Source: Actinomycetota bacterium
GTDB taxonomy: Bacteria; Actinomycetota; Aquicultoria; SKW223
DNA: 49,669 nucleotides
Assembly (NCBI GenBank): GCA_026417515.1
Contig: JAOADC010000066.1
Span: 1 to 49,669 of the forward strand
Direction: 5' to 3'
Below, piece after piece: positions 1 through 49,669 of the stretch. The notes beneath the pieces were generated by a model, which worked only from the letters and a program-made list of their open reading frames with translations, had not been told where the DNA came from and did not search any database. The position numbers were made by a program, and so were the translations under genes. The stretch's first letter is position 1, and the number at the start of each line of letters is the position of its first letter.

Positions 1-727
1 GATAAAGCATAAGAAGGCAAAAGAAGACGCTAAAAGGGGAAAGATTTTTTCAAAGCTTACTAGGGCAATAATAGTTGCTGCAAAGCAGGGAGGGGGGAAT
101 CCAGAAACCAACCCTCAACTAGCGAATGCTATAGAAAAAGCAAAGCAGTTTAACCTTCCTCAAGAGAACATTGAGAGAGCAATAAAGAAAGCAACTGGTG
201 AACTGGGCTCTGAGAATTATGAACAAATAGTCTATGAAGGATATGCTCCTGGTGGAGTGGCAGTTATGGTTGAGGCTATGACTGACAATAGGAACCGAAC
301 AGCTGCAGACATCAGACATATATTCAGTAAGCATGGAGGCAACCTTTCAGAAACAGGAAGTGTGTCCTGGATGTTCGAAAAAAAAGGCATCGTTTCATTT
401 CTAAAAGAAGAAGTCAATGAAGAAGAACTACTGATGGACGCACTCGAGGCTGGGGCTGAAGATTTAGAAGAAGACGAAAGCTTTGTTAATGTGATTACAA
501 GTCCAAAGAACTTTAATCAGGTAAAAGAGGCTCTTCAGCAAAAGCAGTACAGGTTTGAAAGGGCAGAAATAACAATGAATCCTACTTCTACAGTGAAGAT
601 TGAGGACAAGGAAACTGCAAAGAAGGTTCTAAGACTTATTGAGGCACTTGAAGACCATGATGATGTTCAAGAGGTCTACTCCAATTTTGATATTGAAGAA
701 TCTATTCTTGAAGAGTTAGAAGGTTAA
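1..727 (+). CDS. yebC: YebC/PmpR family DNA-binding regulator (5'-truncated by the window edge)
   Basis: Frame open from position 2 (IKHKKAKEDAKRGKIFSK...), YEGYAPGGVA, TDNRNRT, LEDHDDVQEVYSN; upstream of ruvCAB as usual. Confidence 0.95.
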   Translation, partial: IKHKKAKEDAKRGKIFSKLTRAIIVAAKQGGGNPETNPQLANAIEKAKQFNLPQENIERAIKKATGELGSENYEQIVYEGYAPGGVAVMVEAMTDNRNRTAADIRHIFSKHGGNLSETGSVSWMFEKKGIVSFLKEEVNEEELLMDALEAGAEDLEEDESFVNVITSPKNFNQVKEALQQKQYRFERAEITMNPTSTVKIEDKETAKKVLRLIEALEDHDDVQEVYSNFDIEESILEELEG

Positions 728-763
728 AATATAGTTGTATCTTATTTGAAACCAGGTGCTTTA

Positions 764-1261
764 ATGAAAATTGTCGGCATTGATCCAGGGACAGCTATCA
801 CTGGATATGCTTGTCTTGAATCATTTGATGGGCGATTCAAACTTCATAAACACGGTTGTATCAAAACCAATTCAGAGACAGAGATCTCAAATAGAATAAA
901 GCAGATTTACGAAGAGATATCTGCGTTGATTGATTGGTTTCAGCCTGATGTGGTGGCTTTAGAAAGGCAGTTTTTTAATAGGAATGTTACGAACGCTCTC
1001 TTTGTTGGTCATGCTTCTGGAGTTATTTTGCTTGCAGCCGCTCAGAGAGGCGTTCCTGTTAGTATGTATACCCCACTACAAGTTAAGCAGTCGATTGCTG
1101 GCTATGGAAAAGCAAGCAAAAAACAAGTGCAGTATATGGTGAAGAACTTGCTCGGACTCTTAGAACTCCCAAAGCCTGACGATGCAGCTGATGCCATTGC
1201 TGTGGCAATCTGCCACGCTAACATAAGTCTTTTCGAAAAGCAATTTGAAAGAATGGAATAA
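764..1261 (+). CDS. ruvC: Holliday junction resolvase RuvC
   Basis: IVGIDPG, LERQFF, YTPLQVKQSIAGYGKASKKQV, PDDAADAIAVA; ATG at 764 preferred over TTG 746. Confidence 0.95.
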   Translation: MKIVGIDPGTAITGYACLESFDGRFKLHKHGCIKTNSETEISNRIKQIYEEISALIDWFQPDVVALERQFFNRNVTNALFVGHASGVILLAAAQRGVPVSMYTPLQVKQSIAGYGKASKKQVQYMVKNLLGLLELPKPDDAADAIAVAICHANISLFEKQFERME

Positions 1262-1262
1262 G

Positions 1263-1841
1263 ATGATCTACTACTTGAGAGGAAGGGTTATTGCCAAATC
1301 TACCAAAGCACTCGTCGTTGAAAGCTCAGGTATCGGTTTCTTGGTGCAAGTTTCTGAATCTGTATTTGAGTATGCTGATATTGGAAGCGAGATAGAATTG
1401 TTTGTCGCTGCTATATTGCGAGGCGATACATTTGAATTGTATGGATTTGACAATGCATCAGAAAGGGAGATGTTCGATACATTAAGAAGCATGGATAGTG
1501 TTGGACCTAGGCTTGCTTTTAGGATAATCTCAAAACTTGGAATAAAGGGAATTTTAGAAGCAGTATCAAAGAAAAATCCTGTTGCGCTTGAACAAGTTGA
1601 GGGGATTGGAAAAAAGACAGCCTCAAAGATTCTACTTGAACTGGTTAGCAAATTCGAACTTTTTAAGGATTCGATAGTTTCAGGGTATAACGAAGAAAGA
1701 AAAGTTGCTATGGAAGCTTTAGAAAAACTTGGATTGAAAAAAGAAGAGATAACTAGATTGTTCTCTGATCTGGACTTTACAAAACTAAAAACGGCAGAAG
1801 AAATCGTAAGTGAAGCTTTAAAAAAGCTCAGCAAAGGGTAA
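1263..1841 (+). CDS. ruvA: Holliday junction branch migration protein RuvA
   Basis: MIYYLRG, ELYGF, HhH motifs SVGPRLA and VEGIGKKTASKI; lies between ruvC and ruvB. Confidence 0.93.
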   Translation: MIYYLRGRVIAKSTKALVVESSGIGFLVQVSESVFEYADIGSEIELFVAAILRGDTFELYGFDNASEREMFDTLRSMDSVGPRLAFRIISKLGIKGILEAVSKKNPVALEQVEGIGKKTASKILLELVSKFELFKDSIVSGYNEERKVAMEALEKLGLKKEEITRLFSDLDFTKLKTAEEIVSEALKKLSKG

Positions 1842-1844
1842 TCG

Positions 1845-2885
1845 ATGAGTGATCTACTCGATCCAAAATTACAACAAGAAAGCGATATAAATGAAGAGAG
1901 CCTTTTAAGACCAAGAAAGTTTTCTGAATTTGTAGGTCAGAAAAACATAAAAAGTGCTCTTGAAATATTTATTGTGGCTGCCAAGGAAAGAGGAGAGCCA
2001 CTTGACCATATCCTTCTTTCTGGTCCCCCTGGTCTTGGAAAAACTACATTGGCTCAGATTATTGCCAATGAAATGGGAGTTGGTATCAGGATAACATCTG
2101 GACCTGCTCTTGAGAGATCATCTGACATTGCGGCGATTTTAACATCCCTAAGCGAAAACTCTGTTCTTTTCATAGACGAGATACATCGTTTACCCAGACC
2201 TGTCGAGGAAGTACTTTACGCAGCGCTTGAAGATTTCAAAATAGATATTGTTATAGGAAAAGGTCCTGGTGCGAGAACAATAAGGCTGGATTTACCAAAG
2301 TTTACTTTAGTTGGTGCAACAACCCGCTCAGGAATGTTGACAGCACCGTTGAGAGACAGGTTTGGATTTACTGCAAGGCTAGATTTTTACAAAACAGAAG
2401 AACTTAAGGAGATCGTTCTGCGTTCTGCTAGTCTGCTGCTGTGTGAAATTGAAGAGGACGCTGCACTAGAAATTGCAAGAAGATCTCGGGGAACTCCAAG
2501 AATTGCTAACCGATTACTAAAAAGAGTACGAGACTATGTTCAGGTAAAGCATAGGGGTCTAATTACGGTTGAAAAGTGTAAGGAAGCGCTTGATTTCTTA
2601 AATGTGGATAATGAAGGACTCGATGATGTTGATAGAAAGCTTTTGAAAATTATGATTGAGAATTATAGAGGCAGACCTGTAGGAATAAATGCACTCGCAA
2701 ATGCTATAGGCGAAGAGGCTGCCACCATTGAAGATGTCTATGAGCCTTTTCTCATTCAATCAGGCTTCTTAGTCCGAACTCAACGAGGAAGAATGCCAAC
2801 TAAAAAAGCTTACCTACATCTGGGATACCAATATGTTGAGAATGAAAGCCCCCCTCTTTTTAAAAGCGATGATGAAAGTCAGTAA
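1845..2885 (+). CDS. ruvB: Holliday junction DNA helicase RuvB
   Basis: [44 protein letters not shown]. Confidence 0.98.
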
Positions 2886-2890
2886 ATCAT

Positions 2891-3961
2891 TCAGTACACA
2901 ACATTTCTTATTGGATGCAGAAAAAGCGGCGAACTTCTCCAGCAAGGATAATAACCATAGTTGTAGAGTTCTAATTGCCTATTGATAATTGCTGCGAGAA
3001 GCATCTTTTGTTTTACGCTTTCACCCAAGGTATTTAGATGTTCGACTAGGAACCTGTAAAGTATTTCAAGCGAGCTCATTTCTCCATTATTAGAAGGCAG
3101 CGCAAGACATCCTTTAGAAGAATTCTTTAAGGCTGCTTCGTTTATTACTTCATCTAGCGCCTCCTTGAATTTACCAATTACAATCGGCCTTGAAATCCCC
3201 TTAGCATATGGGCACAAGGCAAGGTATATTTTTGAACGAGACTTAAAAATATAGGCCGTATGCGAAAGAGCCGGACAGCGACATGAAAAGGCCCAGGAGA
3301 TTTCGACTGGATTTTCATATAGAGGATAGATTGAAGACCTTAAGAAGGATATTCTATGCAATAGCAATTCTGAAAGAAGGCAGATTGACTCCTTTGCATT
3401 TTCCAAATTTTCTTCAGGTGCCTCTTTCATAAGTGTAGAGAGTCTGAAATAGCTGGCACCTTTTTGGACTGCGAAGTCGAATACATCTCCTATTTCTGAT
3501 CTGTTGATTTCATTGAGAGTCATTGAAATACCAAAAAAACTCTTTTTTTGCGAAAGTTTTTCAACAGTTCCAAGGATGTTTCTATAGGCGCTTCGTTTTC
3601 CCTTGATAATCTCAAGAACTTCAGGTTCAAGGGATTCGATGCTAACTCTTACCTGTGCAAGGTTTGGAAAACTCAATATCTCATCCAGTTGTTTTTCTGA
3701 TTTATCTGGACATGAGGTAAACAAACTTACAAAAACTCTTTCTTCAAGGCAGATATTTAATATTTCAACTATTGAAGGGTGAAGCAAAGGCTCACCACCG
3801 GTGAGAAAAACATCTGTTAGACCCAATTTCTTTGATTCCCTGATTATCCAAGTTATTTCTTCCAGCGATAACTCTGAATCAGGTATCGATTTCTCCTTTC
3901 TACAGTAAACACACTTATAATTGCAAGATGAAGTTAAATCAATCGTCAGCGCCTTGAGCAT
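2891..3961 (-). CDS. Radical SAM enzyme (356 aa) with atypical Cys-containing C-terminus; second maturase of putative RiPP cluster
   Basis: CNYKCVYC (CxxxCxxC), TGGEPLLHP; GGAGGT SD; ATG 1 nt after the stop of the upstream rSAM gene. Confidence 0.88.
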   Translation of the reverse strand: MLKALTIDLTSSCNYKCVYCRKEKSIPDSELSLEEITWIIRESKKLGLTDVFLTGGEPLLHPSIVEILNICLEERVFVSLFTSCPDKSEKQLDEILSFPNLAQVRVSIESLEPEVLEIIKGKRSAYRNILGTVEKLSQKKSFFGISMTLNEINRSEIGDVFDFAVQKGASYFRLSTLMKEAPEENLENAKESICLLSELLLHRISFLRSSIYPLYENPVEISWAFSCRCPALSHTAYIFKSRSKIYLALCPYAKGISRPIVIGKFKEALDEVINEAALKNSSKGCLALPSNNGEMSSLEILYRFLVEHLNTLGESVKQKMLLAAIINRQLELYNYGYYPCWRSSPLFLHPIRNVVY

Positions 3962-3962
3962 C

Positions 3963-5342
3963 TTACGACCTCCAACTAAAACCCTTTTTGTTCAGCCCAC
4001 ACTCTGAGTTTTCTGATGCTTTCATAAGCATACGTTTAAGGCAACCATTGCAGTAACTGAAGTTTTTGCATCTTTCGCATCCCAAAGAAGAAGGGGATTC
4101 AACATCTGAAAATACTCCAAGATTCTTTTCGGAAAGAAGGTGCTCGAGATCTTCTGAAAAAATATTGCCAAAAGTAAAGCTTCTATCAAACATCACACAT
4201 GGTCTTATGTTTCCTTCAGGACATATTGCTATGGTTTTTGTTCCTGCTCCACAACCAAAGTCAAAGATTTCTTTCAAAGTAGGTTCAGGCAGGACAAAAA
4301 CCTTATCTGGATAAATAGATTTTAGTTTCATAAATTCAATATCAAAGCGGGCCCAGTCGCTATCGTCTTCAATAAAGATTCGAGAGTTTAATGCCCTGCC
4401 TTCCGGATTAACAGGAGCAGCTGCAAATATGGAAGCACCATTTTCAAATGCCAGTTCTGCAGTTGGTAGAATATCATTAAGGTTTTCTCTTGAAACATTC
4501 ATTGATACTCTTACAGGGACTGAAGCAGCTTCCAAAAGCCTCAATGCTCTTAAAGCCTTTTCAAAGGATCCTTTCATCCCTACAAACCAGTCGTGAAAAG
4601 AACTCTTATAGGAATTTAAAGTGATGCTTACAAAAACTTTGGTTTCGTACTTGTTCAGATTGCTCAATAGAGAAACTTTCTGTTCATCGAGAAGTGTTCC
4701 ATTTGTTATCACTGATACCAGATCAAAATACTCTGCTGCCAGGGAAAGCATTTCATCAAAATAAGGATGCAAGAGAGGTTCTCCTCCGGTGAACTCAACA
4801 ACCAGTGTGCCTTCAAGTGACAGGTTTTCAGCCATCCTGAAGAAATTCTCTTTATTCATAAATTGATTATTTCCTGGACCAGACTCTCTGTAACAATGAA
4901 CACACCTTTGATTGCATGAATCAGTAAGCTCCAGGAATAGATGGAGGGGTACGAAGTAATCTCTTGAACCTCCAAAAGTTGGAAAACTTGAAGAATGCAG
5001 TGGCTCGTATGCGTAATCAATGATGCCTTCTTGAAGCAACCAATCAAGAAAATAGTAAACTTTATTTTCTGGAATTCGGTAGACATTCTTAAGAACCTTA
5101 AGAATAGTTTTAAGAGGTGTTCTTCCATCACATGAAAAGATTATCTCCTCGTCAGTATGGTCAATTTTTTTCGAAATATACGAGCGGAAGTTTGTTTTAG
5201 TTGAATTCTTTCCTGGATGGAAAAGCCATGAATCTCTTGGTGTTGTGTGAATATGACAGTCGCTTGTTACGAAAGGATAAACCTTTTCAGGCTTGATTTC
5301 ATAAAAACTCTGAATCCGTTTGTTTGAATGAAGACCCCTCAT
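3963..5342 (-). CDS. AlbA/ThnB-like radical SAM/SPASM peptide maturase with N-terminal PqqD-like RRE (459 aa)
   Basis: True start ATG 5342 with AAGGAGG SD; RRE-like CDGRTPLKTIL...FLDWLLQEGII; CNQRCVHC; TGGEPLLHP; SPASM CGAG...GNIRPC...GNI...CERC...YCNGC...C. Confidence 0.9.
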   Translation of the reverse strand: MRGLHSNKRIQSFYEIKPEKVYPFVTSDCHIHTTPRDSWLFHPGKNSTKTNFRSYISKKIDHTDEEIIFSCDGRTPLKTILKVLKNVYRIPENKVYYFLDWLLQEGIIDYAYEPLHSSSFPTFGGSRDYFVPLHLFLELTDSCNQRCVHCYRESGPGNNQFMNKENFFRMAENLSLEGTLVVEFTGGEPLLHPYFDEMLSLAAEYFDLVSVITNGTLLDEQKVSLLSNLNKYETKVFVSITLNSYKSSFHDWFVGMKGSFEKALRALRLLEAASVPVRVSMNVSRENLNDILPTAELAFENGASIFAAAPVNPEGRALNSRIFIEDDSDWARFDIEFMKLKSIYPDKVFVLPEPTLKEIFDFGCGAGTKTIAICPEGNIRPCVMFDRSFTFGNIFSEDLEHLLSEKNLGVFSDVESPSSLGCERCKNFSYCNGCLKRMLMKASENSECGLNKKGFSWRS

Positions 5343-5365
5343 TCGTACCCCTCCTTTTTTATTTT

Positions 5366-5485
5366 TTACCAGGCTGTTAGGCCTGCGACAGAAAGGGAAG
5401 AAGTTGCTGCATATCTGGTTCCACACCAGACTGCTGCGAGCGAGCATGCAGCGCAAGCAGCACAACCCGTGCACCATGCAGGCAT
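5366..5485 (-). CDS. Putative sactipeptide-type RiPP precursor, 39 aa: MPAWCTGCAACAACSLAAVWCGTRYAATSSLSVAGLTAW
   Basis: Hand-translated; SD GAGGGGGTGA 5 nt before ATG; CxxCxxCxxC; ends 23 nt before the rSAM/SPASM start; not in the ORF track. Confidence 0.85.
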   Translation of the reverse strand: MPAWCTGCAACAACSLAAVWCGTRYAATSSLSVAGLTAW

Positions 5486-5621
5486 TTTAATCACCCCCTC
5501 TTTGTAATGGGTTTAAAAAAAGAATAGAGGAGCGTTAAAGTGTTGAAAATAAAGACAAGATATTAAATGAGTGAACAAAATTTCCTAATATGAGTGATTT
5601 ATCCTCTAGGAAAGGATTCAG

Positions 5622-6104
5622 TTATTCTTGATCGATATAGATTTCTTCAGCATCAGCGTTGTAACCTAAAAGTTCTGCAAACCTACCCCAGTCAATTATG
5701 ACATTAAGCAGTTTCTCGGCGTCTTCGTGCGTTAACTCTTCTTCGAATAATTCAGTAACCTTTTCGCGATCAGCCATAAGGTCCTTGTTTGTATGGAGGA
5801 ACTTTAAAAGGTCCTTAAATATTTTCACTTTTTTCAATCTTTCTTTAAAAATAAGTTTTCTTTCATTGATGTCAGCGTCAATAAACTTTTTACCAATTTC
5901 AGTTAGGATTATGTCTCCATCTTCTATCCTCACAAAACCAAGTATTTCTGCTGCATCAACTATGGGAGAAAACTCGTCAATATCCATATTGAGCATTTTT
6001 GCCAATTCAAAAAGATCTTCCTTTTGAGATTTAAAATCGTTTAAGAACTCCAGAAGCCCAATAATTTCACCAATAGTGGCTTTAGGCAGGGGCTCAATAG
6101 CCAT
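5622..6104 (-). CDS. Stand-alone AAA-associated (NitT/TauT ABC C-terminal-type) domain protein
   Basis: LP.ATIGEIIGLLE...DL..LA..L.MDID...PIVDAAEILGF...IDWGRFAELLGY pattern, normally the C-terminal domain of NitT/TauT ATPases. Confidence 0.8.
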   Translation of the reverse strand: MAIEPLPKATIGEIIGLLEFLNDFKSQKEDLFELAKMLNMDIDEFSPIVDAAEILGFVRIEDGDIILTEIGKKFIDADINERKLIFKERLKKVKIFKDLLKFLHTNKDLMADREKVTELFEEELTHEDAEKLLNVIIDWGRFAELLGYNADAEEIYIDQE

Positions 6105-6134
6105 TACAGATGTCTCACCTCTTCATCTAGAATT

Positions 6135-6896
6135 TTAAAGTATACGCGCATAAACCTCGTCAACGATTTCTAAAAGTTCCTTCGACTTATATTTTCTTGG
6201 TCTTGGCAATGGTATTTTAACCTGTCCAATTGTCTTTCCTGGTTTTTCTGAGACAAGAATAACACGATCGCTCATATAAACAGCTTCTTCAATCGAGTTA
6301 GTAACCATTAATATGCTTAGTAAATTAAACGATTGATCCTGCCAAATATCAAGAATTTCCTCTTGAAGATTTCTGGCTGAAAGGATGTCCAGATTTGAAA
6401 AGGGTTCGTCTAATAGCAATAACTCAGGCTGCACAGCGAGGGCTCTTGCAATACCGACTCGTTGCTTCATGCCTCTTGAAAGTTCTCTCGGATATGCTTC
6501 TTCAAATCCCTCTAAACCTACTTTATCGATGAAAAACTCGCTTATTCTCACTGCTTCCTTTTTGGGAATACCCTTAGCTTCAAGAGGAAGAATAATGTTC
6601 TCAAGTACAGTAAGCCAGGGTATGAGGGCAAAGTTCTGAAAAACAATGGAAACTTTTTCGTTGTGACCGGTTACTTCTTCTCCAGCGTAATACACTTTTC
6701 CATCTGTTGGCTTTTCAAGACCAGAGATGATTCTGAGCAGAGTGCTCTTTCCAGAGTCTGAGGGCCCAACAAGTGATACGAACTCGTTCCTGTAGACAGA
6801 AAAATTCATATCTTTTATTACGATATATTCTTTACCACCTTCAAAAAATTTCTTTTCAACATGCTCTACTTTTAATAGAGGAACTCTTCTTGGCAA
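6135..6896 (-). CDS. NitT/TauT-family ABC transporter ATP-binding protein with variant motifs
   Basis: GPSDSGKST, FQNFALIPW, LSRGMKQR, LLLLDEPF; H-loop reads VTN. Confidence 0.9.
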   Translation of the reverse strand: MPRRVPLLKVEHVEKKFFEGGKEYIVIKDMNFSVYRNEFVSLVGPSDSGKSTLLRIISGLEKPTDGKVYYAGEEVTGHNEKVSIVFQNFALIPWLTVLENIILPLEAKGIPKKEAVRISEFFIDKVGLEGFEEAYPRELSRGMKQRVGIARALAVQPELLLLDEPFSNLDILSARNLQEEILDIWQDQSFNLLSILMVTNSIEEAVYMSDRVILVSEKPGKTIGQVKIPLPRPRKYKSKELLEIVDEVYARIL

Positions 6897-6899
6897 TTT

Positions 6900-8627
6900 C
6901 TACTCCAGATCGAGAGAATATTTTTTTTCGGCGTAATCATAAAGTTTTTGCCAGATTAGGTTGTTTAAAAGAATTATAACAGTAACCAGAGCAGCCAGAC
7001 AAAGTGTTAGTAGTGTGGTGTCGCCTTTGATGATAGCAGCATAGTCAATCAAATAGCCTATACCATTGACTTTGTAAACCTTGTGGTTGAAAACAGAAAA
7101 CTCAGCAACTACTAAAGCGTTCCATCCTGCTCCAAAAGCAGCAAAAGAACCGGTTACTAATCCAGGAAAAGATGCTGGCAAGACAAGTTTACGAAGGATA
7201 AAAAACTTTGACTTGGAAAAGAGGTGAATTGGTTCTTTAAGTTCTCTTGGTATAAGCATAATACGGGACGCAGGTGGGAAAATCATATACCAAAACATTG
7301 TCGAAAAGAGTACAAAGAAGGCTGCCAGCTCCATCGAATGCTTGAATTTAGAACCTATGGCAATTGATAGAATGAGTGGTTTTAAGGCGGTCCCAGGTAT
7401 TGAAGATAGGATTCTAAAAATAGTCAAAAGCCCCTCTGATGTTTTTGGGCTTCCGAAGTAAAGAATTGATGAGATGATTGATAACAAAAGTAAGCAAAAA
7501 ATGTAAACTGAAACCAAACGAATAAAGGAAAAGAAAATAAATGATGGAATATTTCGAGCTTCTAGAGGGAACGGTTGGGTTAAAATGTAAATTAGAAACT
7601 TACCAAGAACAAAAATCAGGTAGGCAAGAAAACCAAAGAATAATATTTTTACAATTAGCGATAGCAATCTTTTTAACTTCTTTGATGCCTGGATTTTTGA
7701 AAAACGGGAGTAAAGTATTTCAGTAAGAGTGGTTTTCTGAATCCTTTCCTTTAATTCTTCTTCAAATCCACGTCTTATTGGAGAGAAGAATTGAATTAAA
7801 TCTTTAAACTTTGATAGAACATAATTTTCAGGAGCTTCTTCTTCGTAGGGCATCATTTGAAAAGAGAACTTTTTTGACCAGCTGGTTAAAGGTTCCCAAA
7901 CAAAGATGCTCATTGCAAGAACAGTGATGATTATGGCAAGAAATCCGCCAAGAACACCAAAATAATCGCCCTTTTCAGAGGAAGTCCAGAGAATCTGGCC
8001 TATTCCTGGAAGATTGAACTGCTTGGCACCAATTGCAAAAACTTCAGAAGACATAAGAAAGAACCAACTGTTTCCCCATGAGACATTGGAGTTAAAGATG
8101 AGAGAAGGGATTGTTGCTGGGATATAAACCTTTTTTAAAGCAAGCCAGCCCCTAATATTGTAGGCACGTAATAATCTATCAACATCTTTTGGCATAACTT
8201 TTAGTGATTCGTAGACACCAAAAATCATATTCCAAGCCTGAGATGTAAAAATTAGAAATATCGAAGCAAGTTCTATGCCTATGCGTTCCCCTCTAAAAAG
8301 AGCAACAAAGATGCCTATTGCAGCTGGAAAGAATCCAACCACAGGTACGCTCTGCATAATATCAAGGAAGGGCAAGAGTACTCTTTCAACACGTTTGTTT
8401 CTGGCCATCCAAAAACCAAGTGCTATGGCAGCGATGAGTGAAAATACATAAGATGCGGCAATCCTTAGAATTGAGTAACTTGTATATGTTAAAAGTTGGA
8501 AGAAATCGTAAGGCGCTCTCCTGAATATGTAAAAAGAAACGACGACGAAAGCGCTCAATGAGAAACCAAAAAAAACATATCTCAAAATACTTGATTGGCG
8601 CAGATTAAAAGGAAGTCTTCCAAGCAT
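6900..8627 (-). CDS. NitT/TauT-family ABC transporter permease with duplicated membrane domains
   Basis: LDIMQSVPVVGF, FTSQAWNMIFG, SWGNSWFF..SE, GAGWNALVVAE; about 12 hydrophobic segments. Confidence 0.85.
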   Translation of the reverse strand: MLGRLPFNLRQSSILRYVFFGFSLSAFVVVSFYIFRRAPYDFFQLLTYTSYSILRIAASYVFSLIAAIALGFWMARNKRVERVLLPFLDIMQSVPVVGFFPAAIGIFVALFRGERIGIELASIFLIFTSQAWNMIFGVYESLKVMPKDVDRLLRAYNIRGWLALKKVYIPATIPSLIFNSNVSWGNSWFFLMSSEVFAIGAKQFNLPGIGQILWTSSEKGDYFGVLGGFLAIIITVLAMSIFVWEPLTSWSKKFSFQMMPYEEEAPENYVLSKFKDLIQFFSPIRRGFEEELKERIQKTTLTEILYSRFSKIQASKKLKRLLSLIVKILFFGFLAYLIFVLGKFLIYILTQPFPLEARNIPSFIFFSFIRLVSVYIFCLLLLSIISSILYFGSPKTSEGLLTIFRILSSIPGTALKPLILSIAIGSKFKHSMELAAFFVLFSTMFWYMIFPPASRIMLIPRELKEPIHLFSKSKFFILRKLVLPASFPGLVTGSFAAFGAGWNALVVAEFSVFNHKVYKVNGIGYLIDYAAIIKGDTTLLTLCLAALVTVIILLNNLIWQKLYDYAEKKYSLDLE

Positions 8628-8649
8628 ATGAAAATTTTAACAGTTAGGA

Positions 8650-9315
8650 ATGAATAAAAAATCATATAATTTGTTTGTGGCTAAAATAAATTCAAAGAAA
8701 AACGAGATAAGAATAAGGAGAAAAGTTGAACCCTTTGTTTGGTCTTACCAGTCTCTTAAAACCCTTCTAACTCTTTCGATTTTGGGTTTGTTGCTGGGCA
8801 TTGTGAGTTTATTGAGCGGAAAATATGTTAATTATTTCTTTCACTACTTAATCTATCCATTCGCGGTATTTGGCCAGATATCAAGTTATATTTTCCAGAA
8901 GGAGTATTATGAAATCGAAAGAAAAATAGATGGATTTTATTTGTTAAGCATCGTTCTCTTCGCATTAATTGAAGCCTTTTTTATCTGGAAGTATATTCTA
9001 CTTCTATACCAATTTCTGGTGATGTTTGGATTGGCAGCAACAGGTCTAGCGTTTCTCGGTTTAAACTCAGGAATCAGACAGATTGAAAAATTTGGATTAA
9101 AGCCACCTTCAAAAAGAATGGCACGAATTTTATATCTGGCACCTTTTATCTGGTTTATCCTATACCTTCTTGCAGCATTTACTCTTCCACTTTTAAGAAT
9201 AAACAGCCAGAACTTCATTCACTTTTCTCTTGCCCCAGCTTTTTCAGTGCTTTCATCACTCAACATTGGGTTTTTTGGTGGCTTCGTAAAAGAATCGATA
9301 AAGTTAAAAAAATGA
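8650..9315 (+). CDS. Hypothetical multi-pass membrane protein (alternative start GTG 8677)
   Basis: About 6 hydrophobic segments; overlaps the next gene by 4 nt. Confidence 0.6.
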   Translation: MNKKSYNLFVAKINSKKNEIRIRRKVEPFVWSYQSLKTLLTLSILGLLLGIVSLLSGKYVNYFFHYLIYPFAVFGQISSYIFQKEYYEIERKIDGFYLLSIVLFALIEAFFIWKYILLLYQFLVMFGLAATGLAFLGLNSGIRQIEKFGLKPPSKRMARILYLAPFIWFILYLLAAFTLPLLRINSQNFIHFSLAPAFSVLSSLNIGFFGGFVKESIKLKK

Positions 9316-9707
9316 TGGCAGAGAAAAGTGTTGTCAGAGATTACTCGAGGTTTCTAAAAGGCGCTTTCATTATAATCTGTAGTTTCACAGCAGTAATCGC
9401 TATATCCTCGTTGATTTATTTGTTGTTGGTTGGAAAGATAAATGCTGCATCGGCAGTTTTTTCCGCTGCCATAATATTTTTCTTAATAGTTCTTCCGCTT
9501 ATTTTGTCTCTGAGAATGCCTGGATCGATTGGAATATTTTTCTTAATCATAGGATCAGGAGTCTTTGTTGCTTCTTTAAAACTCGAGGCTTCAGCAAAAG
9601 GAAAGAATTTTTTTGTTGGAGCAAGCACAGCGCTCATTATTTCAGGAATTCTACTCATTCTTTCTCTTCTTGCTGAAAAAATATCCAGAAAGGGCAGGGA
9701 AGGATGA
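9312..9707 (+). CDS. Hypothetical 4-TM membrane protein
   Basis: Four hydrophobic stretches; ATGA overlaps with both neighbours. Confidence 0.6.
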   Translation: MMAEKSVVRDYSRFLKGAFIIICSFTAVIAISSLIYLLLVGKINAASAVFSAAIIFFLIVLPLILSLRMPGSIGIFFLIIGSGVFVASLKLEASAKGKNFFVGASTALIISGILLILSLLAEKISRKGREG

Positions 9708-10225
9708 GTAATTTAACCAGGCAGATACCAAATGCTTTAACCATCTTGAGAATTTTCCTTTCTCCTTTTCTTTTCTACTATTTATCCAGAGGAAGGCTTT
9801 CTACTGCTTTTTTGCTCGTCCTTTTTGTATTTCTTACTGATTTTTTTGACGGGTTTCTATCTAGAGTTCTTGAATCAGAAACGAATTTTGGAAAAATTAT
9901 GGACCCTTTTGCTGATAGGCTGGCTGTGGTTTGTGTCGTAGGTGGGTTAGCGTTTGGGAATCGTATACCTTTTGAGGTTCTCCTGGTTATTTTACTGCGT
10001 GAGATATTGGCTATTGGAGGATATGTTGCTATCAAGACATTTTTAAGCAAAGATTTTAAAATTATTAAAGAAGGCAAAGTGGTGGCAGCTTTGGTTTATA
10101 TTGTTCTTACTTTAAGCATCTTATTTAAACTGCCTTCTTGGTTTTTCTACTTACTTGCGTTTATCTATTTTATTCCCTTTGCTTTTTACCTAAAGCAGGC
10201 AGTTGCTTTAAGAAAGGGGGCATAA
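9704..10225 (+). CDS. CDP-alcohol phosphatidyltransferase (PgsA-like)
   Basis: IPNALTILR and signature DFFDGFLSR...FGKIMDPFADR. Confidence 0.9.
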   Translation: MSNLTRQIPNALTILRIFLSPFLFYYLSRGRLSTAFLLVLFVFLTDFFDGFLSRVLESETNFGKIMDPFADRLAVVCVVGGLAFGNRIPFEVLLVILLREILAIGGYVAIKTFLSKDFKIIKEGKVVAALVYIVLTLSILFKLPSWFFYLLAFIYFIPFAFYLKQAVALRKGA

Positions 10226-10230
10226 AAAAG

Positions 10231-10872
10231 ATGATAATAAAATGGTTAGGACATGCTATGTTCGAGATTCTAGATGAGAAATCAGGATTGAAGATAATTA
10301 CAGATCCTTATTCTGAAGAAGTTGGATATCCTGTAAAAAAAAGAAGTGCTGATGTGGTAACACAGAGCCATGATCACTTTGATCACAACAACATTTCATC
10401 AGTTGAATCTAAGATGGTAATAAAGGATGAGGGTTTGTTTGAATATGGTGGTGTAAGATTTGAAGGTTTACGAACCTTCCATGACGAACATGCAGGAAAG
10501 CAGCGTGGAATCAATCTAATCTTTAAGATTCAGGGAGAAATGACAGTGGTTCATATGGGAGACTATGGTGAAAAGTTTTTAAGGCAAGAGGTGAAAGAAT
10601 TTATTTCTGGCGCAGATATTCTACTTCTACCAGTTGGTGGTGTTTTCACCATTGGACCCAGAGAAGCAGTGCAGGTTGTTAAGGAGGCTAACCCAAAAAT
10701 AGTAATCCCAATGCACTACAAAACGCCACATCTAAAGTTCGAACTATCAAGCGTGGATGACTTTTTAAATGAGTCTGGATTGCTATACGAATCAAGGGAA
10801 GAACTTAGAGTATTTAAGGAAAATCTAGATCTAAACTCTATTCGAGTTTATGTCTTAAACTATGAGGTTTAA
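10231..10872 (+). CDS. MBL-fold metal-dependent hydrolase
   Basis: WLGHA, TDPY, SHDHFDH, HMGD, PVGG, IPMHY; ATG 10231 after AAGGGGG. Confidence 0.88.
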   Translation: MIIKWLGHAMFEILDEKSGLKIITDPYSEEVGYPVKKRSADVVTQSHDHFDHNNISSVESKMVIKDEGLFEYGGVRFEGLRTFHDEHAGKQRGINLIFKIQGEMTVVHMGDYGEKFLRQEVKEFISGADILLLPVGGVFTIGPREAVQVVKEANPKIVIPMHYKTPHLKFELSSVDDFLNESGLLYESREELRVFKENLDLNSIRVYVLNYEV

Positions 10873-10881
10873 TTAAAGCAA

Positions 10882-11625
10882 ATGACTAAGGTAAGCACTT
10901 CAAAGAATCGGAAGATTGAAGCCATTCTTCTTGGCACATTTGTTTTCATTTCAATGTTTCTTCTCGTTCTACTCGCTAAAAACATTTCTGGAATTAGACC
11001 TATAAGGCAGAACAAGGACGCGCTTATCTCCAGGATTAGAGAACTCGAACAAGAAAGAGCAAAATATAAAAAGACTATTGAAGAATTAAATAAGCAGATT
11101 GGAGAATTGGAGCGCAAAACTGCTTCTTCTGACAGAAGAGTTAAGGAATTGAAGAGACAGCTCGATTTGCTAAGAGAAGAGGTTGGAATGACCGCAATAA
11201 TTGGCAAAGGTGTTGAGGTAACTCTAAAAGATGCAGAGGTTTCGGGTGGTTTGATTGAAGAAGAACAGGCAGTGGTGCACGATTCTGATCTGAGGCTTTT
11301 AGTCAATGGTCTTTTTCTTGGCGGTGCAAGGGCTGTTTCGATAAATGGTGAAAGAATTACCTCAGTCTCTTCAATCAGGTGCGTAGGACCAACCATACTT
11401 GTAAACAGCAAAAGAATATCCTCGCCTTTTGTAGTAAAAGCAATAGGAGATCCTGAATCATTAATTGATGGATTATATGAAGAGCCAACGCTTAATTACT
11501 ATATAACACAATTGTTTCCAGAGATAGGAATAGGTTTTTCTGTAAAGAAAAAGGATGACATAAGAATTCCAGCATACAAGGGGAACCTTAGTTTCAGCAA
11601 AAATTTAGTAAGGGTGGCGAAGTAA
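10882..11625 (+). CDS. DUF881 family protein
   Basis: N-terminal TM, coiled coil, G.GVEVTL.D, VHDSDL..LVN.L..GGA.AVSINGER, CVGPTILVN, AIGDP. Confidence 0.88.
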   Translation: MTKVSTSKNRKIEAILLGTFVFISMFLLVLLAKNISGIRPIRQNKDALISRIRELEQERAKYKKTIEELNKQIGELERKTASSDRRVKELKRQLDLLREEVGMTAIIGKGVEVTLKDAEVSGGLIEEEQAVVHDSDLRLLVNGLFLGGARAVSINGERITSVSSIRCVGPTILVNSKRISSPFVVKAIGDPESLIDGLYEEPTLNYYITQLFPEIGIGFSVKKKDDIRIPAYKGNLSFSKNLVRVAK

Positions 11626-11984
11626 TGATCTGGATGTCGATTTTAGCAGGAGTGACTGCAGGAGTACTATTAGGAGTATTTGTAACTCTCGAAATCCCTG
11701 CTGTTATTGCCAGGTATGTATCGATTGCTCTTCTTGCATCCTTTGACACTCTTATAGGAGGTTTAAAATCTTATCTTAAAAAAGAGTTCGATGAATGGAT
11801 TTTCGTGTCTGGATTCCTGGCTAACTCCTTGCTTGCTGCTTTTATATCCTATCTCGGTGATAGACTTGGAATAGAACTATACCTTGCTGTTCTACTTGTT
11901 TTTGGAATGAGGATATTTCAAAATCTCGCAGAACTCAGGCATGCCTTGATTCTTAAGTTAAGAAGGGTTAAGAAGAATAAATGA
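11625..11984 (+). CDS. DUF1290 / small basic protein (Sbp) family membrane protein
   Basis: YVSIALLASFDTLIGG...F.SGFLANSLLAA...GDRLG.ELYLA...FGMRIFQNLA. Confidence 0.88.
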   Translation: MIWMSILAGVTAGVLLGVFVTLEIPAVIARYVSIALLASFDTLIGGLKSYLKKEFDEWIFVSGFLANSLLAAFISYLGDRLGIELYLAVLLVFGMRIFQNLAELRHALILKLRRVKKNK

Positions 11985-12649
11985 AGATCAGGTGGGATAT
12001 TGTAATTCTTACTTTTTTTATAACTTCTTTGGTGGTTGGTTTCTTTTTAACCGTTCAGCTAAGGGTTTTTGGAAGTAAGGGTGCTTTGGAAGCGTTATCA
12101 ATGAGCGATCTTACGACCCTTTACAATGACTTAAATACAGAAGTTATTGAATTGAAAGCCTATGTGCAGGAACTGAAAATAAGAGCAAATGAGTATTCTT
12201 CAATAACTGGAAATAGAGAGCGCCTCTTAAAAACTATGAAAGAAGAGATTGAGATGCTTAGAGTTATTTCTGGAGCAGCATCTGTTGAGGGCAAAGGAGT
12301 TGAGGTAACGGTTTTTGATGACAAGAATAACTTGCAATCTTTGGACCTGATTGATCTTGTGAATGAGTTGAGAGCAGCAGGTGCAATAGCGATAAGTGTA
12401 AATAACATAAGAATAATTTTTAACTCGAGTTTCTTAAAAACCAATCAGGGCTTTATAATAGACGGCATTGCAATTGGAGCACCATATACTGTTTCAGCAA
12501 TTGGTGATCCTGAAACTCTTTATTCATCATTAACATTTCCTGGAGGAGTGGCAAAATCGATTGATGCAATTGAAGGAGTTTCGGTATCTGTTGTGAAAAA
12601 GGACAGCATATTCATATCTTCAAAGAAGTCGGCAAAAAGTAAAAATTGA
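11981..12649 (+). CDS. DUF881 family protein
   Basis: G.GVEVTV.D, DLVNELRAAGA.AISVN, PY.VSAIGDP..L..SL.FPGG. Confidence 0.88.
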   Translation: MKIRWDIVILTFFITSLVVGFFLTVQLRVFGSKGALEALSMSDLTTLYNDLNTEVIELKAYVQELKIRANEYSSITGNRERLLKTMKEEIEMLRVISGAASVEGKGVEVTVFDDKNNLQSLDLIDLVNELRAAGAIAISVNNIRIIFNSSFLKTNQGFIIDGIAIGAPYTVSAIGDPETLYSSLTFPGGVAKSIDAIEGVSVSVVKKDSIFISSKKSAKSKN

Positions 12650-14451
12650 ATTTTGCTGGGAAATTTAAATTGAAGAAAATCGAAAGTTTCTTAAAAAATA
12701 GGTGGAAGACGGCATTTTTTGTATTTACCCTGCTTGTGTCAATTTTGGTTGCTATGCCGTTAGTTTTTTTCTTATCCGGTCGTTATCCAATGAGATTATC
12801 GGTAAATAGTTTAAACCTGGGACTTAAAAGCAAGGATCTTGTTAGAGAAGAAATCATCAAAGACTTTGAAAAAAAGAACGAGGAAAAGGTGGAACTTGTT
12901 ATTGAAGGTGTAAAGGTTAATATCAAACCTGAAAATACAGGAGTTTTACTTGATGCTAATAAAACGATTTATCGTTTAGAGTCTTTATACTTTAAGCCTG
13001 AAGGTTTGAATTGGTATTTTTCTCTACTAAGAGCGTTTTATTTTGGTGAGAGATTCTTACCAAGTCTACAGATAGACTTTCAAAAACTATCAGCGTTCAA
13101 AAGAGATATGGATGAAAAATTTGGCAAAACTCCTTTAAATGCAGTTGTTTTCATAGACGATAAAGGATCTCCAGTCTATAAGCCAGAAAAAAGTGGAAAA
13201 TTATTTAAAAAGGCAGATCTACTCGATGTTTTAAGACAGGCACTGATAACCGGAAAACCAATGGTTCTTAAGACTAAGACAGCGCTACCAAAAGTCTTGA
13301 TGGAAGATGTAAAAAGATTGGTGAATGAGCAATTACCGATTTTCTCTCAAAAGAGCCTGATTCTTACCTACGATGATGTGGAGTATGAAATAAAAGGAAA
13401 AGATTTAATTAAAACTCTTGAATCAGGTGTTGTGGATGGAAAGCTGACATTCATTATAAGGCCAGATAAACTTAAAGAAGTAGCAAGAAACTTTTTCGAA
13501 TCACTGGAAAAAGAACCGAAAAATGCATCTTTTGCTGTGGTCGAGGGAAGGGTTGTTATAGTTCCTGAGAAACTGGGTGTAGCAGTTGACGCAACAAGAA
13601 CGGCTGAAATTGCTTCACGTCAACTTTTAATTTCTCAAAGAGCAACAGTCGAAGTCTATCTTCGTGAAGTTTATCCAGAGATTACATCAAAAGAAGCAAA
13701 AACATTTGGCATAAAAGAAATGATCTCTTCTTTCACAACAGAATACAATCCCAATCAGACAGCAAGAGTAACAAACATCAAACTTCTTGCCAAACTTTTA
13801 GATGGGCAGTTGATTGCCCCAGGTGAAGTTTTTTCTTTCAATCAAAGAATCGGACCAAGGACTTTAGAGAGAGGATTCAAGCTTGCCCCAACAATAGTCA
13901 ATGGAAGACTGGTCGATACCGCTGGTGGAGGGGCTTGTCAGGTTGGGACTACACTTTTTAACACTGCCTTTTTTGCCGGTCTTAAAATAATTGAACGTCA
14001 TAACCACAGTTTTCTTATTAACCACTATCCAGCAGGAAGGGATGCCACAGTATCATATGGTGGATATGATTTGAAGTTTAAGAATGATTACAGAAGCTGG
14101 ATACTTATTAAAGCCTATGCAACCCAGAGCAAAATAACAATAAGTTTTTACGGAACATCAGAAAATCGAAAAGTAAGGTTTGAAACAACAGGTCCATATG
14201 ATTTAAAGCCATACAGGATAGAAGAGGTGAAAGACTCTACTCTTGAGGTTGGAAAAAGAAAAATTGAAGACAAGGGGATAATGGGTCAAAGATATATCGT
14301 TGTGCGCAAAGTTTACGATGCTTCAGGTAGACTACTCTATAAAGATATCTTTAAGAGCAAATATAGACCAAAGACCGAGATAGTGCGTGTCGGGACAAAG
14401 CCTGTAAGCAAGAATTTTTCAACCACAGAAACCACGCAATTAACGAACTGA
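12646..14451 (+). CDS. VanW-family protein with N-terminal TM/peptidoglycan-binding region and C-terminal G5-like domain
   Basis: PGEVFSFNQ.IG, GGGACQVGTTLFN, ERHNHS, GRDATV, C-terminal P...IVRVGTK. Confidence 0.85.
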   Translation: MNFAGKFKLKKIESFLKNRWKTAFFVFTLLVSILVAMPLVFFLSGRYPMRLSVNSLNLGLKSKDLVREEIIKDFEKKNEEKVELVIEGVKVNIKPENTGVLLDANKTIYRLESLYFKPEGLNWYFSLLRAFYFGERFLPSLQIDFQKLSAFKRDMDEKFGKTPLNAVVFIDDKGSPVYKPEKSGKLFKKADLLDVLRQALITGKPMVLKTKTALPKVLMEDVKRLVNEQLPIFSQKSLILTYDDVEYEIKGKDLIKTLESGVVDGKLTFIIRPDKLKEVARNFFESLEKEPKNASFAVVEGRVVIVPEKLGVAVDATRTAEIASRQLLISQRATVEVYLREVYPEITSKEAKTFGIKEMISSFTTEYNPNQTARVTNIKLLAKLLDGQLIAPGEVFSFNQRIGPRTLERGFKLAPTIVNGRLVDTAGGGACQVGTTLFNTAFFAGLKIIERHNHSFLINHYPAGRDATVSYGGYDLKFKNDYRSWILIKAYATQSKITISFYGTSENRKVRFETTGPYDLKPYRIEEVKDSTLEVGKRKIEDKGIMGQRYIVVRKVYDASGRLLYKDIFKSKYRPKTEIVRVGTKPVSKNFSTTETTQLTN

Positions 14452-14455
14452 TTTT

Positions 14456-14545
14456 TTACTTATTTTTCAGCGATTCTCTATATGCCCACCATGAAAAAAC
14501 TGCTAAGAATGCCAGGAGGATGATTGTTGCTAGGTGTTGCCACAC
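14456..14545 (-). CDS. Putative 29-aa single-TM small protein MWQHLATIILLAFLAVFSWWAYRESLKNK
   Basis: GAGGTGA SD 5 nt before GTG; fills the gap after the GNAT gene; hydrophobic core plus basic tail. Confidence 0.6.
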   Translation of the reverse strand: MWQHLATIILLAFLAVFSWWAYRESLKNK

Positions 14546-14555
14546 TTTTATCACC

Positions 14556-15032
14556 TCACTTCAATAATTCATATAGGAGTGCTTCTTCAGAGCAATCAGG
14601 GAAATGGGTACAGTTAAGACAATCTTTCCAGATCTTTTGAGGAAGATCATTTTTCTTAGTTCTCTTAAACCCCTGTTTTTCAAAGAACTCTGGAGAATAG
14701 GTTAATGTAAAAATCTTTCTAACACCCAATTTTTCTGCTTCTTTTATTGCTTCCTGAAGTAATCTTGTACCGATTTTCTTGTTCTGTCTGTTTTCTTTAA
14801 CTGCTAAAGAACGAACCTCTGCTAAATCTTCCCAGACAATATGAAGGGCTATGCATCCAACTATTTCTCCATCTTCTTCAGCAACAATAAAATCTCTGAT
14901 ATTTTCGTAAAGATCTGAAAGAGACCTTGGAAGCAAAAGTTCCTTCTTTGAAAAGTAATCAAGTAGATTCTTGATACCTTTTACATCAATTACCTTTGCT
15001 TTTCTAATTTTGAGAATTTCTTTATCGGTCAT
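14556..15032 (-). CDS. GNAT N-acetyltransferase, short ArgA-like amino-acid N-acetyltransferase
   Basis: LLPRS...LYENIRDF, LAEVRSLAV, FTLTY.PEFF, LPQKIWKDCLNC..FP.C.E.A. Confidence 0.8.
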   Translation of the reverse strand: MTDKEILKIRKAKVIDVKGIKNLLDYFSKKELLLPRSLSDLYENIRDFIVAEEDGEIVGCIALHIVWEDLAEVRSLAVKENRQNKKIGTRLLQEAIKEAEKLGVRKIFTLTYSPEFFEKQGFKRTKKNDLPQKIWKDCLNCTHFPDCSEEALLYELLK

Positions 15033-15070
15033 AAACTATAATATTAACGTTAAATTTCTTTCTTAAAAAG

Positions 15071-15376
15071 GTGATGATCGAATTGGCTGAAAAAAACTCT
15101 GATGCAGTTTTCACTGTTTTAGATTATCTGCTTTTGATAATCGAGAACCTCTTAGCAATAAGGGTTGTTTTTTCTTATCTTGGAGCCAAACAAACAATTA
15201 TTCATTCTATAAGCAATATTATTCTTTTTCCGTTTGCACCCCTTGTGAATAGGTTGACTTTTATTTCAGATACTAGCGTTCTTGATGTTTTTTCTGCAAT
15301 TCTTGTGATAATTCTTTTTTATCTACACAAAATTATCGACAGAAAAAATGCTTCGCTTTTGAGTGAGGTGAAGTAG
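15071..15376 (+). CDS. Small membrane protein, possibly YggT-like
   Basis: LLAIRVVFSYLGA...ILFPF..L and 2-3 hydrophobic segments. Confidence 0.45.
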   Translation: MMIELAEKNSDAVFTVLDYLLLIIENLLAIRVVFSYLGAKQTIIHSISNIILFPFAPLVNRLTFISDTSVLDVFSAILVIILFYLHKIIDRKNASLLSEVK

Positions 15377-15916
15377 ATGTCCAAAAAGGCACTCCTTATC
15401 ATTGATATGCTAAATGACTTTGTCGATGAGAAGGGTGCACTGCCTGTTCCAGAAGCAAAAAATGTTATTTCTCCAATTAAAAATCTCGTTGATTACTTTC
15501 GAAGCAAGAAAAGACCGGTGATTTACATCTGTGATAATCACCTCGAAGACGATCCTGAGTTTGAAGTTTGGGGAAAACACGCAGTTAGAGGAAGCTCAGG
15601 CGCTGATGTTATAGATGAATTAAAGCCTTTACCTTCTGATCCAATAATCTACAAAAGAAAATTCTCAGGATTTTTTGGTACAGAACTAGATCTTCTGCTG
15701 CGAGAAAAGGAAATAAAGAAGTTAATCATCACTGGTGTTCTTACGAACATATGCGTGCTTTATACAGCATCAGACGCTTATCAGTTGGGTTATAAAGTAA
15801 TTGTGCCTAAAGATTGTGTGGCAGCAGTGGATGAGGATATGCATAAATTTGCTCTAAGGCAACTTGAAGAGGTAGTTGGAGCAAAAATCGTTGAAAGCCA
15901 TACGGAACTTCTGTAG
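15377..15916 (+). CDS. Isochorismatase/nicotinamidase family cysteine hydrolase
   Basis: IIDMLNDF, WGKH, YKRKFSGFFGT, TGVLTNICVLYT (Asp-Lys-Cys triad). Confidence 0.9.
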   Translation: MSKKALLIIDMLNDFVDEKGALPVPEAKNVISPIKNLVDYFRSKKRPVIYICDNHLEDDPEFEVWGKHAVRGSSGADVIDELKPLPSDPIIYKRKFSGFFGTELDLLLREKEIKKLIITGVLTNICVLYTASDAYQLGYKVIVPKDCVAAVDEDMHKFALRQLEEVVGAKIVESHTELL

Positions 15917-15924
15917 TAAATCAA

Positions 15925-15953
15925 TTGATTATTTGAAATTTTAGAATTATAAT
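15925..15953 (+). promoter_or_regulatory. Sigma70-type promoter of the pyr operon
   Basis: TTGATT-17 nt-TATAAT immediately before the PyrR site. Confidence 0.75.
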
Positions 15954-15960
15954 TTTTCAA

Positions 15961-15993
15961 ACCTTTAAACCGGTCCAGCGAGGCCGGAAAGGA
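15961..15993 (+). promoter_or_regulatory. PyrR-binding RNA stem-loop (pyr attenuator)
   Basis: CCTTTAAA CCGGTCCAGCGAGGCCGG AAAGG matches the CUUUAA...RRUCCnGnGAGGY consensus; directly upstream of pyrR. Confidence 0.85.
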
Positions 15994-16017
15994 AGGAGTT
16001 GAAAAATTGAGAAAAAC

Positions 16018-16056
16018 GCCTGCACCACAAAATAAATGATGGTGCAGGCTTTTTTT
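16018..16056 (+). terminator. Intrinsic terminator of the pyr attenuator
   Basis: Perfect 10-bp stem GCCTGCACCA/TGGTGCAGGC followed by T7. Confidence 0.88.
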
Positions 16057-16063
16057 ATGTAAT

Positions 16064-16600
16064 ATGCAAGAAAAAATAATTCTTGGAAAAGAGGAAATAA
16101 GAAGAAGCCTTGCAAGGATTGCCCATGAGATTGTTGAGAAAAATAAAGGTGCCAGCAATATTGCACTAATTGGTATCTGGACAAGGGGAGCTTTCCTTTC
16201 TAAGCGGCTCAGAAATCTGATTGAAAAGATTGAAGGCGTAACTGTTCCAGCAGGAGTTCTTGACATTACCTTTTACCGCGATGACCTGAAGATAAGAGGC
16301 CTCAAACAACCTGGTCGCACAAGTATCGATTTTAATTTTGAAGGCAAAACTGTAATCCTCGTGGACGATGTTCTTTATACTGGAAGAACAGCTCGTGCGG
16401 CACTTAATGCTCTTATGGATTATGGTCGACCAAGCAGAGTGCAGCTGGCTGTTTTGGTTGACAGAGGACACAGGGAACTTCCAATCAAGCCTGATTTCGT
16501 TGGGAAAAATATTCCAACCTCAAAGAATGAGGAGATAAGAGTCTACCTTGAAGAGATCGATGGCAAGGATTCGGTTGTTATCAGGAGTGTGGAAGAGTGA
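16064..16600 (+). CDS. pyrR: Bifunctional pyr operon regulator / uracil phosphoribosyltransferase
   Basis: [38 protein letters not shown]. Confidence 0.97.
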
Positions 16601-17532
16601 GACACCTTATCACAGTTAAAGACCTGAGTTTAGAAGATGTAAATGCTATTTTTATGCTGGCTGACTCTTTTTACGAGCAGATTGACTCAAGGCCCATAAA
16701 GAAGGTTCCACTCTTGACGGGAAAAACTGTGGCTCTTTTGTTTTCTGAACCGTCAACGAGGACGAGGGTCAGTTTTGAACTGGCAGCAAAGAGGCTGTCT
16801 GCTGACACAGTAACAATTACTCAAAGTACTAGTTCAATGAAGAAGGGTGAAACCTTAGAAGATACTGCAAGGACACTTTCTCAGTATGGAATTGATCTAT
16901 TGGTTATAAGGCATTCTAAAGCTGGGGCCCCTGATATCATTTCTTCGCTCGGTCTTTTTCCAGTTGTAAATGCAGGCGACGGAAAGAGATCGCATCCAAC
17001 ACAGGCTCTTTTGGACGCTTACACCATCTATCGTGAGTATGGAAAAATAAAGGGATTAAAGGTTGCCATCATCGGGGACATCTTACATTCAAGAGTAGCA
17101 CGCTCGAATTTTGAAATTCTTAGAATGTTTGGATGCAGGATTTTTGTTCTAGGACCAACAAGTATGATTCCATCCTATCTGCCTGAGGATGTTGTGAGAC
17201 TGGAAAACATTGAACAGGCAATTGAAGAATGCGATTTACTCTATTTCTTAAGGATTCAGTTTGAAAGATTCAATGAACGAGAAGTTGTCGATATCGATAC
17301 CTATCGAAGGAAGTATGCATTGACAAGAGAGAGGTTTGAAAAAATTAAGAAGCGCGATTTAAGAATAATGCATCCTGGACCGGTTAACAGGGGGATTGAG
17401 ATTGATAGTGAAGCAGTCGATTCTGAATTTTCTTTAGTGTTTAAACAGGTGAAGTTTGGATTGTATGTGAGAATGGGTATTCTTGCTTACCTTCTTTCTG
17501 AGAGGAGCGAAGAAATTGAAGTTCCTTATTAA
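16597..17532 (+). CDS. pyrB: Aspartate carbamoyltransferase catalytic subunit
   Basis: [38 protein letters not shown]. Confidence 0.97.
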
Positions 17533-18808
17533 AGGCGCAGAAGTATGGGAAGAAAACATAAGGAAGCAACTTGATATTCTCATTGAAGATGGGTTTATTA
17601 AGGAACTGGGAGAAGGTATAACCAATAAAAATACCAGAGTCATAGATGCAAATGGATGTGTTGCCCTACCTCTTTTTGTTGACCTTCACTGCCATTTAAG
17701 GACGCCTGGCGAAGAGCACAAGGAAAACTTAGAAACCGGTCTTGGGGCAGCCCTTAAGGGTGGTTTTCATACTGTTGTTGCGATGCCTAATACAAAACCA
17801 CCAATTGATAAGCCAGAATTAGTCAGGTATCTGATAGATGCTGCTGCGAAGTTGGATAAGGCTGACTTAAAGGTTGCTGGAGCCATCACAGAAAATCTTC
17901 AAGGAAAGCGAAGAACATCGCTAGAATCTCTATTCCTGGCAGGTGCATCTGCTGCTTCTGACGATGGTTATGCAGTCAACAATACAGGTTTGCTACTTGA
18001 ATCTTTTAAGGAAGCAGCAATCTTAGATATGCCAATCTTCCTTCACGAGGAAGATTACGAACTTTCAAACAGATCAGGCATCAATGAAGGTAGGGTTTCA
18101 TTCGAAGCAGGAGTATTTGGAAACCATCCTTTAAGTGAAGCTTTGCCAGCAGCAAGAGATATATTGCTAGCAAGACAGGTTGGAGCAAGAGTTCATATCC
18201 AGCATGTTTCTTCAAAAGAAACAGTTGATGTGCTGAAAATGTTAAAGTTCAAAAACATAACTGCTGAAGCAACACCTCATCACCTTATATTTGATGAAAG
18301 TGCAACTCTAAGTCTTAATCCTTTGTATAAAACCAATCCACCACTCAGATCAAAAGAGGATAGAGAAGCCATTTTGGAGGCTGTCAAATCAGGATTAATA
18401 GACTGTATAGCCACTGATCATGCTCCTCATACTGTCGAAGATAAATCGCTTCCTTATGAAGATGCACTGTCAGGTATGGCCTGGTTTGAACTTGTTTTTC
18501 CAGCCATCTATACATATCTGGTTCTTAAGGAACTGCTTTCTCCTGGAGATTTGGTGAGGTTGTTAACCATCAATCCCTGTAGAATTTTAAAAATTTCTAA
18601 GAGACCTCGAATATCTGTTGGAGAGAGAGCAAACATTGCTATATTCGATGTCTCAACAAAAAAATCTTTAGAAAAAATAGGTTCAAAATCAAAAGCATCA
18701 AACAATCCACTTTTTAGCACAGAACTCTTTGGATTTACGAAGGCGGTTTTCAAGGATGGAAAATTGAGATTCCTTGAAGAGACATTTTTGGAAGGGGAGG
18801 AAAATTAG
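17516..18808 (+). CDS. pyrC: Dihydroorotase
   Basis: DLHCHLRTPG, MPNT.P, EATPHH, NPPLR, ATDHAPH; TTG 17516 after AGGAG. Confidence 0.95.
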   Translation: MKFLIKGAEVWEENIRKQLDILIEDGFIKELGEGITNKNTRVIDANGCVALPLFVDLHCHLRTPGEEHKENLETGLGAALKGGFHTVVAMPNTKPPIDKPELVRYLIDAAAKLDKADLKVAGAITENLQGKRRTSLESLFLAGASAASDDGYAVNNTGLLLESFKEAAILDMPIFLHEEDYELSNRSGINEGRVSFEAGVFGNHPLSEALPAARDILLARQVGARVHIQHVSSKETVDVLKMLKFKNITAEATPHHLIFDESATLSLNPLYKTNPPLRSKEDREAILEAVKSGLIDCIATDHAPHTVEDKSLPYEDALSGMAWFELVFPAIYTYLVLKELLSPGDLVRLLTINPCRILKISKRPRISVGERANIAIFDVSTKKSLEKIGSKSKASNNPLFSTELFGFTKAVFKDGKLRFLEETFLEGEEN

Positions 18809-18809
18809 T

Positions 18810-19967
18810 TTGGAAAAAAGAATAAAAGCCATAATCGCCCTTGAAGATGGTTATTTTGATGAAGGTTATGCCTGTGGGGCTGAAGGAGAGACTGCAGGAG
18901 AATTAATCTTCAATACATCAATGACAGGTTATCAAGAGGTCTTTACTGACCCTTCTTATGCAGGTCAAATTGTAATTATGACTTATCCTCAGATTGGCAA
19001 TTACGGCATCAATTACGAAGATGAAGAATCTGACGGTCCAAAAACGGCAGGTGTCGTTGTTAGGGAATTGAGCGATTATCCAAGCAACTGGAGGAGTGAA
19101 GATAGTTTAAGAAATTACCTAAAAAAGCACGGGATTGTTGCCATAGAAGGGGTTGACACAAGAGAGCTTGTTAGAAGGATAAGAGACAAGGGCGCAATGA
19201 ATGCCGTCATCTCGACAGTTGACTTAAATCCAAAGAATTTAGTCGAAAAAGCCAGAAACTTTCCTAAAATGGAGGGACTCGATCTTGTAGCAGAAGTAAC
19301 GACAGATAAGCCCTATCTATTTTCTTCGGAAGGAGACTTCAAGGTTGCTGTTCTTGATGGGGGCGTGAAAAGAAGCATACTTGAACTATTGGCAAGAGAA
19401 AATCTGATTGTTGAAGTCCTACCAGCAAAAACACCTGCAGAAGAGATTCTTGCAAATGGTTATGATGGCTTTTTCATCTCAAACGGTCCTGGAGACCCTG
19501 CTGCCCTGGATTACATGATTGAAACCACAAGAAAAATCTTGGGAAAAATTCCTGTATTCGGAATTTGCCTTGGACACCAAATCATTGCACTTGCATCTGG
19601 CTTGAGAACAGAAAAAATGAAGTTTGGTCATCACGGATCAAACCAACCTGTGAAGAATCTCAAGACTGGAAGAATTGAAATAGCTTCAGAAAATCACGGT
19701 TTTGCCGTATCTCGCAAGTCTCTGAAACTTAAACCTTTTAAATACATACCTGGAGAAGCTTCGAAGATAAGAAGTGAAATTGGTACTACTGAGTTTGGCG
19801 ATGTGGAACTTACTTTTATGAACCTTAACGATGGCACGATCGAAGGATTTTCTTTCCTTGAAATTCCTTGTTTCTGCGTACAGTTTCATCCAGAAGCCTC
19901 TCCAGGTCCACACGACACGAGATATCTATTCAGTGAATTTAGAAAAATGATCGAAGGAGGAAGGTAG
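18810..19967 (+). CDS. carA: Carbamoyl-phosphate synthase small subunit
   Basis: [39 protein letters not shown]; TTG 18810 after GGAGG. Confidence 0.97.
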
Positions 19968-22900
19968 TGCCGAAGAGAAAGGACATTAAAAAAATACTAA
20001 TAATTGGTTCAGGACCAATTGTTATCGGACAAGCCTGTGAGTTTGATTATTCAGGTACACAGGCCTTAAAAGCATTAAGAGAAGAAGGATACAAACTTAT
20101 TCTTGTAAACTCAAATCCAGCCACCATAATGACAGATCCATCGATGGCAGATAAAACATATATTGAACCACTTACTCCTGAATTCCTTGAGAAGGTGATT
20201 GCAAAAGAGCGTCCTGATGCACTGCTTCCAACACTCGGTGGACAGACCGGACTCAACCTCAGTGTTTTTCTGGCTGAACAAGGAATCCTTCATAAATACG
20301 GTGTTGAGATGATTGGAGCAAGACTTGAGACAATCAAGAAGGCTGAAGATAGATTGCTTTTTAAGAAAGCAATGAGAAACATAGGTCTTGAGGTTCCTCC
20401 TTCTGGTTATGCAAAAAGCCTCGATGAAGCGCTGGAAATATTAAAAACAATTGGTTTTCCTGCAATCATACGCCCTTCTTTTACTCTCGGCGGTTCAGGT
20501 GGTGGCATTGCTTTCAATCAGGAGGAGTTTGAGCAGATAGTTAGCAGGGGTCTTATGGAATCTCCATTCCATGAGGTTCTTGTTGAGAAGTCTGTACTTG
20601 GGTGGAAGGAATATGAATTAGAGGTTATGCGTGATAAGAACGACAATGTGGTGATAGTTTGTTCAATTGAAAACTTTGATCCGATGGGTGTACACACTGG
20701 AGATTCAATAACTGTGGCTCCTGCACAGACTCTCACTGATGTTGAATATCAGAACCTCAGAAACTATGCGATTGAAATAATGCGAGAGATCGGCGTTGAA
20801 ACAGGTGGTTCAAACATCCAGTTTGCGGTTGATCCTGAAACAGGCAAAGTTTATGTTATTGAGATGAATCCAAGGGTATCTCGTTCTTCAGCGCTGGCAA
20901 GCAAGGCAACTGGATTTCCAATAGCCAAGTTTGCAGCAAAATTAGCAGTGGGATACACACTTGATGAGATTGCAAATGATATTACAGGCAAGACACCTGC
21001 TTCATTTGAGCCAACAATTGATTATGTGGTAACGAAGATACCAAGATTCGCATTTGAAAAGTTTCCAGGTGCAAGCAATGTCTTAGGCACACAAATGAAA
21101 TCAGTTGGCGAGGTAATGGCCATTGGTAGAACCTTCAGAGAATCGGTAATGAAAGCCTTAAGGTCACTTGAAACAGATTTTTACGGTTGGAACGATTCTA
21201 AAACCATTAAAGACAAAGAAACTGTAATAAGGATGTTAACGACGCCAAATCCTGAGAGAATCTGCTATCTAAAAACAGCATTCAGATTAGGTCTTTCTGT
21301 TGAGGAAATAAGCGAGTATTCAAAAATTGATCCTTGGTTTATCGATCAGTTGCATATGATTTTTGAATTGGAACAGAGAATGCTCTCTGAAAAGGAGTTA
21401 ACAAAGGAAATACTCTTGGAAGCAAAGAGGAATGGATTTTCTGATCGGGAAATAGCAACCTGCTTCGGTATCGAAGAAAGCAAAGTACGCGAAGTAAGAA
21501 AGCAATATGGAATTAGCACAAAGTTTAAGATGGTTGATACCTGTGCTGCTGAGTTTGAAGCAAGGACACCATATTTTTACTCAACCTACGAGAAAACCTC
21601 AGACTCAACCCCACTAAAAAATCGAAAAGTTGTTATCCTTGGAAGTGGACCGAATAGAATAGGTCAGGGTATCGAGTTCGATTATATATGTGTTCATGCC
21701 TCGCTGGCCCTAAAAGATATGGGTATCGATTCGATAATGATTAACTGCAATCCTGAAACAGTATCTACAGATTATGATATCTCGAGCAGGCTATACTTCG
21801 AACCACTTACCCTTGAGGATGTTCTTGAAGTTATTGAGTATGAAAAACCTGACGGTGTAATAGTGCAGTTTGGTGGACAAACACCTCTTAAACTGGCAAT
21901 ACCTCTTGCGAAAAATGGTGTCAGAATACTCGGAACAAGCCCTTACAACATTGATATTGCTGAAGATAGACAGAGGTTTGCAGAGATTGTTAATAAACTT
22001 GGTTTAAAACAGGCACCTTTTGGTACAACAACTTCTCTTGAAGAAGCAATAGAACTTGCTGAAAGAATCGGGTACCCAGTCCTTGTCAGACCTTCCTATG
22101 TTCTTGGTGGAAGAGCAATGGAAATTGTCTATGGCAAGGAAATGCTCATAGATTATTTCAACAGGGCTGTTGAAGCATCAGAGGAGCATCCAGTTTTAAT
22201 TGATAGATTCTTAGAAGATGCGCTTGAGGTTGATGTTGATGCCATTTCTGATGGAGAAGAAGTCTTTATTGCAGGGATTATGGAGCACGTAGAGGAAGCA
22301 GGAATTCATTCAGGTGATAGTGCATGTGTATTGCCACCCGTGTCTTTAAGTGAAAACACGATAAAAGAAATAGAGGATGCAGTTAAAAGAATTGCACTTG
22401 AACTTAAGGTAGTTGGATTCATAAATGTTCAGATAGCAATAAAAGATGGCGAAATATATATTCTTGAAGCAAATCCTCGAGCGTCTCGAACAGTACCTTT
22501 TGTTGCAAAAGCAATAGGTTTGCCTCTTCCAAGCATAGCCACCCAGATCCTTTTAGGTAAGAAACTCTCTGACTTTCAACTACCTCGCAAGGTTGAACCC
22601 CCAATGGTATCTGTTAAGGAAGTCGTTCTTCCATTCAAGAAGTTCCCTGGGGTTGACATACTGCTTGGACCTGAGATGAGGTCAACTGGTGAAGTAATGG
22701 GTATTGATAGAAACTTCGCACTTGCGTTTGCTAAAGCACAGATTGCATCTGGAAATCGTCTTCCCCTTTCTGGCAAAGTATTTATAAGTGTTGCTGACAA
22801 AGATAAGCCAAAAATAGTTGAACTTGCTCGTGGTTTTATCGACCTTGGGTTCAAGGTTCTTGCCACGAAGGGTACAGCAGAGTTTTTAAATAAGAATGGT

Positions 22901-23173
22901 ATGAAAGTCGATGTTGTAATGAAGGTTAGAGAAGGTAGACCAAATATAGTCGATTATATTAAGTCTGGAGAGATCCAGTTGGTTATTAATACTCCATTTG
23001 GGCGAGAGACAAGAAGCGATGGATATTACATTCGTACAACAGCAGTTAACTATATGGTTCCCTGCATAACTACTCTACCAGGTGCATACGCCCTCTTAAA
23101 CGCATTAAGAGCAATTAAGGAAAGCGAATTTGAAGTATTTTCGCTGCAGGATATCCATGGAGGAACTGCATGA
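19967..23173 (+). CDS. carB: Carbamoyl-phosphate synthase large subunit
   Basis: [34 protein letters not shown], two ATP-grasp halves plus MGS domain. Confidence 0.98.
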
Positions 23174-23949
23174 ATGATTTAAAACCGGTTTTAACCGATG
23201 CAAAAGTTGTCAAATTACAAGGAGTTGCAAAAGGCATTTTTGAACTCCTCTTAAAACCAGAAATTGAGATGCCAGAACCTCAACCATTCCAGTTTGTAAG
23301 CCTTCATTATGGCAGTTTTCAACTTAGACGACCTTTCTCAGTTGCAGGTTTCAAAGAAGGCCTTTTGCGAGTTGTTTTTAAAATCAAGGGAAGGATGACA
23401 GAAGAATTAGCAAGTTTAAGAATTGGAGAAAAAATAAGTCTTATGGGACCTCTCGGAAGTGCCTTTGATTATTCAAAATATAAGAGAGTACTTGCAGTTG
23501 CTGGCGGAATTGGCATAGCGCCCTTTCTTTATTTTTTTTCAAAGGAGGTTAATAGCAGGGATATATCGTTGATATATGGAGTAAAAACTCTCGAAGAAGC
23601 CTGGTACGAAGAGATTTTCACAGATTTAAAGGGGTTTTTACTGGTAACAGAAGATGGAAGCTCTAATTATTATGGATATCCAGTTGATTACATAATTCAA
23701 GTTTCCTCTTACTTCAATCCTGATGCAGTGGTTGTCGTTGGTCCTCAGGCGATGCTTGAATCTCTCATACCGGTGACTTTTCAGTTGAATGTGCCTTTCT
23801 TTGTCTCTTTAGAGCCCTATATGGGATGTTCTCTTGGTGCCTGTGGTTCATGCCTTGTTAAACTTTCAGACGGAACCTACGTAAAAGCCTGTACAGAAGG
23901 ACCTGTTTTTGATTTAAAACGACTATCAATGGGTGGTGTCCAAAAATAG
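23170..23949 (+). CDS. pyrK: Dihydroorotate dehydrogenase electron-transfer subunit
   Basis: [28 protein letters not shown]...CTEGPVF (2Fe-2S). Confidence 0.93.
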
Positions 23950-23951
23950 AT

Positions 23952-24866
23952 TTGACATTGAAACTTAGTAAAACAACTCTTAAATCTCCACTCGTATTAC
24001 TCTCTGGCACAGTAAGTCCTCAAATTCTTTCCTTTCTAAGACCTGATTCAATAGGCTTAGTGGTATTAAAGACAATAACCTTAAAACCCAAAGAGCCAAA
24101 CCCTGAACCAAGAATGTGGGACCTTGGATTTGGTGTCTTAAACTCAATCGGATTATTTAATCTAGGAGTTGATAACTTTATTTCTAAAGAACTTCCAAAG
24201 TATTTAGAACTAGGTTTTGACTATGGTATAAGCATCTCAGGATTTTCAAGGGACGAGTTTATAGAGGTTGCACGTAGGGTTTCTCAGAGTGTGCGTGACA
24301 TAGAAAACATTAAAGCACTGGAACTCAACTTTTCCTGTCCAAATGTGGAAAAGGGAGGCATTCAATTTGCAAGCCAGCCAGAAGAGATAAACTATCTGAC
24401 TTCAGAAGTGACAAGAAATTTTAACGGTGAGGTATGGGTAAAGATATCTCCTGTTTATGATGTTTTAGAACAGGTCAACGCTGCCATTGATGGTGGCGCA
24501 ACCGGTATCGTCGTTGCCAATACTTTTCCTTCAACAGCTTTTGATAGATCGTTAAGAAATGTACTTGGAGCTGGGTCTGGTGGACTTTCAGGCCCAGCGC
24601 TTCTGCCTATAAACTTGCTCAATGTCAAGAAAGCAAGCTCAATCAAAACCTTAATAATTGCTTCAGGAGGCGTTGATTCTTTTCACGCCTTTAAAAGTTA
24701 TATTGCTGCAGGCGCCAATCTGGTAGGAATTGGAACAGCGCTTTTCCGAAATCCGCTCTTGCCAGAGCATTTAATAGAAGAGTTGAAATCTGAAATGAAA
24801 TCCTTAAATGTTGGCAGTTTTTCAGAGTATTTAATAACTGTGCGCAGAAAAGAGGAAGAGAAGTGA
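23952..24866 (+). CDS. pyrD: Dihydroorotate dehydrogenase (family 1B) catalytic subunit
   Basis: NSIGL.N, ELNFSCPNV, VKISP, ANT, GGLSGP, SGGV, GTA. Confidence 0.9.
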   Translation: MTLKLSKTTLKSPLVLLSGTVSPQILSFLRPDSIGLVVLKTITLKPKEPNPEPRMWDLGFGVLNSIGLFNLGVDNFISKELPKYLELGFDYGISISGFSRDEFIEVARRVSQSVRDIENIKALELNFSCPNVEKGGIQFASQPEEINYLTSEVTRNFNGEVWVKISPVYDVLEQVNAAIDGGATGIVVANTFPSTAFDRSLRNVLGAGSGGLSGPALLPINLLNVKKASSIKTLIIASGGVDSFHAFKSYIAAGANLVGIGTALFRNPLLPEHLIEELKSEMKSLNVGSFSEYLITVRRKEEEK

Positions 24867-25528
24867 TGAAGGAAAAGATAATAGTTGCTCTGGACGTAGA
24901 TTTTGAAGAAGCAAAAAAAATTGTTATGGAATTAGGAGATCTTTGTACATTTTACAAGGTCGGCCTAACTCTTTTTTATCAGTCGTTTTATAAAATCATC
25001 GATTTTTTAAAAGAAAACCAGAAGCGCATTTTTCTTGATTTGAAATTACATGATATACCATATCAAGTTAGAGGTGCTGCAAAGAGTTTGAGTATTTTTG
25101 AGCCTGAGTTTCTCACAGTCCATGCTTCCTCAGGAAAGGAAGCCATTGCTGCTGCTAAAGAAGGTTCAGGAAAAAAAACAAAGGTTATAGCAGTTACTGT
25201 TCTAACATCGATTGGAATGACAGCTGATAAAGCCAGAGAGACTGTACTTGATCTTGCTATTGAAGCAGCAAAAGGAGGGGCAGACGGTTTTGTTTGCTCT
25301 GGTCTCGAAGTATCAGATTTGAAAAACTACTATCCAGATAAGTTAGCGATTGTTCCAGGAGTAAGATCTTTGGTTCAGCCAGATGATGACCAGAAGAGAA
25401 TAGTTACTCCTGAAGAAGCTTTTGAAAGAGGAGCCGATTTCATAGTGGTGGGCAGAGAAATTACAAGGTCAGACTCTCCTCGTTCTCAATTGGTTCAGAT
25501 ACTTGAAAGGTTAAACCGCTTTGATTAG
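24863..25528 (+). CDS. pyrF: Orotidine-5'-phosphate decarboxylase
   Basis: IVALD, FLDLKLHDIP, VTVLTS, VPGVR, DQKR, VVGR. Confidence 0.96.
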   Translation: MMKEKIIVALDVDFEEAKKIVMELGDLCTFYKVGLTLFYQSFYKIIDFLKENQKRIFLDLKLHDIPYQVRGAAKSLSIFEPEFLTVHASSGKEAIAAAKEGSGKKTKVIAVTVLTSIGMTADKARETVLDLAIEAAKGGADGFVCSGLEVSDLKNYYPDKLAIVPGVRSLVQPDDDQKRIVTPEEAFERGADFIVVGREITRSDSPRSQLVQILERLNRFD

Positions 25529-25560
25529 GAAAAATATATCTTTTAGTCCGTTAATAATTG

Positions 25561-25589
25561 TTGCAGAAGTAATGACCTATATTTATAAT
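25561..25589 (+). promoter_or_regulatory. Sigma70-type promoter upstream of mIHF
   Basis: TTGCAG-17 nt-TATAAT. Confidence 0.6.
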
Positions 25590-25644
25590 GCATTATGATT
25601 AAATAAGTGCTGGTAAAAGCACTGAAACGAAAGGGGAGGTTGGT

Positions 25645-25953
25645 ATGGCTCTTCCAAGTTTGTCACCTGAAGCAAGAAAAGAGGCTTTGGCTAAGGCATT
25701 GGAGGTTCGTCGCAAGAGAGCTGAAATCCGCGAACAATTAAAGAGCGGAAAGCTCTCACTTGCTGATGTCCTTAACAAAGCTAACGACCCAGTTATTGGT
25801 AGAATGAAAGTTTCCACCTTGCTTCAGTCCCTCCAGGGTATAGGCAAGAAGAGGGCTGAAAAGATTATGGAGGAAGTTGGTATTTCTGAGAATAGAAGAG
25901 TTCAAGGACTGGGCAAGAAGCAGAAGGAAGAACTTCTAAAAAGGGTAGGATAA
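25645..25953 (+). CDS. mihF: Actinobacterial-type integration host factor (mIHF/sIHF)
   Basis: MALP.L.PE.R..AL.KA...R..RAE....LK.G...MKVS.LL.SL.G.GK.RA..IME..GISE.RRV.GLG..Q; lies between pyrF and gmk. Confidence 0.95.
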   Translation: MALPSLSPEARKEALAKALEVRRKRAEIREQLKSGKLSLADVLNKANDPVIGRMKVSTLLQSLQGIGKKRAEKIMEEVGISENRRVQGLGKKQKEELLKRVG

Positions 25954-25963
25954 TCTCCATTTA

Positions 25964-26530
25964 ATGCCCAAAAAAGGAAAAATATTTGTAATCTCTGGAC
26001 CATCCGGAGCGGGCAAGAGCACAATCGTAAAAGAGTTGCTCAAACTCGCTCCGGATTTGGTTCTTTCTATATCTGCTACTTCCAGGAAACCCAGAGCAGG
26101 TGAAGTAGACGGAAAAGATTACTTTTTTTTAACGCGCAGTGAGTTTGAAAGGAAAGTTAAAGAAAACTACTTTATAGAATGGGCAGAAGTTCACGGCAAC
26201 CTCTACGGAACACCAAAGGATTTCGTAAATGAGAATCTGCAAAATGGTCGATCAGTAATACTTGAAATCGATGTTCAGGGAGCATTGAAAGTCAAAGAAA
26301 CCTTTGAAGATGCGGTCCTTATTTTTATCGAGCCGCCGGATTTTGAAGAGCTTGAAAGAAGATTAAAGTCTCGCAGTACAGACGATGAGGAAACTATAAA
26401 TCTAAGACTACAAAACGCAATTTACGAAATGGCTTTAGCAAAATATTATAATTACAGGATTGTTAATAAAGATTTAAAGAAAACTATTGAAGAGATTATT
26501 AAAATAATCAGGGAGGAAGAAAAGAAATGA
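25964..26530 (+). CDS. gmk: Guanylate kinase
   Basis: SGPSGAGKST, SATSR.PR.GE.DG.DY, YGTP, LEIDVQGA. Confidence 0.97.
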   Translation: MPKKGKIFVISGPSGAGKSTIVKELLKLAPDLVLSISATSRKPRAGEVDGKDYFFLTRSEFERKVKENYFIEWAEVHGNLYGTPKDFVNENLQNGRSVILEIDVQGALKVKETFEDAVLIFIEPPDFEELERRLKSRSTDDEETINLRLQNAIYEMALAKYYNYRIVNKDLKKTIEEIIKIIREEEKK

Positions 26531-27039
26531 TAGGAAAAATAGATTATTCAGCACTTATTAATTTAGTTGGTAGCAAATACAGGCTGTGTGTTGTTTCAGC
26601 AAAAAGAGCCGAGCAGTTGGTAGATAATCAGGTAAGATTAAGGAACGGAAAGAAACCCTTGTATGAGAGTGAACTGATTGACGAAATAGGAAAGTCTCCA
26701 TTATATGTAGCGCTGAGAGAGATTGAAGAAGGTTACATTATTCCATACATTCCTGAAGAAGAAGCTCAGATTGAGGAAGTTGAAAGGATAACAGCAGGTG
26801 AAATCATTAATCCTTACGAAGCAGAAATTGATGCCAATAAGATTCTGGCAGACCTCGAAAATATGCTTCAAGAAATGCAAACTTATTTGAACGTTAAAGA
26901 GGAGAGCGAAGAAAAGAAAGTTTTCCCGAACAACATCGAATTACTCGAGGAGACGAGCAATCAGGAAAGCCTAGAAGAATTACAGGAGAAGGAACTGAGC
27001 CTGGCAGAGGAAGAAGAAAAGGCTCTTGAGGAAGAGTAG
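26527..27039 (+). CDS. rpoZ: RNA polymerase omega subunit with long acidic C-terminal extension
   Basis: SKYRLCVVSAKRAEQL...PL.VALREIEEG; lies between gmk and coaBC. Confidence 0.8.
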   Translation: MIGKIDYSALINLVGSKYRLCVVSAKRAEQLVDNQVRLRNGKKPLYESELIDEIGKSPLYVALREIEEGYIIPYIPEEEAQIEEVERITAGEIINPYEAEIDANKILADLENMLQEMQTYLNVKEESEEKKVFPNNIELLEETSNQESLEELQEKELSLAEEEEKALEEE

Positions 27040-28225
27040 TAATTTAGAAAAAAGAATTTTACTTGGAGTGACCGGAAGCGTAGCTGCTTTCCGGTCGCTT
27101 GAACTTTTAAGAAAACTCGTAAAGAACGGTTTTGTCGTTGATGTTGTTTTAACAGAAGGAGCCGAGCTTTTCTTAACACCACTATCTTTCACCTCACTGA
27201 CCAATGGAAATGTTTATCCATCAGGATCAGGTTACCTGACGCCTTTTGCTCATCTTGATCTTGCCAAAGGCTCTCAACTTATTGTTGTCTGTCCTGCAAC
27301 TGCTAATACCTTAAACAAAATCGCCAATGGAATTGCTGATAACCTTTTAACGTCCGTTCTTATTGCCTCAACTGCAAGAAAAATTGTTTGTCCGGCAATG
27401 AATGTAAATATGTATCGTTCTCAGCAGGTTCAGGATTCTTTGAAAAAACTAAGAAATATGGGATATATCGTTATCGAACCTCAAAAAGGACAACTTGCAT
27501 GTGGCGATGAAGGGGAAGGAAAACTTGCACCTTTAGAAGAAATTTTTGCAACTATTATGGAGTCAAGTGAGGAAATTGAATTAATTCAGGGTCTAAAAGT
27601 TCTTGTTGTTTCAGGTCCTACTCGTGAGTGGATAGATGAGGTCAGATTTATTTCAAACGCTTCTTCAGGCTTAATGGGAACTGCCCTTGCAGCTGAGGCA
27701 AAGTCACTTGGCGCTGAAGTAGTTTTTATTACAGGACCCTGTGAGAACAGGTTTTACCTCGCTGACAAGATTCTATATGTAGAATCAGCAAAAGATATGT
27801 ACGATGCTGTGATGCAAGAGATTGACGATGCTGATGTGCTTGTAATGGCAGCAGCAGTTGCTGACTTTACTGTAAGGAAGCATAAAGGAAAGGTAAAAAA
27901 GGAAGATATCGAAAAGTTTACCTTGGAACTGGAGCCCACAGTGGATATTCTTAGGGAAGCAGGTTCGAGGAAGAAAAATGGTCAGATTTTTGTTGGGTTT
28001 AGCCTTGAAACTGATAACTTGCTGGATAATGCGCTAACTAAACTTAAGAAAAAAAATCTTGACATCATTGTTGCAAATAGTCCAGAAAGTTTTTCAAAGG
28101 ACATAACAAATGCAACTATCATAAGAAAAGATGGTACTCAGGTTGATTTAGAAAAAGTCTCAAAGCGAAAAATAGCAATGGAAGTTTTCAAAGAAGTTGC
28201 AAGACTTAGGAAATTAAGCAGATAA
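27026..28225 (+). CDS. coaBC: Phosphopantothenoylcysteine decarboxylase/ligase
   Basis: LGVTGSVAA, PATAN, PAMN..MY, LACGDEGEG, GPTRE.ID.VRFISN.SSG.MG, AAAVADF. Confidence 0.96.
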   Translation: MRKSSNLEKRILLGVTGSVAAFRSLELLRKLVKNGFVVDVVLTEGAELFLTPLSFTSLTNGNVYPSGSGYLTPFAHLDLAKGSQLIVVCPATANTLNKIANGIADNLLTSVLIASTARKIVCPAMNVNMYRSQQVQDSLKKLRNMGYIVIEPQKGQLACGDEGEGKLAPLEEIFATIMESSEEIELIQGLKVLVVSGPTREWIDEVRFISNASSGLMGTALAAEAKSLGAEVVFITGPCENRFYLADKILYVESAKDMYDAVMQEIDDADVLVMAAAVADFTVRKHKGKVKKEDIEKFTLELEPTVDILREAGSRKKNGQIFVGFSLETDNLLDNALTKLKKKNLDIIVANSPESFSKDITNATIIRKDGTQVDLEKVSKRKIAMEVFKEVARLRKLSR

Positions 28226-28321
28226 ATTACCTTTGAATCTCTCCAAAAAATATTTGTTGAATCAAACCCGTTTATTTGATATCTTATATGTTTGCTTTTA
28301 TGTTTGAATCGGAGGTGAGAA

Positions 28322-29524
28322 ATGTCCAGAAACTACCTTTTTACTTCAGAATCTGTAACTGAAGGCCATCCTGATAAGGTTGCAGACCAGATTTCAGATG
28401 CGATTCTTGATGCAATCATTGCTGATGATCCTCAAGCAAGAGTAGCCTGCGAAACACTTGTCACAACCGGGCTGGTGTTCATCTCAGGAGAAATATCTAC
28501 TACAACCTATGTTGATATACCTAAGATTGTTCGTAATACAGTAAAAGAAATTGGCTATACTCGTGCAAAGTATGGATTTGACGGTGATACTTGTGGTGTT
28601 GTGGTTTCCATTGATGAACAGTCTCCTGATATTGCTCAAGGAGTCTTAGATGCCTATGAACATAGAACAGGACACATTGAAGACGAAGAACTCGATAAGA
28701 TAGGTGCTGGCGATCAGGGAATGATGTTTGGCTATGCCTGCAATGAAACTGAAGAACTTATGCCTTTGCCAATAGTTCTTGCCCATAAATTAGCACGCAG
28801 ACTGGCAGATGTTAGAAAAGCAGGTATTCTGCCTTATTTAAGGCCAGACGGCAAAACGCAGGTAACTGTTGAGTACGAGAATGGACGTCCTGTGGCAGTA
28901 AGAAAAGTCCTTATTTCTGCACAGCATAAACCTGGTGTAGACATTGAAGGATTGCTCAAACCAGACCTTTTTGAACACGTCCTAAAACCAATCATTCCCG
29001 AGGAGCTTGTTGATTACAAAACCTTGAAGTTTTATGTTAACCCAACTGGCAAATTTGAAATTGGTGGTCCGATGGCCGACACTGGACTTACAGGAAGAAA
29101 GATTATTGTCGATACTTATGGAGGAATGGCAAGGCACGGAGGCGGCTGTTTTTCTGGAAAAGATCCTACAAAAGTTGACCGTTCTGGCGCTTATGCAGCA
29201 AGATATGTTGCAAAGAATATTGTTGCTGCAGGACTTGCAGACCGCTGCGAAGTGCAGATAGCCTATGCTATCGGTATAGCTCATCCTGTATCAATAATGG
29301 TGGAAACTTTTGGCACCGAAAAGGTAGACGTTAAGATAATTGAGAATCTTATCCGCGATTACTTTGATCTCAGACCAGCAGCAATCATTCGTGATCTGGA
29401 CCTAAGAAGACCTATTTATAAGAAAACTGCTGTCTACGGACACTTTGGACGTATGGATTCTGATTTTACCTGGGAAAGAGTTGACAAGGCTGAACTCTTA
29501 AGAGAAGCAGCGGGTTTGAAATAG
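28322..29524 (+). CDS. metK: S-adenosylmethionine synthetase
   Basis: [34 protein letters not shown]. Confidence 0.98.
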
Positions 29525-29540
29525 CCCCTTTTTATTTATA

Positions 29541-31931
29541 ATGCTCAGGGTTCCGCTAGTTGCTGAAGTCTTAATACTGCGAAAATCCAGGCAGCTAGCG
29601 GAACCCTTTGATTATTTAATACCCGATAAACTTCAAGAAAAAGCAAAACCTGGACTTCTGGTAAGAGTTCCTCTAAGAAATTCTGAATCCCTCGGGTTAA
29701 TAACCAACCTTAAAGAATCTTCAGATTTCAATGATTTAAAGCCCATAAGTGAAATTCTTGAAAGTTTGCCTGTGATGTCAGAAGTTCACCTTAAATTGCT
29801 TCAGTGGATGTCTGAATATTACATTGAAAGCGCCGGTGCTGTTGCCAGCCTTTTCTTTCCTTCTTTGCTTTCATCTGCTCTAGAAAAAAGAGTTGCTCTA
29901 CTAACTTCTGAGGCACCGAAAGAACTTTATACGTTTATTGCTTTAGGCGGAGGATCTGTTAAATACATCGAATTAGTAAAACATTTTGGCAAGTTAAAGA
30001 CAGACAAACTCCTTAAAGAAGCTCAATCGAATGAATCAGTAAAGATATTCTGGTCGTTTAAAAGAACTGGCTTAAAGCCAAAGGTTACTTACGAGATTCA
30101 TCTGGCAGATGCTGAAGAAATTGAACATCTTAAGAAAATTACAAGGTCAAGAAGATTTAAGGCATTTTTTACCGAACTTAAATCTAATATTTCAATGAGT
30201 CTTGAAGAAGCAAGAGATAGTTTTGGGATCAAACTTTCTGAATTGAAGAGAATTGAATCTTCAGGGGCGATAAGACTTGTTGAAAAGTTTATTGATAGAC
30301 CTGTTGTTAGAGAGGTCGACGTTTATGAAAAAGGGGTGGAGTTAAACGAAGAACAAAAGGTTGCTATTAAAGAGATAGAGAAAGCAATTGACAGATCAGC
30401 ATACAAAGAATTCCTTATTTTTGGCCCAACAGGCTCCGGCAAGACTGAAGTTTACCTTAGGTCAGCAGCCTATGCTTTAAAAAAAGGCAAGGGTGTTATT
30501 TATTTAGTTCCAGAAATTTCGCTAACACCTCAAACCTATACAAGAATCGAAAGGAGATTTCCTGGAAAAACAGCTGTTTTTCACTCGTCGCTAAAAGAAA
30601 GCGAAAGACTTAATCAGTGGTATATGCTTGCAGAAAAAGCCAAACAGATTGTTGTGGGGGCTCGTTCAGCTCTTTTTATGCCTGTCAGCAATATTGGACT
30701 TATTATCATTGATGAGGAGCACGATACCTCTTACCGTCAGGACAGCTCACCAGTTTACGATGCAAGACGAGTTGCTCGGAAAATGGCTGAATTATCAGGT
30801 GCTGTATTGATTTACGGTTCTGCAACCCCTTCGCTTGAAAGAATGTATGAAGCAAAAAATGGAAAAATAGAACTTTTGAAACTTTCTCACAGAGTCAGTG
30901 GAAGGATGCCAGAGATTGAAGTCATCGATCTAAAACGGCATAGAGAATTTTTAACAGACGTTCTTAAAGAAGAGCTTACAAAAACCATTGAAAAAGGTAA
31001 CAAGGCACTGATATTTCTCAATAGACGTGGATACTCGGTTGTTGAAATATGTAGCAACTGTGGCTACCTTGCAACCTGCCCAAGATGCACAGTTTTCTTG
31101 AGATTTCACAGAGACACGAAAAAACTTACCTGCCATTACTGTGGTTATTCTCGTAAACCCGATGAAAGTTGTCCTGATTGTGGAAGCTTAAAAATTTCGC
31201 TTAAAGGAAGAGGCATTCAACAGATTGAAGAACAGATAAAGGAAATTGTTAAGGATAAAGTTAAAGTCGTTCGACTGGATTCAGATGTGGCTAGAAGAGG
31301 AGAAGGTAAAGATAATTTATTTGATTTCATTTCTGGAGACGCATCTATCCTTGTTGGAACGCAAATGGTTGCAAAGGGACTGCATCTTCCAGAAATTACA
31401 TTTGCAGGAATAGTAAACGCAGATGCTGGATTAAATATGCCTGATTTTAGAGCAGAAGAAAGGACCTTTCAATTGATTGTTCAACTTGCTGGCAGAGTAG
31501 GACGTGGTGATGAACAAGGAAAGGTCCTTGTTCAGAGCTTTCAGCCAGAGCGTCAGGTAATCCAGTATGCTGTGAATGGAGACTATGAGGCGTTTTACAA
31601 AAGAGAGATAGAGATGCGTCTTATTAATGAACTTCCACCTTTTAAATTCTTGATTCGTGTTCTTACTCAGTCAAAAAATGAAAAGGAAGCCATAGAAGTT
31701 GCAGAAAAGGTTTACAAGAATTTAAAGGAATCTCTTGAAAAGGATATAAAGATTATTGGACCCCTTCCAGCCCCTCTTTATAAACTTCATGGTCGCTACA
31801 GAGTTCAAATACTTTTAAAGCTTGATTCAGAACCAACAAAAAATACGCTGGATTCAATAAGGAGATGTGCAAACATAAGATCTAGCGCAGCAAAAGTTAA
31901 AATTGATGTGGATCCAGTCGTTTTAATCTAA
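29541..31931 (+). CDS. priA: Primosomal protein N' (replication restart helicase)
   Basis: GPTGSGKTEVY, IIDEEH, GSATPS, four CxxC pairs, QLAGRVGR. Confidence 0.96.
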   Translation: MLRVPLVAEVLILRKSRQLAEPFDYLIPDKLQEKAKPGLLVRVPLRNSESLGLITNLKESSDFNDLKPISEILESLPVMSEVHLKLLQWMSEYYIESAGAVASLFFPSLLSSALEKRVALLTSEAPKELYTFIALGGGSVKYIELVKHFGKLKTDKLLKEAQSNESVKIFWSFKRTGLKPKVTYEIHLADAEEIEHLKKITRSRRFKAFFTELKSNISMSLEEARDSFGIKLSELKRIESSGAIRLVEKFIDRPVVREVDVYEKGVELNEEQKVAIKEIEKAIDRSAYKEFLIFGPTGSGKTEVYLRSAAYALKKGKGVIYLVPEISLTPQTYTRIERRFPGKTAVFHSSLKESERLNQWYMLAEKAKQIVVGARSALFMPVSNIGLIIIDEEHDTSYRQDSSPVYDARRVARKMAELSGAVLIYGSATPSLERMYEAKNGKIELLKLSHRVSGRMPEIEVIDLKRHREFLTDVLKEELTKTIEKGNKALIFLNRRGYSVVEICSNCGYLATCPRCTVFLRFHRDTKKLTCHYCGYSRKPDESCPDCGSLKISLKGRGIQQIEEQIKEIVKDKVKVVRLDSDVARRGEGKDNLFDFISGDASILVGTQMVAKGLHLPEITFAGIVNADAGLNMPDFRAEERTFQLIVQLAGRVGRGDEQGKVLVQSFQPERQVIQYAVNGDYEAFYKREIEMRLINELPPFKFLIRVLTQSKNEKEAIEVAEKVYKNLKESLEKDIKIIGPLPAPLYKLHGRYRVQILLKLDSEPTKNTLDSIRRCANIRSSAAKVKIDVDPVVLI

Positions 31932-32006
31932 GCAGTTTTTGTTTTTTGTGTGAGAGGAATTAGAATAAAAGATAATTAGAAATGTTTATGATTTCGGGAG
32001 GCTGCG

Positions 32007-32528
32007 TTGAAGTATCGAGATATCTTAATATTTGGTGAACCAGTTCTAAAGGAGAAAAGTAAGGAAGTCCAGAACATCGATTCAAACATAAGAAAAACGC
32101 TTAAAAATATGTACGAGATAATGAAAAGAGCAGATGGAGTCGGTTTGGCAGCACCTCAAATTGGTATACCTCTAAGATTGGTTGTTATCGATGTTGGTGA
32201 AGGTCCAATATTTATGGTAAATCCAGAAATAACCTGGTACTCGAAAGAGGAAGTTGATTTTGAAGAAGGTTGTTTAAGTTTTCCTGGCGTGGCCATAAAC
32301 ATCACTCGACCTGAAAAAGTAAAGGTCGCTTTTTTAGATGAAAAAGGCAGGAAGAATTTCCTTGAAGCTGATGGTCTCCTTGCTAGGGCTATCCAACATG
32401 AAGTTGACCACTTAGATGGCGTATTGATCATTGACCGAGCCACAAAAACACAGAGAATGGAAGCAATCCAAAAACTTCAAGAAAACATACAACAGATAGA
32501 AGAAACGAAAACACTGACAAAAGAATGA
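32007..32528 (+). CDS. def: Peptide deformylase
   Basis: GVGLAAPQIG, EGCLS, QHEVDHL. Confidence 0.97.
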   Translation: MKYRDILIFGEPVLKEKSKEVQNIDSNIRKTLKNMYEIMKRADGVGLAAPQIGIPLRLVVIDVGEGPIFMVNPEITWYSKEEVDFEEGCLSFPGVAINITRPEKVKVAFLDEKGRKNFLEADGLLARAIQHEVDHLDGVLIIDRATKTQRMEAIQKLQENIQQIEETKTLTKE

Positions 32529-33448
32529 GTATGGAATATGTTTTTGCAGGAACTGACGAATTCTCGCTTGAATTACTGAAGAATCTTTCAACCAGTTACA
32601 AGGATCCGTCGTGCATCCTTACCCAGAAACCAAAGCCCAGGGGAAGAGGATTAAAAATTCTTCCTGTTCCAGTTGCTAAGTTTGCTGTTGAAAAAAACAT
32701 TCCATATTTGGAAATCGGTTCATTTGAAGAGTTAAAACAGGAAATTGACCACTTAGATTTGGCAAGAATATTGGTTGTCTGTTCTTTTGGACTCTACATC
32801 CCAAGTTGGTTTACAGAAAGATTCGACTGGACGCTCAACTTCCATCCAAGTCTCGTTCCTGAATACAGAGGCGCTGCTCCAATTCAAAGAGCACTATTGG
32901 ATGGAAGGAAAGAGACAGGGGTCAGTATTATAGAGGTTTCTGCAGAGATGGATGCAGGAAGAATCTACGATTATGTTAAAGTGCAGATAGACGAAGATGA
33001 CAATTACGAGACGCTTTCAAAAAAACTATTAGAAGCAGGAACTCCGCTTCTTGTTAAGGTTCTTAAAGATATTTCAAATGGCAAGATTAACTTAAAGGAA
33101 CAATCAGGAGAAGTAATACTGGCTCCCAAGATTACGAAGGAAGAACTTTGGATTGATTGGGCCCAACCTGCCCAAAAGATTAAGAACAAAATTAGAGCGT
33201 TCTCACCTAAACCAGGTGCGAGAACACGGTTTCGTGGAAAAATGCTAAAAATATTGAAGGCAGAAGTAATTGAAGGAACCTCTGGAAATCCGGGAGAAAT
33301 AGTTTCTGTAGGCAAGGAAGGCCTGATTATCGGTACTTCAGATGGATTTTTAAAGGTGGAGAAAGTCCAACCAGAGAATTCCAGAGTAATGGATGCTTTT
33401 GAGTTTGTGAACGGATATCGCGTTCAAGCAGGAGAAATGCTTATGTAA
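32525..33448 (+). CDS. fmt: Methionyl-tRNA formyltransferase
   Basis: NFHPSL.P.YRGAAPIQRA, MDAG, IRAFSP.PGA; follows def. Confidence 0.95.
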   Translation: MSMEYVFAGTDEFSLELLKNLSTSYKDPSCILTQKPKPRGRGLKILPVPVAKFAVEKNIPYLEIGSFEELKQEIDHLDLARILVVCSFGLYIPSWFTERFDWTLNFHPSLVPEYRGAAPIQRALLDGRKETGVSIIEVSAEMDAGRIYDYVKVQIDEDDNYETLSKKLLEAGTPLLVKVLKDISNGKINLKEQSGEVILAPKITKEELWIDWAQPAQKIKNKIRAFSPKPGARTRFRGKMLKILKAEVIEGTSGNPGEIVSVGKEGLIIGTSDGFLKVEKVQPENSRVMDAFEFVNGYRVQAGEMLM

Positions 33449-33462
33449 TAAAAGTAGAAATG

Positions 33463-33471
33463 TGTTATAAT
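33463..33471 (+). promoter_or_regulatory. Extended -10 promoter of the rib operon
   Basis: TGTTATAAT about 10 nt upstream of the FMN aptamer. Confidence 0.55.
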
Positions 33472-33480
33472 TAAAAAATG

Positions 33481-33616
33481 AGCCTTCGGGGCAGGGTGAA
33501 ATTCCCGACCGGCGGTGATGCGCAAAGGCGCAGAGCCCGCGAGCCTGTTTTCGTTAGAGACAGGTTGATCCGGTGAAATTCCGGAGCCGACGGTTAAAGT
33601 CCGGATGGGAGAAGGC
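33481..33616 (+). promoter_or_regulatory. FMN riboswitch (RFN element)
   Basis: CTTCGGGGCAGGGTGAAATTCCCGACCGGCGGT...AGCCCGCGAGC...GATCCGGTGAAATTCCGGAGCCGACGGTTAAAGTCCGGATGGGAGAAG upstream of ribD. Confidence 0.97.
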
Positions 33617-33702
33617 AAGAATGTTCTATAACGCATTTATTCTCCCTTCCTGTTAATAAACCTGCCTCGAAAAAAAGATTTATTTTTTTGGAGAAAATTC
33701 TT

Positions 33703-34806
33703 ATGGAAGTTGCCGAAACTCGTTTTATGAAACTTGCTATTGATCTAAGTAAAAATGGTCTCGGTACCGCAAGCCCAAATCCTGTGGTTGGATGTGTCAT
33801 CGTTAAAGAAGGCAAGATTATTGGAACTGGATATCATGAATATCCTGGAGGGCCCCACGCAGAAATTGTTGCCTTAAGAAATGCAGGAAAGGATGCGGCA
33901 GGGGCAGATGTTTATGTAACTCTTGAACCATGCAGTTTTTATGGCAGAACACCACCCTGTGTCGATGCTCTAATTAAAGCAGGCGTTAAGAGAGTTATAG
34001 CAGCTGTTGAGGATCCACATCCAAATGTTTCTGGGAAAGGATTTGAAATTCTTAAAAAGGCAGGCATTCAAGTTGAAGTTGGGCTTATGATGCGCGAAGC
34101 GGCTTTTGTTAATAGGTATTACCTTACCTCCTTAACGAAGGGTAGGCCCTACGTAACTCTAAAGTTAGCAATGACTCTGGATGGTTACATTGCAGACAGT
34201 CAGGGAAATTCAAAATGGATTACTTCTAAAGAGTCTCGCAATGATGTTCAAGAATTAAGAAGAGTCCACGATGCCATTGTTGTTGGTTCAGGAACCTTTA
34301 TAAAAGATAAACCCAAACTTACCTATCGAGGTTCCAAGAAAAAGAGGCTGCCAATAAAAAGATTTCTTTTAGTGTCTTCAAGAGATACTTTTAATGCCAT
34401 AAAGCCTTTAATTAAGGGGTCAGATTATTTTGTTGTCCTTCCAGAAAGGTTATTTAATGAAGTTGACAAATCATTCATAAATCTGATTCCAACCAGAGAG
34501 TGGGAAGGCAAAGTCGATATTAGAGATTTTCTCAATAAACTTCATGAAATGGAAGTTAGAAGTCTTCTTGTAGAAGGTGGAAGCAATCTTGTGTCCAGTT
34601 TCTTGCAAGAAGGTCTGTTTGATGAATTAATTATCTATACATCACCTAAATTCTTAGGAAGCGGAATAAAAGCCTTCGATCTTAAAAAGAGCTTTTCCAT
34701 TCAGCAACCCCTTGAATTGATTTTTCATTCCATTGAAGAAATCAAAGGCGATACAAAGGTTGTTTATTTTAATCCAGAGGTGGTGTTTAAATGTTTACAG
34801 GCATAA
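33703..34806 (+). CDS. ribD: Riboflavin biosynthesis deaminase/reductase
   Basis: SPNPVVG, HAE, TLEPC...GRTPPC, KLAMTLDG, SKWIT, VEGG; ATG 33703 after GGAG. Confidence 0.96.
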   Translation: MEVAETRFMKLAIDLSKNGLGTASPNPVVGCVIVKEGKIIGTGYHEYPGGPHAEIVALRNAGKDAAGADVYVTLEPCSFYGRTPPCVDALIKAGVKRVIAAVEDPHPNVSGKGFEILKKAGIQVEVGLMMREAAFVNRYYLTSLTKGRPYVTLKLAMTLDGYIADSQGNSKWITSKESRNDVQELRRVHDAIVVGSGTFIKDKPKLTYRGSKKKRLPIKRFLLVSSRDTFNAIKPLIKGSDYFVVLPERLFNEVDKSFINLIPTREWEGKVDIRDFLNKLHEMEVRSLLVEGGSNLVSSFLQEGLFDELIIYTSPKFLGSGIKAFDLKKSFSIQQPLELIFHSIEEIKGDTKVVYFNPEVVFKCLQA

Positions 34807-35417
34807 TAGAAGAAGTAGGGGTTGTTACTTCTATAAAAAGGAAGGCGGATATTCATACTATTCAAATAAGATGCAGTTTTTCACCTGAATTGAAGTTGGG
34901 GGAATCCGTTGCAGTTAACGGTTCCTGCCTCACTGTCACTTCAACAACTAAAGATTCGTTTCAAGTGGAGGTCGTTGAGGAAACCTATAAACGTACGAAC
35001 TTCAGGTATTTAAATACAGGAGACAGGGTCAATTTAGAAAGATCTCTAAGAGTTGATAGCAGGCTCGATGGACATATAGTTACCGGACATGTAGACGGTG
35101 TCGGTGAAGTCGTAAGAATTGAAAATAGGTCTCAGTCTGCAATCTTTTACATAAGGTGTCCTGAAAATCTTAAGTGGTTTTTGGCTGAAAAGGGTTCAGT
35201 GGCTATTGATGGCATAAGCCTTACGATTGCAGAAGTGAATGATTCAATCATCAAAATAGCTGTCATTCCACATACTTTAGAGAACACCAATCTTAGATTT
35301 ATGAAAGTTTCTTCAAAAGTAAACATAGAAGTTGACATAATCGCTCGTTATTTAAGCAGACTTCTTGAAGGAAAACAATCATCTGAAAGATTAAGAGACT
35401 TTATTGAAGGGAGGTAA
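34791..35417 (+). CDS. ribE: Riboflavin synthase (alpha chain)
   Basis: [44 protein letters not shown]. Confidence 0.97.
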
Positions 35418-35422
35418 CAACA

Positions 35423-36625
35423 TTGAGTTTTGCATCCATAGAAGAAGCACTCGAAGATATTCGAGCAGGAAAAATGGTCATAGTTGTGGACGATGAAGAT
35501 AGGGAAAACGAAGGCGATCTCGTTATTGCTGCAGAGAAGGTTACACCTGAAGCCATCAATTTTATGACCAAATACGGTCGCGGTTTAGTATGTATGCCCA
35601 TTGCACCAGAAAGAATAGATGAGTTAAAGATACCACCAATGGTCACTGAAAACACATCCACTTTTAATACTGCATTTACAGTTTCAGTTGGTGTAAAAGG
35701 GAAAATGACAACTGGCATTTCTGCCTATGATAGAGCAAATGTTATCCGAGCTCTAATTGACCCTGAAACCACTGCAGAGGATATTGTGATGCCAGGGCAT
35801 GTTTTTCCTCTTAGGGCACGGCCTGGAGGAGTTCTCGAAAGGGCAGGACACACTGAAGCAGCAGTTGACCTTGCAAGACTGGCAGGGCTTTATCCCGCTG
35901 GTGTTATTTGCGAAATAATGGCAGATGACGGCACGATGGCTCGCCTGCCTGAGCTGGAAAAGTTTGCCGAAAAGTGGGGTTTAAAGATAATCACCATTGC
36001 GGATCTGATAAAGTATCGCCTGAAGAGAGAGATACTGGTTGAAAGAGTCGTAGAAGTGAATCTACCAACAAAATATGGGCATTTCCAAGCAATCGCGTAT
36101 CAGTATAAGATTGATAAATCTATTCAGCTTGCTTTGGTTAAGGGCGATGTTAGGGGAAAGGAAAATATTCTGGTTCGTGTTCATTCAGAGTGTTTAACAG
36201 GTGATGTTTTTCATTCTTTAAGGTGCGACTGTGGTTCACAGTTGGAAGCATCTCTTAAGATGATAAACGAAGAAGGAACGGGAGTTCTTGTATATATGAT
36301 GGGTCACGAGGGTAGAGGGATAGGGCTTATTAACAAATTAAAAGCGTATAAGATCCAGGAAGAAAAAGGGCTGGATACAGTTGAAGCAAATAAAGAACTT
36401 GGATTTCCACCAGACTTAAGAGACTATGGAGTTGGCGCTCAGATTCTTGTGGATTTAGGAATTACCTCGATGCGATTGATAACAAATAATCCCAGAAAAA
36501 TAGTTGGGCTTGAAGGATACGGACTTAAAATAGTTGAAAGAGTGCCAATAGTTACTTGCACCAATCCATACAACGAAGAATACTTGAAAGCTAAGAAGGA
36601 AAAGCTGAATCACTTGATAGACTAA
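35423..36625 (+). CDS. ribBA: DHBP synthase / GTP cyclohydrolase II
   Basis: [27 protein letters not shown]...RCDCG, EGRGIGL, TNNP.K. Confidence 0.97.
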
Positions 36626-36649
36626 ATAAAGTAACAGGGGAGGGTTTCA

Positions 36650-37120
36650 GTGATGCTAAAGATTTATGAAGGAAAGCTTGATGGCAAGGGTTTAAGATTT
36701 GGTATCGTCGTTTCTCGTTTCAACGATGCCATAACTACAAGGCTTTTAGAAGGAGCTATTGACTGTTTAAAAAGACACAATGTTTCAGAGGAAGATATCC
36801 ATATCATCTGGGTTCCAGGAGCATTTGAAATTCCAGTTACTTTAAAACGCGTGGCGGCATCAAGCAGATTCGATGCCTTAATTGCTCTTGCTTGCATAAT
36901 CAGGGGAGAGACACCACATTTTGATTATGTGGCTGCTGAAGTTGCTAAAGGAATCGCCCAGGTCTCCCTAAAGGAAATGACCCCAATATCTTTTGGTGTT
37001 GTGACTGCAGATAGCCTTGAGCAGGCTATAAACAGAGCAGGTGCTAAGAATGGCAACAAAGGTTTTCAGGCTGCCATGAGTGCGCTTGAAATGGCAAGTT
37101 TGTTTTCTCAATTGTCTTAA
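36650..37120 (+). CDS. ribH: 6,7-dimethyl-8-ribityllumazine synthase
   Basis: [27 protein letters not shown]. Confidence 0.97.
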
Positions 37121-37141
37121 CAAAAAGAAGGTGTATCAAAA

Positions 37142-37462
37142 TTGAAGATAAAAAGAGAATGGGGAGAGATAAAGCAGCTTGCTTTTAATCAACCATGCTC
37201 TGTTAAAGTTATTGAGATCTATCCAGGTAAGGGAACAACTTACCACTATCACCACTTTCGCGAAGATGTCTGGTACATATTGGATGATGAAGTGGGTGTG
37301 GTCGTAAACGGAAAGGAGTATATAGCAAAACAGGGCGATGAGTTTTTCATACCTGCAGGTGTTCCTCATAGACTCTTTTCTCCCAATAATAAGAGAGTTA
37401 GAGTTCTGGAGATAGCATACGGTTTCAATGAAGAATCTGATAAGGTCGTAGTTGATGAGTAA
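37142..37462 (+). CDS. Cupin-domain protein (mannose-6-phosphate isomerase C-terminal-like)
   Basis: REWG, HYHHFREDVW, IPAGVPHRL, VLEIAYG..E.D. Confidence 0.75.
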   Translation: MKIKREWGEIKQLAFNQPCSVKVIEIYPGKGTTYHYHHFREDVWYILDDEVGVVVNGKEYIAKQGDEFFIPAGVPHRLFSPNNKRVRVLEIAYGFNEESDKVVVDE

Positions 37463-38264
37463 GATAATCACCTTTACAACTGATTTTGGCTACAAGGATG
37501 AATATGTTGCTTCAGTTAAGGCTGCCATACAAAGTTATTCAACTGATATTATGATTGTCGATATAAGCCACGAAATCACACCCTTCTCTGTCCTGGAAGG
37601 AGCATTCATACTTGCTTCAGCAGCCCCACATTTTAAAAAAGCTGTACACCTTGCAGTTGTTGATCCTCAAGTCGGTTCACAACGAACACCACTTATTTTG
37701 AAGACCAAATTTGGACATTTTCTTGTGGGACCTGACAATGGATTGCTTATTCCAGCAACAGAAAGACTTGGAGGAATTGCTCAAGCATTTAAGATTATTC
37801 CTGACAGATTTGTGGCTTGGAAGATAAGCAAGACATTTCATGGTAGAGACATTTTTGCACCCGCCTCTGCTATGCTTGCAATGGGATTAGCTCCGGAAGA
37901 AATAGCAGAACCGATTGATGAGAAGTGCCTGACTGCTTCACCATTCAAGGTCGAGTTTAGTAAAAATAGTTTGAAATGCCTGGTTGCAAACGTTGACAGG
38001 TTTGGTTCACTGAGGTTAGGTGTTTCTTTTGACGATATTTCCAGGAATTACGGAAAACCCAAGCAAATCAAACTGAAGGCAGGCAAGGTTGAGAAGGAAC
38101 TGAGTTTTGGTGAATACTTCTCGCAGTTCGGTAAAGGAGAACTATTTTTTTATGAAGATTCTTCTGGTTACATTGCAATTTCTGCTAACTTAGAAAGTGC
38201 TGATAAAATATTAGGTTTGTCCTTGGGTGAAGAAGTCGAGTTAGAGTTTTTGGAGGTAGAATGA
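37455..38264 (+). CDS. SAM hydrolase / chlorinase-fluorinase family protein (DUF62)
   Basis: TTDFG, DISH, VVDP.VG, GPDNG, TFHGRDIFAP, VDRFG. Confidence 0.92.
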   Translation: MSKIITFTTDFGYKDEYVASVKAAIQSYSTDIMIVDISHEITPFSVLEGAFILASAAPHFKKAVHLAVVDPQVGSQRTPLILKTKFGHFLVGPDNGLLIPATERLGGIAQAFKIIPDRFVAWKISKTFHGRDIFAPASAMLAMGLAPEEIAEPIDEKCLTASPFKVEFSKNSLKCLVANVDRFGSLRLGVSFDDISRNYGKPKQIKLKAGKVEKELSFGEYFSQFGKGELFFYEDSSGYIAISANLESADKILGLSLGEEVELEFLEVE

Positions 38265-39709
38265 CAGTAAGAGTTAGATTTGCCCCTAGTCCAACTGGTT
38301 GGCTCCATATTGGAGGCGCAAGAACTGCTCTTTACAATTTTTTATTTGCAAAAAAGCACAGTGGTAAGTTTATTTTAAGAATAGAAGATACTGACCAATC
38401 GAGATCAACAGATGAGGCAATAAAAGCGATATTAGAAGATATGAGATGGTTAGGGCTTCAGTGGGACGAAGGTCCTGAAATCGGCGGTCCTTACGGACCA
38501 TATCGTCAAACTGAAAGATCTCATCTTTATGAAGAAGCAATTAAACAACTTCTATCATCTGGAAGTGCTTACTACTGCTTTTGTTCTCCAGAAGAATTAG
38601 AGAAGATGCGAGAGGATGCTTTAAGCAGAAAGCTGTCATTTCGCTATCCAAGAAAATGCAGAAATATAAGTCTTGAAGAAGCGGAAGAAAGAATAAGAAG
38701 AGGGGAGCCAGCTGCTGTAAGGTTTAAAACGCCACTTGAAGGCAGAATAAAAATTAATGACATAGTTAGAGGAGAAGTAGAATTTGATTTAAGCCAGCTT
38801 GACGATTTTGTAATTGCACGTTCTGATAAATCTCCTACCTACAATTTAGCAGTCGTTGTAGATGATGCACTTATGAAGATAACCCATGTCATAAGAGGAG
38901 ATGATCATCTTTCAAATACTCCAAAACAGGTTCTCATTTATAGAGCCTTAGGTTATCCAGTTCCAGAATTTGCTCATCTTTCAATGATTCTTGGACCTGA
39001 CAAGAAACCGCTTTCAAAAAGACATGGATCAACAGCAGTTTTTGAATTTAAGAACAAAGGCTATCTTCCAGAAGCAATGGTAAACTACCTTGCTCTTCTT
39101 GGATGGTCTTTCGACGATAAAACTACTTTCTTTACTCCTCAAGAACTGATTGAAAAATTTGATCTGAGCCGTGTTTCTGCTAATCCTGCTGTTTTTGATT
39201 TCCAGAAACTTGAGTGGCTGAATGGTGTCTGGATTCGTCAACTCGATACGAAGGAGCTAGCCAAAAGAATTGAACCCTATGTTAAATCGGATTACGGAGA
39301 GAATTTTGAGATAGATGAGAATTTTTATAAGTTAGTAGAACTGACAAAAGAAAGAATGAAGACATTAAGAGATTTTGTAGATTGGACTTACTTTTACTTT
39401 ATAGAAGAGAATGAATTTAGCATTGATGAGAAAGATCTTAAAAAGGTAGCTGCTTCCAGTGGTTTTAAAGATATTTTAAAAGAAGCCCGTGATGAACTTT
39501 CAGCACTTTCAAACTGGGATAGGAGCGAAATTGAGAAAGCGTTAAGAGAATTAGTTGCACGTTTAGAAGAGAAACCAAAGAAGGTATTTCAGGCAGTGAG
39601 AGTTGCTGTAACTGGTAGGTTGGTTTCACCACCACTTTTTGAGTCTTTAGAAATTTTAGGGAAGGAGAGAACATTACGTAGGCTGGAAAAGGCAGTTCTA
39701 TTTCTTTAA
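38261..39709 (+). CDS. gltX: Glutamate--tRNA ligase
   Basis: RFAPSPTG..HIGG, LRIEDTD, IRGDDH, LSKRHG, SPPLFE. Confidence 0.97.
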   Translation: MTVRVRFAPSPTGWLHIGGARTALYNFLFAKKHSGKFILRIEDTDQSRSTDEAIKAILEDMRWLGLQWDEGPEIGGPYGPYRQTERSHLYEEAIKQLLSSGSAYYCFCSPEELEKMREDALSRKLSFRYPRKCRNISLEEAEERIRRGEPAAVRFKTPLEGRIKINDIVRGEVEFDLSQLDDFVIARSDKSPTYNLAVVVDDALMKITHVIRGDDHLSNTPKQVLIYRALGYPVPEFAHLSMILGPDKKPLSKRHGSTAVFEFKNKGYLPEAMVNYLALLGWSFDDKTTFFTPQELIEKFDLSRVSANPAVFDFQKLEWLNGVWIRQLDTKELAKRIEPYVKSDYGENFEIDENFYKLVELTKERMKTLRDFVDWTYFYFIEENEFSIDEKDLKKVAASSGFKDILKEARDELSALSNWDRSEIEKALRELVARLEEKPKKVFQAVRVAVTGRLVSPPLFESLEILGKERTLRRLEKAVLFL

Positions 39710-40803
39710 CCAATCATTCCTTCACAAACAGTAACCTTATTTTTACCCTGCCTTTTCGATTCGTAAAGGGCTCTATCTGCTCTTCTTAGTATTACTTCAG
39801 CATTTTTTCCGTCTTCAGGAAAGGTTGCAATGCCAAAACTGATGGTAAGGCTCTTATTAAAAACTTCCTTTGTTCTTTCTGCAACATTTTTCCGCACCCG
39901 TTCTATGACTGTGCAGGCATCTTTTTTATCTGTCTGAGGCATCAGTATTACAAACTCTTCACCGCCAATTCTTGCAGGAATATCCATTTTTCTAAGTGAA
40001 TCTTTAATTATTTGTGAGACCTCTCTTAAAACTTTATCACCTTCTTCGTGTCCATATTCGTCATTAATGTTTTTGAAATTATCGAAGTCGCCTATCGCAA
40101 CGGACAGAACGCTATTGTTCCTCAACGATTTTTCGACTTCCTTTTCAAGAACTTCAAAGAAGAACCTTCGATTGTAAAGTCCTGTCAGTGGGTCCATAAT
40201 GGATAGGTGGTAGAGCCTCTTTGACAATTCTGTCAGCTGTTTGTTTTCCTGCTTTATTACAGCGTAAAAGATCATAATGGTTGCAGCAATAACGATTTCA
40301 AATCCTATCTGCCAAAGAACTTTTGAAGGATTCCTTACTTCTGTTATAGCATTAAGCAAGATAGGGTAGGAAAGAATAATAAGGATTTCGCTAAATATAG
40401 TCTCAATAGTAGAGAAGTTTATTTGTGCAAGTGGTATGACGACCAAGTAGAAGTAGAAAAAACCAACGAAAACTGAGTTTTCTCCACCTGTATACTTGAT
40501 CGCCAGCGAAAAAACCAGAGGGCAGAGAATGAGAGAGAGATAATGAAATGCCTTAAGGTAAACGATGTTCTGAATTAATCTTTCTTTAAAGGTTAAGAGA
40601 AGAAGCACGTAAAGAAGGTTGATTGCGACCAAAAGTTTAGGAAGGTTTGTAGCTATAAAATTCTTGCTTTCTAAGTTAATAGTTGAATGAAATGTCCAAT
40701 ATATGGCAAAGATTAAAAAGAAGCGAAGTAAACCTTTTGCTAGTTCAAATTTGAAAAGCAATTTTTCTTGGTTAATGTGGGTTTCAAGAATATTATCGGT
40801 CAT
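39706..40803 (-). CDS. Membrane-anchored diguanylate cyclase
   Basis: About 6 TM, DPLTGLYNRR, D.DNFK.IND.YGH..GD, RKMD I-site five residues before GGEEF. Confidence 0.92.
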   Translation of the reverse strand: MTDNILETHINQEKLLFKFELAKGLLRFFLIFAIYWTFHSTINLESKNFIATNLPKLLVAINLLYVLLLLTFKERLIQNIVYLKAFHYLSLILCPLVFSLAIKYTGGENSVFVGFFYFYLVVIPLAQINFSTIETIFSEILIILSYPILLNAITEVRNPSKVLWQIGFEIVIAATIMIFYAVIKQENKQLTELSKRLYHLSIMDPLTGLYNRRFFFEVLEKEVEKSLRNNSVLSVAIGDFDNFKNINDEYGHEEGDKVLREVSQIIKDSLRKMDIPARIGGEEFVILMPQTDKKDACTVIERVRKNVAERTKEVFNKSLTISFGIATFPEDGKNAEVILRRADRALYESKRQGKNKVTVCEGMIG

Positions 40804-40855
40804 ATGTTAGTTATCGGTATAACAAAAAAAATCTTTAATAGTTACTATAAGAACG

Positions 40856-41281
40856 CTAATCTTTGCTTGAGAGTTTCTTAAGCAAGTAAAGGAACTGTGA
40901 TAGTTCGTCGTCAGTAAAACTTGAAAAACTTTCTCTCAATGCACCGATTACTTCACTTCTTGCCTTATTGATAAATGACTGCGCTTTGTCAGTTAAGAAA
41001 TAAACCTTTTTCCTTTTATCAGGAGATCCTATTGTTGCCGAAGCAAAACCCTTAGCTTCTAATGAATCGAGCTGTTGTGAGACGGCGCTTTTTGAAATAC
41101 CAAGATGAGAAGCCAGTTCAGTGGGGCTGGAGGGACCTTTTTTTGATATGAAGACTACTATCTGCCACTGAACTGGCGTTAACTCTTTAAAACATAAAGT
41201 CCTTCGTTTTTGTGCTGAAAAATTCCTTCTAAATCTTTCAAATTCTTCGAATATTTCTTCAAGTAGCCTTTTTCTATTCAT
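40856..41281 (-). CDS. MarR-family transcriptional regulator
   Basis: LTPVQW.I, TELASHLGISKSAVSQQLDSLEAKG, DKRK....LT. Confidence 0.9.
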   Translation of the reverse strand: MNRKRLLEEIFEEFERFRRNFSAQKRRTLCFKELTPVQWQIVVFISKKGPSSPTELASHLGISKSAVSQQLDSLEAKGFASATIGSPDKRKKVYFLTDKAQSFINKARSEVIGALRESFSSFTDDELSQFLYLLKKLSSKD

Positions 41282-41286
41282 CTCAA

Positions 41287-42465
41287 TTACCTGGTAATCA
41301 TTTTCTTGAAAAGTGGAACGGAAATCGATGTCGTAGCAATTCCAAATAAAGCAAGAACGAGCATTTCGTTCTTAACGGAATTTATACCGCCACCAAGAAC
41401 CATCACCTTTCTCAAAGCCTCAATAGCATATGTTAATGGTATCGCTTTAGAAAGGTACTGCATAAAAACTGGCATCATTGAAATAGGGAAGAAAACTCCA
41501 GATAAGAAAAGCATAGGAAATTGGAACATAAAAAGTAATTGTGTTGCTGTTTCCTGTTCAGCAGCAGATGCTGATACAAGTATTCCAAAACCAACGAAAG
41601 AAAAAATTCCAAGTATCAGGATGATAAGAACCAGAATTAGGCTTCCTGCAATCTTTACACCAAAAACAATTGAAGCAAGAATTAAGACGATGCTTCCTTG
41701 AACAAGGCCTCTCACTGCCTGTGCCAGAGCCTTACCCAAAACGATAGCAACACGATTAATTGGTGAAATTAAAATTCCATCAAGTGTTCCAATCTCACGC
41801 TCTCGCGAAATGGCAGCAGCAAGGCCTGTTAGAACAGCAGTCATCACAATCATAGCAATAATTCCCGGAGCGACAAACTCAAAGTAATTGCGTTTTCCTT
41901 TGACAATTCCTTCTATCTTTACTTTTACTGGTTCAACAATGGATTTTATTGTTTCTGATGGCATTCTTTGTTGAACTGCAATCTTTTCAGCGCTGATTCT
42001 TTTTGAATAGATTTCAACCATTCTGGACAGGGCTTGAGTAAAGGTTTGAGATGCTTGAGGATTGGCCTGGTCTTCAACAACTATCAATTCTGCCTGCCTG
42101 AAAGAATCAATTTTTTTGCTGAAGTCTTTGTCAATAAAAATGCCACCATTAATTTCGTGAGAACGTATGCCTTCTTTTAAACTTTCTAAGGAATCATAGG
42201 TTTTTAACTTAAACATCTTTTCGTTAGATTCCAGTTTTGCTACTTCGAGCATTTTTACGAACTGCTTCGAACGTGAACCATTGTCCAGATTAACTAAACC
42301 AATTTTTGCGTTTTTTAATGCATTCTCGTTGGGAAAGATGAAGCCAACCATTATCATCATAAAGATTGGCATAATGAAAAAAGAAAAAAGCCTCATCCTA
42401 TCTCTTGAAAATTCAATCAAATCTTTTCTTGCTATAATCCAGATTTCTTTGAGAGTTTTCCTCAT
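41287..42465 (-). CDS. ABC-2 type exporter permease
   Basis: PGII.M, REREIGTL..IL.SP, LSGVFFP..MP, PLTY..EALR. Confidence 0.92.
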   Translation of the reverse strand: MRKTLKEIWIIARKDLIEFSRDRMRLFSFFIMPIFMMIMVGFIFPNENALKNAKIGLVNLDNGSRSKQFVKMLEVAKLESNEKMFKLKTYDSLESLKEGIRSHEINGGIFIDKDFSKKIDSFRQAELIVVEDQANPQASQTFTQALSRMVEIYSKRISAEKIAVQQRMPSETIKSIVEPVKVKIEGIVKGKRNYFEFVAPGIIAMIVMTAVLTGLAAAISREREIGTLDGILISPINRVAIVLGKALAQAVRGLVQGSIVLILASIVFGVKIAGSLILVLIILILGIFSFVGFGILVSASAAEQETATQLLFMFQFPMLFLSGVFFPISMMPVFMQYLSKAIPLTYAIEALRKVMVLGGGINSVKNEMLVLALFGIATTSISVPLFKKMITR

Positions 42466-42477
42466 TATTCAACCTCC

Positions 42478-43272
42478 TTATCCATGAATAATTCCTTCTG
42501 GTCTAGCTTTTTCAAATGCCCTGTCTCTTATTTCTTCGCCTGTAAGGTAAAGATAGACATCCTCAAGATTAGGGTTCTCTTTATGAGGAATAAGTTTTTT
42601 AAGATTTTCCACTGTATCGATAGCAACTATCCTGCCATGGTCTATAACAGCCACTCTATCGCAAAGAAGTTCAGCATCCAGCATATCGTGAGTTGTAAGG
42701 ACAACAGTAACGCCATGTTGCTTCAAATCAGTTATGAAATTTCTTATTAGATTCCTTGTTTGAGGATCAAGGCCAAGCGTCGGCTCGTCCAGGAAAAGAA
42801 CATTTGGTTCAGTGAGCAGAGCTCTTGCAATGTTTACGCGCTGCTTCATTCCTGTGGAAAACTTCATAACAAGAGTGTCTGCCCATTCCAACATATGAAG
42901 AAGTGAGAGCCATTTTCTTGCCCTTTCTCGAATCGTTTTCTCATCAAGGCCATACAGTTGTCCAAAGAAAAGAAGGTTCTCCATGGCTGTTAGTCTGTTG
43001 TAAAGAATTACTTTTTCAGCCACCAGACCGATGTTTTGTCTTACCCTGTCAGGTTCTTTAACAATATCGTATCCAGCAACGCTTGCAGTTCCTGAAGTTG
43101 GCATCAGAAGGGTCGTAAGCATCCTTATGGTGGTAGACTTTCCCGCCCCATTGGGTCCTAAAAACCCAAAAACTTCTCCCTGTTCAACTGTGAAGTTTAC
43201 TCCGTCAACGGCTGTAAAATTACCGAACTTTTTTGTAAGGTTTACCGACTCTATCATTGCTTTTCCGCTCAT
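42478..43272 (-). CDS. ABC-2 type exporter ATP-binding protein (DrrA-like)
   Basis: GPNGAGKST, FSTGMKQR, LFLDEPT.GLDP, TTH, LEDVYL.LTG. Confidence 0.93.
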   Translation of the reverse strand: MSGKAMIESVNLTKKFGNFTAVDGVNFTVEQGEVFGFLGPNGAGKSTTIRMLTTLLMPTSGTASVAGYDIVKEPDRVRQNIGLVAEKVILYNRLTAMENLLFFGQLYGLDEKTIRERARKWLSLLHMLEWADTLVMKFSTGMKQRVNIARALLTEPNVLFLDEPTLGLDPQTRNLIRNFITDLKQHGVTVVLTTHDMLDAELLCDRVAVIDHGRIVAIDTVENLKKLIPHKENPNLEDVYLYLTGEEIRDRAFEKARPEGIIHG

Positions 43273-43289
43273 TCAGACCTCCAAAAGTT

Positions 43290-43341
43290 AAGTATCTAAA
43301 TAATTTATATACTAAATTAATATTCACGTCAATAGATACTT
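43290..43341 (-). promoter_or_regulatory. Promoter (TTGACG-17-TATAAA) with overlapping palindromes; candidate MarR operator
   Basis: -35 at 43332-43327, -10 at 43309-43304; TAATTTA-N5-TAAATTA (43301-43319); AAGTATCTA/TAGATACTT inverted pair. Confidence 0.55.
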
Positions 43342-43382
43342 GAAAATTCGAACAATCTGTTGATATTATTAAGATGCAATTC

Positions 43383-43456
43383 TGGGGGATCGTCTAGCGG
43401 TAGGACGTGGGACTCTGGATTCCATAGCGGAGGTTCGAATCCTCCTCCCCCAGCCA
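43383..43456 (+). tRNA. tRNA-Gln (anticodon CTG)
   Basis: Acceptor TGGGGGA/TCCCCCA, anticodon arm TGGGA-CTCTGGA-TTCCA, GGTTCGAATCC T-arm, encoded CCA. Confidence 0.96.
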
Positions 43457-43482
43457 CCTCCAAAAAATAGTAGGATTTATAT

Positions 43483-44289
43483 ATGCGTAAGATAAATGAT
43501 TTGGACTTAAAAAAATGGAAGCAATATAAAGATATCATCACAGATAGCCTATGGATTTTTGAAGAAAGAGATAAATCTGGACCTCATAAAGGGGATTATC
43601 ATGGCAATTTCGTACCCCAAATCCCTTATCAATTAATTAGAAGGTTTACTAAAAAGGATGATGTCGTCTTAGATGCTTTTTTAGGAAGCGGAACGACATT
43701 AATTGAATGCAGAAGATTGCAAAGAAATGGAATTGGAATTGAGTTATTACCAGAAATTGCTGAGTTAGCCAAAGAAAGAATAAATCAAAAATCTTTATTT
43801 GACGGAAGAGTCTTTACAGAAGTTTTAGTAGGAGATAGCACAAAAATTGAAACGAGAAATAAAGTAAATGAAATTTTAAAATTTTATAATAGGAAAAATG
43901 TTCAATTAATTATTCTTCATCCTCCATACCACGATATTATAAAATTTAGTGATAATCCGAATGATCTAAGCAATGCAGGATCAGTTGAAGATTTCTTAAA
44001 TCTATTTGATAAAGTTGTCACCAACTTCATAGATTTGCTCGAAATAAATCATTATTTGGCAGTAATCATTGGAGATAAATATGAAAAATCTGAGTGGATT
44101 CCACTAGGATTTATGATATTGCAACGTTTACTTATCAGAGATGATTTGAAATTGAAGAGTATAGTAGTTAAAAATATGGTCAATAATCGTGCAAAAAGAA
44201 ACCAAGAAAACCTTTGGAGATATAGGGCTTTAGTTGGAGGGTTTTATATATTTAAACATGAGTATATCTTGTTGCTTCAGAAAAAATAA
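43483..44289 (+). CDS. Amino (N4-C/N6-A) DNA methyltransferase
   Basis: YHGNFVPQIP, VLDAFLGSGTT (motif I), GIE, ILHPPY (motif IV variant). Confidence 0.85.
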   Translation: MRKINDLDLKKWKQYKDIITDSLWIFEERDKSGPHKGDYHGNFVPQIPYQLIRRFTKKDDVVLDAFLGSGTTLIECRRLQRNGIGIELLPEIAELAKERINQKSLFDGRVFTEVLVGDSTKIETRNKVNEILKFYNRKNVQLIILHPPYHDIIKFSDNPNDLSNAGSVEDFLNLFDKVVTNFIDLLEINHYLAVIIGDKYEKSEWIPLGFMILQRLLIRDDLKLKSIVVKNMVNNRAKRNQENLWRYRALVGGFYIFKHEYILLLQKK

Positions 44290-45122
44290 TGAATAAGTTG
44301 ACACAAAAAGAATTAAAGAAACTCAAACTAGAATGCATGAAAAAAGATCATTTGATGCAATTAGCCAAAGATTCTGGCATCGATTCAAGAGGTAGTAGTT
44401 CAGAACTAATAGAAAAACTTATTGATATTTCCATGGATTTGATCGATGGTTTTATGAAAAAGAGATATTTGGATTTAATAAAAGAAAGACAAGAAAAAAT
44501 TATTTCTGATGAAGAATTAAAACAGGAGTTATTAAAAGTTAAGAACTACAAATGGGGCACGGTTCAAGGTGGATTAGATCAAATGATCCAAAGTCAGTAC
44601 GTAAGAAAATTTGCAAGATATGATGAACTTATAAATGAAGTAAGAAATAGATTTCAAGAAGAAATAAAAAGCTATTTGATTGCTACTTGGTATAATCATT
44701 GGACAACTGTCTTAATAGAAGATCATATTAGCCAGCATCCAAGAGTCATCCCAACGTTAAAACATAAACTAGGAATAGATATATTTTTCGATGATTATCC
44801 TTTCGATCTAAAGATAACTTATTTACGAAAAGATCATAGCTTAAACAGAAATTTGAAAAATCCTAAGGAAATAATTAAATGGCTTTATGAGAATCAAGGG
44901 GAACAAAGATTTAGTCCTAATAATAGAATATATATATTGCTACTTGATAAAAAAAATGTAGAAGAGAGTTGGAAATTGAAAAGTGATTTCGATTTTCTAT
45001 TCAACGAAATCGATAATTTTTTTGATAGCGCTAAAGTCACTGAAGAAGATCAGGTGACATTCTCTTTTAAAAATAGAGAATACACTTCTTTGGCAAAACT
45101 TCTTTTTATTTCAAAGGGTTGA
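44289..45122 (+). CDS. Putative restriction endonuclease (PD-(D/E)xK-like) with SAP-like N-terminus
   Basis: TAATG coupling to the MTase; E...GIDIFFDDYPFDLK motif; very AT-rich. Confidence 0.55.
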   Translation: MNKLTQKELKKLKLECMKKDHLMQLAKDSGIDSRGSSSELIEKLIDISMDLIDGFMKKRYLDLIKERQEKIISDEELKQELLKVKNYKWGTVQGGLDQMIQSQYVRKFARYDELINEVRNRFQEEIKSYLIATWYNHWTTVLIEDHISQHPRVIPTLKHKLGIDIFFDDYPFDLKITYLRKDHSLNRNLKNPKEIIKWLYENQGEQRFSPNNRIYILLLDKKNVEESWKLKSDFDFLFNEIDNFFDSAKVTEEDQVTFSFKNREYTSLAKLLFISKG

Positions 45123-45197
45123 AGCTTTTATTATTAAAATTTTAACATTTAGGAATGATTAACGATATATTATAAGACTTAAGAATCGTAGGCATTT

Positions 45198-46499
45198 ATG
45201 CATATTAATTTTAGAATTGATAATACAGCAAAGATTGCTGCGCTGCACACGGCTCTCATACTTATCATCACTCTTTTTTATTCGCTTTTATCAGGTCCTG
45301 TTTCAAATATCGTGGGATTAAAAAATCTACTTCCTGGTTTTGAGACCCTATCCAGGCAGGCGAGGATAGTAATTGTCTACCACACCATAGCTGTACCTTT
45401 TATAAGTCTTCTTGCTATTCTTATCCTGAATACTTTGAAAATTGAAAATCGTTTAAAAGATCGTTCTTGTAGCGCTCTCACTTTTGGATCAATAATGTCT
45501 TCTCTATCCGGTTTGATTTTTGCCTATTTCTCTGGTGGAGTGGTTCTACATGGACTGTTCGTAACAGGACTTGCAATCGTCTTCTATGGTGGACTTCAGT
45601 TTTTTTATGTGGTGCTAAATCCTAAGACTGAAGGATTTGGGCTAAACATAGAAAGAATCTCTCTTGCAGTACTGGTTGCATCAGTTCTTGTTTCAGCTGG
45701 CATTGGTGCATATATAGGTTCCCATTTTGGTTCAGGATTTAAGGCAATTCTTGCTGAAGACATAATAAGAAGAAGCCATAACTTACTTGAAAGAGCGTTA
45801 ATTTCTCATCTTCATATAATGGTTGCTCTGGTTGCAGCATCAGTGCTTTTCTTGCTCACAAGACATTTTGAATACTACAAGCAGAAAATCAAATCTTTTT
45901 ATTATCTTTTTCTAATTGGCGTTCTTGTCACATCATTTTCAACCTGGGCAGTTGTTATTAAATCGCTTGAGAAGCAAGCACATAAAATCATCAATATCGG
46001 GGCAGTGCTTTTAATTTTTGCCTCCTTTGTTTATGCCTTTCACGCTTTAAAGAAATACCTGACAAAAAAGCAATCAAATGTATTTGAAATGTTATCTGTT
46101 TACCACCTTTTTCTTGTTAATTTGAGCGTCACAGCCCCTGGAGTATATGTTGCCATCAATCTGCACTATTTTCGATCAGATAAAGCAATATCCATTGAGA
46201 GAGCCTTTGCTGTTGGCCACTGGCACATTCTATCTGCAACTTGTGCTCTGATTTTATTGGCAATCTTTTTTGATATGGTAGGTTTCAGAAAGAACAAATT
46301 ATTTAGTTCGCTTTCAGTTATTTCCAATGTTATGCTTTCCTTTTCTTTCGTATTTGCAAACCTTTATATGTTTACACTGAAAAAAGTTTGGATGAATGCA
46401 CTTGAATTATTTCTAGCGCCTGGTTTTCTTATTCTAGTTTTTCTGGTTCTTTATGCCATTTTTAAAACTTATTTTGATTATTCGAAGGAATCCAGTTAA
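45198..46499 (+). CDS. Hypothetical ~12-TM membrane protein with intramembrane His motifs
   Basis: Many hydrophobic segments; VYHT, LHG, SHLH, AHK, GHWH. Confidence 0.65.
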   Translation: MHINFRIDNTAKIAALHTALILIITLFYSLLSGPVSNIVGLKNLLPGFETLSRQARIVIVYHTIAVPFISLLAILILNTLKIENRLKDRSCSALTFGSIMSSLSGLIFAYFSGGVVLHGLFVTGLAIVFYGGLQFFYVVLNPKTEGFGLNIERISLAVLVASVLVSAGIGAYIGSHFGSGFKAILAEDIIRRSHNLLERALISHLHIMVALVAASVLFLLTRHFEYYKQKIKSFYYLFLIGVLVTSFSTWAVVIKSLEKQAHKIINIGAVLLIFASFVYAFHALKKYLTKKQSNVFEMLSVYHLFLVNLSVTAPGVYVAINLHYFRSDKAISIERAFAVGHWHILSATCALILLAIFFDMVGFRKNKLFSSLSVISNVMLSFSFVFANLYMFTLKKVWMNALELFLAPGFLILVFLVLYAIFKTYFDYSKESS

Positions 46500-46517
46500 G
46501 AGAGGTGGATAGAGACG

Positions 46518-46916
46518 TTGAAGCGTTTACTTGCAATAACATCAATCGTTTTTTCTTTTCTCTTAAATTCAATTAGTTTTGCTGGAAGTTTCTATTTTCC
46601 TTTCATTTCCCCTAAATATGAGTTTAATCCTGTGGCTATGGAAATGAAAAGATTATGGTATTTTTTTCTACCAGGGGATTTTCTTCTTTTTCTATCTCTT
46701 ATTCTTCTTCTTGCCGCACCATTTTTTATAAGGAAAAATCAGAAAATATTATCTAAATTGCTTTTTTCATCAGGAATTTTATCCATCATAAAAGGTGCTT
46801 TAAACACTTACTTTTACTGGATGATATTTAATGGAATCACTCCATCTTTTATGAACATAATTACAGGAATTGCCATCATCGTTTCTTCAAAAGCTTTGTT
46901 TCGGAGTCATCCTTAA
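46518..46916 (+). CDS. Hypothetical membrane protein
   Basis: GAGGTG SD before TTG; 3-4 hydrophobic segments. Confidence 0.55.
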   Translation: MKRLLAITSIVFSFLLNSISFAGSFYFPFISPKYEFNPVAMEMKRLWYFFLPGDFLLFLSLILLLAAPFFIRKNQKILSKLLFSSGILSIIKGALNTYFYWMIFNGITPSFMNIITGIAIIVSSKALFRSHP

Positions 46917-46953
46917 AACACGATGCTAATTGATATAATAATTCTCGTTATCA

Positions 46954-47029
46954 GGCGCATTCGTCTAGTGGCCTAGGATACGGCCCTCTCAAGGCTGAGG
47001 CACGGGTTCGAATCCCGTATGCGCCACCA
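46954..47029 (+). tRNA. tRNA-Glu (anticodon CTC)
   Basis: Acceptor GGCGCAT/ATGCGCC, anticodon arm CGGCC-CTCTCAA-GGCTG, GGTTCGAATCC, encoded CCA. Confidence 0.96.
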
Positions 47030-47097
47030 TTAATCTGTTTAATTGCAAACTTATCTGACTTATAATCAAAGTGCAAGATTGGTAAGGAAGTGACGCC

Positions 47098-47757
47098 ATG
47101 GTTTTGAGATCTCTGTTTCAGAGGAAACTTGAGAAACTACAAAAAGAAATAATTGAGATGGGTCAGATCACTTCTCAGATGATAAAGAATTCAATGGATG
47201 CATTGGTTGAGCGTGATGAAGAGAAGATAGCTAGAGTTCTTGAGTATGAAGACCTGGTTGATGATACATATTCCAAACTTGAAGCAAGATGCGCGAGACT
47301 TATAGCAACACAGGCACCTGTAGCGACTGACCTGAGGATAATAACTGCAGCTTTCAAGATTCTTAGCGATGTGGAACGGATTGCTGATTACAGTGTTGAT
47401 ATTGCCTTTGTTGCAAAGGAGATGATAAATTTACCGCCACTCAAACCTTACAAGGATTTTCCCAGAATGGCAGAGTTGGATACAGAGATGCTCAATCTTT
47501 CATTAAAGGCATATGCAGAACTTGATGTTGAATCATGCTATCAAGTTGGCGAAATGGATAGTGAGGTTGATGCCTTATACAGGCGGAGCTTTAATGAAAT
47601 CATCGAACTGATGAAAAAATCACCGGAGAATGTAACAAGGGGAGCCCACCTTCTCCTGGTTGGAAGATATCTCGAAAGAATAGGGGACCATATAACGAAT
47701 ATCGCTGAAAGAATTATCTATATTGCTACTGGTGAAGTTAAGAAGCTTAATCGTTAG
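47098..47757 (+). CDS. phoU: Phosphate signalling protein PhoU
   Basis: IATQAPVATDLR, D.ERIADY, D.EVD.LY, RYLERIGDH.TNIAE..IY..TG. Confidence 0.95.
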   Translation: MVLRSLFQRKLEKLQKEIIEMGQITSQMIKNSMDALVERDEEKIARVLEYEDLVDDTYSKLEARCARLIATQAPVATDLRIITAAFKILSDVERIADYSVDIAFVAKEMINLPPLKPYKDFPRMAELDTEMLNLSLKAYAELDVESCYQVGEMDSEVDALYRRSFNEIIELMKKSPENVTRGAHLLLVGRYLERIGDHITNIAERIIYIATGEVKKLNR

Positions 47758-47761
47758 GAAG

Positions 47762-48031
47762 ATGAGAAGAGCCCATATTTTTATATCCGGCAAGGTTCAA
47801 GGAGTCTGGTTCAGATCATCTACGAAAAGAGTGGCAGAAGAGCTGGGTTTGAGCGGTTGGGCAAGAAACCTTCCAGACGGAAGAGTCGAAGCAGTTTTTG
47901 AAGGCGATGAAGAAAAGATTAATAAAGCAATTGAATGGTGTCGGATAGGGCCTCCAAATGCACGCGTCGAAAAGGTAGATGTTATATATGAAAAACCTGA
48001 AGGTTTGAAGGGGTTTGAAATCAGGTATTAA
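47762..48031 (+). CDS. acyP: Acylphosphatase
   Basis: SGKVQGVWFR, GWARNLPDGRVE, GPP.ARV, FEIRY; ATG 47762. Confidence 0.93.
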   Translation: MRRAHIFISGKVQGVWFRSSTKRVAEELGLSGWARNLPDGRVEAVFEGDEEKINKAIEWCRIGPPNARVEKVDVIYEKPEGLKGFEIRY

Positions 48032-48033
48032 AA

Positions 48034-48300
48034 ATGGAAGAAAAAAACTATGTACCAATCATTACGCTTTCTAACGAAGTGGAAGCGCTTTCAATTCAAC
48101 AATATTTAAAAGAAGCAGGAATTCCTTCAATACTGCGGAAGTTTTCTATTCCAGCATTCGATCCTTCATTCTTTGGCGAAGGCGCAATTGGAATAGGACC
48201 TTTGCTCGAAGGAAGGTGGGGAGAGCTCCTGGTTCCTGAGGATAGGGCTGAAGAAGCTATTAAGATCATTGAGGAACTAAGAAAGGATCTCGGAATTTAG
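48034..48300 (+). CDS. DUF2007-like putative signal-transducing protein
   Basis: N.VEA..I...L.EAGI...LLVPEDRAEEA..II. Confidence 0.7.
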   Translation: MEEKNYVPIITLSNEVEALSIQQYLKEAGIPSILRKFSIPAFDPSFFGEGAIGIGPLLEGRWGELLVPEDRAEEAIKIIEELRKDLGI

Positions 48301-48518
48301 GAACTGTTTTCTTTTGCTTCAGCCTTCGTTGAGTTTGAATTTTTCCTTGAATCTGTAATATAAAAACCGCTTCCTTTAAAAACCAATCCAGCAGGATAAA
48401 GAACCTTTCTTACTTCTCCTCCACAAGCAGGGCAGGTCTTTTCAGGAGCGTCATAAACAGATTGAAATTTTTCAAAAACATATTCGCATTCTTTGCACTT
48501 ATATTCATAAATTGGCAT
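48297..48518 (-). CDS. FmdB-family zinc-ribbon protein
   Basis: MPIYEYKC..C...FE.FQ...CP.CGG...FKGSGFY.TD; GAGGTGG SD. Confidence 0.92.
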   Translation of the reverse strand: MPIYEYKCKECEYVFEKFQSVYDAPEKTCPACGGEVRKVLYPAGLVFKGSGFYITDSRKNSNSTKAEAKENSS

Positions 48519-48538
48519 CGCTTAACCACCTCTTTATA

Positions 48539-48565
48539 TTAGCAAATTAACTCGATGATTGCTAA
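48539..48565. promoter_or_regulatory. CIRCE-like inverted repeat (candidate HrcA operator)
   Basis: TTAGCAAAT-N9-GATTGCTAA versus consensus TTAGCACTC-N9-GAGTGCTAA; 20 nt upstream of the FmdB gene. Confidence 0.55.
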
Positions 48566-48664
48566 TATAGCGTATATTATTATACTACGCTTTCTAAAAA
48601 TTTAGAAAAACAGTAACAAACTTTCTATTGAAATGGTACAGTTTAAGTTGTAATTTATCTTTTT

Positions 48665-49588
48665 ATGATGAGTAAAAATTCACGACCGAATACTAATACT
48701 GCTAAGCTTTACCTCACACTTGCTTTACTTATGGGTTTTTGGGGCTATGCATTTGTTGGTATCAAATCACTTCTTAAACAGTTAAGCCCAATGGATTTAA
48801 CTGTTCTGCGCTTCTTTTTTGTTCTTATCGCCATTGGAATATTTATGTTAGTCGAAATTACCAAAGGAAAAATTCCTCCTCGTATACATCGTAGTGATAT
48901 TTGGAAACTTGTACTTCTAGGAATCGTTGGCGTTGTCTGTTATCATCTTGCATTGAACTATGGAGAACAGTACACGCCAGCAAGTGTTGCTAGCCTGATT
49001 GTTTTTACCTCTCCAATTTTTACAGCCATATTTGCTTCCACATTTCTTGACGAGAAGATGAATTATTTTAAGGCGTTTGGTATTCTGGTTGCTCTGGTTG
49101 GTTCTGCACTCATAATCATTTCGCAGGAGAATGCCAATAGTCTTCACGGAACAAAAGCGATAATAGGATCTCTAATTGTATTTATTTCGCCACTTTCGTG
49201 GGCACTTTACACTATTTTTGGCAGGAGTATTGGAGGATCTCTTAAAGGTATAAGCAGGCTTTATTACTCGATGTACACGATGATGTTTGGCAGTCTCATA
49301 CTTATGCTTTTCTTAAGGCCTTCAACAATCGATGCGCTCTTAAAACTATCGCTTTCTAACTGGATCAATTTGATAGTTCTTTCTATATTTTCAAGTTTTT
49401 TTGGATATATAATCTGGGTTCAGGCGCTTGAACATCTTGAAGCAACAAAAGTCAGTGCCTTCCTGTACTTGATTCCTATTTATACAATGATATTCTCAAT
49501 CTGGATTTTAGGTGAGCGTCTGAACTTTCTTTCAATAATGGGTGCCCTAGCTGTTTTTCTCGGAGTTTTTCTAATTGAGAGATATTGA
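48665..49588 (+). CDS. DMT/EamA family transporter
   Basis: WGYAFV.IK, LRF, two EamA repeats, about 10 TM, LGE. Confidence 0.92.
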   Translation: MMSKNSRPNTNTAKLYLTLALLMGFWGYAFVGIKSLLKQLSPMDLTVLRFFFVLIAIGIFMLVEITKGKIPPRIHRSDIWKLVLLGIVGVVCYHLALNYGEQYTPASVASLIVFTSPIFTAIFASTFLDEKMNYFKAFGILVALVGSALIIISQENANSLHGTKAIIGSLIVFISPLSWALYTIFGRSIGGSLKGISRLYYSMYTMMFGSLILMLFLRPSTIDALLKLSLSNWINLIVLSIFSSFFGYIIWVQALEHLEATKVSAFLYLIPIYTMIFSIWILGERLNFLSIMGALAVFLGVFLIERY

Positions 49589-49669
49589 GATTGGTGGAAA
49601 TCTTAATCTTTAACCACAAACTTCCTTTAAAAAATCCGATTATTCTAACGCACAATTGAAGAAATAAAT

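What the first reader, a model, noticed from the sequence alone, without database searches (positions are those of the whole stretch)
2891..5485. Compact, apparently undescribed sactipeptide-like RiPP cluster: precursor plus two radical SAM enzymes
Seen: three tightly packed minus-strand genes, each with an SD: a 39-aa Cys-rich peptide, a 459-aa RRE-rSAM-SPASM enzyme 23 nt later, and a 356-aa rSAM 1 nt after that. Known: AlbA (subtilosin A) and ThnB (thurincin H) install Cys-S-to-alpha-carbon thioethers, and characterised sactipeptides come mostly from Firmicutes. Inference: a new thioether RiPP system in a low-GC actinobacterial-type genome, carrying an extra tailoring enzyme and lacking the usual protease and dedicated export/immunity genes.
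Basis: partly seen in the sequence, partly recalled or inferred. Interest (0 to 1): 0.92.

Follow-up and report, generated by a model that had tools for sequence, protein, structure and literature searches.

The report
Leaderless thioether-peptide cassette, two radical SAM enzymes
Three tightly coupled genes encode a very conserved 39-residue, five-cysteine peptide with no leader sequence and two radical SAM enzymes, which is most likely an unusual relative of the thurincin H and subtilosin type of cross-linked peptides kept by a whole lineage of small-genome bacteria.

Summary
Three minus-strand genes sit at the stated coordinates, each with a Shine-Dalgarno site: a 39-aa peptide, a 459-aa radical SAM (rSAM) enzyme with RRE (peptide-recognition) and SPASM domains (rSAM1), and a 356-aa rSAM enzyme (rSAM2).

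The peptide gene is real. It recurs in 3 of 3 other loci that cover that position, at 69-95% identity, while the enzymes are only 27-58% identical. pN/pS is 0.04-0.23.

rSAM1 is closest to AlbA and SkfB but is an orthologue of neither. Leadered five-Cys relatives exist in Elusimicrobia MAGs.

- The peptide has no leader. The first Cys is residue 5, and in one relative an in-frame stop lies two codons upstream of the ATG.
- rSAM2 belongs to a tiny orphan family: 9 representatives at E<=1e-30 among 1.84 billion proteins. It has no RRE and carries a new four-Cys C-terminal domain.
- The cassette sits at one fixed chromosomal site, between an ABC operon and ruvB, in a family-level clade spanning 38-61% GC.

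This is most likely a thurincin-H-like thioether peptide, with an unknown second modification and a role that may not be a classical bacteriocin. The chemistry is untested. The "actinobacterial" label is not supported. I rate it a new variant of a known kind.

The parts
5366..5485 (-). Precursor or substrate peptide gene, 39 aa plus stop. It has five Cys (C5, C8, C11, C14, C21), three invariant Trp, and no leader.
   Evidence: Conserved in L002, L034 and L036. pN/pS 0.04-0.23. In-frame stops lie 2-30 codons upstream.
5492..5500 (-). Shine-Dalgarno site of the peptide gene (GAGGGGGTG, 6 nt before the ATG). The GTG once listed as an alternative start is part of this site.
   Evidence: The same AGGAGGTG-type site sits at the same distance in all 4 loci.
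5486..5621 (-). 136-nt intergenic region upstream of the peptide gene, the likely promoter region. No consensus match was found.
   Evidence: The promoter scan gave no site here and no excess over shuffles.
3963..5342 (-). rSAM1: a 459-aa RRE-rSAM-SPASM peptide maturase (sactisynthase-like).
   Evidence: Pfam Radical_SAM 5.1e-23 and SPASM 7.3e-06. NCBIfam AlbA 178.6 bits, below the 850 cut-off. PDB best match SkfB at 9.8e-27. AF2 pLDDT 85.1. VIA SkfB Z 32.5.
4968..5276 (-). N-terminal RRE-like domain of rSAM1, residues about 23-125 (four strands, then three helices).
   Evidence: Secondary structure and pLDDT of about 90. Aligned with the N-terminal domains of SkfB and SuiB. A conserved CHIHTTPxxSWL block among orthologues.
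3999..4253 (-). SPASM domain of rSAM1 with seven conserved Cys (C364, C382, C422, C425, C431, C434, C448).
   Evidence: C448 is nearly invariant; the other six are invariant in 21 sequences.
3969..3973 (-). Shine-Dalgarno site (GGAGG) of rSAM2, inside the last codons of rSAM1. This indicates translational coupling.
2891..3961 (-). rSAM2: a 356-aa radical SAM enzyme with no RRE. CxxxCxxC lies at residues 13-20. It belongs to an orphan family.
2927..3289 (-). C-terminal domain of rSAM2, residues about 225-345. It has four invariant Cys (C229, C250, C285, C340) and the invariant motif PCWRSSP. It is a probable twitch-like auxiliary Fe-S site.
   Evidence: Alignment of 13 homologues. No Pfam SPASM hit. 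Fold neighbours are SuiB, PqqE, BlsE and SkfB at Z 19.6-20.8. Atlas features point to SPASM in 21 of 30 hits, a lead only.

Best explanation
This is a three-gene operon for a ribosomally made, radical-SAM-matured peptide.

Substrate. The 39-aa gene product is the substrate as a whole. It has no leader, so no leader protease is needed. At most the initiator Met is removed (inferred).

rSAM1. rSAM1 has an RRE, an rSAM core and a seven-Cys SPASM domain, and is a distant AlbA/SkfB-type sactisynthase. It binds the peptide through determinants that must lie inside the mature sequence. It uses 5'-deoxyadenosyl radical chemistry to tie the Cys ladder C5-x2-C8-x2-C11-x2-C14 to residues in the C-terminal half. 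This is inferred to give a nested thioether hairpin like thurincin H, whose donors are Cys4, 7, 10 and 13. One register that fits is C14-W20, C11-T/S23, C8-A26 and C5-S/N29; this is a hypothesis.

rSAM2. rSAM2 is translationally coupled, has no RRE and carries one probable auxiliary cluster. It adds a second radical modification that the leadered single-enzyme relatives lack. Candidates are a link from the displaced fifth Cys (C21), a cross-link on the family-specific invariant Trp/Arg/Tyr residues, or an epimerisation.

Conservation and role. Because recognition and function share the same 39 residues, the peptide is far more conserved than its enzymes. The fixed locus, the lack of export or immunity genes and the lineage-wide retention suggest a role serving the producer rather than a strain-variable bacteriocin (inferred).

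Shown here: gene anatomy, domain content, conservation, co-occurrence and absence of a leader. Inferred: substrate relationship, thioether chemistry, topology, the reaction of rSAM2 and the biological role.
For: Anatomy and coupling.

rSAM1 identity:
- The best NCBIfam model is AlbA (1.4e-52, residues 57-439 against 35-416 of 442), then SkfB.
- The best solved relative is SkfB (Foldseek 2.2e-25, TMt 0.77; VIA Z 32.5, 361 aligned).
- Seven SPASM Cys are conserved in 21 sequences.

Leadered relatives: rSAM1 homologues of the same length (458-459 aa, 28-32% identity) in three Elusimicrobia MAG loci sit directly downstream of one or two 46-49-aa peptides. These have a 12-13-aa leader and five Cys spaced CxxCxxCxxCxxC, or x3 before the last Cys in one of the five peptides. 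The rSAM1 homologues are followed by ABC transporter genes.

Thurincin H comparison: it has a 40-aa precursor, a 31-aa product and links Cys4-Ser28, Cys7-Thr25, Cys10-Thr22 and Cys13-Asn19 (PMC8172795, passages read).

No leader: the first Cys is residue 5. The in-frame stop lies 9, 30, 5 and 2 codons upstream in the four loci, and the only upstream GTG lies inside the SD.

Peptide conservation: 37/39, 28/39 and 27/39 identical residues, against rSAM1 at 58, 35 and 38% and rSAM2 at 44, 39 and 27%. pN/pS is 0.04-0.23.

Co-occurrence:
- Peptide, rSAM1 and rSAM2 occur together in 4 of 4 loci examined (window, L002, L034, L036).
- 6 of 12 non-self rSAM2 homologues lie on contigs of the same length as an rSAM1 orthologue.
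- rSAM2 is rare: 13 full-length proteins, then a drop from 1.7e-43 to 2.2e-12. An exhaustive scan finds 9 representatives at E<=1e-30 of 1.84 billion.

Same site: the order ABC permease-ATPase-AAA_assoc_C | cassette | convergent ruvB appears in G000, G001, L034+L047 and L036/L035. GC runs from 0.38 to 0.61 and matches each flank.
Against: No chemistry was measured.

rSAM1 scores far below every curated equivalog cut-off (AlbA 178.6 against 850, SkfB 100.7 against 300). Its reaction is therefore extrapolated from distant relatives. Sequence alone does not separate sactisynthases from ranthipeptide or other SPASM maturases.

The peptide has no detectable sequence match to any solved sactipeptide. 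It has no match in NCBIfam or Pfam or among predicted proteins. The likeness to thurincin H is a Cys-spacing pattern only.

An RRE with no leader to bind is unexplained.

Only four peptide sequences are in hand, all from one family-level clade, so conservation partly reflects relatedness.

No expression evidence is available.
Confidence: 0.6

Rival explanations
1. The cassette and substrate are the same, but the chemistry differs. rSAM1 makes S-C-beta or S-C-gamma thioethers (a ranthipeptide), or the enzymes make C-C or C-N cross-links on the invariant Trp, Tyr or Arg residues rather than sactionine bridges.
For: rSAM1 also matches PapB (5.4e-20), WgkB (7.4e-21) and other SPASM maturases. Its fold neighbours include SuiB, a Lys-Trp cross-linker, and CteB. 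The peptide has three invariant Trp and invariant R24-Y25, which the leadered Elusimicrobia relatives lack. rSAM enzymes that link Trp to Arg exist (PMC11851443, search listing and start of abstract only).
Against: The top sequence and fold matches are sactisynthases: AlbA at 178.6 bits against PapB at 71.9, and SkfB at Z 32.5 against SuiB at 25.8. A four-step Cys ladder with 3-residue spacing in the N-terminal half is the thurincin H donor pattern. All five Cys are invariant.
Confidence: 0.22
2. The peptide is not a substrate. It is a small Cys-rich metal- or Fe-S-binding partner, a mini-ferredoxin-like electron donor or scaffold, for two rSAM enzymes that act on another molecule.
For: CxxCxxCxxC resembles cluster-binding motifs (recalled knowledge). 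The peptide is conserved over its whole length like a folded protein. There is no leader, protease or exporter.
Against: rSAM1 keeps an RRE-type domain, which is known for binding peptide substrates. Its nearest relatives sit beside classical leader-core precursors. The peptide is almost entirely Ala, Gly, Ser, Thr and hydrophobic residues with one charge, which is typical of sactibiotics and not of ferredoxins.
Confidence: 0.05
3. The 39-codon frame is a chance ORF in a GC-rich spacer or RNA element, and the two rSAM genes are unrelated housekeeping enzymes.
For: The ORF is short, and frames are open on both strands in the window.
Against: It is conserved in 4 of 4 loci with saturated synonymous change and pN/pS of 0.04-0.23. 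It is the only frame open in all four, and the SD sits at a fixed distance. There is no Rfam match. The enzymes occur only with it.
Confidence: 0.01

Closest known systems
Thurincin H system (ThnA precursor, ThnB sactisynthase) of Bacillus thuringiensis
   Same: Four Cys donors are spaced three apart near the N-terminus of a small, hydrophobic, nearly uncharged peptide. The maturase is an RRE-rSAM-SPASM enzyme (PMC8172795).
   Different: Thurincin H has a 9-aa leader, a protease (ThnP), an ABC transporter and three precursor copies. Here there is no leader, protease or exporter. There is one precursor copy, a fifth Cys and a second rSAM. No sequence homology to the peptide was detectable.
Subtilosin A maturase AlbA (NCBIfam NF012164) and SkfB (TIGR04403; PDB 6efn)
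   Same: These are the best sequence models and the best solved fold for rSAM1, aligned nearly end to end including the N-terminal domain.
   Different: Scores are far below the equivalog cut-offs (178.6 against 850 and 100.7 against 300), with about 20-22% identity to SkfB. rSAM1 has a full seven-Cys SPASM. That SkfB instead has a twitch domain is recalled, not tested here.
Thuricin CD (TrnC/TrnD)
   Same: Two rSAM enzymes are encoded together for thioether peptide maturation. There the two form a complex and act jointly (PMC12093266, abstract and passages).
   Different: TrnC and TrnD both carry N-terminal RRE-type domains, through which they bind each other, and they serve two precursors. 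Here rSAM2 has no N-terminal domain at all and there is one precursor.
Leadered five-Cys precursor clusters in Elusimicrobia MAGs (loci L014, L015, L016)
   Same: These are the nearest named-genome relatives of rSAM1 (28-32% identity, 458-459 aa). Their peptides also have five Cys and a hydrophobic C-terminal half.
   Different: They have 12-13-aa leaders, one or two precursor copies and ABC-type transporters, and no rSAM2. They have no Trp. As far as I could see, they are themselves uncharacterised.
SCIFF peptides with their rSAM maturase in Clostridia (recalled, not tested here)
   Same: A short Cys-rich peptide and its rSAM-SPASM maturase are kept lineage-wide, without export or immunity genes and with unknown function.
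   Different: In SCIFF the Cys cluster is C-terminal behind a long conserved leader, and there is a single enzyme. No NCBIfam SCIFF model matched the peptide.

Membership tests
Sactipeptide RiPP class | Ribosomal precursor with Cys donors encoded next to the maturase | tested here: met
   A 39-aa, five-Cys ORF lies 23 nt upstream of rSAM1 and is conserved in 4 of 4 loci.
Sactipeptide RiPP class | rSAM maturase with CxxxCxxC and a SPASM or twitch auxiliary-cluster domain | tested here: met
   Pfam Radical_SAM and SPASM. C143/C147/C150 plus seven SPASM Cys are conserved.
Sactipeptide RiPP class | N-terminal RRE in the maturase | tested here: met
   Pfam PqqD was not detected. The predicted N-terminal domain, at pLDDT about 90, aligns with the N-terminal domains of SkfB and SuiB. 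This rests on a structure prediction, not a measurement.
Sactipeptide RiPP class | N-terminal leader peptide that is recognised and then removed by a protease | tested here: not met
   The first Cys is residue 5. In-frame stops lie 2-30 codons upstream, with no usable start codon between them and the ATG. No protease gene lies in or beside the cassette.
Sactipeptide RiPP class | Cys sulfur to alpha-carbon thioether bonds in the product | not testable with these tools
   This needs mass spectrometry or NMR of the product.
AlbA equivalog (NF012164) | Score at or above the curated cut-off of 850 bits | tested here: not met
   178.6 bits. rSAM1 is a distant relative, not an orthologue.
SkfB equivalog (TIGR04403) | Score at or above the curated cut-off of 300 bits | tested here: not met
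   100.7 bits for rSAM1 and 64.3 bits for rSAM2.
SPASM domain (PF13186), asked of rSAM2 | Pfam match and the seven-Cys motif | tested here: not met
   There is no Pfam SPASM hit at E<=0.01. Only four invariant C-terminal Cys are present, with different spacing. The fold still aligns with SPASM and twitch enzymes to residue about 300-344, so it works like a twitch-type domain without being a member of the Pfam family.
Thuricin CD-type dual sactisynthase (TrnC/TrnD) | Both enzymes carry an N-terminal RRE-type domain that mediates the complex, and there are two precursors | tested here: not met
   The CxxxCxxC of rSAM2 starts at residue 13, so there is no N-terminal domain. There is one precursor gene (one match in G000).
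PQQ (PqqE) and mycofactocin (MftC) maturases | Score at or above the curated cut-off | tested here: not met
   rSAM1 scores 58.5 against 381 for PqqE and 87.6 against 265 for MftC.

The most novel reading that the evidence does not exclude
This is not a bacteriocin but a lineage-wide, vertically inherited 'housekeeping' RiPP. In this reading the whole 39-residue translation product is the core. An RRE-bearing maturase recognises the core itself, or its C-terminal half acting as an uncleaved follower. A previously unseen class of RRE-less rSAM enzyme with a new four-Cys auxiliary domain performs a reaction not yet described on peptides. The product would serve the producer, for example as a membrane-embedded, redox-active, metal-binding or signalling peptide, in streamlined 1.2-1.3 Mb genomes.
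Probability: 0.3. Interest if true: 0.82.

Novelty: new variant of a known kind. Interest (0 to 1): 0.62.

Why it matters
RiPP biosynthesis is built on the leader-core rule. The RRE domain holds a disposable leader while the enzyme works on a variable core.

Here an RRE-bearing, AlbA/SkfB-like enzyme is paired in four lineages with a peptide that has no leader at all. The peptide is as conserved as housekeeping proteins, while its enzymes drift. This offers a natural test case for leader-independent recognition by an RRE enzyme.

It could also give a minimal thioether-peptide system needing no protease. Three genes might suffice for heterologous production.

The second enzyme belongs to a family of about a dozen known sequences, with a new Cys-ligand arrangement and an unassigned reaction.

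Retention at one chromosomal site in very small genomes, without immunity or export genes, also raises a wider question. Some sactipeptide-like products may have a physiological role rather than an antibiotic one, as has long been asked for SCIFF peptides.

Tried and rejected
Chance ORF or RNA element. Rejected.

A longer precursor from an upstream start. Rejected. The GTG three codons upstream is part of the SD, and L036 has a stop two codons upstream.

The adjacent ABC system as a dedicated exporter. Rejected. It has BPD_transp_1 importer-type architecture. The same three-gene ABC operon exists in G002 and G005 without the cassette and away from ruvB.

Actinobacterial host. WhiB and Pup ligase were not found with these family searches in the 100%-complete genome, and neither were BamA or LpxC. 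The phylum was not resolved.

Peptide homologues among predicted proteins. None were found. Short ORFs are often not called, so this is weak evidence.

Peptide in 401 genomes sampled from the phylum. Only G000 matched strongly. There were 11 marginal hits at E 0.003-0.008, which I took as chance and did not inspect. G001 was not in that sample.

rSAM2 in the 48 genomes of the class. Only G000 and G001 matched at E<=1e-20.

Binding of rSAM1 to rSAM2 (complex prediction). No answer: score 0.00 and controls not run. This is no evidence either way.

Expression. The look-up of sequencing runs listed one DNA run, which may be the source sample, and no RNA holder.

Literature. Three full-text searches gave no paper describing a leaderless sactipeptide-type precursor or this cassette. 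That is three word searches, not proof of absence. The rSAM-RiPP compendium (PMC10288494, listing and start of abstract only) has supplementary lists that could contain this family. Supplements were closed and I did not see them.

Their peptides are therefore unknown.

The Atlas feature search of the rSAM2 C-terminus pointed to SPASM (21 of 30 hits). I treat this as a lead only.

Model coordinates are not exposed, so I could not check whether the four rSAM2 Cys cluster in space.
Full report
**What is there**

On the minus strand of the window lie three closely packed genes.
- A 39-codon ORF at 5366-5485.
- A 459-codon gene at 3963-5342. I call it rSAM1, for radical SAM (rSAM) enzyme 1.
- A 356-codon gene at 2891-3961. 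I call it rSAM2.

The peptide stop and the rSAM1 ATG are 23 nt apart. The rSAM1 stop and the rSAM2 ATG are 1 nt apart.

Each start has a Shine-Dalgarno site: GAGGGGGTG at 5492-5500, GGAGGGG at 5348-5354 and GGAGG at 3969-3973. The last lies inside the final codons of rSAM1, which implies translational coupling.

Upstream is a 136-nt spacer, then a same-strand ABC operon. Downstream, the stop codon of the convergent ruvB gene is only 5 nt from the rSAM2 stop.

**The peptide gene is real**

The same ORF is present in all three other loci that cover the position.
- L002, a contig of genome G001 in the same family: 28 of 39 residues identical.
- Metagenome locus L034: 37 of 39.
- Metagenome locus L036: 27 of 39.

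Twenty-four columns are invariant. They include M1, P2, W4, all five Cys (5, 8, 11, 14, 21), W20, G22, R24, Y25 and the C-terminal L-T-A-W.

Synonymous sites are near saturation (pS 0.65-0.93), while pN/pS is 0.04-0.23. This is the only one of six frames that stays open in all four sequences.

Rfam finds no RNA family there.

The ORF's GC of 0.57 in a 0.38 genome follows from its content of Ala, Gly, Cys and Trp.

**The main enzyme**

Pfam finds Radical_SAM (5.1e-23) and SPASM (7.3e-06) in rSAM1.

Among NCBIfam models the best is the subtilosin maturase AlbA: 1.4e-52 and 178.6 bits, aligned from residue 57 to 439. Next comes SkfB. Both score far below their equivalog cut-offs.

The best solved relative by sequence is SkfB at 9.8e-27.

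An AlphaFold2 model built on 21 homologues has pLDDT 85.1. Its best matches are as follows.

| Structure | Foldseek | VIA Z | Model range to chain range |
|---|---|---|---|
| SkfB | 2.2e-25, TMt 0.77 | 32.5 (361 residues aligned) | 27-440 to 12-392 |
| SuiB | not quoted | 25.8 | 23-452 to 2-432 |

Both alignments include the N-terminal domain, which is four strands followed by three helices at residues about 22-111.

The alignment shows the CxxxCxxC triad (C143, C147, C150). It also shows seven SPASM cysteines: C364, C382, C422, C425, C431, C434 and C448.

**Relatives with leaders**

A scan of one genome per species found rSAM1 homologues in three Elusimicrobia MAGs. They are the same length (458-459 aa) and 28-32% identical.

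Directly upstream of each lie one or two 46-49-aa peptides. These have a 12-13-residue leader, then five Cys spaced three apart (four before the last Cys in one peptide), then a hydrophobic tail. ABC transporter genes follow the rSAM1 homologue. There is no second rSAM.

These are classical leader-core clusters. They tie the rSAM1 clade to peptide maturation.

The donor spacing matches thurincin H. Its 31-residue product comes from a 40-residue precursor and is bridged Cys4-Ser28, Cys7-Thr25, Cys10-Thr22 and Cys13-Asn19 (PMC8172795, passages).

**No leader**

In the window's family the first Cys is residue 5. The frame is closed by a stop 9 codons upstream of the ATG in G000, 30 in L034, 5 in G001 and 2 in L036.

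The only alternative start is a GTG three codons upstream in three of the four loci. It sits inside the AAGGAGGTG-type ribosome-binding site.

The precursor therefore cannot carry an N-terminal leader. This explains why no protease gene is present, and it leaves the retained, well-conserved RRE without its usual ligand.

The simplest reading is that recognition determinants lie within the mature sequence. That would also explain the reversal of the usual pattern, in which the leader is conserved and the core varies. Here the peptide is 69-95% identical while rSAM1 is 35-58% and rSAM2 27-44% identical. In the same comparisons RuvB is 66-80% identical.

**The second enzyme**

rSAM2 starts directly with its CxxxCxxC motif (C13, C17, C20), so it has no RRE. 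Pfam sees only the radical SAM core.

A word-indexed search of 5.8 billion protein clusters found 13 full-length homologues, followed by a gap from 1.7e-43 to 2.2e-12. An exhaustive HMMER scan of 1.84 billion representatives found 9 at E<=1e-30.

Their alignment shows four further invariant Cys (C229, C250, C285, C340), a nearly invariant His234 and an invariant PCWRSSP motif near the C-terminus.

The model (pLDDT 84.6) aligns with SuiB, PqqE, BlsE, SkfB and anSME at Z 19-21, out to residues about 300-344. A language-model feature search of the C-terminal part returned mostly SPASM clusters, which I treat as a lead only.

I read this as a divergent twitch-like domain with one auxiliary cluster. 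Its reaction cannot be inferred.

Candidates follow from what distinguishes this family's peptide from the single-enzyme relatives: the displaced fifth Cys, three invariant Trp, and R24-Y25.

A precedent for two rSAM enzymes acting together on thioether peptides is TrnC/TrnD of thuricin CD (PMC12093266, abstract and passages). There, however, both partners have N-terminal domains through which they bind each other.

**Distribution and inheritance**

rSAM1 has 14 orthologues at 35-60% identity. Six of the 12 non-self rSAM2 homologues lie on contigs of exactly the same length as an rSAM1 orthologue. This is indirect evidence for co-occurrence, because the contigs could not be read.

In the 48 genomes of the class, only G000 and G001 have rSAM2.

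Gene order was examined in all four lineages: G000; G001, split over contigs C83 and C214; L034+L047; and L036/L035. In each the order is ABC permease, ATPase, AAA_assoc_C, peptide, rSAM1, rSAM2, then convergent ruvB-ruvA-ruvC-yebC.

Same-order and same-class relatives (G002, G005) have both flanking blocks. Their blocks lack the cassette and are not adjacent.

Cassette GC matches the flanks from 0.38 to 0.61. RuvB identities place all four lineages at about family distance.

This looks like long-term vertical retention rather than a mobile bacteriocin island.

**Host**

The genome is 1.25 Mb and scored 100% complete. The family searches found no WhiB, Pup ligase, BamA or LpxC. It is probably a monoderm, and the "actinobacterial" label is not supported. 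I did not resolve the phylum.

**Verdict**

This is a real, rare, apparently undescribed cassette. Its main enzyme and Cys ladder place it with thurincin H and subtilosin-type thioether peptides.

It fails one defining feature of the class, the leader. It also adds an orphan rSAM enzyme.

The chemistry, the topology, the role of rSAM2 and the biological function are inferences.

I rate it a new variant of a known kind with interest 0.62. It is still well above ordinary, because of the leaderless RRE pairing, the orphan enzyme and the housekeeping-like conservation.

Paper supplements were stated as closed and not requested.

Noticed in passing
window 5622-8627 (-): An ABC system is split into three genes: a fused double BPD_transp_1 permease (575 aa), an ATPase (253 aa) and a stand-alone 160-aa AAA_assoc_C (PF09821) protein. 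No substrate-binding protein gene is adjacent. The same three-gene unit exists in same-order and same-class relatives (G002, G005).
   Followed up: partly
window 2883-2893: The stop codons of the convergent ruvB (+) and rSAM2 (-) genes are 5 nt apart. That leaves no room for a terminator on either strand, and the scan found none there.
   Followed up: partly
L014 4572-4939, L015 4691-4837, L016 8-414: Three Elusimicrobia MAG loci carry one or two 46-49-aa precursors. These have a 12-13-aa leader and five Cys spaced three apart. Next to them lie a 458-459-aa RRE-rSAM-SPASM gene and ABC transporter genes. They look like uncharacterised thurincin-H-like clusters in a phylum not known for sactipeptides.
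   Followed up: partly
window 10882-14451 (+): A DUF881 - DUF1290 - DUF881 gene triplet is followed by a VanW / PG_binding_4 / G5 protein. This is a cell-envelope or division-type block.
   Followed up: no
G000 whole genome: Family searches found no WhiB, Pup ligase, Omp85/BamA or LpxC in a 1.25-Mb genome scored 100% complete. It is probably a monoderm with a strongly reduced genome. The phylum is not resolved.
   Followed up: partly
window 44001-46000: GC dips to 0.319 against about 0.36-0.41 elsewhere in the window.
   Followed up: no
L018 5001-6236: A named Enterococcus genome holds a full-length rSAM1 relative, RRE region included, at 25% identity. No obvious adjacent CxxC-ladder peptide was seen in a quick ORF screen.
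   Followed up: no

What the first reader, a model, noticed from the sequence alone, without database searches (positions are those of the whole stretch)
5366..5485. Hidden 39-aa precursor with a thurincin H-like CxxCxxCxxC motif
Seen: MPAWCTGCAACAACSLAAVWCGTRYAATSSLSVAGLTAW, with Cys at 5/8/11/14, a fifth Cys in WCG, an Ala/Ser/Thr-rich C-half, three Trp, no acidic residues, and visibly higher GC than its flanks. The ORF track missed it and absorbed it into a false N-terminal extension of the rSAM. From memory, the thurincin H core (DWTCWSCLVCAACS...) has the same i+3 Cys spacing and the same CAACS. Inference: a hairpin with four nested sactionine bridges to C-terminal acceptors.
Basis: partly seen in the sequence, partly recalled or inferred. 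Interest (0 to 1): 0.9.

Follow-up and report, generated by a model that had tools for sequence, protein, structure and literature searches.

The report
Leaderless thurincin-like peptide gene
A real, conserved 39-residue gene sits hidden in front of two radical-SAM enzymes and looks like the starting peptide of a thurincin H-type cross-linked antibiotic peptide, but unusually it has no leader segment.

Summary
Window 5366-5485 (minus strand) encodes exactly the 39-aa peptide quoted. A Shine-Dalgarno site lies 6 nt before its ATG, and it ends 23 nt before the true start (5342) of an AlbA/SkfB-like radical-SAM/SPASM enzyme. A second radical-SAM gene follows.

A related genome (G001) has the same ORF in the same gene order: 72% aa identity, 17 synonymous against 11 non-synonymous codon changes. 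Three more 39-aa members exist among 1.84 billion representative proteins. All five keep C5, C8, C11, C14, W20-C21-G22 and the terminal W39.

More distant relatives of the enzyme (27-34% identity) sit beside CxxCxxCxxC peptides. One is the annotated thuricin 17 precursor, whose core fits the published description of thurincin H. Those peptides carry 11-26 residues before the first Cys. This family carries 4, with in-frame stops just upstream.

Most likely this is a naturally leaderless, thurincin-type thioether peptide precursor. It has an extra conserved Cys and a private second radical-SAM family (12 full-length relatives found). The cross-links, expression and function are untested. It is a new variant of a known kind. 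Interest 0.6.

The parts
5366..5485 (-). 39-aa precursor peptide gene (ATG 5485-5483, TAA 5368-5366): MPAW-CxxCxxCxxC-...-WCG-...-GLTAW
   Evidence: Translation. Ortholog in G001 at the same position with a mostly synonymous substitution pattern. Three more 39-aa members.
5492..5498 (-). Shine-Dalgarno site GGGGGTG, 6 nt before the ATG of the peptide gene
   Evidence: Read from the sequence. G001 has GGAGGTG at the same 6-nt spacing.
5486..5512 (-). Upstream limit of the reading frame. An in-frame stop lies 9 codons before the ATG. The only alternative start is a GTG 3 codons upstream.
   Evidence: The open frame is 48 aa in the window and 44 aa in G001.
3963..5342 (-). rSAM1: 459-aa radical-SAM/SPASM enzyme with an N-terminal RRE-like domain (AlbA/SkfB-like thioether synthase candidate). 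AAGGAGGGG site at 5348-5356.
   Evidence: Pfam Radical_SAM and SPASM. NCBIfam AlbA 178.6 bits, SkfB 100.7 bits. PDB SkfB E 9.8e-27. Model matches SkfB at Z 32.3 over residues 27-455. Seven conserved C-terminal Cys.
2891..3961 (-). rSAM2: 356-aa radical-SAM enzyme with no RRE and no Pfam SPASM hit. It has four invariant C-terminal Cys and a PCWRSSP motif. Its start lies 1 nt after the rSAM1 stop.
   Evidence: Also present after rSAM1 in G001.

Best explanation
The ORF is the structural gene of a ribosomally made, post-translationally cross-linked peptide (RiPP) of the thurincin H/thuricin 17 type, in a three-gene operon: peptide, rSAM1, rSAM2.

Proposed mechanism (inferred). The 39-aa peptide is translated from its own ribosome-binding site. 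The initiator Met is probably removed, because residue 2 is Pro, Ala or Val in all five members. That would place the Cys at positions 4/7/10/13, exactly the published thurincin H core numbering.

rSAM1 has a radical-SAM core, a seven-Cys SPASM domain and an RRE-like N-terminal domain. It would abstract hydrogen from acceptor residues in the Ala/Ser/Gly-rich C-terminal half and join them to the Cys thiols as thioethers, most likely S-C-alpha (sactionine), giving a nested hairpin.

rSAM2 has a SkfB/PqqE-like core, no RRE and a private four-Cys C-terminal domain. It either installs a further link, with the invariant Cys21 as the obvious candidate, or works in complex with rSAM1.

Unlike every characterised relative found here, the precursor has no leader. 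Recognition must therefore use the core itself or the conserved C-terminal tail (V33, L36, A38, W39), and no leader protease is needed.

Shown: the gene, its conservation, its gene order and the enzyme family relationships. Inferred: translation, the cross-links and their positions, the division of labour between the enzymes, and an antibacterial function.
For: Coding signal:
- The Shine-Dalgarno site sits at an identical 6-nt spacing in the window and in G001.
- Between the two genes, 12 of 40 codons are identical, 17 differ synonymously and 11 non-synonymously. 24 of 38 base differences are at position 3.

Family:
- There are 5 members, all exactly 39 aa.
- Invariant residues are M1, C5, G7, C8, C11, C14, W20, C21, G22, Y25, A27, V33, L36, A38 and W39.

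Gene order:
- Peptide, rSAM1, rSAM2 appear in that order in both loci for which DNA is held.
- Six contig-length coincidences between rSAM1 and rSAM2 homologs (36636, 34854, 34269, 30404, 17012, 48291) suggest the pair travels together elsewhere.

rSAM1:
- Its best NCBIfam hit is the subtilosin maturase AlbA, E 1.4e-52.
- Its best solved relative is the sactisynthase SkfB, by sequence and by fold: Z 32.3, rmsd 3.5, 365 aligned, against 25.1 for the next entry, SuiB.
- It is 27% identical (E 2e-42) to the enzyme next to the thuricin 17 genes.

Relatives:
- 6 of the 7 best metagenome relatives of rSAM1 (L030-L035) have a CxxCxxCxxC(xxC) small ORF just upstream. In the seventh, L029, the upstream DNA is cut by the contig end.
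- Two plasmid relatives also have such an ORF upstream.

Thurincin H data:
- The review gives a 31-aa core, a 40-aa precursor and links Cys4-Ser28, Cys7-Thr25, Cys10-Thr22 and Cys13-Asn19 (PMC8172795, passages read).
- The tucA translation fits these numbers.
- In des-Met numbering the window peptide has Cys4/7/10/13, Thr22 and Ser28.

Precedents:
- Two-radical-SAM sactipeptide systems are known: TrnC/TrnD act as a complex (PMC12093266, abstract).
- Leader-independent thioether formation by a radical-SAM maturase is known in vitro for PapB (PMC12715619, abstract).
Against: - There is no evidence of transcription, translation or modification.
- Direct similarity to the thuricin 17 precursor is confined to the Cys run: 7 of 12 identities, pairwise E 0.008.
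- No Pfam or NCBIfam precursor model matches, 0 of 11 peptides with a relevant hit. No PDB sequence matches either.
- rSAM1 scores far below the AlbA equivalog cut-off (178.6 against 850), so regiochemistry cannot be transferred.
- The PqqD Pfam model hits 0 of 17 family members. The RRE is seen only in the predicted fold.
- The thurincin-register acceptor positions are not conserved across the family: 23 is T/S/S/V/S, 26 is A/A/A/G/G, 29 is S/N/N/G/G.
- No protease, exporter or immunity gene lies in the operon. The neighbours are ruvB and an importer-type ABC system. This fits a secreted bacteriocin poorly.
- DNA context is known for only 2 of the 5 peptides.
- rSAM1 and rSAM2 are only 35% and 38.5% identical between the two genomes, while the flanking genes are 62-77% identical. 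The history of the locus is therefore unclear.
Confidence: 0.7

Rival explanations
1. It is a radical-SAM-modified precursor, but not a sactipeptide. The Cys would be linked to beta or gamma carbons (ranthipeptide-type), or the enzymes, especially rSAM2, would make C-C or other cross-links involving the invariant Trp20, Tyr25 or Trp39.
For: rSAM1 reaches no equivalog cut-off. It also scores against PapB (71.9 bits) and WgkB (74.5 bits). rSAM2 belongs to no named family and its fold resembles several SPASM/twitch enzymes equally. The aromatic residues W20, Y25 and W39 are invariant.
Against: The closest characterised relatives by sequence and fold are the sactisynthases AlbA and SkfB. The Cys pattern and core register match thurincin H. 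The peptide has no Asp, Glu, Asn or Lys, the residues I recall as usual acceptors in ranthipeptides and Trp-Lys systems. Two members have Gly at several candidate acceptor positions, which only offers a C-alpha.
Confidence: 0.2
2. It is a small Cys-rich protein that is not a substrate of the enzymes, for example a metal- or Fe-S-binding peptide or a membrane peptide. Alternatively it is a Cys-rich upstream ORF whose translation regulates the radical-SAM operon.
For: No modification has been observed. The peptide is very hydrophobic with five thiols. It lies 23 nt ahead of rSAM1, which would allow translational coupling. No exporter or protease gene is present in the operon.
Against: Conservation covers the whole peptide, not only the Cys codons. 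Homologous enzymes in 8 other loci sit beside peptides with the same Cys run, including a named bacteriocin precursor. The length is invariant at 39 aa in all 5 members.
Confidence: 0.07
3. It is a chance open frame in a GC-rich spacer or a structured RNA.
For: The ORF is short. The motif alone occurs in two other, off-frame places in the window.
Against: The third-position substitution pattern and the conserved Shine-Dalgarno spacing argue for coding. Other frames of the G001 copy contain stops. Four independent homologs have identical length. There is no Rfam match better than E 0.55.
Confidence: 0.02

Closest known systems
Thurincin H / thuricin 17 (Bacillus thuringiensis group; tucA/thnA precursors with the ThnB-type radical-SAM enzyme)
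   Same: Four Cys at i+3 spacing. In des-Met numbering they sit at the same core positions 4/7/10/13. The CAACS string is shared, and Thr22 and Ser28 coincide in the window peptide. The C-terminal half is Ala/Ser/Thr-rich. The adjacent RRE-bearing radical-SAM/SPASM enzyme is homologous (27% identity, E 2e-42)..
   Different: There is no 9-aa leader: 4 residues precede the first Cys against 12. The tail after the last motif Cys is 7 residues longer and ends in an invariant Trp. There is a fifth invariant Cys in WCG. A second, unrelated radical-SAM enzyme is present. No protease, ABC exporter, regulator or immunity genes lie in the operon. The source is an uncultivated 1.25-Mb genome, and the only run found holding it is labelled hot springs metagenome.
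Subtilosin A system (SboA/AlbA)
   Same: AlbA is the best NCBIfam match of rSAM1 (E 1.4e-52, residues 57-439 on model positions 35-416). The precursor is short with N-terminal Cys donors and a short leader (the 8-aa figure is recalled, not from a call).
   Different: The score is far below the equivalog cut-off (178.6 against 850). No AlbB-G genes are present. Subtilosin has three Cys at other spacings and is head-to-tail cyclised (review passages). There is no sign of a cyclase here.
Two-enzyme sactipeptide systems (thuricin CD TrnC/TrnD; thuricin Z/huazacin ThzC/ThzD; ruminococcin C RumMC1/MC2)
   Same: Two radical-SAM genes lie next to the precursor. TrnC and TrnD act as a complex (PMC12093266 abstract). 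ThzC/D and RumMC1/2 are described in PMC8172795 (passages) and PMC8188230 (search listing).
   Different: Those pairs are, as I recall, paralogous enzymes of the sactisynthase type. Here rSAM2 has no RRE and no Pfam SPASM hit. It belongs to a tiny family of its own: 12 full-length relatives, then a drop from E 1.7e-43 to 2.2e-12.
Leader-bearing CxxCxxCxxC(xxC) peptides next to rSAM1 relatives in metagenome loci L030-L035 and on the Clostridium estertheticum plasmid NZ_CP077629.1
   Same: They share the Cys run and an Ala/Leu/Ser-rich tail. The adjacent enzyme is homologous (27-34% identity)..
   Different: They carry 11-26 residues before the first Cys. Several have an Asn-Pro or Thr-Pro leader motif. 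An ABC ATPase gene usually lies downstream. None has an rSAM2 homolog.

Membership tests
Sactipeptide (RiPP class) | Precursor peptide with Cys donors encoded next to a radical-SAM enzyme that has an auxiliary-cluster (SPASM/twitch) domain | tested here: met
   Peptide 5366-5485 lies 23 nt upstream of rSAM1. rSAM1 has Radical_SAM and SPASM hits and conserved C364, C382, C422, C425, C431, C434 and C448.
Sactipeptide (RiPP class) | Sulfur-to-alpha-carbon thioether links in the mature product | not testable with these tools
   Needs mass spectrometry or NMR of the modified peptide.
Sactipeptide (RiPP class) | N-terminal leader recognised by the enzyme's RRE and later removed | tested here: not met
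   Only 4 residues precede the first Cys in 5 of 5 members. In-frame stops lie 9 codons (window) and 5 codons (G001) upstream of the ATG. Relatives carry 11-26 residues.
Sactipeptide (RiPP class) | RRE (PqqD-like) domain in the synthase | tested here: inconclusive
   The PqqD Pfam model hits 0 of 17 family members at E<=1. However, the predicted N-terminal domain (strands 22-60, helices 62-104, pLDDT about 90) aligns with the N-terminal parts of SkfB (from model residue 27) and SuiB (from residue 23). Residues 60-113 also align with the N-terminal part of the thuricin 17-locus enzyme, which is annotated as PqqD family.
Sactipeptide (RiPP class) | Cluster genes for protease, export and immunity | tested here: not met
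   The operon ends against ruvB (1845-2885, + strand). Upstream lie an importer-type ABC system (BPD_transp_1 permease, SaoA/NtrCD-like ATPase) and an AAA_assoc_C protein. The rest of the genome was not searched for such genes.
Thurincin H / thuricin 17 precursor family | CxxCxxCxxC with Cys at core positions 4, 7, 10, 13 | tested here: met
   Cys are at 5/8/11/14, which is 4/7/10/13 after Met removal. The tucA core has the same positions, as does the review.
Thurincin H / thuricin 17 precursor family | Significant sequence similarity of the precursor | tested here: inconclusive
   BLASTP gives 7 of 12 identities over the Cys run, pairwise E 0.008. No curated precursor model hit.
Thurincin H / thuricin 17 precursor family | Acceptors at core positions 19, 22, 25, 28 | tested here: inconclusive
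   The window peptide has W19, T22, A25 and S28 in des-Met numbering. Across the family the last three positions vary (T/S/S/V/S, A/A/A/G/G, S/N/N/G/G). The actual links are unknown.
AlbA equivalog (NF012164) | Score at or above the curated cut-off of 850 bits | tested here: not met
   178.6 bits. It is a homolog, not an ortholog.
Radical SAM/SPASM superfamily (rSAM2) | CxxxCxxC motif plus a recognisable SPASM or twitch domain | tested here: inconclusive
   C13, C17 and C20 are invariant and PF04055 matches. There is no PF13186 hit. Four invariant C-terminal Cys (C229, C250, C285, C340) are present, and the fold is nearest to BlsE, PqqE, SkfB and SuiB at TM 0.49-0.59.

The most novel reading that the evidence does not exclude
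This is a naturally leaderless sactipeptide. The translated peptide, minus its Met, would be the core itself. The RRE-bearing synthase would recognise the core or the conserved C-terminal tail instead of a leader. Five nested thioether bridges would span the whole molecule: C21 to A27, C14 to position 30, C11 to V33, C8 to L36 and C5 to the terminal W39. These acceptor positions have the same i+3 spacing as the donors, and four of the five are invariant. The fifth link, or another modification, would be made by a new radical-SAM family with a private four-Cys domain. With no protease, exporter or immunity gene, the product might act inside or on the producing cell rather than as a secreted bacteriocin.
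Probability: 0.25. Interest if true: 0.78.

Novelty: new variant of a known kind. Interest (0 to 1): 0.6.

Why it matters
RiPP biosynthesis is built on the leader/RRE rule. According to the review passages read, sactipeptide synthases generally recognise an N-terminal leader, and AlbA and SkfB are described there as leader-dependent. A natural precursor that begins at the core, yet is paired with an enzyme that keeps an RRE-like domain, would give a direct system for asking how such enzymes recognise substrates without a leader. Leader-free cross-linking enzymes are wanted for peptide engineering. In the abstract read, PapB was presented as a notable case.

The finding also defines a small, unannotated peptide family and a companion radical-SAM family of unknown chemistry, from an uncultivated genome of only 1.25 Mb. 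It also shows that longest-ORF gene calling hides such precursors inside false N-terminal extensions.

My three literature searches found no report of a natural leaderless bacterial sactipeptide. Leaderless RiPPs were reported for fungi (PMC12912989, seen only as a listing and abstract start).

Tried and rejected
- Word-index protein search with the 42-aa GTG-start form of the ORF found no candidate.
- PDB sequence search with the peptide profile gave only a chance hit at E 0.84.
- Pfam and NCBIfam scans of 11 peptides gave no relevant family.
- The genome-contig scan with rSAM1 alone found nothing. With the peptide profile it found only the G001 contig.
- The phylum-wide search (401 genomes) with the 2-sequence peptide profile gave only noise. 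The best match outside G000 was E 0.0015 and partial. G001 was not in that sample.
- Among the class's 48 genomes, a full-length rSAM2 appears only in G000 and, cut by a contig end, in G001. The other 5 hits are core-only radical-SAM genes beside heme-synthesis genes.
- Viral-contig scans found only core-level radical-SAM hits for rSAM2 and nothing for the peptide.
It returned only relatives of 34% identity or less. The closer relatives (44-60% identity, P0005-P0015) could not be fetched as DNA.
- Complex prediction (rSAM1 alignment plus peptide alignment) gave no answer: score 0.02, mark 0.32. This is neither support nor evidence against.
- The look-up of sequencing runs listed no RNA holder. 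One DNA run (X1), labelled hot springs metagenome, holds 0.96 of the words and may be the source sample.
- The sigma-70 promoter and terminator scan found nothing in the 5486-5621 spacer. Counts were at shuffle level.
- The Atlas search for rSAM2 returned only generic radical-SAM clusters.
- The Rfam scan of 5200-5700 gave nothing better than E 0.55.
I give none.
- I considered and set aside head-to-tail cyclisation as in subtilosin, since no candidate cyclase lies in the operon. I also set aside the neighbouring ABC system as the exporter, since its permease and ATPase are importer-type. Its adjacency is kept in G001 but may only reflect relatedness.
- Supplementary files of papers were not opened. 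They might list related precursors from genome-mining studies.

Full report
**What is there.**
- A GGGGGTG Shine-Dalgarno site lies 6 nt before the ATG.
- The frame is closed by a stop 9 codons upstream. The only alternative start, a GTG, would add three residues.
- Twenty-three bases after the stop, behind its own AAGGAGGGG site, starts a 459-aa radical-SAM/SPASM protein (rSAM1, 5342-3963).
- One base after that gene's stop starts a 356-aa radical-SAM protein (rSAM2, 3961-2891).
- The operon then ends against the convergent ruvB gene.
- The mechanical ORF list extends rSAM1 to 504 aa across the peptide gene in another frame. The protein collection holds the window's own protein as 459 aa (P0004).
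- The ORF has 56.7% GC in a window of 38.1%.

**Is it a gene?**
The motif CxxCxxCxxC alone would not settle this. It occurs in three open frames of the window, against 0.07 expected from shuffles. The other two lie off-frame inside longer ORFs.

Conservation does settle it. A genome of the same family but another genus (G001; contig of 3430 bases) carries a 39-aa ORF at the same place. The gene order is ABC ATPase, AAA_assoc_C protein, peptide, rSAM1, rSAM2.
- The two peptide genes are 68% identical in DNA and 72% in protein.
- Twelve codons are identical, 17 differ synonymously and 11 non-synonymously.
- 24 of the 38 base differences are at third positions.
- The other frames of the G001 copy contain stops.
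- G001 has GGAGGTG at the same 6-nt distance from its ATG.

A profile of the two peptides, scored against 1.84 billion representative proteins, found three more members (E 2.3e-16, 2.2e-9, 3.1e-6). Each is exactly 39 aa. In the five-sequence alignment, M1, C5, G7, C8, C11, C14, W20, C21, G22, Y25, A27, V33, L36, A38 and W39 are invariant.

The family is rare.
- A pattern scan of one genome per 185,579 species found only the G001 contig.
- Searches of 41 relatives and 401 genomes of the phylum found no other significant match.
- No Pfam or NCBIfam model matches.

**The enzymes: rSAM1.**
- It has Radical_SAM and SPASM domains.
- Its best NCBIfam hit is the subtilosin maturase AlbA (178.6 bits, E 1.4e-52, residues 57-439). 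SkfB follows at 100.7 bits. Both are far below their equivalog cut-offs.
- Its best solved relative by sequence is the sactisynthase SkfB (E 9.8e-27).
- An AlphaFold2 model (pLDDT 85.3) matches SkfB at Z 32.3 (rmsd 3.5, 365 residues, model 27-455). This stands seven units above SuiB (Z 25.1, model 23-452).
- Both alignments include the N-terminal domain. In the model this is a small sheet (strands between residues 22 and 60) followed by three helices (62-104), which is an RRE-like layout.
- The Pfam PqqD model hits none of 17 family members, so I rate the RRE as likely, not proven.
- Seven C-terminal Cys are conserved in 17 homologs, as expected for two auxiliary clusters.

**The enzymes: rSAM2.**
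- It has the CxxxCxxC motif, no N-terminal extension and no SPASM hit.
- It has four invariant C-terminal Cys (C229, C250, C285, C340) and an invariant PCWRSSP motif.
- Its profile again hits SkfB best among solved structures, but only over the core (E 2e-23).
- Its model (pLDDT 84.6) resembles BlsE, PqqE, SkfB and SuiB at TM 0.49-0.59.
- Its family is tiny. The search found 12 full-length relatives down to E 1.7e-43, then the scores drop to 2.2e-12 for generic MoaA-like cores.
- Six of these relatives have the same longest-contig length as an rSAM1 relative (36636, 34854, 34269, 30404, 17012, 48291). This suggests, but does not prove, that the pair travels together.

**Relatives with known or likely precursors.**
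The best metagenome relatives of rSAM1 that could be fetched are only 28-34% identical. In six of the top seven (L030-L035), a small ORF with CxxCxxCxxC or CxxCxxCxxCxxC lies within a few hundred bases upstream. In L032 it is on the opposite strand. In the seventh (L029) the upstream DNA is cut off.

A tblastn search of plasmids found relatives in Bacillus and Clostridium.
- On Bacillus mycoides plasmid NZ_CP136375.1 the enzyme (27% identical to rSAM1, E 2e-42) follows two genes annotated tucA, 'thuricin17'.
- These translate to 40-aa precursors with a 9-aa leader and a 31-aa core. The core has Cys4/7/10/13 and N19, T22, T25, S28.
- Those are exactly the numbers that the sactipeptide review gives for thurincin H: 31-residue product, 40-aa precursor, links Cys4-Ser28, Cys7-Thr25, Cys10-Thr22, Cys13-Asn19 (PMC8172795, passages).
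- That thuricin 17 and thurincin H are the same peptide is my inference from this fit, and from recall.

Direct similarity of the window peptide to this precursor is limited to the Cys run: 7 of 12 identities, including CAACS, with pairwise E 0.008.

**What is different.**
In the 13-sequence alignment, the eight leader-bearing peptides have 11-26 residues before the first Cys. Thuricin 17 has 12. All five members of this family have 4.
- Residue 2 is Pro, Ala or Val in all five. By established knowledge of methionine aminopeptidase specificity, this allows Met removal.
- The des-Met peptide would then start where the thurincin H core starts, with Cys at 4/7/10/13. In the window peptide, Thr22 and Ser28 would also match.
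- The tail after the last motif Cys is 25 residues, against 18 in thuricin 17, and it ends in the invariant LxAW.
- The fifth Cys is invariant within WCG.
- rSAM2 has no counterpart in the leader-bearing loci, where an ABC ATPase gene usually follows instead.
- The operon contains no protease, exporter or immunity gene. The neighbouring ABC system has an importer-type permease and ATPase.
- Between G000 and G001 the peptide (72%) and the flanking genes (62-77%) are much better conserved than rSAM1 (35%) and rSAM2 (38.5%). I cannot explain this.

**Most likely mechanism.**
I commit to the following, at about 0.7 for the class and less for the details.
- The peptide is the substrate of rSAM1, which installs thioether links from the four N-terminal Cys to residues of the C-terminal half and folds it into a nested hairpin, as in thurincin H.
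- rSAM2 adds a further link or modification, with Cys21 the obvious candidate, or acts in complex with rSAM1 as TrnD does with TrnC (PMC12093266, abstract).
- No leader is made or removed. Recognition uses the core or the conserved tail.
- Leader-independent thioether formation has an in vitro precedent in PapB (PMC12715619, abstract).

Two link registers fit the data.
- The thurincin register is C14-W20, C11-23, C8-26, C5-29. Only W20 is invariant among these acceptors.
- The full-span register is C21-A27, C14-30, C11-V33, C8-L36, C5-W39. Four of these five acceptors are invariant, and it would explain the fixed length.
- With five sequences this is only a lead.

Nothing about expression, chemistry or activity is shown.

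**Novelty and verdict.**
The kind, a thurincin-type precursor beside an AlbA/SkfB-like enzyme, is known. The variant is not in any curated family. It combines no leader, five invariant Cys, a fixed 39-aa length and a private second radical-SAM family, in an uncultivated 1.25-Mb genome. My three literature searches did not find it described. I file it as a new variant of a known kind, with interest 0.6.

Noticed in passing
window 5622-8627 (-): An ABC system of importer type sits directly upstream of the peptide gene. It comprises a 575-aa permease with two BPD_transp_1 domains, a SaoA/NtrCD-like ATPase and a stand-alone 160-aa AAA_assoc_C (PF09821) protein. No binding-protein gene was seen among the ORFs examined. 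The ATPase and the AAA_assoc_C gene keep this position in G001 (77% and 62% identity).
   Followed up: partly
window 2891-5485 compared with L009 (G001): The two radical-SAM enzymes are only 35% and 38.5% identical between the two genomes. The peptide is 72% identical and the flanking housekeeping genes 62-77%. This points either to fast enzyme evolution or to replacement of the cluster at the same site.
   Followed up: no
L030:731-874, L031:3793-3927, L032:3547-3666(-), L033:3636-3782, L034:3756-3911, L035:3678-3836: Metagenome loci with leader-bearing CxxCxxCxxC or five-Cys peptides lie upstream of rSAM1 relatives. Three of the leaders share an Asn-Pro motif (MNPATLG, GNPDITP, ANPEILG). An ABC ATPase gene often follows the enzyme.
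   Followed up: partly
L118:3343-3474 (Clostridium estertheticum plasmid NZ_CP077629.1): A gene annotated as a hypothetical protein encodes a 43-aa peptide with five Cys at i+3 spacing, next to a radical-SAM enzyme and an ABC transporter. It looks like an unnamed thurincin-type precursor.
   Followed up: no
window 11612-11746 (+) and 41558-41731 (-): Two other open frames carry CxxCxxCxxC. Both lie off-frame inside longer ORFs (11625-11984 and 41287-42465) and are taken as chance.
   Followed up: partly
L112-L116 (G026, G005, G034, G025, G016): The core-only matches to rSAM2 in related genomes are radical-SAM genes next to a porphobilinogen-synthase-like gene. They are probably heme-pathway enzymes and unrelated to the peptide system.
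   Followed up: partly
window 8650-9707 (+): Two hydrophobic ORFs (221 and 131 aa) with no Pfam match lie divergent from the ABC operon. Their function is unknown.
   Followed up: no
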